From a virus (taxonomy: Duplodnaviria > Caudoviricetes): a stretch of 33,437 bases of DNA. The notes under the pieces were generated by a model. The model was not told the DNA's origin, searched no databases, and saw only the letters and a program-made list of their open reading frames with translations. A program made the translations under genes and the position numbers. This document shows positions 1-33,437 of this stretch, in pieces. Every line of letters begins with the position of its first letter. Position 1 is the first letter of the stretch. The stretch covers positions 1 to 33,437 of IMG/VR virus record IMGVR_UViG_3300032104_000113; one strand, written 5' to 3'.

Positions 1-471
1 AGAGGTTTTCTTCGGCTTTCGCCTCAAACACTCTTATGAGAGCTACGGGCAATCTATATTGTTATAATGATATCAACCTAAAAGCCTGGTTATATTTTTA
101 AAATTTATTATCCAGGTCATTATTATTGAGATTTAATTGGAGGGCAGATTTCTAATTTCTTCGGAGCTTTCCGATTCATCTTCTTTGGCATGCGTATTTC
201 ATCATCCCACAAGACATCTTCTTCTTTTGAAAGATCAATAGCATCTTCAACCGCTTCATATGCAGTACGAGTATATCGACTACTGAGCCTAGTCCCTGAA
301 ATACTTTTAAGCATTACTTTTGTACTCCTCAATGTATCCTGCAATTGTTAGCTCATTGCAGAAAGGAACTATCAACTCCATTGTATCATAAATCTCCTGG
401 GGGATACTGCCTCTTATGATGCCAGTTATTACCCCTCTCTTTATTCCGTGCGACATCAGTGAAAATTTCTA

Positions 472-501
472 TTGACATAGCTATAAACTTATGTATATAC
501 T
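472..501 (+). promoter_or_regulatory. Putative sigma70-type rightward early promoter
   Basis: TTGACA (472-477), 18-nt spacer, TATACT (496-501) in an AT-rich gap ahead of the plus-strand operon. Confidence 0.6.
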
Positions 502-552
502 TCCTTTATGGTTAATAAAAATCTAGTTTATTACGTGGAAATATAGCAAAAT

Positions 553-852
553 ATGTCAACAAATGCAAACAAAATAAGCAATAAAATCAAGAGACTTATG
601 AATAAGATGTGTATAAAGCCTTCCTTCATCGCCAGGAGCCTTTGTGTCACAGGGGGCTATATCTCTCACTGTATTAATATCGACCAAAAGACCCGCGATT
701 TTCGCCGGAAAGATCCATACGTCCGGGAAGGTATTGCCAGGCATCTTGGCCTGAGCTATCGGGAACTATGGGGCGAACCTCAACCGCAAAGAATTGGAAA
801 AGAGTTAAAAGAGTTAAAGAAGATACTTGAAAATGCGGTCTTGGATTATTAA
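553..852 (+). CDS. Small HTH transcriptional regulator (Cro/Ner-like)
   Basis: First gene after the promoter; HTH-like IARSLCVTGGYISHCI and IARHLGLSYRELWG. Confidence 0.55.
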   Translation: MSTNANKISNKIKRLMNKMCIKPSFIARSLCVTGGYISHCINIDQKTRDFRRKDPYVREGIARHLGLSYRELWGEPQPQRIGKELKELKKILENAVLDY

Positions 853-1099
853 GAGGGACCTGCAAGTACGGGTTGAGGTAGTTGCGCCAGCAACTAGGAG
901 CTTTATGGAAAAGAAAATATACACTCTCAGCATTAAAACTTCCTACGAAACACTGGAGGTTCTTCAGGAACTCAGAAAGACTTTCGACCCCCCAAGAACA
1001 ATGTCGCAAATCGGTCACATGGCAATTCGCCATGGGATCAAATCTATCAAGAAAATTAGGGATGATGCAAGAAGTATTGGGGATTTAAAAACAGCCTAA
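827..1099 (+). CDS. Hypothetical small protein, possibly DNA-binding (true start may be downstream)
   Basis: Basic ORF in operon context; GGAG precedes the internal Met of MEKKIY. Confidence 0.4.
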   Translation: MKMRSWIIKRDLQVRVEVVAPATRSFMEKKIYTLSIKTSYETLEVLQELRKTFDPPRTMSQIGHMAIRHGIKSIKKIRDDARSIGDLKTA

Positions 1100-1140
1100 A
1101 AGTGGCTGGGTATACCTTTTTTCGTTAAATAGTTGAATTC

Positions 1141-1446
1141 ATGAATAAAATTACTGGAGTCCCTTTGAATCAGGTTCCTCATCTTCTAACACCAAAGCAA
1201 ATCGCTACCGAGGTCTACGATCTTAGCGACCCGGATGAGATCAGGAGAAAAGCCCACTCGCTCTGGAGGTCTGCCAGAGACAGGCGGTTGCCCTGCACTA
1301 AGGTCGGGAACCGTACCTTCTTTGATCCGTCCAACTTCAAGCCTCAACTCCAAACACAAGAACTCCCAAAAAAAAGAACAGAAGAGATCACGCCGTCAAC
1401 TCAGCAGGTTTCTATCTTCCGTGAGGTAGTTCGTGGACTTCTTTGA
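1141..1446 (+). CDS. Excisionase-like HTH protein
   Basis: LLTPKQIA...LWRSARDRRLPCTKVGNRTFFD fits the Xis/HTH_17 pattern. Confidence 0.55.
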   Translation: MNKITGVPLNQVPHLLTPKQIATEVYDLSDPDEIRRKAHSLWRSARDRRLPCTKVGNRTFFDPSNFKPQLQTQELPKKRTEEITPSTQQVSIFREVVRGLL

Positions 1447-1744
1447 ATACATCGCTCTACAGCAGCACGAGGAAAACCTGAAACTGCAGATTGAATATAG
1501 AAAGCTGCAGCAGAACCCGCCTCTTCTTGTCAAGATAGGAGATAGAGTTTTGGTCGCGATCGGCCTGATTGGATATGGTTTTCAATGGGCACGCCAAGAA
1601 TGCGAGGTCGTGGATGTTTCAGGATGCAGCGCTAAAATAACGTGGTCGAATGACAGCAAAAGTTTTCACGAGTGGGTCGATATTGTTTTGATCATATTCG
1701 TCCTCTCGAGAAAGAAGAAGGGGCCCAATGAAAAAGTTTTATAG
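1433..1744 (+). CDS. Hypothetical protein
   Basis: GAGGT RBS, GTG start, overlaps neighbours. Confidence 0.45.
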   Translation: MDFFEYIALQQHEENLKLQIEYRKLQQNPPLLVKIGDRVLVAIGLIGYGFQWARQECEVVDVSGCSAKITWSNDSKSFHEWVDIVLIIFVLSRKKKGPNEKVL

Positions 1745-1940
1745 GCGATATTTCTGTGAAGATACGACCGACCCATCGGAATCTCTTACCTCACAGGAGG
1801 TCAGCGATCAGCTGGTCATGTTGTCTGAGGGATATCACATTGAACGGGTTCAGAGGTCCAGGATTTTATGGACATCGAGGTTTTTGATTGCCGTGGCAAT
1901 TTCCTTGGGGACGTACGTGGCATGGGTTGTTTATCAATAG
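1728..1940 (+). CDS. Hypothetical membrane protein
   Basis: C-terminal hydrophobic helix FLIAVAISLGTYVAWVVY. Confidence 0.4.
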   Translation: MKKFYRRYFCEDTTDPSESLTSQEVSDQLVMLSEGYHIERVQRSRILWTSRFLIAVAISLGTYVAWVVYQ

Positions 1941-2045
1941 GAATATTAAGCTCCACCGCGGTCATGTATGTCGGCCTTGTTATCTCCATGGCTCTAATGG
2001 ATCTATCTGAGTCCCCATTAAATCATAGCGGAAAAGATAAAAACC

Positions 2046-2234
2046 ATGGCAGGAAGCAGCTCAAGTAGTAGCGGAATCGGAGTCTTTGGTCTTTTAGGTG
2101 TTTTGTTCGTCGGTTTAAAGCTGACAGGTTTCATCCATTGGTCGTGGTGGTACGTGACCCTTCCGTTCTGGTGTGGGATCGCCTTATTTTTGTTTATTTT
2201 ATTGTCCATGATGATCTTTGCGGTCATCCGATAA
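2046..2234 (+). CDS. Small phage membrane protein
   Basis: SSSSSGIGVFGLLGVLFVGLKLTGFIHWSWWYV, a pattern common in phage two-TM proteins. Confidence 0.7.
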   Translation: MAGSSSSSSGIGVFGLLGVLFVGLKLTGFIHWSWWYVTLPFWCGIALFLFILLSMMIFAVIR

Positions 2235-2961
2235 GGGAGAAGAGATAAAACTGTCTGAGGTTATATTCGCAGTCATTGATACCGAGACAACCGGAACCGA
2301 GCCAAAGACAGACAGCGTTGTCCAGGTTGGTATTGCAAAGAAATTTATGGGTTCGACAAGGCAATCATGCTACGAAGTCACGGTCAAACCTCCTATCCCG
2401 ATCCCCCCGGCTACTTCTGCCGTTAACCACTTGACTGATAAAATGGTGGAGCATTGCAAGCCTCTTTCGTTCTACGAGAAGGACATCGTGGAGCGGGTTG
2501 TGGGCTGCACCTTCGTCGCTCACAACGCAAAGTTTGACAGCGCCTTCCTGCCCTTCCTCTATGGCCCGTGGGTCTGCACGATGCGGATGGCGCAACATCT
2601 TTGGATGGATAAAGCCGAGTCGTTTTCACTTCAATATCTTAGGTATTGGCTCGGTCTCGAGATCGATACCGGTCCCGCCCACACCGCCCTGGCAGATGTA
2701 ACCGTCACATTCGGCGTCCTCGTTGAAGAGATCAAAGAATACCTCAAGCAGGGCCGACCCGACGACATCGATCTTTTTATCACGTTTTGCAACAGTCCGA
2801 TTATGTATACGAAGATTCCATTTGGAAATAAGCACCGGAATGAACTCATCTCTGACGTGGTCAAGAACGACAAGCAGTACCTTAACTGGGTGCTGAATAA
2901 AATGGACAATCTGGACGAGGATCTTCGGGCCAGTATCTTGAAGGCGTTACGGTCTGAGTAG
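2218..2961 (+). CDS. DEDDh 3'-5' exonuclease (DnaQ/ExoX-like)
   Basis: DTETTG, VAHNAKFD and AHTALAD motifs; C-terminal IPFGNKH...YLNWV domain. Confidence 0.9.
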   Translation: MRSSDKGEEIKLSEVIFAVIDTETTGTEPKTDSVVQVGIAKKFMGSTRQSCYEVTVKPPIPIPPATSAVNHLTDKMVEHCKPLSFYEKDIVERVVGCTFVAHNAKFDSAFLPFLYGPWVCTMRMAQHLWMDKAESFSLQYLRYWLGLEIDTGPAHTALADVTVTFGVLVEEIKEYLKQGRPDDIDLFITFCNSPIMYTKIPFGNKHRNELISDVVKNDKQYLNWVLNKMDNLDEDLRASILKALRSE

Positions 2962-3051
2962 GATTACACGAGGACCAAGGATCTCATCAGAAGGGTTCGA
3001 AGGTGATTACATGATCGTGTGGTTAATCTTAAATAATTCGTGGAGGCGTAG

Positions 3052-5172
3052 ATGTTTGCAGACCTGATTAACCAACTAGCCAAAACGTATCAGGAGGAAA
3101 GGAAGGGAGACTATTATGCGCGTCCTTCTTCTGCCGGCCCCGAAAAATGTATCCGTGCCCTTGCTTACAACGCTAACGGCATGAAGGGGTCTCAGCTTCC
3201 GGGCCGGGCGATCCTGACGTTTGACGACAGCTCGTGGCATGAGGAATTGACCCTGGATTGGATGAACAAGATGGCATTTTCCAACCATTCGGAACAGATG
3301 CCAGTGGATCTTCCCGCGCCGGGTGTCAATAAATCGGGTCACTTCTGCCGGAGTTGTAAAAAGGATATCCCTCCCGAGACCATTCACGGACACATCGACT
3401 GGATTGCAACAGATCCCTTGATGAACGACTGGCTTGTGGAGCATAAGGCGCTCTCGATGTTCGGATCTCAGAGATGCGAGAAAGAATTCCCCATGGACTA
3501 CCTGACCCAGGCATCAATCTACAGTGCATCTCTGCAAAGGATACAGCCGGATCTTCACCGCGTCATTCTAATAATAAAAAACAAAAACACGGCCCAATAT
3601 ATAGAGTTTGAGTGTGACTACGATGCCTCTCTGGACTGCCTGACCATACACAGACGGATCATCAGTCGCGGAGACGCTCCTGCCGATGTCCATAAAATCG
3701 AGGAAAAAATAGAGAACATCGTCGGGGACGCCCTGCTCAAGTTCAAGGCTATAGACGAGCTGGCCTTGAATCACAAGATTCCTCCTCGCCAGTATGATCG
3801 GGACAGGGATTGGCATTGTGGATATTGCCTCCCCCCCAAGACTAAAATATTAATGGACGATTTCTCCTGGAAAGTGATGGAAAAGATTTCCCCCGGAGAG
3901 TCTATCATCACGTTTACTGAAGAGCGAGAAGGCAAGCATAGGAGAGTTGTTCGGGCTAAGGTTCAAGGAATAAAGTACAGAAAATCAGAGACCATAACAA
4001 TAGAAACCCATAAAGGAAAAATAAGGTGCTCACCTGATCACCCATGGCTCGTACAGGACATCAAGAAGAAGGCCGTGTGGAAGAAGGCTAAAAACATATC
4101 CCCTCGAGACAAAATGTTCTTTCTTGTGAGCCCAGACAGAAACGCTGCCTTCAGCGATGGCTACAAGATTGGATACATTCACGGAATAGTTGAGTGCGAA
4201 GCGCACATAAGGAAATCTCATAATTGGCCTTCAATAAGAGTTGCCGTGAAAGACTCGGTTGCCCTGGATAGATATAAAGATTACTTAAATTATTTCAAAA
4301 TAAAGCGTTCAAGGGGAGCATTTGTTCATCAAAGCCCGACAGTAATGGAGAAGGTTCTTGTCTCAAGCACGGGAATCAACGACCTTCTCGATATCTTAGA
4401 GGAGCCTCTTTCTGGATACGATCAAGCTGCCGGCTACATGGCGGGAATTTTTGACGGAGAAGGGAGCTTGGGCCAAAACAACCTAAGAATATACAATTCA
4501 GATGAAAAGATATTGGATAAAATCCAATGGGCTGCGTCTGAGCTGGATTTGAATTTCCAAATAGAACCATTCTCAAAGCAGGCCGTTAACGTTATCGTCA
4601 AGAGTGCGCGCTTGTACTCAAGAAGGGGAATGGTGTCCATGTTTGAATTTTTTAATAGAACCAGGCCCGCCATAACTAGAAAAATTGACAATTTATATGG
4701 CATGGCTTTTTTTGACGGGTGGGTAGAAATTACCAGCATCTCTCATGGAGGCCCAGAGGTCTTGATAGACATGCAGACTTCATCAAAGACCTTCATCGCA
4801 GATGGGTTTGCATCCCATAATTGCCCATACCTTGAACCATGTTATGAAAATTATGAAAAGGAATTTAATGCCTTGGCTAAGGATGTAGAGATCAACCAGG
4901 ACATGGAGACGGAATTTAAGTACTACCTCCAGTTGGCAGGGGAGGCACGGACATCACAGAAGGCATACGAAGACCTTAGAGATAAGATCAAGGACAGGTT
5001 AAAGGGGGCCGATATTCGTGCCGGAAAGACGAAAGAATATACGGCGAAGATCACTCTTAGCCCCAGGGAAACAGTCGTCAAGGCCCTCATCCCGCCAGAC
5101 CTTCTTCCTAAAGTCACCAAGATCAGCACGTCTGAAAAATTGACGATCAGAAAAATAAAGAAGGATGGTTGA
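3052..5172 (+). CDS. Cas4-like PD-(D/E)XK nuclease containing an intein
   Basis: RPSS..C, GHID, VEHK and QxxxY motifs; after splicing the C-terminus reads CGYCPYLEPC (Fe-S cysteines). Confidence 0.8.
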   Translation: MFADLINQLAKTYQEERKGDYYARPSSAGPEKCIRALAYNANGMKGSQLPGRAILTFDDSSWHEELTLDWMNKMAFSNHSEQMPVDLPAPGVNKSGHFCRSCKKDIPPETIHGHIDWIATDPLMNDWLVEHKALSMFGSQRCEKEFPMDYLTQASIYSASLQRIQPDLHRVILIIKNKNTAQYIEFECDYDASLDCLTIHRRIISRGDAPADVHKIEEKIENIVGDALLKFKAIDELALNHKIPPRQYDRDRDWHCGYCLPPKTKILMDDFSWKVMEKISPGESIITFTEEREGKHRRVVRAKVQGIKYRKSETITIETHKGKIRCSPDHPWLVQDIKKKAVWKKAKNISPRDKMFFLVSPDRNAAFSDGYKIGYIHGIVECEAHIRKSHNWPSIRVAVKDSVALDRYKDYLNYFKIKRSRGAFVHQSPTVMEKVLVSSTGINDLLDILEEPLSGYDQAAGYMAGIFDGEGSLGQNNLRIYNSDEKILDKIQWAASELDLNFQIEPFSKQAVNVIVKSARLYSRRGMVSMFEFFNRTRPAITRKIDNLYGMAFFDGWVEITSISHGGPEVLIDMQTSSKTFIADGFASHNCPYLEPCYENYEKEFNALAKDVEINQDMETEFKYYLQLAGEARTSQKAYEDLRDKIKDRLKGADIRAGKTKEYTAKITLSPRETVVKALIPPDLLPKVTKISTSEKLTIRKIKKDG
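3826..4821 (+). mobile_element. Intein with LAGLIDADG homing endonuclease (332 aa)
   Basis: Starts CLPPKTKILM; block B CSPDHPWL; GYIHGIVECEA and GYMAGIFDGEGS; ends FIADGFASHN followed by Cys+1. Confidence 0.93.
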
Positions 5173-5496
5173 ATTACCTCAAAGATTTGCCTCTAAGATA
5201 CATTACAGCCAAGGCGGGTGTTGGAACTGGACATCGTCAAAAACTCCCTCTGGTTATGGGCTTTACTGGTTCGATGGAAAATACTGGGTGGCCCACAGGT
5301 TCTGTTATTTGATCGTAGTGGGGGAAAGACCTAAAGGTCTTCTTTTGGACCACCTATGCAGGGTTAGAGGATGCGTAAACCCTACCCACCTTATGCTTGG
5401 AGAAAATGCAAGATATGCAATGCCAGGCGTTTCAAAAAGTGGTACGACAAGCGAAAGGAGACAAATGAGATTCAATCGGATAAAAGGCAAGGATAA
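5165..5496 (+). pseudogene. HNH endonuclease remnant with apparent internal deletion/frameshift
   Basis: CWNW..GYG..AHRF.Y..LDHLCRVRGCVNPTHL in the ORF frame; WRKCKICNARR tail in the -1 frame from 5398 to TAA 5494-5496. Confidence 0.6.
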
Positions 5497-6577
5497 GCCT
5501 CAAAACATAATCAGGCTCCCGCGCCTGGGTCGAATCCGCCTCGGGATTAAAAAAGTGTCAGAACGAACTGGCAATCCATTTCCAGTAGAGACGGATTATC
5601 TGGTTTGCCCAGATGAGGTCCGAAAAATACACGGTGAAAGGCCTAGATCTCTCCCCGTTATGCTGCCAGTAGAAGATGAGGCGTTATTTCTAAACCAATC
5701 TTACAGATGCTATAAGTCAAACCATAGAATGCGGTGCCATGGAAACGGTGAGACGGCTGAACGTATCACCGAAGATGGGAAATGGAAGGAAGATATTAAA
5801 TGTCCTTCTCCTCCCGACTGCGAATACGGTCAAAAGCATAAATGTAAATCGATGATGGACTTAATGGTTGTCCTTCCAGCAGTCAATATGGGAGGGGTTT
5901 ATCAAGTCAGCACTGGCTCCATAAATGCAGACATAGATATACGTTCAGGTATCGAGATGGCCAAGTCTTTGTTCGGCAGGATTTCATGGACGCCCATGAA
6001 GCTATCCAGAGAAGAGATGATGATACCTGATCCTGAGACAGGCAAAATGCAAAAACATTGGCCATGTCGGCTCCACCCTGTGGCAACAATGGACCAGGTG
6101 AATAAGATTAGGGAGGACACAAAAAGGATTATCGAAATTCAGGGAAACTATGTCCTTGCAGAACCCGAAATAGAAGCAACAGAGCCTAATACCACCATCC
6201 AGATAGAAGAGCTTCCCGCAGAAGAGCTCTCGCAGACGCCCATGCACACTGAGTCCGTCTCTGGAGCAACAATAACAGCCGAAGTTGTCGAGGCCAAGAC
6301 ATCCGAGCCAGATAAGGCAGCGGAATCTTTTGCCTGGACAACCCCGGATATGGGTAAGGACTATGCGGACTACCTGAAGGGGATGAGCGCCATCAAGGAA
6401 CAGTTGAAGAAGGTGACGGGAGACGATTCAACCTATTACATGGAGCTTGCCAAAATCACGAAGGATATGCCTAAAGGTCCCTTTGAGCACGCGAACAAGA
6501 TGAGAAAACTGGTCTTCAGGAAGGAGGCCTTTGACTACCTAGGCGGCATCGCCATGGTGGTGTCTCAGGGAAAATAG
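5465..6577 (+). CDS. Recombination directionality factor-like (Gp3-like) protein
   Basis: Own RBS AAGGAG and ATG at 5465; LPRLGRIRLGIKK..PVETDY, C.G.GE.A, Cys cluster, GVYQVSTGS. Confidence 0.7.
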   Translation: MRFNRIKGKDKPQNIIRLPRLGRIRLGIKKVSERTGNPFPVETDYLVCPDEVRKIHGERPRSLPVMLPVEDEALFLNQSYRCYKSNHRMRCHGNGETAERITEDGKWKEDIKCPSPPDCEYGQKHKCKSMMDLMVVLPAVNMGGVYQVSTGSINADIDIRSGIEMAKSLFGRISWTPMKLSREEMMIPDPETGKMQKHWPCRLHPVATMDQVNKIREDTKRIIEIQGNYVLAEPEIEATEPNTTIQIEELPAEELSQTPMHTESVSGATITAEVVEAKTSEPDKAAESFAWTTPDMGKDYADYLKGMSAIKEQLKKVTGDDSTYYMELAKITKDMPKGPFEHANKMRKLVFRKEAFDYLGGIAMVVSQGK

Positions 6578-6605
6578 ACGTAAGCACGTTAAAACAACAC
6601 ATCAA

Positions 6606-6971
6606 ATGGAGGTAAATTCAGTGGAGTATGAACCTAGGGTCATACAGATTACAAAAGAGTTGGAATGTTCTTTTACCCCAGACGAAGAAAACGCCATGGG
6701 GCACGATCTTGCCAAAGAAGAAGCCTCTATGGCCGAGCTCGAAGAACGGAAGAAGAAAGCCAATAAGGGTTTTCTTTCGGAGGCCAGCGTTATATCGAAG
6801 AACATTACGGGCCTGACGCTCAAATTGAACAACGGATATGAATACCGTCCGGTTGAATGCGAGAAGACCATCAATTTCGAGACCGGGACGATGACGATTA
6901 CGAGACGGGATACCAAGGAAACGGTTGAGGAAAGACCGCTGACGGACGAGGAGAGGCAACTTTCCCTTTAA
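6606..6971 (+). CDS. Hypothetical phage protein (probable start GTG 6621)
   Basis: GGAGG RBS; coiled coil followed by GYEYRPVEC...ERPLTDEERQLSL. Confidence 0.65.
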   Translation: MEVNSVEYEPRVIQITKELECSFTPDEENAMGHDLAKEEASMAELEERKKKANKGFLSEASVISKNITGLTLKLNNGYEYRPVECEKTINFETGTMTITRRDTKETVEERPLTDEERQLSL

Positions 6972-7030
6972 AAGGATTTCACCAACAATAGGGTTCGCTT
7001 AGGTTTGAATATTTTCATCGGAGGAGCGCC

Positions 7031-7294
7031 GTGAGTTGCCAAAGGTGTGATGGTTTGATGCGCGTGGAAACAGAGATGTGGGTCTGCTGGATCTGCGGGG
7101 AACGGATAGACTAAATCATCTTACAAAACAGGATAAGTCCGGACCGTGGTTCAACCCCTCGGGTTTGCTCCTGGAAGATCACCCAGAAGCAGTTTCATGC
7201 CTGTATTTGCGGATGCAATCGTATGACCGAAGGGGTTTATTTTTCCATGTCGTGCAGGACTCATGACGCAATGTTTAAGGTGGGCGGAAAGTAG
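7031..7294 (+). pseudogene. Zinc-ribbon protein interrupted by in-frame TAA (7112-7114)
   Basis: GGAGGAG RBS; MSCQRCDGLM...WVCWICGERID*IILQNR, with plausible motif continuation across the stop. Confidence 0.55.
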
Positions 7295-7691
7295 ATCATT
7301 CCTTCACAAAAGAAGGGCCTTGGCTTCGTGGAGGATTTTTACTTTGCGACACACGCCTCTCATCTTTCGGACTGGAGTTGGTAGGATGGCAATGGGAACC
7401 TCGATAGGACAACCCTCCGGCCTGCCGAAATCCGAACGGGGCCGAAGATGCACAACCCATCATCATGCTTGTGATTGCCGTGAGGCCAAGTTTCAAAAAA
7501 TCGTAATCCAGAATTGCTCTATGCGGGATTTGTTGGAGGAAGTATGCCCTCAGCTATCGGGTCAAAATTACGAACGTGTGAAGCTGTTTTTGAAGGGGAT
7601 TAAGGAGTGAGATGTCGATTATTTCCACCACGCAATGGCGAGGAAAAGAATAGGAAATGTCATGCCGTTATTTGAAAGGGCGGGCGGGTGA

Positions 7692-8483
7692 ATGAAAGTA
7701 GGATCACTCTTTTCAGGCGGTGGACTTGGCGATCTTGGCTTTATGATGGCCTGGATGGAGATCGGATTTCAGGTTGAAATCGAAGATTATTGCCAGAAAA
7801 TACTCAAGCTCAGGTGGCCGGGTGTTCCGAAGTGGAAGGACATAAAAGATGTCAGAGGAGCGGACCTACCGCCAGTTGACATTATCACCGGAGGGTTTCC
7901 TTGCCAGTCCTTCTCAGTCGCCGGACAGCAACGAGGCAAGGAAGACAGCCGCTCTTTATGGCCGGAGATGTTTAGAATCATACGAGAGCTTGGGCCGCGA
8001 TGGGTCGTTGGCGAGAATGTTCCTGGAATCATCGGAATTGCGCTCGACGATGTTTTATCTGACCTGGAGTCTGAGGGCTACGAAACAACGACGCTTGTAT
8101 TTCCGGCTCATGTTGTCCCGCCCCAAGTTCCTCACCGAAGAGAACGGGTGTGGTTTGTGGCCCACACCGGCATTAATGGACTCGGCGAGCGACAAGAGGC
8201 GGCCGGATTACAAAACTGCGAACAAGATGTTGCCTACGCCGAAAAACCGGGATTGGAAGGGCCAGACACAGAGGGGGATGTACAAACAGGAAGATGGCCT
8301 TCCGAATCAAGATCGAGGAGATGGGAAGTGCATTGGCGGGAAGCTGAATCCCGAATTTGTCGAGTGGTTGATGGCAGTCCCAACCGGGTGGAGCGACTTA
8401 AACTCCTCGGAAACGGCCAGGTCTGTAGTGTCACGGCTTGGATTGGACAAAGGATCATGGAGCATGAAAGGGCAGGCGGGTGA
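7692..8483 (+). CDS. DNA (cytosine-5) methyltransferase, main polypeptide
   Basis: SLFSGGG, GGFPCQ, ENVPG, HRRERVW and RLKLLGNG motifs. Confidence 0.92.
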   Translation: MKVGSLFSGGGLGDLGFMMAWMEIGFQVEIEDYCQKILKLRWPGVPKWKDIKDVRGADLPPVDIITGGFPCQSFSVAGQQRGKEDSRSLWPEMFRIIRELGPRWVVGENVPGIIGIALDDVLSDLESEGYETTTLVFPAHVVPPQVPHRRERVWFVAHTGINGLGERQEAAGLQNCEQDVAYAEKPGLEGPDTEGDVQTGRWPSESRSRRWEVHWREAESRICRVVDGSPNRVERLKLLGNGQVCSVTAWIGQRIMEHERAGG

Positions 8484-8496
8484 CAAGGGAAGATGA
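7849..8496 (+). CDS. Nested alternative-frame ORF, probable second subunit of the methyltransferase
   Basis: 215 open codons overlapping the MTase; repeated WPTP/LPTP and motif IX-like LNPEFVEWLMAVPTGWS. Confidence 0.65.
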   Translation: MSEERTYRQLTLSPEGFLASPSQSPDSNEARKTAALYGRRCLESYESLGRDGSLARMFLESSELRSTMFYLTWSLRATKQRRLYFRLMLSRPKFLTEENGCGLWPTPALMDSASDKRRPDYKTANKMLPTPKNRDWKGQTQRGMYKQEDGLPNQDRGDGKCIGGKLNPEFVEWLMAVPTGWSDLNSSETARSVVSRLGLDKGSWSMKGQAGDKGR

Positions 8497-8653
8497 AATC
8501 GCGCTGATGTATTTACTCGGCATTTTGTCGGACGTTATAAAGACTGTCCTTATCGAATCGGATTTGCATTCTCAAAAACGAGTAGAAATGGGTGTCAAAA
8601 GGATGTGCAGGATAAATCGAAGACAAGCGGTGACGTGGAGAGCTAAAAAATGA
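8480..8653 (+). CDS. Hypothetical 57-aa protein
   Basis: Fills the gap exactly, with GTGA and ATGA overlaps at both ends. Confidence 0.45.
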   Translation: MTREDEIALMYLLGILSDVIKTVLIESDLHSQKRVEMGVKRMCRINRRQAVTWRAKK

Positions 8654-10332
8654 ACCATCCAAAAATACCTTCCATTGGAACAACACAGAACGGTCGCTTG
8701 TTGATCGACATCCCCCGCTTGATGGAGACGCGTCTGTTGATCCAGTCCAATTCCGGTGGGGGAAAGTCGTGGGCGCTTCGTAGAATACTGGAGCAATGCG
8801 CCAGCTTTGTTCAGCAAATCATTTTAGATTCTGAGGGGGAGTTTGCAAGCCTCCGAGAGAAATTCGACTACATCATCGCAGCGCCCCACGATGCGGACGC
8901 TCTGGCCAACCCCCGTACCGCCGCTTTGCTTGCACGGCGCCTTCTCGAGACCGGCGTGTCGGCTGTGATCGATATCTACGATATGAAAGCCCACGAGCGT
9001 CAGGCCTTTGTCAGAATTTTTATGGAAACCCTCGTCAATGCTCCTAAAAAGCTGTGGCATCCCGTCATGATTGTACTGGACGAGGCACATGTTTTTTGTT
9101 CCGAGCGTGGAAAATCAGAGAGTTCCGACGCCGTGATCGATATCGCGACGAGGGGAAGGAAGCGCGGCTTTTGCCTGATCGCCGCAACCCAACGCCTGTC
9201 TAAACTTCACAAAGACGTTGCCGCCGAAATGGGCAATAAAATGATCGGACGGACGGGCCTGGATGTCGATATCCGGCGTGCCGCAGATGAGCTTGGCATG
9301 ACCTCACGGCAAGCCTGGGAGTCTCTACGGGATCTTCCTCCAGGTGATTTTTACGTTTACGGCCCCGCACTCTGCGGCCAAGTCACCCTGGTTACGGTTG
9401 GATCTGTTGTTACGAGACATCCCAAGGCCGGACAACGGTTTATGACCGCCCCTTCGCCTCCGTCAGAAAAGATTAAAAAGGTTCTTTCCGAGCTTGGAGA
9501 TTTACCGAAGGAAGCAGAACAAGAAGCCAAAACCTTGTCTGAGATGAGAACCGAAATCACACGGCTTAAAAGAACGCTCAGTCTTTCTCAAAAGAAGGCG
9601 CTCAAGATGGGCGTACCGGAGTTGGAGGCTAAGAGGCGCGAAAAGAAGGCCGTAGAGGATGCAATCATAAATTTAAGGAAGGATGTTAAAGACAATAACT
9701 CCAAGAAATTTGTGACCTCTTTAAATAAAATTGTGTCTATTGCTACAGCCACCCTGAACGGCAGAGGCTCTACCCCTGACCGGCCCTCTTTAGTCGGAAG
9801 GCAATCAAATGACTTTCAGAAGCATGTTGTAGCCCCTGCCGAGAAACTTGCATCGCTAATAGGCTTACGAAGTGGGGCGGTTCGCATTCTTCAGGAGCTC
9901 GCCGCACGTTATCCTGCCGGCTATTCAAAATCTCAGGTCGGCACACTCACAAAGTTTAGTCCGAAGGGAGGCACCTTCAATACCTATTTGGGTGATTTGA
10001 GGCGATCCGGATTTATAGAGTCTCGTCTGGATTTGATCTACGTCACGGAAAGTGGGATTGAGTCCTTGGGAGACAGGGTTCCGAATGCTCCGACCTCCCA
10101 TGAAGAGGTCATGGCATTGTGGCGGAAGTCTCTGAGGGCCGGCGCCTATCGGATGCTTGAAGGGATTGTGAGTGCCGGAGAGAATGGGATATGCCGTGAG
10201 GACATTGCCATTCAGGTAGGCATGGAACGGACAGGCGGCACCTTCAATACCTACTTGGGAGACCTCAGAAGAAATGGATTGATCACGGAAACAACTGGCG
10301 TCTCTGTTGCAAGCGATGTTCTGTTTCCGTGA
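8650..10332 (+). CDS. HerA/FtsK-family (DUF87-like) ATPase with tandem C-terminal winged-helix repeats
   Basis: Walker A SNSGGGKS, DSEGEF, Walker B IVLDEAH, RGRKRG, ATQR; GGTFNTYLGDLRR occurs twice. Confidence 0.85.
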   Translation: MNHPKIPSIGTTQNGRLLIDIPRLMETRLLIQSNSGGGKSWALRRILEQCASFVQQIILDSEGEFASLREKFDYIIAAPHDADALANPRTAALLARRLLETGVSAVIDIYDMKAHERQAFVRIFMETLVNAPKKLWHPVMIVLDEAHVFCSERGKSESSDAVIDIATRGRKRGFCLIAATQRLSKLHKDVAAEMGNKMIGRTGLDVDIRRAADELGMTSRQAWESLRDLPPGDFYVYGPALCGQVTLVTVGSVVTRHPKAGQRFMTAPSPPSEKIKKVLSELGDLPKEAEQEAKTLSEMRTEITRLKRTLSLSQKKALKMGVPELEAKRREKKAVEDAIINLRKDVKDNNSKKFVTSLNKIVSIATATLNGRGSTPDRPSLVGRQSNDFQKHVVAPAEKLASLIGLRSGAVRILQELAARYPAGYSKSQVGTLTKFSPKGGTFNTYLGDLRRSGFIESRLDLIYVTESGIESLGDRVPNAPTSHEEVMALWRKSLRAGAYRMLEGIVSAGENGICREDIAIQVGMERTGGTFNTYLGDLRRNGLITETTGVSVASDVLFP

Positions 10333-10338
10333 TTTTTT

Positions 10339-10529
10339 ATGAGAAAAGGAGGGTCCATCGTGTTGACCTGGAAGTGCCATATCTGTGGGAGGGTTAGAGA
10401 AGACAGCCTGATATCTGTCCTGACGAAGCCATTAATCATGGATGGAGAAACCTTGGTAGACAGAATATATGGTATTGCAATGATTCTGATGCCTGTCGAG
10501 ACGGGGCAAAGAATTTCAGCTTTGTCTGA
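10339..10529 (+). pseudogene. Small Cys-rich protein with apparent 1-bp frameshift near 10452
   Basis: WKCHICGR in the first frame; GRQNIWYCNDSDAC..GAK continues in the -1 frame. Confidence 0.45.
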
Positions 10530-10555
10530 TATCAAACCACGATGAGGAGAAATTT

Positions 10556-10873
10556 ATGCCCAGAAAAAAGAAACTACCCTACAAAGAAATGTACGAAAAC
10601 GAAGTCAAAGACCATGCCATAACGTCAGAGAAAGTAAAAAATGTTATCAGGAATCATGAGGACACTTTAAAAGATTTCAAGGCTTGCAGTCGTGCCTTTG
10701 GTGATATTACGAAAAAGAATAACAAGCTCAAGAAAACATTGGGCGTTCTGAGATGGCAACTGGGGTTGATAAAAAGCATTTCCAGCAAAGAAGAGATTGA
10801 GAAAGGACAAGTAGAAAGTGTTTCGATGGTTTATAGTTTTCCCACCGAGAAGGCGCCGTGCAAGAGAATCTAA
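10556..10873 (+). CDS. Hypothetical coiled-coil protein
   Basis: GAGGAG RBS, ATG, heptad-like pattern. Confidence 0.55.
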   Translation: MPRKKKLPYKEMYENEVKDHAITSEKVKNVIRNHEDTLKDFKACSRAFGDITKKNNKLKKTLGVLRWQLGLIKSISSKEEIEKGQVESVSMVYSFPTEKAPCKRI

Positions 10874-11203
10874 CCCCAATGCGGCACGGTGCCGGACGCT
10901 CCCCCTGTTTTGAAACAAAGCTGGGCGTTTCGGGGTCATGGGATGGTCCCGACATTGGGGGAGGAATAATAGAATCGACCCAAGGCGGCGTTTGTTTGGA
11001 GGGTTGATCCCAAGGATTTTCCGCCTGTAACTTGGGATGCTGAGACCACCAGTTGACGTACGGTAGCCTGTCCATAGGCGAGAGGCGGAGTTTGTGGTTC
11101 ATATGGACATAAATAACCCCACCCGGAGCGGCGATGATGGACTTAATTGTGAATGAAGTAATAGCGAGGTATTTTTACGATCTATGTACAGGAGAATATA
11201 ACG

Positions 11204-11704
11204 GGCACATGTAAATCCTGTGGGTGCTTGCAGAAAGAATTAGCCAGTAAGCAGATGTGTAAGCACGGATCTTCGGCCACAAATTTTTATAGGATATGGA
11301 ATGGTATGGTCCAAAGGTGTCACAACCCAAACAACTCAGGTTATAAAAATTATGGTGGGAGAGGGATCACTGTATGTTCCAGTTGGAGAAAATCAGTTAA
11401 AGCGTTTCATGAAGATATTGGTGATATCCCCGAAGGGTTGCAAATAGATAGAAAGAATAATGATTTGGGCTATTTCAAGGAAAATATTTGTTTTTCTACG
11501 CAAACAAAAAATCCCCAAAACACTCGTAAATCTAAATGGTGGGTAATTAATAATATTAGATATACATCGAAGGCATATGCCGCAAATATTTTAGGGGTAT
11601 CCCACGAAAAGATCAGAGCTATGTGCAATGGGAAAACAGTGAAAGGGACGTTTTACCCTCCCAAGAGTGGTTGTTACTCAGCATTGAAATACCCAATAGT
11701 ATGA
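11204..11704 (+). CDS. HNH-type homing endonuclease-like protein, probably 5'-truncated
   Basis: KSCGCL upstream of the called start; YRIWNGMVQRC, YGGRGITVC, IDRKNNDLGY; visibly AT-rich. Confidence 0.7.
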   Translation, partial: GTCKSCGCLQKELASKQMCKHGSSATNFYRIWNGMVQRCHNPNNSGYKNYGGRGITVCSSWRKSVKAFHEDIGDIPEGLQIDRKNNDLGYFKENICFSTQTKNPQNTRKSKWWVINNIRYTSKAYAANILGVSHEKIRAMCNGKTVKGTFYPPKSGCYSALKYPIV

Positions 11705-11719
11705 GGTTGGAGGAAGTCG

Positions 11720-11872
11720 ATGAGTAAATTGCTTCTGTGGAAGCGACGAGTCATAAGAGCGATAGAGCTTCGTAAGAATTTAATTGCTGATCTTGAGAAA
11801 AGATTGAGCTATGGGAAAGGTGAGCTTGCAGCACTCAAGGAGATTAAAAATGACCACTCGCGCCCCCTATAA
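11720..11872 (+). CDS. Hypothetical 50-aa protein
   Basis: GGAGG RBS, ATG, fills the gap. Confidence 0.4.
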   Translation: MSKLLLWKRRVIRAIELRKNLIADLEKRLSYGKGELAALKEIKNDHSRPL

Positions 11873-11894
11873 GCAACGCCAGAAGGGTATTTAA

Positions 11895-12365
11895 ATTAAA
11901 ACTGACCTCCATTTTTCATCAAAAACAAATGAATGGGAAACTCCTCAAGAGGTGTTTGATTCTTTGAATGGAGAATTTAGCTTCACGCTCGACCCGTGCT
12001 CATCCCATGTCAATTATAAGTGCGAGAGATACTTTGACACTATGGGTAATGGCCTGGTTCAGGATTGGGGAAAAGAAGTTGTTTTTATGAATCCACCTTT
12101 TGGGAGAAAAATACCTTTATGGATCGGTAAGGCTTATTCAACTTCATTAAATGGGGCCACCGTTGTCTGTCTCGTTCCCGCACGAACAGATACAAAATGG
12201 TGGCATGAGATTGTGATAAAAGGGGAAATCAGATTTATAAAAGGTTGGCTGAGATTTGGAGGGAGCCAACATGACGCTCCTTTTGCGTCGGCTATTGTTA
12301 TTTTTAGACCACCCACAAGAAGCAAGGGCGGGGGAGTGAAACCATGGAAACCATCATCGCAATAG
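11895..12365 (+). CDS. Phage DNA N6-adenine methyltransferase (Dam-type); start uncertain
   Basis: HFSSKTNEWETPQ, FTLDPC, VFMNPPF, LVPARTDTKWWH, APFASA. Confidence 0.85.
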   Translation: MKTDLHFSSKTNEWETPQEVFDSLNGEFSFTLDPCSSHVNYKCERYFDTMGNGLVQDWGKEVVFMNPPFGRKIPLWIGKAYSTSLNGATVVCLVPARTDTKWWHEIVIKGEIRFIKGWLRFGGSQHDAPFASAIVIFRPPTRSKGGGVKPWKPSSQ

Positions 12366-12823
12366 ATCCGGGGCCTGAGAAGAGTGCGATTGTTCGTTAC
12401 GATGGAACGATACGATCTAAAAATATTATTTCAAATAAGGACATGCTGTTTCTCCTGAACGGGAACGTGATGGTTCTCGATGGAGAGGTATTTAATGGCG
12501 ACATCCTTGCGGTAGAGATGATGGCTTGCATGGGCATGGCGGTCGGAAGAAGCGTTCTTGAGACCTGTGTTTGGATAGGCCGATTTGTCGAAGCATGGGG
12601 AGGCCCCTGGAAGTACATCTATCGAATGGATGTAAAGATGCACCTCTGCAATAACTCGCAGGCGAAGGACGGCAATATAAGGCAAGCCCTTATGGATCGG
12701 TACGGCTCTACGAGACAGGCGGCCATCGGGACCAAGAAAAACAAAGGGCCTTTATATGGATTTTCAAAGGATATGTGGAGCGCCTTGGCAATCGCTGTCA
12801 CGGCGCATGAGGGGAAGAGTTGA
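12344..12823 (+). CDS. RuvC-like Holliday junction resolvase
   Basis: IIAIDPG, LAVE and DMWSALAIA acidic residues of an RNase H fold. Confidence 0.75.
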   Translation: METIIAIDPGPEKSAIVRYDGTIRSKNIISNKDMLFLLNGNVMVLDGEVFNGDILAVEMMACMGMAVGRSVLETCVWIGRFVEAWGGPWKYIYRMDVKMHLCNNSQAKDGNIRQALMDRYGSTRQAAIGTKKNKGPLYGFSKDMWSALAIAVTAHEGKS

Positions 12824-13050
12824 ACAGCACTATCACAATGATCGCACCAGAAGACGGATCGTTCTCTTATGCCGATGTTGGAAGCATTGTGAAGGTTAAT
12901 AATGCCCCTATATTTGAACGTCTGTTTTGGGTCACGGATTGCCTAGACGCCTTTTCGATCACCATCAGGCATTTCAGTTGGTGGGACTACGCAAAGAGCA
13001 TGTTCTTCCATCCGAGCGAGTACCTCGTGGCTTTCTATTCATGGGCCTAG
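12820..13050 (+). CDS. Hypothetical protein
   Basis: Start overlaps the upstream stop; GAGGGG RBS. Confidence 0.35.
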   Translation: MNSTITMIAPEDGSFSYADVGSIVKVNNAPIFERLFWVTDCLDAFSITIRHFSWWDYAKSMFFHPSEYLVAFYSWA

Positions 13051-13200
13051 AAGATATCTGGAGGGGACTAGAAGATGAAGGAAGACAAGGTCAAGGTTTT
13101 TTCCCGAGACAAAACCAAGATTGTTCTGGAGGGCCACGTCATTCTCTGGCAGAATTTCCACATGGAAGGTGGATCCACAATTATTCATTAAGGAGGCCAA

Positions 13201-13479
13201 ATGCCAAGAAAGAAACCAGAAACATTGTACGAACACTGTCGCCAGGAATTAGTCGATGAGGGGACGGAAGTGTTGAGGGACGGGAAGGCTGCTCCTGCCA
13301 TCGGAGAGGCCATGATCACCCAGAGGGTTGTAGAGTACGCGAGAAGGATCCCCTTTGCAAAGAAACCCCGGGCACGCAAGAAGGTGAAGGCAAAAGAGGG
13401 CGACCTTGTGCAGATTCAGTCAGAAGACGCTCCGCCCCTAGAGATGGTCAAAGAAAAAGGAAAGTTGGTCCACGGCTGA
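13201..13479 (+). CDS. Hypothetical protein
   Basis: AAGGAGG RBS with ATG. Confidence 0.6.
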   Translation: MPRKKPETLYEHCRQELVDEGTEVLRDGKAAPAIGEAMITQRVVEYARRIPFAKKPRARKKVKAKEGDLVQIQSEDAPPLEMVKEKGKLVHG

Positions 13480-13509
13480 GGCATTGCCCAGACCAGAGGA
13501 GTAAGGGAA

Positions 13510-13758
13510 TTGACAAAATAAAAACTGAAAGCCCTTGACAAAATATATGCGGTTGAGATCGCAGGCCTTCTCCCCTATCAAAGCAAGGCCGCTGTGTTTA
13601 ATGCTCTTGAGGAGGGAAGTTATGTTTGTCAGGCCATCATAATCATACCAGGGCGCTTTCCGGCGACGGTATCCGGATGGTTCCTGACCCACCGTGGAAG
13701 GATAACCTATTGTGAATCATGTCCAGATGTGGAACCGGATATGGGGATGATGGTGTGA
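13510..13758 (+). pseudogene. Small winged-helix-like protein with TAA at codon 4
   Basis: MTK*KLKALDKIYAVEIAGLLPYQSKA...GWFLTHRGRITYCESC; frame otherwise open. Confidence 0.5.
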
Positions 13759-13829
13759 CCGATATCAGCGATGACGACTTGAATAAGTTTATGGCCATCG
13801 AAGTGATGGGATGGGAACTACATCGCTAA
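13755..13829 (+). pseudogene. Truncated fragment resembling the N-terminus of phage ABA-sandwich proteins
   Basis: DLNKFMAIEVMGW followed by an early stop. Confidence 0.35.
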
Positions 13830-14027
13830 TGATCTCGTTGTTCATAACTCGACCCTGCTTGCCCAAATAGTTGTCGATGCGGCAGAAGTGGGGGCCTCTC
13901 AAATTATATTCAGCCTCGAAGACAGTCGACACGAGAAGATGGGAGAAGGTGAGGGAATGGGGAGGGGTGAAGGCGAAATGATTAATGAAAAATACAGGAC
14001 GGAATAATTGAACAGCGAGAACTCATA

Positions 14028-14624
14028 GTGCCTTTATTTAATTTTCATAAAAATATCGCTGCCCTGGTGATGTCTGGGGAAGTCACGGAGACAATCCGAA
14101 CCCCGAGGCTTGTTCCACTGAGTATTGGGGACAGGGTCCACCTATTTACGGGAATCAAGACCAAAAACTGTAGACGGCTTGGCTTGGGCATCCTCACGAA
14201 AACGAATAAGATCAAGCTCGCCCCGACCTATATCTTGATCGACGGCGAGTACGCGGACCCGCACCTTGCTTTTAATGTCGCGAAGAATGTGGGGTTCTCC
14301 ACCTGGAATGATTTTGTCACTTTCTGTCGAAAACATTACGGTCTCCCTTTTGATGGAACCTACTATCAATGGCGTCTTGAAAAATCAGAGGAGATGGTTT
14401 CGGTCTTCCAGAGGGATGAGCGTCCGCAAGACGATTGTTTGAAAGACATGGGCTTTTCGTATGAATATGAAACAAGTACGAAGCTGCACGCACAGGGGAT
14501 CTCATCCTGCTTTATCGAGGATTCCGGTCTCGAACATTGGGAGATTACATTCAAGGCCAGACCCACGTGGGTCCAGAAAAAAGAATTGATGCGCCTGATC
14601 GAACACATCACGAAACCCTCCTAA
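14028..14624 (+). CDS. ASCH/PUA-like domain protein
   Basis: FNF....LVMSGEVTETIR..GDRVHLFTG and AKNVGF pattern. Confidence 0.65.
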   Translation: MPLFNFHKNIAALVMSGEVTETIRTPRLVPLSIGDRVHLFTGIKTKNCRRLGLGILTKTNKIKLAPTYILIDGEYADPHLAFNVAKNVGFSTWNDFVTFCRKHYGLPFDGTYYQWRLEKSEEMVSVFQRDERPQDDCLKDMGFSYEYETSTKLHAQGISSCFIEDSGLEHWEITFKARPTWVQKKELMRLIEHITKPS

Positions 14625-14714
14625 AAAGGGCTTGCACCGAAGAAATAGATCCATCAAGCTAACCAAAATTAAGGAGCGCGGAGATTCCGCATCCGCTTTA
14701 ACGAATTTTCATGG

Positions 14715-17093
14715 ATGTGCAGGGAACCCGACATGGACAACGAAGAAAACATTGAAGACGAAGAATTAATCTATCCCGGATTTCTAAAGCTGGTGGACTA
14801 TACCGACAAGTACGGTCTGAAGATGGACACGGTTCGGCATTGGGCTAAGTGCGGTCACATCAACGCTGAAAAAAAACCCTGGCGTCACCACACCATGGGC
14901 TTGATGGCGTGCTGGTTTATCGAAGACAAGCCCCCGGAGGAGCACGAGCATTACAAGGCCTTTAAGACCAAATATCGAAACACCCCTTACACCCATAACT
15001 CGACCGGAAGCAGGAAGCTCATCCTGAAACGTCTTCTTCAGGTATTTTTGGAAGGATCGAATCCCAAGATCAGCAAGTACAGCCGGCCGGACATCTGCAG
15101 TATTTTGGATGTGACCTCCTATCAAGTGAAGACCTGGGAGCTGTGGGGACTTCCGAAGACAAAGTTTACGGGCAATAAAAAAATATGGCACAGAGACTGG
15201 TATTTTTCCAGACAGGACCTCATTGATTTCTTAAGCGGGAACTGGGACGAGATACGGAAAAGGATTCGTGAAGGGCACGACACGACGCCTACACACCTCA
15301 TCTCCCCCCAGTCCTCTGATCAACAGCACAGCGCGACATACGATCAAGCCGAGGACACTGGGGAGGGATTCTATGCCTATCAGGAGGACAAGGTCTTCGC
15401 GATCGGGTATGAGGGCTTTATGGCCTGGGTCCGGGAGATGAAGGTCTTGCGTGAGGATAAGCGTCTCCGGAAGTTTGTCCCCATAGAATTTATTGATATC
15501 CAGAAGGAGTTTTTCTTCAACGCCCTGGCCTTAAAAGAAAACGGTGATTTTAAGCACCAGGATGTCGGGGCCTGCCGTCCTCGTGGAGATTTTAAATCTT
15601 TCGATATCCGACTCATCTTTCTATTCCGGTTTTTTAATATGTTTCGAGAGTCCATCCTGATCGCTGCCAACTCCAAGGACCAATCCACGTTTGTCCAATA
15701 CGACGAGGCGGTGAAGGTGATTCAGCACACGGAACGCCTCAACAACACGCCCGGGCTTGAAATCAAAAAAAAGAGCATCGAGCTCATGGAGGGACCTGGA
15801 AAGACCTTTTCTAAAATCATTCCGATTGCCTCGAAGACGGGCCTGCTCCCTGGCGCGACCTGTACGGTCTTTACGGAGATATGCGATCTCGACGATGAAT
15901 CTTTCTATTCACAGCTCACGGGATCCTTGCGGGGCGTCCCCAACGCCATGAACCTGATCGACTCCACGGTGGCGCCTCCAGGGCACGTCTTTGACCGTCT
16001 TCTGAAGGCGTATGAGGCTGGAAAGGCGCCCCTGGTCTACATCCAATATTATTCCGACAAGCACTACAACCCAGAGATCAGCAAAGCGTACTTGAAGCAT
16101 CAGGAGAACACGCTACTTGGGTCTGAATTCAATAAATATTTCAGGAACCGGAAGGAAGACGCTGCAGGAGGTGTGTTTCCACGGTATTCCGTCCTTGAGA
16201 TGGGGTATTCTGGGATCGACACGAGGCGGATCGGGCCCTCGCAAGGCCTGAGACAGGCCGTTCAAGATATTGTGACCCTTGAGTCCAAAGCCAAACAGGA
16301 ATCGATCTCCAAAGACGAGAGGGTGGCCTGTGAACTCCAGGTACGATCGATAAAATCCTCCCTGTCCAACATCGGAGATTGCTACCGTGTTCCCATCAGC
16401 CTGGACGGCATCGCAAAACTATCTAAATACTTCGGCTACGATTTCATTTTTGGTATCGGGATTGACCGGGCTAATACGATGTCGGTCTCGAATGACAGAA
16501 CGGCGATGGTCTTGAGCGCGAGGGTGATTTTGACGGAAGAGATCAGTCTTTATTTTCTACTCGATCTCTATGTGTCTAAGCGAGAAGCGACGCTGTCTAT
16601 CCTCACAGAAAAAATAACGGAATGGACCGCGCTTGTGGGATGGATCGACAATGTGATGATCGAGGCCTTCCAAGGACAGGATCTTTATTCCTGGTGCGAA
16701 GACAAGGGCTACTGCGCCCAACTGGTCCACCCCAACTATAATGTCCAGCACGAGATGTTCTCTGTGTTTTGCAGGCTGATGAAGATGGGACAGTACAAGG
16801 CCCCTCTAATCCCTTATTACACGGACAGGGACGGGAATCTGTACCCTGGATTCGATCCCGACCGACCCGACATTTTAAGAGAAGAGATGGGCGCGTTTCT
16901 CCACAACGAACACAAAAGGACCTTTGGGACCCCGGAGAAGCGGAAGAAGGGCGGTGTGAAGGACGACACGGTGTATGCCGCCGCCTTGTCGATCATGGCT
17001 ACACAGGCGGAGGGCTCGGGTCTGGGCGGGCTCGGCATGACCGGATTCCCGGACGCCATCATCAACGAAGACACAATTGGGAGCTATTCATAA
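14715..17093 (+). CDS. terL: Terminase large subunit with long N-terminal extension
   Basis: PRGDFKS (Walker A-like), AANSKDQS, VFTEI (Walker B-like), DST, nuclease GIGIDRA and KDDTVYA; lies upstream of portal. Confidence 0.85.
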   Translation: MCREPDMDNEENIEDEELIYPGFLKLVDYTDKYGLKMDTVRHWAKCGHINAEKKPWRHHTMGLMACWFIEDKPPEEHEHYKAFKTKYRNTPYTHNSTGSRKLILKRLLQVFLEGSNPKISKYSRPDICSILDVTSYQVKTWELWGLPKTKFTGNKKIWHRDWYFSRQDLIDFLSGNWDEIRKRIREGHDTTPTHLISPQSSDQQHSATYDQAEDTGEGFYAYQEDKVFAIGYEGFMAWVREMKVLREDKRLRKFVPIEFIDIQKEFFFNALALKENGDFKHQDVGACRPRGDFKSFDIRLIFLFRFFNMFRESILIAANSKDQSTFVQYDEAVKVIQHTERLNNTPGLEIKKKSIELMEGPGKTFSKIIPIASKTGLLPGATCTVFTEICDLDDESFYSQLTGSLRGVPNAMNLIDSTVAPPGHVFDRLLKAYEAGKAPLVYIQYYSDKHYNPEISKAYLKHQENTLLGSEFNKYFRNRKEDAAGGVFPRYSVLEMGYSGIDTRRIGPSQGLRQAVQDIVTLESKAKQESISKDERVACELQVRSIKSSLSNIGDCYRVPISLDGIAKLSKYFGYDFIFGIGIDRANTMSVSNDRTAMVLSARVILTEEISLYFLLDLYVSKREATLSILTEKITEWTALVGWIDNVMIEAFQGQDLYSWCEDKGYCAQLVHPNYNVQHEMFSVFCRLMKMGQYKAPLIPYYTDRDGNLYPGFDPDRPDILREEMGAFLHNEHKRTFGTPEKRKKGGVKDDTVYAAALSIMATQAEGSGLGGLGMTGFPDAIINEDTIGSYS

Positions 17094-17094
17094 C

Positions 17095-17280
17095 ATGGAA
17101 GATTCCGAGGCCTTGATTGGTATGAAGACCATCGCCGATTATCTTGGCGTTCACGTGGACACGGCCCGAAAGTATGAAAAGAAGGGGATGCCGATCAACC
17201 GGTCTTCCGGGACACCCATGATGACGAAACGTGCGATCGACCTTTGGGTGGCGGGGGGAAATAGAGGAAGACAGGATTAA
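17095..17280 (+). CDS. Small HTH DNA-binding protein
   Basis: GMKTIADYLGVHVDTARKYEKKGMP. Confidence 0.75.
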   Translation: MEDSEALIGMKTIADYLGVHVDTARKYEKKGMPINRSSGTPMMTKRAIDLWVAGGNRGRQD

Positions 17281-17315
17281 GAAAACTAACCCGATCGAAT
17301 CTCCGGAATATTGAT

Positions 17316-17732
17316 ATGCCTCCTGATAGACCCGCCCGCCAACCCTTCGGGGATGCCTCTCCTTATTCAAAGCTGACCACAAAACAGGTTCTTGAGATCA
17401 GAAACGCCACCTGGATTTCTCAGCGGAGGCTGGCGGATAAATACGGCGTGAATCAGTCGACCATATGCCGTATCAGGATCTACCGAAAAAGAAAGCATGA
17501 TGGTGACGGGGAATCTGTTCAACACACCAAGGCCCGGATTATTGCCCTGGCCGACAAGGGCCCTTTCTCGGATCGTTCTCTGGAGACCCTGTTTAAGGGA
17601 TTGGTCTATGAGTGCGGCTACGCCCTGGACCAACTGATTAAGGAAGGTCTCATCGAAGTCTACAAAAGGCCGGCCATGGGAAGACCCCATTTTTTTGTTT
17701 ATCGCAAGACAAAAGCCAAAAATCTCTCCTAA
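17316..17732 (+). CDS. HTH protein
   Basis: SKLTTKQVLEIR..SQRRLADKYGVNQSTICRI, like the DNA-binding tails of HNH endonucleases. Confidence 0.6.
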   Translation: MPPDRPARQPFGDASPYSKLTTKQVLEIRNATWISQRRLADKYGVNQSTICRIRIYRKRKHDGDGESVQHTKARIIALADKGPFSDRSLETLFKGLVYECGYALDQLIKEGLIEVYKRPAMGRPHFFVYRKTKAKNLS

Positions 17733-17779
17733 AATACGCACCCCCTGCAAATTTCGGTAGTTTTCGGCCATATTTCAGC

Positions 17780-19459
17780 TTGAACGACCCCAAAATGTCC
17801 AGTAACATTATATATATGGACGCCTCCGTGCTTGAAGAAGTTTTCACGGGTGAGGAACTGGACCGTCTTATCGAGAAGGACCCCTCCCTCGGCCTCCTAG
17901 CTTCTGCGAACTGGCAGGACCCCACCACCTTTGCGTCAACCTATTTTGGCCCCGCTCTTTATGAACTCACCTCAAAAACCGGTGCGGATGGAAAGCTCAT
18001 CGAGATCGGCCGGCAGCAGATCCAGGCCGAGTGCTGGAAGATCTATAGAACCTTCGGCCCGATCAATGCTTCTGTCAACTCCAAAGCCGATTATGTGACC
18101 GGAGAGGGCTTCTCTCTTTATTCCAATAACCTGAAGATCAACCGCTTTCTTGTCGACCTTGTCTTCTCGAGAAGAAACAGGCTGTATGCCGCGCTGAACG
18201 GATGGATGGTCCGGATGCAGGCCGAGGGCGAACTCTTTCTCCTGCTTTCCTTTGACGAAACCGGACAAGCCACGATCAGAGTTCTGGAACCAGGCAAGAT
18301 TTGCGGATCCGCCACACTTGAAGACGGATTGCTGTGTCACCCAGACGACGTGACGCAGACGCTGTTCTACGAATACAAGTTCAACAATAGTGGGTTCGAG
18401 CTCATCCCCGATATCAATCTTATGTTTGACCCTGGCTTGCTCAAGATCGCAAAAGATATCCCCGGATTCGATATCGAGAAAACGGAACGATCAAGGGATC
18501 ATGCCGCCGCGTTCAGATCCTTGGGGGGATATCGACGGTTTATTCTTCACTGGAAGAATCTGACCGGTATCCACGAATACAGACGAGACACCTCCCACTT
18601 GAGAACGGTTCTGGAAGCCATCAACCTGTACTGGACGGCCATTAAATGGGAACTGGACCACAAGAAGGCTCAGGCTGCCTACACGATAGAGCTCTCGTTT
18701 GAAGACACGCCCTTTGGCCGAACGGCCTGGCAGGTCTGGAATAAGATGAGTGACGAAGAACGGGCCAAGACGGGTCTGACCAAGACCCTGACACCGGGGT
18801 CCAGGGTTTTTACAATGCCGGGCCTGGCGCTGATTATTCACTCTCCCCAGCTCTCGAAGATGTCGGGCCAAAACCAGGACCTGCTCAATATCGCCGGGGC
18901 CGGCGCGCGCAGCCCTCAAGATTTGTTTCAGGGACAGGTTTCGGGTGCGACACACGCTTCGCTTAAATCCACACGCCCACCCCTGGTTCAGGAGGTTAAA
19001 AACCTGGGGACGAAGTTTAAGCACTTTCTCACTTATGATCTTCTGCGTGCCTGCTTTTTCGCCAAGTCAAAAATGTCTGATTTTCCGGAGACCTTTTCGA
19101 AGAAATTTACCTCTGAAATTAAGGACGGAAAGCCGGTATTTGAAACGCTTGAAGTCGAACCCTGCGAGTTGGTGAAGATATCGCTTCCGAATATTATCCT
19201 GGACGAACGCACGGACAAGAAGGCCAGCGCATTTTTAGGCTCCAAACACGGCGGCTTAGAGTCTCTGGGAGTCTCCCATGGATATATCGCTGAAGAGATG
19301 GGCGTCGGCGATCTTGCAAGGCAGATTCGCCTGAAGTTCGAAGAAGAACAGGAGTCTGGAAAACGGGATCTCAGTCGGGACCCGGAGAAGGCCGCGGAGA
19401 ATAATTTTGTTGAGCAAGGACTGGAAGAGAATCCGGAAGACGAGGAGGGGGACAAGTGA
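17780..19459 (+). CDS. Portal protein
   Basis: 559 aa between terminase and protease; TGEGF and EGELFL motifs; acidic tail. Confidence 0.75.
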   Translation: MNDPKMSSNIIYMDASVLEEVFTGEELDRLIEKDPSLGLLASANWQDPTTFASTYFGPALYELTSKTGADGKLIEIGRQQIQAECWKIYRTFGPINASVNSKADYVTGEGFSLYSNNLKINRFLVDLVFSRRNRLYAALNGWMVRMQAEGELFLLLSFDETGQATIRVLEPGKICGSATLEDGLLCHPDDVTQTLFYEYKFNNSGFELIPDINLMFDPGLLKIAKDIPGFDIEKTERSRDHAAAFRSLGGYRRFILHWKNLTGIHEYRRDTSHLRTVLEAINLYWTAIKWELDHKKAQAAYTIELSFEDTPFGRTAWQVWNKMSDEERAKTGLTKTLTPGSRVFTMPGLALIIHSPQLSKMSGQNQDLLNIAGAGARSPQDLFQGQVSGATHASLKSTRPPLVQEVKNLGTKFKHFLTYDLLRACFFAKSKMSDFPETFSKKFTSEIKDGKPVFETLEVEPCELVKISLPNIILDERTDKKASAFLGSKHGGLESLGVSHGYIAEEMGVGDLARQIRLKFEEEQESGKRDLSRDPEKAAENNFVEQGLEENPEDEEGDK

Positions 19460-20949
19460 GCCTTTTAAATATTCTGCAAACACCTTGGGCGATTACTCCG
19501 GATAAGTTTGCACAGATACAGGAGGTCATCAACCGACACCTGAGTGGAGATAAGCTGGATGTCCTGGAACTTAAGAAACACGATTACGGAGACAAGAAGA
19601 AGGCGCGTCTTCCTTTTGATTCGATCGACGGCGTTGCAATTATTCCGATCGATGGCGTCATTTCCAAGAAGATGAATTTGCTCCATGAAACCAGCGGGGG
19701 CGTTTCGACGCAGCTCCTCGGTCGCGACTTCAGGGCTGCCGTAGATGACTTGAGGATTAAAGGCATCATCCTGAGCATTGACAGCCCCGGCGGGACGGTA
19801 GACGGGACGTTTGAGTTTGCGAATATTATTTTCGAGGCCAGAGGGAAGAAGCCCATCGTCTCGTTTTCCGACGGCGTCATGGCATCGGCCGCTTACTTAT
19901 TCGCCGCCGCCACGGATCGTGTTTTTATCTCGGGAAGGACTGTTCAGGTCGGATCTATTGGTGTCGTTTCAACCCATATCGATAAATCCGAGGCCGAGAA
20001 GAAAGCGGGGATTAAAATCACGGAGATCGTGGCTGGGAAATATAAGCGCATGACGTCTGAGCATGAGCCATTAACCGCAGAGGGCAGAAAAGTGATCGAG
20101 GAGATGGTCGATGACGTCTTATCGGTCTTCGTTTCAGATATTTCAAAGTTCAGGGGCGTATCTGAGGAAAATGTTGTCCAAAACATGGCCAATGGCCGCA
20201 TGTTCATGGGACAGAAGGCGATAAAGGCCGGCTTGGTTGACGGCATCATGACGTTTGATGAACTGGTTTCAAAAATGGCGGCGGGGGAATCCCCGGGGTT
20301 TCAAATCACAGTCAACAAGGAGGTCGAGGCAATGGATATTACGAAGGCGTTTATCTCGGAGAAGCATCCGGAGATTGCCGCAGCATTGAAGGCAGAAGGA
20401 TTTGATGCGGGTTTGATCAAGGGAAAACACGATGGTTTTAATGAAGGCAAGGAAGCGGCGTCAAGTGAAGCCTCCTCTTCAGGATTCAAAGACAGTGAGG
20501 AATACAAGGCATTGATGGGAAAAAACACGGAGATGGAGAAGACCATGGAAGGGTTGAAGTCGATTTGCAAGGACCAGTCTAAGGAACTCGCGATCATCAA
20601 GGAAACTTCTCAGGAAGCCCTGGCGAAAAGCCTCGCACACTCCGTTCTCAAGGCGTCTTCCATTCCGAGCGACCTTCACGAAAAGGTTTCTTCGATGGTC
20701 GACTACCGCAAATACATCAAAGAAGGCGAAAGTTTCGAGCCCGGGTCTGCGTCTGCTCAAGGCTACACAGAGGCGGTCGCCTCCGAAGTGAAAGACTGGG
20801 AGGCTAGACTTGGAAAATCCCATGGCATCGGCCTCGAGAGCGGGAAAGATGACTTTACCGATATCAGCGCGTCCGAGAAAGAGGATGCCGAATATGCAAA
20901 AGGCCTCGCCCGATCTATCTCGGGAGGAGCGATTCGATCTGACGAGTAG
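19456..20949 (+). CDS. S49 (SppA-like) prohead protease with C-terminal scaffold region
   Basis: IDSPGG, MASAAY, VGSIGV, AGKYK, AGLVDG; coiled-coil C-terminus. Confidence 0.9.
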   Translation: MSLLNILQTPWAITPDKFAQIQEVINRHLSGDKLDVLELKKHDYGDKKKARLPFDSIDGVAIIPIDGVISKKMNLLHETSGGVSTQLLGRDFRAAVDDLRIKGIILSIDSPGGTVDGTFEFANIIFEARGKKPIVSFSDGVMASAAYLFAAATDRVFISGRTVQVGSIGVVSTHIDKSEAEKKAGIKITEIVAGKYKRMTSEHEPLTAEGRKVIEEMVDDVLSVFVSDISKFRGVSEENVVQNMANGRMFMGQKAIKAGLVDGIMTFDELVSKMAAGESPGFQITVNKEVEAMDITKAFISEKHPEIAAALKAEGFDAGLIKGKHDGFNEGKEAASSEASSSGFKDSEEYKALMGKNTEMEKTMEGLKSICKDQSKELAIIKETSQEALAKSLAHSVLKASSIPSDLHEKVSSMVDYRKYIKEGESFEPGSASAQGYTEAVASEVKDWEARLGKSHGIGLESGKDDFTDISASEKEDAEYAKGLARSISGGAIRSDE

Positions 20950-21007
20950 TACGTTTCCTGCTTGAACATACGAATGGGAATCAAAAGAAAACAGGAGGAA
21001 CAAAAAA

Positions 21008-21637
21008 ATGGCTAAGAACCCATCAATGACAGTGCCCTTTGTGAATCAGGGCGGTAAGGAGTCCGTGATCGGACGCCCAGGACGGTCGATCCCGATGACA
21101 TTGCTTGGGGACCGGATCGGAACGGCAACATCCAAGGAGAAGGTGACTGCGCCCAGGCTCTATGCGAGGTTGACGGCCTCTCCGTTTAAGGCCCGGCCTT
21201 TCATGGAAAACGCGGTCATCAGCGCCATCACCAATTCCATTAACGCGACGGCGAATATTCCCGATGCGGATGCGATCAAGTTCAAGAATGGTGACAATTG
21301 CAATTTCTACGATGTCAGTGCCAATGGTCTGGCCGGAGAGTCTTTACCAATCAATACGGTTGGGGCAGCCGGTTCCGGCGGTGCGGGTCTGACCCTGATC
21401 ACCTTTACTGGTGTTTTTGGGACGCCCCCGATCGCGAATGATTTTATGGTGGTTGCCGATGGGTCTGAGCTTTCCAAGAACGCCGTTGTCGTCCTGGAAG
21501 AGATCGAGTACGACGGCAGCACGGAATTCCAGACACCCGGATTCATCGACGGCGCCTACAACAAGGCGGAAGTAGAGAATGTGTCCAGGTTTGATGCGAC
21601 GAAGAACTCCGCAATCGAATTGATCGATATGCCATAA
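21008..21637 (+). CDS. Probable head decoration protein
   Basis: Position between protease and capsid, as for lambda gpD; AGGAGG RBS; beta-rich. Confidence 0.55.
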   Translation: MAKNPSMTVPFVNQGGKESVIGRPGRSIPMTLLGDRIGTATSKEKVTAPRLYARLTASPFKARPFMENAVISAITNSINATANIPDADAIKFKNGDNCNFYDVSANGLAGESLPINTVGAAGSGGAGLTLITFTGVFGTPPIANDFMVVADGSELSKNAVVVLEEIEYDGSTEFQTPGFIDGAYNKAEVENVSRFDATKNSAIELIDMP

Positions 21638-21649
21638 GGGTTCTGAACC

Positions 21650-21802
21650 ATGCGGAATGAGGACATTCTCAAGGCGTTCTGCGAGATGGTACGGGAGGGA
21701 GCCCTGAAGGATGCGACCGGGGAGTTTTCCGTGAACATGCTGAAAGGGTCTCTTTCCAGGAAGATTGCGAAGAAGGAGTACGTGACCTTAGACGATCACT
21801 AG
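21650..21802 (+). CDS. 50-aa small protein, YezD/DUF2292-like pattern (below ORF track cutoff)
   Basis: MRNEDILKAFCEMVREGALKDATGEFSVNMLKGSLSRKIAKKEYVTLDDH: helix, then G-x-F-x-V, G, basic strand. Confidence 0.55.
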   Translation: MRNEDILKAFCEMVREGALKDATGEFSVNMLKGSLSRKIAKKEYVTLDDH

Positions 21803-21823
21803 ATTGTAAAGATCATTAAATCA

Positions 21824-21898
21824 TAACGGGACCACCGATTTCGACGCCCGGCGCCACCTCTTTATTGGGGTGATGCCGGGCGTTTTTTGTTGGGGTCC
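21824..21898 (+). promoter_or_regulatory. Leader RNA element copy 1 (attenuator-like, includes intrinsic terminator) upstream of major capsid
   Basis: TAACGGGACCACCGA-TTT-CGACGCCCGG...CCGGGCGTTTTTTGTT-GGGGTCC; GC stem plus U tract; repeated at 26070. Confidence 0.8.
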
Positions 21899-21918
21899 AT
21901 CAGAGGAGGAAACAATCA

Positions 21919-23166
21919 ATGACTGGACAGGAGCTTTTAAAACTGCAAGAGGCAAGAGTGTTTCGTCCTACCGTGATGGACACCGTCATCAACGAACTGG
22001 TGCCGCCACCGGACGCCTTTCTCCTCACGGATGCCTTTCTTCCATTTAAGCTGGTCGACAAGAACGTGGTGATCGACTTGATCCAGCACGGCGCGTTCGG
22101 GAGGACCAACCCCGTGAACCTGGGGGCCGACCATAAAAAGATCGGCATCACCGGGAGCGAATACAAAGAACACACCCCGGGGCATTGGCGTGAGGCGGTT
22201 GAGTTTAACGAAGACGTCTTGGCCAAGGCGGTCGACCCCGCTCGTCCGACCACACTCTGGGGGCAGGGCTTGGTGACCAAGGCCCTGGATCTTATGGATC
22301 TCAGGCTGAACAATCTGATCGAGTACGTCACGTCAAAGATCGTCATTGACGGCAAGTATTCCGAATCCCGCTTCGGGGTGAATTACACCTACGACCCCAA
22401 GATCCCGGCCAAGCTGCTTGAAAATGTGACCACCACGAGTCGATGGATATCCGGTGGGGCCTGGCCGGCGGCTGGAAGTGCGACCCCGATCATTGACATC
22501 ATGGAGGCCTCCAATCTGTTGCGGAGATTTGGAATTGTTCCTGAAGAGGTGCTGATGTCCGTGAAGACGGCACAGGACTTCCATAATTCGACCGAGGTTC
22601 AGAACAAAATCAAGTCTTCTTTCCAGATCGTTGGAAGGAACGCGGACATCGAGTCTCAGTTTGAGACCCTCACCGGTCTTAAGATGCGTCGGGACAACCG
22701 CTTGTATGCTGAAGAAACAACCTTTTCAACCGCTTCTTCGGCCACGGATACAACCCTGGATGTGGTCGACGCCTCTGAGTTTGCCGTGAACGATTTCATC
22801 ACACTCAGAAACGGATTGGGAGAGGAGGAGGAGCGCAAGATTTCCGGTATTTCCGGAAACGTGATCACGATCCTCGCAACGACATTTGCATACAAGATCG
22901 GAGACCGAGTCACAGCCATGAAGCAGTTCCTCCCAGATGATTATTTCATCATCAAGGGCCGGATATCTGAGCGCTCCAACCCTAACAACTGGCTGTCCAC
23001 GCCTTCTCTCGTGAAGGGGAACAACTGGAAGAATCCTCTCCCGGGCCGATACACATGGCTTAAATTTACCAGTACTGTTCCTTACAAACTGGAGATTGGT
23101 GCCGGCATCGATGGCGGACCCAAGGTCAGTCGTGCGACCTGGATGAGGGTGAAGACTGTAGCGTAA
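21919..23166 (+). CDS. Major capsid protein (lambda gpE-like)
   Basis: GAGGAGG RBS; size, position and the W....ATPIIDI / VLMS pattern of the gpE family. Confidence 0.85.
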   Translation: MTGQELLKLQEARVFRPTVMDTVINELVPPPDAFLLTDAFLPFKLVDKNVVIDLIQHGAFGRTNPVNLGADHKKIGITGSEYKEHTPGHWREAVEFNEDVLAKAVDPARPTTLWGQGLVTKALDLMDLRLNNLIEYVTSKIVIDGKYSESRFGVNYTYDPKIPAKLLENVTTTSRWISGGAWPAAGSATPIIDIMEASNLLRRFGIVPEEVLMSVKTAQDFHNSTEVQNKIKSSFQIVGRNADIESQFETLTGLKMRRDNRLYAEETTFSTASSATDTTLDVVDASEFAVNDFITLRNGLGEEEERKISGISGNVITILATTFAYKIGDRVTAMKQFLPDDYFIIKGRISERSNPNNWLSTPSLVKGNNWKNPLPGRYTWLKFTSTVPYKLEIGAGIDGGPKVSRATWMRVKTVA

Positions 23167-23211
23167 GAGGTCTTAACGGACAGACACGCTGATTCATGAC
23201 AAGGGAAGGAG

Positions 23212-23517
23212 TTGATCGTGGAACATATCAAAATCAACGTCCGTCTCCTGGGCCGATATCCCGGCATGGTCATCGGAGAGGACGACAAGTATTTTAAGGA
23301 CTTCAAGAGGTGGGCCGAGGATGAAGACCGTTATGCCGGAAGGCTGATTTGTACGATGGTTGATAGTCCGGATGCCGATGCGCACACAGAAAAAACAGAC
23401 GAGAATCCTGGACCCGACGATCCGAAACCCATCGTAGATGACCCGAATTCTGATGGGACATCAGGGGATGAGGATCCTGTGCTGCAAGAGGGTGGGGACC
23501 CGAAAGACCCAGAATAA
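23212..23517 (+). CDS. Hypothetical protein with acidic tail (gpFI-like position)
   Basis: Follows capsid gene; AAGGAG RBS. Confidence 0.55.
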   Translation: MIVEHIKINVRLLGRYPGMVIGEDDKYFKDFKRWAEDEDRYAGRLICTMVDSPDADAHTEKTDENPGPDDPKPIVDDPNSDGTSGDEDPVLQEGGDPKDPE

Positions 23518-23531
23518 AAGGCGAGGGATAA

Positions 23532-24053
23532 ATGTCACATAAGACGTTTTCGCTCGATCAGATCAAGTCGCTTGTCTTGAACCAGGTCAATGCCGTCAAG
23601 GGCCTCTCCGAAAAGTTTACGTCTGGGCAGGCTGGAGAGGCCTACGACGAGGCGACCCGTGAGATCGGGTTTGAACTTCCGGCCGCATCCGACACGGACG
23701 TTGAGATCAAATACCAGTGGATCATCGAGCGTATGCGGCGGTGGTTCCTGTTTCAGCTCTACAACCAGCACATACTTCGCTTCGATATCTCAGACCTGCG
23801 TGCCGGTCAGGTTGTGAGAAACCTGGAGAAGGCGATCAAGGGCATGGACGACCGCTTCAGGTCCGCCCGGGAAGAACAGGCCACCGCACATCTCTTCATG
23901 AAGGCAGCCGACGTGTTTGGAAACGATATGGTCCTGACCTCGGGTTTTTTGGAAAACGCTATGGGCAAGGATATCAGCTTCCTGGGAAATGATACGAAGG
24001 CTAAAAGGCCGAAGCAGCCCAAAGCAACACAGGACACGATTGATTCTCTGTAA
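23532..24053 (+). CDS. Probable head-tail adaptor
   Basis: Helical protein at the expected position; synteny only. Confidence 0.5.
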   Translation: MSHKTFSLDQIKSLVLNQVNAVKGLSEKFTSGQAGEAYDEATREIGFELPAASDTDVEIKYQWIIERMRRWFLFQLYNQHILRFDISDLRAGQVVRNLEKAIKGMDDRFRSAREEQATAHLFMKAADVFGNDMVLTSGFLENAMGKDISFLGNDTKAKRPKQPKATQDTIDSL

Positions 24054-24064
24054 AGGGGGTCGCG

Positions 24065-24664
24065 TTGGCGACAGCATCGATTGTCGATGACACGATAAAG
24101 ATGGCGGGTAGGCCCATCACGGTTCTGCGTTCCCCTGTGAACCTGAGCACGTTTTTTTGGCAGGGGACCTTGAACAGGAAGGGCCTTGAGCCCACCCGTT
24201 CTTATGAGCGCTTCTATCTCATGCCCTCGGACGCCGGGGTTGTAGAAGGGGATCTGATCCAGGATGGAACGGACTTTTTCCTGGTGATGTCTCTCTCTAA
24301 GGAGGGGGAGTTCGGAGAGACCTGGGCCTTTCAGGGCACGCTTTATAAGACGAACAGCTTGGTGTCGGTCAACACGTATAACGAAAGCACGCAGGTCTTT
24401 GATCCGATCAAGACCGGTGTGAACTGCCTGATCACTCGGGCCCATGCGTTTCGAGGCGCGGAAGACGATATGGCCGTGGCCCTGTCGTCTGCACGGGGGC
24501 GGGGATCGCTCTGGACGGTCTACGCCAGGGTATCCGAAGGCATTAACAAGGACAGTATTCTTGTCGATCAGGCCGGCCGGGAGTGGCGCGTCTCTGCCGA
24601 CTCGGACCCGTCAGTGGTCTCGGGGGTATTGGTGGCGGACGTCATGCTTGGGAAGGGATTCTGA
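24065..24664 (+). CDS. Probable head closure/neck protein
   Basis: Beta-rich; synteny only. Confidence 0.5.
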   Translation: MATASIVDDTIKMAGRPITVLRSPVNLSTFFWQGTLNRKGLEPTRSYERFYLMPSDAGVVEGDLIQDGTDFFLVMSLSKEGEFGETWAFQGTLYKTNSLVSVNTYNESTQVFDPIKTGVNCLITRAHAFRGAEDDMAVALSSARGRGSLWTVYARVSEGINKDSILVDQAGREWRVSADSDPSVVSGVLVADVMLGKGF

Positions 24665-25212
24665 TGCTGAGAGGCACGATCGATACCACGGAATGGGATG
24701 ATGTCTACGCAAGACTTTTGTCCAGCCTCAAACCCGATGTCTTAAACCGGGTCGGGTCTAAGGTCTTGGCCGATCGCATGAGAAAGACCTATGATTTACG
24801 GTGGAAACAGGCTTACCCCCAAGGGAACGTAGGGGTATATGCTCAAAAAAAAGCTGACCTTGGCTTGCCTTCGGGGAAACTCACGGGCGCCTCTCGTGAG
24901 GCCATTTCTTCTGAAGCCGACGCAAGTCAGGGCAGGGTCTTTTTGAAGGGTGTGTGGCCCGGGGCAAGCCTGGGAGACCCATTTTCAGACTTTGAGCCCG
25001 AGTCGTTTTTAACAAAAACATACGGCGGTGAACGGACACGCTTCGCCGTGGAAGGTGAAATCAAGTGGTTCGTTTTATTTCCGGAGGACGATCTTATTAT
25101 TGCATCGGCGATTGACGCCCTTGTGCGGCTTTTTATCGACCCCAAGAGAGGTGTTTCCCAAGAGCTTGCCGAGGTTTTGATCGGAGAGAACATTAACACA
25201 GACGATATCTGA
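24664..25212 (+). CDS. Probable neck/tail completion protein
   Basis: ATG overlaps upstream TGA; synteny. Confidence 0.5.
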   Translation: MLRGTIDTTEWDDVYARLLSSLKPDVLNRVGSKVLADRMRKTYDLRWKQAYPQGNVGVYAQKKADLGLPSGKLTGASREAISSEADASQGRVFLKGVWPGASLGDPFSDFEPESFLTKTYGGERTRFAVEGEIKWFVLFPEDDLIIASAIDALVRLFIDPKRGVSQELAEVLIGENINTDDI

Positions 25213-25220
25213 GGTCACCG

Positions 25221-25664
25221 ATGAGTGCGACGACCGTTCGAGACGCATTGCTGACGCAACTTCAAGCCGATACGGCACTGGTCTCGGAGTTTACGGCACC
25301 TCAGATCAAGAAAGGGGTGGAACTCAACTTTGACATCAAAGCGGCGACGAAGGGGCTTCGTCTTGCGATCACGGCCTCGGACCAAGAGTTGGTCGATATG
25401 CTTTCAAAGCGGGTCAATGCGTCCTATGCCTATCTGGTCCTGGCCTATTTCTACGAGACCAATCCTGAAAATGTCGATGACAGGATGAACTTGTATGACG
25501 AGATTATCCGGGAGGGAGTTGAAAAAATACTGGATATCGGGATCGAAGGCGCCAGGGTCAGCATAGGCCAAACCAAATACTCCCAGCATCCGAAGATTGA
25601 GAACCTTTATTTTGTGGTCATTCCCGCCCTGATCAAGGTTCGGGAGACGAGAGGGGCCAGGTGA
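25221..25664 (+). CDS. Probable tail terminator protein
   Basis: 147 aa alpha/beta pattern ahead of the tail tube gene. Confidence 0.55.
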   Translation: MSATTVRDALLTQLQADTALVSEFTAPQIKKGVELNFDIKAATKGLRLAITASDQELVDMLSKRVNASYAYLVLAYFYETNPENVDDRMNLYDEIIREGVEKILDIGIEGARVSIGQTKYSQHPKIENLYFVVIPALIKVRETRGAR

Positions 25665-25909
25665 TCCGGTGCCGGTGTCGGAAGGTTATTTTCGACGGCC
25701 TGATATTAAAGATGAGGGTGGGACAATTCGCCAAAGGGTATTTCAATATTAAGTGCCCGCAGTGCCGGTTTTGGATGAACGGTTTGACGATTAAATATTT
25801 AACTGGGGAGATCAAAGAAGACCTGGACTTTTCTAAAAAACAAGGAGGCACAATTCATGAATCACAAAGACCATATCAAGGCCATCTTGAAAGATGTGTT
25901 CCGGGGTAA
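25661..25909 (+). CDS. Com-like zinc-finger protein
   Basis: IRCRCRKVIF...IKCPQCR resembles the Mu Com pattern (IRC..C.KLL...IRCPRCK). Confidence 0.6.
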   Translation: MIRCRCRKVIFDGLILKMRVGQFAKGYFNIKCPQCRFWMNGLTIKYLTGEIKEDLDFSKKQGGTIHESQRPYQGHLERCVPG

Positions 25910-26015
25910 GCTGACGGGGAAGGAATCCCTTGAAGATTATCTCAACAGGGCGTCGGATCAGATTCTTTCTTACGTCCCGGGCCCACTGACCAAGAAGGAA
26001 CAGGACACAAGATAA
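25857..26015 (+). CDS. 52-aa hypothetical protein (below ORF track cutoff)
   Basis: AAGGAGG RBS; MNHKDHIKAILKDVFRGKLTGKESLEDYLNRASDQILSY... Confidence 0.5.
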   Translation: MNHKDHIKAILKDVFRGKLTGKESLEDYLNRASDQILSYVPGPLTKKEQDTR

Positions 26016-26069
26016 AGAGGTATTTTATTGATGAGTCGCCCTGGAACAGGGCAATGAAAACTTAATTTT

Positions 26070-26143
26070 TAACGGGACCACCGAATACGACGCCCGGGGG
26101 AGGTTTTAGAAGACCTTCTCCGGGCGTTTTTGTTTTGGGTCCC
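26070..26143 (+). promoter_or_regulatory. Leader RNA element copy 2 (attenuator-like, includes intrinsic terminator) upstream of tail tube
   Basis: TAACGGGACCACCGA-ATA-CGACGCCCGG...CCGGGCGTTTTTGTTTT-GGGTCCC. Confidence 0.8.
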
Positions 26144-26158
26144 TATCGGGAGGAAGAG

Positions 26159-27307
26159 ATGGCAGAGGCCTTAGTCAATAAAAGCACGCTGGCAGTGAAA
26201 CTGGAGTCCATTTACGGGCTCGATCCCACCATTGCGGTTGGCGATGTCATCGAAGCCGCCGGCGTTCCCAACCTGAACAATGAATTTGAATTAAAGGAGA
26301 GGACGGTCGTCAAAAACACCTTCTCTACGCTGGAATCGGTTCGCGGATCGGAGTCTGCAAGTGGGGAAATTCCTGTCGAACCGAAGGGCAGCGGGACAGC
26401 AGGTGTGGCGCCGGATGCCGATGCGCTCTTTGAGGCCGCGATCGGGATCAAGACCGTGACGTCGGCCAGCACTACGAACGCCACAGCGGCATCGGCTACC
26501 ACCGTTGTCGAACTCGTCGCCGGAGGCGTTGCGGCGATGGGGATCGTTGTGGGAGATGCGATTTATCTGCCGACGGTCGGGACCGGAGAGGTGGTCTGGG
26601 TGATATCTATCGCCACAGACGCATTGACCGTGAGCCCCGCACTGAGTTCGGCTCCTGGATTGGGCGTGGCCGTGGGCGCAGGCGTTCATTACAAATTGAG
26701 CAACGCCGGCCTGAAATCGTTCTGGACCGAGTTCTGGCGCGGCGACATCACCAAGGAGACCTACCCCGGGAACACGGTGGAGTCTCTTGCCCTGAACTTT
26801 AGTACGGGAGAAATAGCGACGGCCGTGATGAGCCTGCAGGGACAGAAAGCGCTTGCCCCCGTTACAGAGGCTTACGGTCTGGGAACGCCGGTGTTCGACA
26901 GCACGACGCCCATTGTGGCCGTGAACATGGTTCTCACGGTTGGCGGGGTGAGCACGCCCCTATCGGCGCTTTCCCTGGAACTTGCCAACACCCTGCTTCG
27001 AAAGATGGACATGACCACGTCCGGAACGCAGAAGATTCTACAGACCAAGAGGAAGCTCACGGGCTCGTTCAATCTCCTGTACGAAAGCAAGGCCATCGAA
27101 GACGATTTTCAGGCAGATACCAAGTCCGAGATCCGCATCGTGGGAGGGTCCGTTGCGGGGAACATCCTCGCCATCAGACTGCCTCTGGTGCGCTACACGG
27201 CCACCCCGAAGTCGGACGACAGCGGGACCTTTAAATATGACGTGGCGTTCGAGGCCGTCCCGTCTTCTGTAGGAGACGATGAGCTGACTTCCTATTCGTA
27301 CCTTTAA
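26159..27307 (+). CDS. Major tail (tube) protein
   Basis: GGGAGG RBS, ATG at 26159; VKLESIYG, ASGEIPVE, RKLTGSF; precedes chaperones and tape measure. Confidence 0.8.
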   Translation: MAEALVNKSTLAVKLESIYGLDPTIAVGDVIEAAGVPNLNNEFELKERTVVKNTFSTLESVRGSESASGEIPVEPKGSGTAGVAPDADALFEAAIGIKTVTSASTTNATAASATTVVELVAGGVAAMGIVVGDAIYLPTVGTGEVVWVISIATDALTVSPALSSAPGLGVAVGAGVHYKLSNAGLKSFWTEFWRGDITKETYPGNTVESLALNFSTGEIATAVMSLQGQKALAPVTEAYGLGTPVFDSTTPIVAVNMVLTVGGVSTPLSALSLELANTLLRKMDMTTSGTQKILQTKRKLTGSFNLLYESKAIEDDFQADTKSEIRIVGGSVAGNILAIRLPLVRYTATPKSDDSGTFKYDVAFEAVPSSVGDDELTSYSYL

Positions 27308-27365
27308 AACGGGAGACGTACCCTTTTACGGTATAAGCCTATAAACCAGGAGGAGGTATAAAGGC

Positions 27366-27716
27366 ATGGCCATCACAGCACTCTCAAAAAGAGAACGAGA
27401 CTACGTTCTTAAATGCGATCGCGATTCAAAAGACCCCACGGTATTCAAACTGAGGAGCCTGGACCGGTTTGAGTCCGCCGAAGTTCAGAGGAAGATCAAA
27501 GACCCTCAAAAAGAAAATGCCTCAGACCTCATTGACAAGTACCTTTCTCAGGGCCTTATTGGGTGGACGAACCTGAAGGACCCTGATGGGGAAGAGGTCC
27601 CATTCTCAAACGATAACCTGCGCCTTCTCGGATTCGATTATTCCAATGAACTTCTTCTGGAAATAACGGGAGCGGTTTCTCCGGAAGAAGAAAAAAACTC
27701 CGTCAGGCAGTCCTGA
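27366..27716 (+). CDS. Tail assembly chaperone (gpG-like)
   Basis: LIGWTNLKD..GEEVPF pattern; ends at a slippery site. Confidence 0.8.
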   Translation: MAITALSKRERDYVLKCDRDSKDPTVFKLRSLDRFESAEVQRKIKDPQKENASDLIDKYLSQGLIGWTNLKDPDGEEVPFSNDNLRLLGFDYSNELLLEITGAVSPEEEKNSVRQS

Positions 27717-28072
27717 TTGGAGAGTGGCTTCAGCATGATGCGGACGCCGCTCAGTGGGATTGCCGGTTTTGCAAAAAGAAGAAGTTGCAGTCGTTCCGAA
27801 ACTGTGGTCTGCCCGGGGAGCCTGAGTATAAAAAGGCCGCACTTACGGTGATCGATGAGGTCTTTGCATCATGCCCCATTTCTTCGATTAACCAAGAGGC
27901 CTCTGAGGTGATCCGGATCGTGAATATGTGTGAAGGAGAGATGGGTGGAGTGAGGCTTCCCAGCCAGGTTTTAAGCGAGACGGCTTATTACCACAACGTC
28001 AGGTCGATCGTTCTAGGAGAGCAGGGACGCATTTATAAAATCAGACAGAAGAAGGACAAGAAAAGGAGGTAG
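27692..28072 (+). CDS. -1 frameshift extension of the tail chaperone (gpGT-like)
   Basis: A AAA AAC at 27692-27698; the -1 frame is open from there through ORF 27785-28072. Confidence 0.75.
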   Translation, partial: KKLRQAVLIGEWLQHDADAAQWDCRFCKKKKLQSFRNCGLPGEPEYKKAALTVIDEVFASCPISSINQEASEVIRIVNMCEGEMGGVRLPSQVLSETAYYHNVRSIVLGEQGRIYKIRQKKDKKRR

Positions 28073-28074
28073 CG

Positions 28075-28473
28075 ATGCGAAAACTAATTATTTCAATGGT
28101 CACGGTCTTGTTTGTGGCTCTGGCGGGTGCGTCCTTTGCGGCCAACGGAGATCAGCTGTTTTCCATGCGGAACCAGCTCAGGGTGCTGTTTCTTGACGCA
28201 CAATCGACCTCGGATTCAGGGGTCTGGTTTGAGGTGAGGGGATCGCTTCACAAGGCCTTCAGCGTAGATGCTCTGGAGACCGGTGCCATTGCGGAGATTA
28301 TGTGCCTAAACGCAAAAACAAAACCCGCAAATGCAAATGACGGTCCTGTGGCCGTGACACTCACCCCGGCCGTTCTGGCCGGAGTCGTGAATCAGTCATT
28401 CCGGTATTGCAAGGCGAAGAAGACCCAGGGTGGCACACCCGCCCCGTCGACACTGATTATGGAGGGAAGATGA
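28075..28473 (+). CDS. Beta-rich protein with N-terminal signal peptide
   Basis: AAGGAGG RBS; MRKLIISMVTVLFVALAGASFA/ANGD. Confidence 0.7.
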   Translation: MRKLIISMVTVLFVALAGASFAANGDQLFSMRNQLRVLFLDAQSTSDSGVWFEVRGSLHKAFSVDALETGAIAEIMCLNAKTKPANANDGPVAVTLTPAVLAGVVNQSFRYCKAKKTQGGTPAPSTLIMEGR

Positions 28474-29066
28474 TGTTGAACCGAAAATCTATCGCGGTTG
28501 CCTTCGTGTTTATTTTTCTTCTGGCTTACGGGGCCTACTCTCAGATAGCGACATCTTGTATTCCGGGCCCAGGGGTTCTGTGGTGCAACGACGGAACAAA
28601 TATCAGGCTGTCCGATACGTCCCTGGGCGTGAGTATCTCGAGTTCTCCGGATGTGGCCCTTCTCGGGTCTGCCAATGTGTTCACGGGGGCCAATAGCTTC
28701 TCGGCCACTAACTCCTTCAACAGAATACGGTCTTCTCAGGGCACAGCCCTGGTGTCCGGTGATTTTGCGCTCTCCGCAGGATGGGGCACCACGGCCTCTG
28801 TCGGGACGCTTTCCGGAAACGATATGAGGGGCAGTTTTACGGTCACGTCTGCGGGGACTGGACAACTGGCCAATCCCACAATCACGCTGACCTTCACCGA
28901 CGGGGCTTTTACTTCAACACCAGAGGTCGTCGTTGCTAGAAATGGGGGCGATCAGGCGACCCTAGCGATTGATTGGACCAAGTCCACTACGCAGATCGTG
29001 ATCACGCTGAGGGGGACCCCCGTGGCCACGCAGACCTTTAGCTTCTCCTTCATCACCCTGGGGTAG
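28470..29066 (+). CDS. Ser/Thr/Gly-rich fibre-like protein with N-terminal signal peptide
   Basis: GGAGG RBS; MMLNRKSIAVAFVFIFLLAYGAYS/Q; ANVFTGANSFSATNSF repeat; beta-sandwich-like C-terminus. Confidence 0.7.
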   Translation: MMLNRKSIAVAFVFIFLLAYGAYSQIATSCIPGPGVLWCNDGTNIRLSDTSLGVSISSSPDVALLGSANVFTGANSFSATNSFNRIRSSQGTALVSGDFALSAGWGTTASVGTLSGNDMRGSFTVTSAGTGQLANPTITLTFTDGAFTSTPEVVVARNGGDQATLAIDWTKSTTQIVITLRGTPVATQTFSFSFITLG

Positions 29067-29074
29067 CTCTTAAG

Positions 29075-32000
29075 ATGGCCCAAATACCGATCAAAGTCAT
29101 CACGGACCGTGCGGCCCTGAATCAGACCATACAGGCCATCCGTGCCATCAATGAGACGATCGATAATGTCCGGGCAAACCTGGTGCGCCTGGGACGGGAG
29201 GTGGCACGTGGTGTTTCCTCTGCGAAGGCGGCCGCGGCCAAGGCCACGTCCGGCCCGGAAAGAAGTAGGGCACTTACAGGGATAGAGAGTGAACGTCAAC
29301 GGGTCATATCGGACCAGACTAGACTTGATGTCGAACGCCTGAGAAGTATTAAGAATATCGGACTCAAAAAGAAGGCGTTTCTCAACAGCATCACTAGAGA
29401 CATCGAAGCAAAGACCACTGCGAGCATCAAGAGGATAGATGCACGGAGAGCGGCTGCAGCTAAATCAGAAATAACAAGACAGAAAGCACTCTCCAGCACA
29501 ATAGCCAGGATATCCGGGACAAGAATCTCAGCCGTCCCGGGCGTTCAATCCCTTATCGTGGGAAGGCTCGGGCCAGACCTCACTAAATCCCTAAAAGAGA
29601 TGGATAGAATCGGGGACTTTTCTAAGTCCATTTCAGGTATGAAGAACCTATCCCGTGAAGCGGATGTGTTGCTGGAACAACTTCCTCGCATACAGAGATC
29701 GTTCAAACTTGACGACAAGACAATATCGGGGATGCGGCAGACCCTAACAACCTTCCAGGGTCTTCGCAAGATTGGCAACCAGAATGTTGGCTTCTTTACC
29801 AAAATGCGAGAGCAGACCGTCGGGTTTGTCAGGCAGGTGGAGAAGTACGCCGTCTTCCAGATCAGGTGGTTTGCATCGGCGGCGATCCTGTTCGCGATTC
29901 CTGCGGCTATAGGAGCAGCCATACGTTCAATAGTCAAATTCGATCAAGCCCTTGCAACGATCAAAGGTGTGACTGGGGCGAGTGCCGCCGAAATGAGACT
30001 TCTGGCTTTTGCCTCGAGAGAGGTCGCCCTTACGACGCCAGTTGCCGCTACGGCAGCAGCAGAAATGGGGCTGAAACTGGTTCAGGCAGGTTTATCGGCG
30101 CGCGCTGCCGCAAAAGCCATGCAGGTGGTCGCTAAGGTTTCCACGCTTTCCTCAGAAGATATGACTGCCGTAGCAGGGGCGATGACGACAGCGATGTTTG
30201 CGTGGAGAATCTCGGCAAATGAGTCAGAGCGGATTGGGAATGTTCTTGCCGCGACGCTTAACTTTTCCAGGTTACAGATTGCAGATATCGGGATTGCCTT
30301 CAACTTTCTTGCCTCTGTATCAGCCACCTTTGATCAATCCCTGGAAGACACCTCTGCGGCGATCGCAGTTCTGTCTAACCGGGGGCTGAAAGCCTCAACC
30401 ATCGGGACTGGCCTGTCAACGATGCTTGTCAGACTGGCATCTCCCACTAAAAAGTTTAGACAGGAGATGGATCGTCTGGGCGTGAACATGGAAGATGTCA
30501 ACCCCAAGACAAACAAGCTATCTCAGATCGTACGTACACTGTCTGAGGCCGGGTTCGATGCGTCTCGATCTATGGAGCTTATGAACTTGAGGGGCGGTCG
30601 AACGATGGCTGCATCCATGAACGCCGGTGCTGCCGCGATCGAGAGGATGGAGAAGCGCATCGCAAACTCTAAGCAGTTGTCGGACGGATTTGATGAATCC
30701 ATGAAAGGCGTCGGAAATCAACTCAAGCTCATGAAGAATGTCATCGAGGCCCTGGCGCTTGCTTTTGGTGTAGTTCTGATACCGGCCATGAAGACTTTTT
30801 CTCATATTATTGGTTTTCTTGGGCGCAACGTCATTGCTGTCTCAAGGACATTTGGTCATTGGGGGATAGTCGTCATTCCCATACTGGTGTTGGCTCTAAA
30901 CGCCCTTAGAAGGTCCATCACCGGGGTCGCTGTCGCGACAACAAAGCTACAGAAGTTGTTTTTGGTCCTGACGGTTTTAGAATTGGGTGGATTAATCCAT
31001 CGCTTTCTCTTCGGGGACCTGGAAATCAACAAGATTACCCGTGGTCTCGCCAGAGTTCAGGCTGGATCCGACGATATGTTCAAGGGCATTGCGAAGACAG
31101 CGACCGCTGAAGTCGGGAGCATTGCGGATGTCTTTGAAGATCTCAGGATCAAAATTGCAGACAGTTTGGGGAAGGTTCCCGTAGAACTCCCCAGAGTGGT
31201 CACCCTACTTACCAAGGATGACATTTTAGGACAAATGCAAGACATTCTAAAAGAACGTAACCGTCTGCTTCAGGAAGTCAAGGAGTTGGGTCACAATTTT
31301 GATTTTCAGGACCTGTTGCCCAGTGTTCAGGAGGGTGTCCTGGAAGACATAACGTCCAATATTAATGCTCTGGTTGACTCGTATAAAGTACTTGGAAATC
31401 AGCTCGCATCAGCACTCGAAGAAGTCCTTAAACCAGAATCCCAGGAACGCCTTGTCAGCGACTTAATACAGAAGACATTCCGGTCTGCAGATCGTGACAT
31501 CAAATTCCATACCGATAGAATCAGGCAGGCCTGGTTCGACCTTAAACTAGCCCTGGAAGTAGGAGACGCAGACGGGGCAAAAAAAATATCCAAGATCATT
31601 TCAAAAGAAACTCTTGCAATTTCAGGGAAAATAAGGGACATGGAGTCGGGTTATAAAAAGGTTCTGACCGTCCTGGCGGACCCGACCCCTATCCAAAAAA
31701 TAAAAGACACATTTTCGGATCTTCGCAAGGCTGTTGATTTTCTCATGGACAATGAGACCGCGCGCAAGGCTCAAGACATAACGATTTCCCAACTCAAAGA
31801 ACAACTTAGACTCCTTAGACTCATTGAGCAAAGGAAAATCGCTATTTTACAAATTCAACCTAAACTTCCTTCTAGGATAAACCTACCGACAAGGGAGGGC
31901 GTAACTACAAGCCTGTCCGAAAAAAACGAACGCCTCACGGCTATCTTTGATCAACAAATTGGAACTGTGATTGTGCTATCTGAAGCCTACAACACCTTGA

Positions 32001-32584
32001 GCGAAGCCTTCCTTGGAAACAGTGATGCACTTAAGACAAGAAATGCACAGATGGAGGTTGGAATTTTCCTGCAACAGGTGTTTGCGGGTGCAGTAGCATC
32101 TACAATCCTGGGAGAGCAAAAAGCGTCCGTTGCCATTAAGAGGGCTGCCGCTCAATACATTGCCGCTTTGGCTGCCCAGGCCGCTATCCACTCCCTTTTC
32201 CAAATCGCTTTAGGCTTGGGTAATCTTGCCCTTGCAGCAATGGGCCACCCAACCGCCGCGGCCGCCGCAAATCTAAACTTCACATCCGCGGCCAAATCTG
32301 GAGCCATCGCAGGAATAGCAGGGGCCGCGGCTAGAGGACTCAATCCGGGGAGGTCCGGTGATGTAGGTTCTCCTGGGAACCCCGCGGTCACTCAAGGCCT
32401 TGGCTCCAACAGTTCAACACAGCAGTCTCAGCCCATACAGGTCAACCTCACCATATACGCAGACGACACGGAGCGCATCAATTTTGACAGGGTCATCGGG
32501 GATCTCTCTGATGCCTTGGGTGAGCATCTCGGTCGCGGGGGGACACTTGGCCCCATTGATGTCACCGTATTGGAGAGAAATTAA
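29075..32584 (+). CDS. Tail tape measure protein (TP901-like core)
   Basis: 1169 aa, Ala-rich helical; FDQALATIKGVTGAS and LSNRGLKASTIGTGL core; hydrophobic segments. Confidence 0.92.
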   Translation: MAQIPIKVITDRAALNQTIQAIRAINETIDNVRANLVRLGREVARGVSSAKAAAAKATSGPERSRALTGIESERQRVISDQTRLDVERLRSIKNIGLKKKAFLNSITRDIEAKTTASIKRIDARRAAAAKSEITRQKALSSTIARISGTRISAVPGVQSLIVGRLGPDLTKSLKEMDRIGDFSKSISGMKNLSREADVLLEQLPRIQRSFKLDDKTISGMRQTLTTFQGLRKIGNQNVGFFTKMREQTVGFVRQVEKYAVFQIRWFASAAILFAIPAAIGAAIRSIVKFDQALATIKGVTGASAAEMRLLAFASREVALTTPVAATAAAEMGLKLVQAGLSARAAAKAMQVVAKVSTLSSEDMTAVAGAMTTAMFAWRISANESERIGNVLAATLNFSRLQIADIGIAFNFLASVSATFDQSLEDTSAAIAVLSNRGLKASTIGTGLSTMLVRLASPTKKFRQEMDRLGVNMEDVNPKTNKLSQIVRTLSEAGFDASRSMELMNLRGGRTMAASMNAGAAAIERMEKRIANSKQLSDGFDESMKGVGNQLKLMKNVIEALALAFGVVLIPAMKTFSHIIGFLGRNVIAVSRTFGHWGIVVIPILVLALNALRRSITGVAVATTKLQKLFLVLTVLELGGLIHRFLFGDLEINKITRGLARVQAGSDDMFKGIAKTATAEVGSIADVFEDLRIKIADSLGKVPVELPRVVTLLTKDDILGQMQDILKERNRLLQEVKELGHNFDFQDLLPSVQEGVLEDITSNINALVDSYKVLGNQLASALEEVLKPESQERLVSDLIQKTFRSADRDIKFHTDRIRQAWFDLKLALEVGDADGAKKISKIISKETLAISGKIRDMESGYKKVLTVLADPTPIQKIKDTFSDLRKAVDFLMDNETARKAQDITISQLKEQLRLLRLIEQRKIAILQIQPKLPSRINLPTREGVTTSLSEKNERLTAIFDQQIGTVIVLSEAYNTLSEAFLGNSDALKTRNAQMEVGIFLQQVFAGAVASTILGEQKASVAIKRAAAQYIAALAAQAAIHSLFQIALGLGNLALAAMGHPTAAAAANLNFTSAAKSGAIAGIAGAAARGLNPGRSGDVGSPGNPAVTQGLGSNSSTQQSQPIQVNLTIYADDTERINFDRVIGDLSDALGEHLGRGGTLGPIDVTVLERN

Positions 32585-33400
32585 ATGCTTTCTGTTCCTC
32601 CAAAAATGCAACGCGCTATCGATGACGGAAACTTCCAGCCCGTCGTGTACGCCGAAATAACGACTGACTACATTGACATCCCCCGCGATCAACAAGATCA
32701 GTTCACGGATGGCACGTCCAACATTAACAACACGAACCCGAAGAACGTCATCCTAAATCAACCCGCCTTACCGGGAGACTTTCGAGAGACAGAAGTTCTC
32801 GTGAGGCAAGGGTTTAAAGATCAGAGAGTGGGTGCTGGCTTCGGGCATGTTTCTTCCGAGATACCCATACTAAGATCCTTCGCCTTTACCTCCGTTCCAA
32901 TCATTGTAACCTCGGCCCATGGACTTCAAACATTTTCACTTGGGGATGCCGATAACCAGGCGGTGAGGTTGAGATCGATAAAGGTCACGCTGGCAAAAGC
33001 CCACAGCAATATAACCTTGTGGACCGTACACGCGAATATATTTCTCGTGAATAACCGCGGGGTCCTGGTCGGCATCGGTGGAGAAGAATTGACAACGATC
33101 CATAGTGTCGTTTTCGGAACGGGCTCCGGGAGCGCGACCAACTCCATCCCCATCGCATCCGTCCCGACAAGCCCGAGTGCTCCTGCTGATTTCACCTTTA
33201 ATTTTGACGTGGACCTCACTGCAGGAAGAAGGTATGCGCTCGTTCTTTTCTTTAAGAAAAATGCAGGAGCTATCATAACCCGTCTTCCGGGTCTTTTCTG
33301 GTATGGATCGGACATAAATATAAACCCTGGTGAGTTTGGATACGGGACGAACCTAAGCGTAGGAACCGGGGATCTTTCCCTGTCGAGGTTCAGAAATTAG
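32585..33400 (+). CDS. Tail tip/distal tail protein (3' end uncertain)
   Basis: Immediately follows the tape measure; beta-rich; DLTAGRRYALV. Confidence 0.55.
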   Translation: MLSVPPKMQRAIDDGNFQPVVYAEITTDYIDIPRDQQDQFTDGTSNINNTNPKNVILNQPALPGDFRETEVLVRQGFKDQRVGAGFGHVSSEIPILRSFAFTSVPIIVTSAHGLQTFSLGDADNQAVRLRSIKVTLAKAHSNITLWTVHANIFLVNNRGVLVGIGGEELTTIHSVVFGTGSGSATNSIPIASVPTSPSAPADFTFNFDVDLTAGRRYALVLFFKKNAGAIITRLPGLFWYGSDININPGEFGYGTNLSVGTGDLSLSRFRN

Positions 33401-33437
33401 ATAAAGAAATAAGTCAATTGACCTCTAGTATCTTTTC

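Follow-up and report, generated by a model that had tools for sequence, protein, structure and literature searches.

Twin terminator-type leaders before the capsid and tail tube genes of a tailed virus and a Com-like zinc ribbon as their candidate regulator

The high output of capsid and tail tube proteins, required in hundreds of copies, and the low output of minor proteins from one late operon are mostly attributed to the strength of ribosome sites. In phage lambda, a hairpin between genes D and E lies within the Q-antiterminated late operon; Q would pass it, and no local factor beyond Q is known to be needed there. To our knowledge, the Com-family zinc finger is known solely as the translational activator of mom in phage Mu. 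The RNA binding by which Mu Com activates translation is specific for both sequence and structure (PMC6483171).

Here, we describe two leaders in a 33,437-nucleotide stretch of DNA from an uncultured phage (the window), together with a nearby gene whose product may control them. The reading we favour, whose probability we put a little short of even, is that the intrinsic-terminator hairpins before the capsid and tube genes, or the leaders that carry them, are gated by the phage's own Com-like protein.

Layout and predicted folding of the twin leaders

As the original prediction stated, two leaders of the same layout, each with a terminator-type hairpin, precede the genes of the two highest-copy virion proteins (Table 1). 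In pairwise comparison, their 5′ segments are identical at 26 of 28 bases, and their 3′ parts have CCGGGCG, a U run and GGGTCC in common. The AT-rich TTAA.T..TAAC that precedes both copies is conserved between them. The leaders end 20 nt before the capsid ATG and 15 nt before that of the tube gene, within the predicted 15–20 nt, and the U run lies 32–36 nt from the start codon. The capsid assignment rests on phrog_29 (E = 7e-12) and on PF03864 (E = 5e-4, below the cut-off of that family).

Table 1. Coordinates of the leaders, neighbouring genes and related motifs in the window
Feature	Position	Strand	Basis or remark
Presumed head decoration protein	21008..21637	+	assigned from location, with S49 protease on one side and capsid on the other; matches no family
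50-aa ORF inserted between presumed decoration gene and leader 1	21650..21802	+	
Leader copy 1, before major capsid gene	21824..21898	+	sequence, folding
Copy 1, conserved 5′ segment	21824-21851	+	
Copy 1, outer helix	21829-21833 with 21894-21898	+	predicted
Copy 1, terminator-type hairpin	21843-21884	+	−32.6 kcal/mol
Copy 1, U6 tract	21883-21888	+	
Shine-Dalgarno AGGAGG, capsid gene	21904..21909	+	5 nt past outer helix; sequence, predicted accessibility
Major capsid protein, 415 aa, lambda-E-like family	21919..23166	+	phrog_29, PF03864
Short echo of leader 5′ motif (TAACGGA..ACG), spacer after capsid gene	23174..23188	+	tentative
Com-like four-cysteine zinc ribbon, 82 aa, conserved residues 1-58	25661..25909	+	candidate trans-acting regulator
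52-aa ORF between Com-like gene and leader 2	25857..26015	+	similar ORF in L082 by eye
Leader copy 2, before tail tube gene	26070..26143	+	sequence, folding
Copy 2, conserved 5′ segment	26070-26097	+	
Copy 2, outer helix	26074-26079 with 26138-26143	+	predicted
Copy 2, terminator-type hairpin	26089-26128	+	−31.6 kcal/mol
Copy 2, U5-G-U4 tract	26127-26136	+	
Shine-Dalgarno GGAGG, tail tube gene	26149..26153	+	sequence; folding prediction
Tail tube protein, 382 aa	26159..27307	+	PF18906, E 5e-21
Short echo (AAACGGGA GACG), directly past tube stop codon	27307..27318	+	tentative

Within the window, the leader 15-mer occurs only twice at up to three mismatches, and under the filter applied no other strong terminator-like site lies between genes on the plus strand. 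Both have the form of an intrinsic terminator, a GC-rich hairpin followed immediately by a U run; a terminator pattern scan listed copy 2 only, because the stem of copy 1 has bulges. One Logan contig spans 20900–27500 unbroken and with zero differences, an agreement that is not independent because its run may be the source of the window DNA. Paralogy of the two small ORFs upstream of the leaders gained no support: BLASTP gave no alignment between them, homologues were not found, and the atlas score was 0.83. The echo past the tube stop codon sits, tentatively, in a small hairpin ahead of the tail chaperone gene.

Folded as a whole, each leader is predicted to form a single long hairpin of −47.7 (copy 1) or −46.1 kcal/mol (copy 2), with z-scores of −8.6 and −7.0 that none of 200 shuffles equalled. 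The apical parts (24 nt in copy 1 and 22 nt in copy 2) are unrelated in sequence, yet they are predicted to pair in each copy. The selection on structure that had been read from this draws on two copies only, in which, of 16 alignable pairs, 14 are invariant, one changed on both sides and one on one side; a recent duplication is therefore possible.

The pairing of GGACC with GGTCC beyond the U tract was likewise recovered: a GGACC/GGUCC helix bridging this tract is predicted for both copies and beats 200 of 200 flank shuffles. In read-through RNA, the terminator is predicted to extend into a long duplex in both copies. This outer helix, next to the ribosome site as claimed, is predicted to free it. 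Once the 5′ arm is removed, the predicted unpaired probability of the first three Shine-Dalgarno bases of the tube gene falls from 0.19–0.35 to 0.01–0.03, and the Shine-Dalgarno sequence GGAGG is predicted to pair with UCCC.

A small 5′ hairpin (CGGG with CCCG, capped by CG-N4-CG) had also been proposed as an alternative to the terminator. It is predicted to form first in nascent RNA and occupies four bases of the terminator's left arm, but at −6.2 and −5.8 kcal/mol (z +0.8 and +1.2) it is weak and no better than shuffles. Imposing the 5′ fold is predicted to cost some 18 kcal/mol. Among 67 unrelated GACGCCCGG terminators taken as controls, 30 give a fold in which the base of the 5′ arm is paired, and a bulged 5′ hairpin overlapping the terminator is found in 5 of 18 leaders of the phage group, not being kept among relatives. 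The proposed likeness to BglG/SacY RAT elements is therefore not supported.

The leaders matched no Rfam family, in line with the original prediction, which recognised none: even with the threshold relaxed to E 10, Rfam 15 covariance models hit neither copy. In viral contigs, the exact 5′ pattern had 0 matches, none of the 72 matches to the inner stem pattern carried the 5′ segment, and all 23 matches to the leader 15-mer were without the 3′ half. Genome contigs gave at least 120 matches to the 15-mer, and none of the 80 examined had both halves; no capsid relatives were found there. Neither blastn nor tblastn against annotated phages returned anything useful. A covariance model of the leaders (R2) found no significant third copy in 523 kb. 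With filters off, it gave nine weak matches (E 0.65–8); six of them fell on leaders ahead of genes in relatives, on the plus strand, and another on the opposite strand of one such leader.

A Com-like zinc ribbon and its distribution among relatives

A candidate protein partner adjoins the tube leader: the ORF at 25661-25909, which ends 160 nt upstream of it, encodes a Com-like protein. Judged from sequence, this may be a regulator of the leaders, a role newly pointed out here. Its family profile matches Mu Com with an hhalign probability of 94.7% (E = 6e-8); in the control set, Mu Com reached 93% and the best of 20 unrelated Cys4 proteins 52%. The structure is predicted confidently (pLDDT 95), and the top ESM Atlas match, taken as a lead only, is a 'Com family' cluster (score 0.92).

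Direct family searches gave less. The PF10122 gathering score was reached by no family member (best E 0.23, in one of six core members), and when 39 Com-like members were compared with families, 29 were listed, with PF10122 missing from the first 25. Two of these 39 members matched phrog_13819 gpCom, with a best E of 5e-4. Fold searches with the zinc-finger model returned nothing at E < 0.6 or Z > 2.8, and a PDB sequence search nothing below E 0.17. In the literature searched, where subscription and older work is thinly covered, neither leaders of this kind nor control of virion genes by a Com-like protein turned up, which is a weak negative.

The closest proteins to the window capsid are about 67–83% identical to it. 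Of the leaders examined in related phages, 8 of 13 for the capsid and 5 of 10 for the tube have a hairpin followed by a U run at these junctions, in unrelated sequences. Leaders within one phage are more alike than those of different phages (p = 0.002; 0.0024 without the window), as expected under Com gating because the site would change with the phage's own factor. The Com-like gene occurs in six of the seven phages with such leaders, the window included. All six phages with the family (the window, G001–G004 and L082/L083) have such leaders, and the family is absent from G006, G007 and L076, all without U-tract leaders. The co-occurrence gives a Fisher p of 0.015, or 0.09 if the other zinc finger of L086 is counted, from counts that are not independent because the phages are related. 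L086 has this different zinc finger ahead of its presumed tube gene and no leaders; G005 has both leaders and no Com-like gene within its 18.9-kb fragment. In L082/L083, which encode the closest orthologue examined (62% identical), three leaders have nothing in common with the window motif or with each other.

Proposed control and competing explanations

By sequence and folding, each leader should be able to form a hairpin of about −32 kcal/mol followed by a U run. Early in the late phase, most transcripts would halt at the leaders, so that little capsid and tube would be made, while minor head, neck and Com-like proteins would accumulate via leak-through. The Com-like protein would then bind the common 28-nt segment and RNA polymerase would read on. 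In the read-through RNA, 5′ GGACC is predicted to pair with GGUCC past the U run; the outer helix would bury this run and free the ribosome site from a short anti-Shine-Dalgarno pairing. The outcome would be a single positive-feedback switch for both bulk proteins, acting on termination, translation or both. The Com-like gene is downstream of the capsid leader, and the model therefore needs leak-through or an internal promoter.

If this is true, the opening of terminator leaders by a Com-like RNA-binding protein, at bulk genes alone, would offer a distinct and testable route to virion stoichiometry and timing. Com-like genes located far from mom would gain a role, and the Com/com tool set further orthogonal protein-RNA pairs. 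We regard a more general form as doubtful: the Com-family zinc finger would act on virion genes at specific sites, as an antiterminator and as an activator of translation, and the matched leaders of each phage (decoration, capsid, tube) would change with its Com variant, yielding a feedback switch that delays and then amplifies bulk proteins. AACGG, which tentatively recurs at each of the four borders of the capsid and tube genes, would mark further sites of this protein.

The strongest competitor, a real possibility though not the outcome we expect, is that the hairpins are plain terminators or stabilisers in a late operon, with no local factor of their own and with twins that arose by copying. 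During the prophage or early phase, they would block leaky transcription of the bulk genes; general late antitermination would pass them, or they would simply leak. Once read through, the longer duplex would serve RNase III or other processing, as lambda sib does, or would protect mRNA ends. The hairpins at the same junctions in relatives fit this well, and against Com gating lambda, too, has a hairpin at its capsid gene. Of the predicted folds, the long duplex is the best by a wide margin. The tail GCCCC..GGGGCTTTTTTATT has the look of a plain terminator, with just 26 of its 81 distinct viral matches closely followed by a gene start, and G003 is classed as a provirus. Read-through at many phage terminators is also described (bioRxiv 2022.03.18.484859). 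Intergenic stem-loops set transcript ratios in one C. cellulolyticum operon, but there they raised the upstream gene (PMC4423207), and genes upstream of our tube leader are low-copy. Ordinary terminators also leave unexplained why the apical stem was wholly replaced while the 5′ segment was kept, and why leaders co-occur with the Com-like gene. The Q family searched (PF06530) was found in none of five partial records, and the outer helix does not clearly stand out as typical of the family (7/18 leaders of the phage group versus 15/81 control terminators, p = 0.11). Should this explanation hold, the locus would be a tidy case of terminators copied within one genome.

It is improbable that the shared 5′ segment is a DNA signal, namely a late promoter or activator site with a start near GGGACC and the hairpin as a 5′-terminal protecting stem. 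Phages often have additional late promoters ahead of their capsid and tail genes, the AT-rich stretch before both leaders is conserved, and ATTAAATCATA(A/G)CGG recurs at 2017-2031 (0/100 shuffles had two matches, for a pattern picked afterwards). However, a promoter scan found no sigma-70-type site at either leader, and RNA polymerase setting out from GGGACC would run into a strong terminator some 60 nt on. In G002, the upstream letters common to its copies differ by 10 nt in spacing between them. As 5′ GGACC is complementary to 3′ GGUCC in both window copies, this is an RNA or hairpin trait.

Very unlikely is a double insertion of a small REP- or MITE-like repeat, mobile or from the host, that has no function for the phage. 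The leader is an imperfect inverted repeat, and the 50-aa ORF beside the capsid copy has no homologue found and is missing from relatives. Against this, no copy turned up among the viral and genome 15-mer matches examined, and both copies have the same orientation and a fixed distance to the start codon, at junctions where relatives have hairpins too. A BglG/SacY-type RAT antiterminator is hardly credible despite its early-forming 5′ fold, which is of chance quality, and a CAT_RBD protein was found in 0/5 records (all partial, 43–72% complete; control positive in 4/14 genomes), although the host might supply such a protein.

Comparison with described systems

The cip-cel operon, a case of selective RNA processing and stabilisation, resembles the window in having intergenic stem-loops that border high-copy subunits of one complex. 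Of its 33 stem-loops, 28 are without a U run, and their effect is to increase expression of the gene upstream (PMC4423207), whereas each window hairpin is followed by a U run and stands ahead of the high-copy gene. RAT elements likewise have a small alternative fold that overlaps the 5′ arm of a terminator; in the window, this fold is at chance level and not conserved, and no CAT_RBD was found in the five partial records.

The D-E spacer of lambda is similar: there too, in a lambda-type head module, a GC hairpin with a U run directly precedes the major capsid gene. It differs in being short (−14.5 kcal/mol for the whole spacer) and in having no twin before V; moreover, no Q was found here (PF06530, five partial records). 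Lambda sib/tI is another terminator inside a longer duplex formed only upon read-through, as predicted for the window. The sib element lies behind the gene it controls, whereas the window element precedes a ribosome site.

The target hairpin of Mu Com (a 3–4 bp stem and a C-G-closed loop C-N2-3-GA) is absent from both window leaders, which contain CC-ACC-GA without the closed hexaloop C[C-N2-3-GA]G that Mu Com binds. The rule used recovers Mu's own site and has one full match among relatives, in G004. Two relatives have a C-closed Com-type hexaloop on the 5′ arm of a terminator (G004 decoration and G001 tube), and under a loose post hoc rule Com-type hairpins occur in 9/18 leaders versus 39/148 control terminators (p = 0.05). 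The window protein has about ten extra residues between the cysteine pairs and falls below the Pfam cut-off. It is proposed to act not on mom but on the capsid and tube leaders, which carry a terminator and U run; in Mu, the regulated mom overlaps com, whereas here the 52-aa ORF and the tail tube gene are downstream of the Com-like gene. What the window has in common with Mu Com/mom (PF10122; PMC6483171) is a small four-cysteine zinc ribbon of the form I-x-C-x(1-2)-C ... I-K/R-C-P-x-C-K/R, whose gene belongs to a late operon and shortly precedes a structured leader able to hide a translation start.

The twin leaders and their predicted folds

The twin elements of the original prediction were verified in the sequence, and gene calls placed them before the capsid and tail tube genes. 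The first 28 nt of the two leaders are identical at 26 positions and their 3′ parts share CCGGGCG, a U run and GGGTCC, with apical stems of unrelated sequence. The twin element is real. An Rfam covariance search found no family over either copy, in line with the original impression. The late operon that carries both leaders is of siphovirus type and also encodes a terminase, an S49 protease and a tape measure protein. It lies on a 33.4-kb linear virus fragment, about 43% complete, which is contained in, and may derive from, a sequencing run labelled marine sediment metagenome.

The optimal fold of each leader is a single long hairpin (z -8.6 for leader 1 and -7.0 for leader 2), whose inner stem resembles a terminator and is worth about -32 kcal/mol. 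The proposed GGACC-GGTCC pairing across the U tract was also predicted in both copies, as an outer helix that encloses the U run, lies 5 nt upstream of the Shine-Dalgarno (SD) site and outscores 200/200 5′-flank shuffles in each. With the 5′ arm removed, the released UCC(C) is predicted to pair with the ribosome site. For the tube gene, the probabilities that the first three SD bases are unpaired then fall from 0.35/0.29/0.19 to 0.01/0.01/0.03; the capsid gene has 0.88/0.41/0.50 with the arm and 0.83/0.11/0.24 without it. The two copies are too few to judge covariation, and 14 of the 16 pairs that can be aligned do not vary.

Features of the window and of related phage records (L- and G-numbers)
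Feature	Position	Remarks
Leader 1	21824..21898 (+)
Major capsid gene	start 21919	directly after leader 1
Com-like ORF	25661-25909 (+)	82-aa zinc ribbon; ends 160 nt upstream of leader 2
Leader 2	26070..26143 (+)
Tail tube gene	start 26159	directly after leader 2
Early-region spacer	2017-2031	14/15 match to AT-rich stretch upstream of leader 1
Cas4-like exonuclease	3052-5172	weak intein and LAGLIDADG matches
HNH domain fused to Gp3-like domain	5165-6577	after the Cas4-like exonuclease
19-nt direct repeat (18/19)	7673-7691 / 8465-8483	flanks C5 cytosine methylase gene, as if this had arrived as a cassette
Perfect 19-nt inverted repeat	8929-8947 / 10846-10864	1898 nt apart; one arm within 560-aa HerA/FtsK-like ATPase gene, other at end of 105-aa ORF 10556-10873
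Two small helix-turn-helix-like ORFs	17095-17732	weak matches; between large terminase and presumed portal gene; possible late or excision regulators
Capsid leader, hairpin and U run		L078, L079/L083, L081, L084, G001, G003, G004, G005
Capsid leader, no such hairpin		L003, L077, L080, G002
Capsid leader, hairpin without U run		L076
Tube leader, hairpin and U run		L082, G001, G002, G004, G005
Tube leader, no such hairpin		G003, G006, G007, L086
Tube leader, weak hairpin		L076
Presumed decoration gene with such hairpin upstream		L083, G002, G004
Terminator 3′ of capsid gene	L003 8273, L076 6438, L077 8287, L080 8332, L084 2709	L003, L077, L080: none before the gene; window: before, none after
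Lambda D-E spacer	L309 2099-2124	shorter hairpin and U7 directly upstream of major capsid gene
Different four-cysteine ORF	L086 12884-13186	immediately upstream of presumed tail tube gene; phage without pre-gene hairpins
Second zinc-ribbon ORF	L091 9677-9889	downstream of tube gene

Leaders of related phages

Capsid and tube searches together with 20 fetched stretches gave 13 readable capsid leaders and 10 readable tube leaders. In 8/13 and 5/10 of them, respectively, a hairpin followed by a U run stands 26-38 nt before the start; capsid assignments rest on PHROGs for G003-G005, and those of the G001 and G002 capsid and L086 tube genes on position alone. At more distant tube loci, such a hairpin was found in 1 of 53 distinct leaders. 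This survey used 73 of 79 loci (6 with a match starting deep in the protein were dropped), and merging of duplicates left 60 leaders, the other 7 being the close group. Relatives conserve the position of the leader, not its sequence.

Likeness was scored for 18 leaders hand-picked from the scans, with the two of L076 left out. Pairs within one phage scored above pairs between phages (p 0.0002; with the window left out 0.0024, or 0.018 when just the 5′ side is scored). Twin pairs with a common stem base and a different apex were seen for the decoration and capsid leaders of G004, the decoration and tube leaders of G002 and the capsid and tube leaders of G001. No twin likeness was found among the three leaders of L083 or for the G004 tube leader, which aligns to both helices of our covariance model with different letters (E only 0.65). 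On these sequences twin leaders are a trait of the phage group, and within-genome base composition may contribute to the likeness. The outer helix is significant in 7/18 leaders vs 15/81 control terminators (p 0.11).

A Com-like neighbour

The ORF upstream of leader 2 has six homologues that align on its four cysteines, and the family profile matches 44 representatives. Against Com, the RNA-binding activator of mom in phage Mu, the profile gave an hhalign probability of 90% at first and, once it comprised 39 sequences, of 94.7% (E 6e-8). As a control, Mu Com reached 93%, while 20 unrelated Cys4 ORFs scored at most 52% (median about 4%). An atlas search placed first a cluster named Com family (0.92). 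The family falls below the Pfam cut-off for Com, and unlike Mu Com the ORF has about 10 additional residues between the cysteine pairs.

The family is present in the window, G001-G004 and L082/L083, every one with pre-gene terminators, and absent from G006, G007 and L076, none of which has them. Exceptions are G005, with leaders and no gene (31% complete), and L086, with another zinc finger and no leaders. Fisher's test gave p 0.015, or 0.09 counting the L086 zinc finger, a statistic weakened because the phages are kin.

The target of Mu Com is the hairpin loop CC-N2-3-GAG, closed by C-G; by binding it, the protein opens the structure masking the mom start (PMC6483171). Two findings count against Com gating: the window leaders contain CC-ACC-GA outside any C-G-closed loop, and next to the leaders of L082/L083, whose orthologue is 62% identical, there is no trace of a 15-mer from the common 5′ segment. 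The G004 decoration leader has a full Com-type hairpin on its terminator arm and the G001 tube leader a near-complete one; under a loose rule such hairpins occur in 9/18 leaders vs 39/148 controls (p 0.05, post hoc). There are two weak hints of a sequence signal. AACGG occurs in each of the four spacers that flank the capsid and tube genes of the window (p about 0.008, post hoc), with no such four-fold word in any relative, and the G003 capsid leader matches the 15-mer at 11/15 with nearly equal spacing (p 0.03), its TAA being a stop codon.

Possible readings and known systems

A virion can only be built if the strong terminator some 35 nt upstream of the capsid start is passed; lambda's late antiterminator Q was not found in 5 partial records searched. 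The original idea of a gated leader was judged plausible, the Com-like neighbour being our addition. Gating by the Com-like protein is ranked first, tentatively and at slightly below an even chance. We found no literature on Com-like control of virion genes in the main texts searched.

Ranked second, as a possible reading, are hairpins of an ordinary kind, for termination or processing, that were copied from one place in the genome to another. The 3′ signature of the leaders, run as a consensus pattern, has 81 distinct viral matches, 26 with a nearby downstream gene start and 5 of these at head or tail genes; it is typical of plain terminators. Precedents in the literature are stem-loops that set subunit ratios (PMC4423207), phage terminators that are often read through (bioRxiv 2022.03.18.484859) and 5′ stem-loops with a stabilising effect (PMC7509114).

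A DNA promoter signal is improbable. A mobile repeat is very improbable. Searching viral contigs and genome contigs by pattern yielded chance matches only (80 of at least 120 genome-contig matches examined), and the suggested covariance-model search, built from both copies, brought no significant match and no third copy in 523 kb of related records. So far, the exact motif is private to this phage. The proposed likeness to BglG/SacY-type antiterminator targets (RAT) is hardly credible and was rejected, since the small 5′ hairpin, which did appear in the predicted nascent chain, reaches only -6 kcal/mol and is no more stable than shuffles, costs about 18 kcal/mol to impose and has counterparts (4 of the first 6 stem bases paired) in 30/67 unrelated viral terminators starting GACGCCCGG, and the RNA-binding domain CAT_RBD was not found in 5 partial records searched.

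Lambda sib, lambda Q and the BglG RAT served as comparison systems. Gating by the Com-like protein would not make the leaders members of the Mu Com/mom system, because the target hairpin and mom are absent; the proposed arrangement would rather resemble Com/mom coupled to a terminator.
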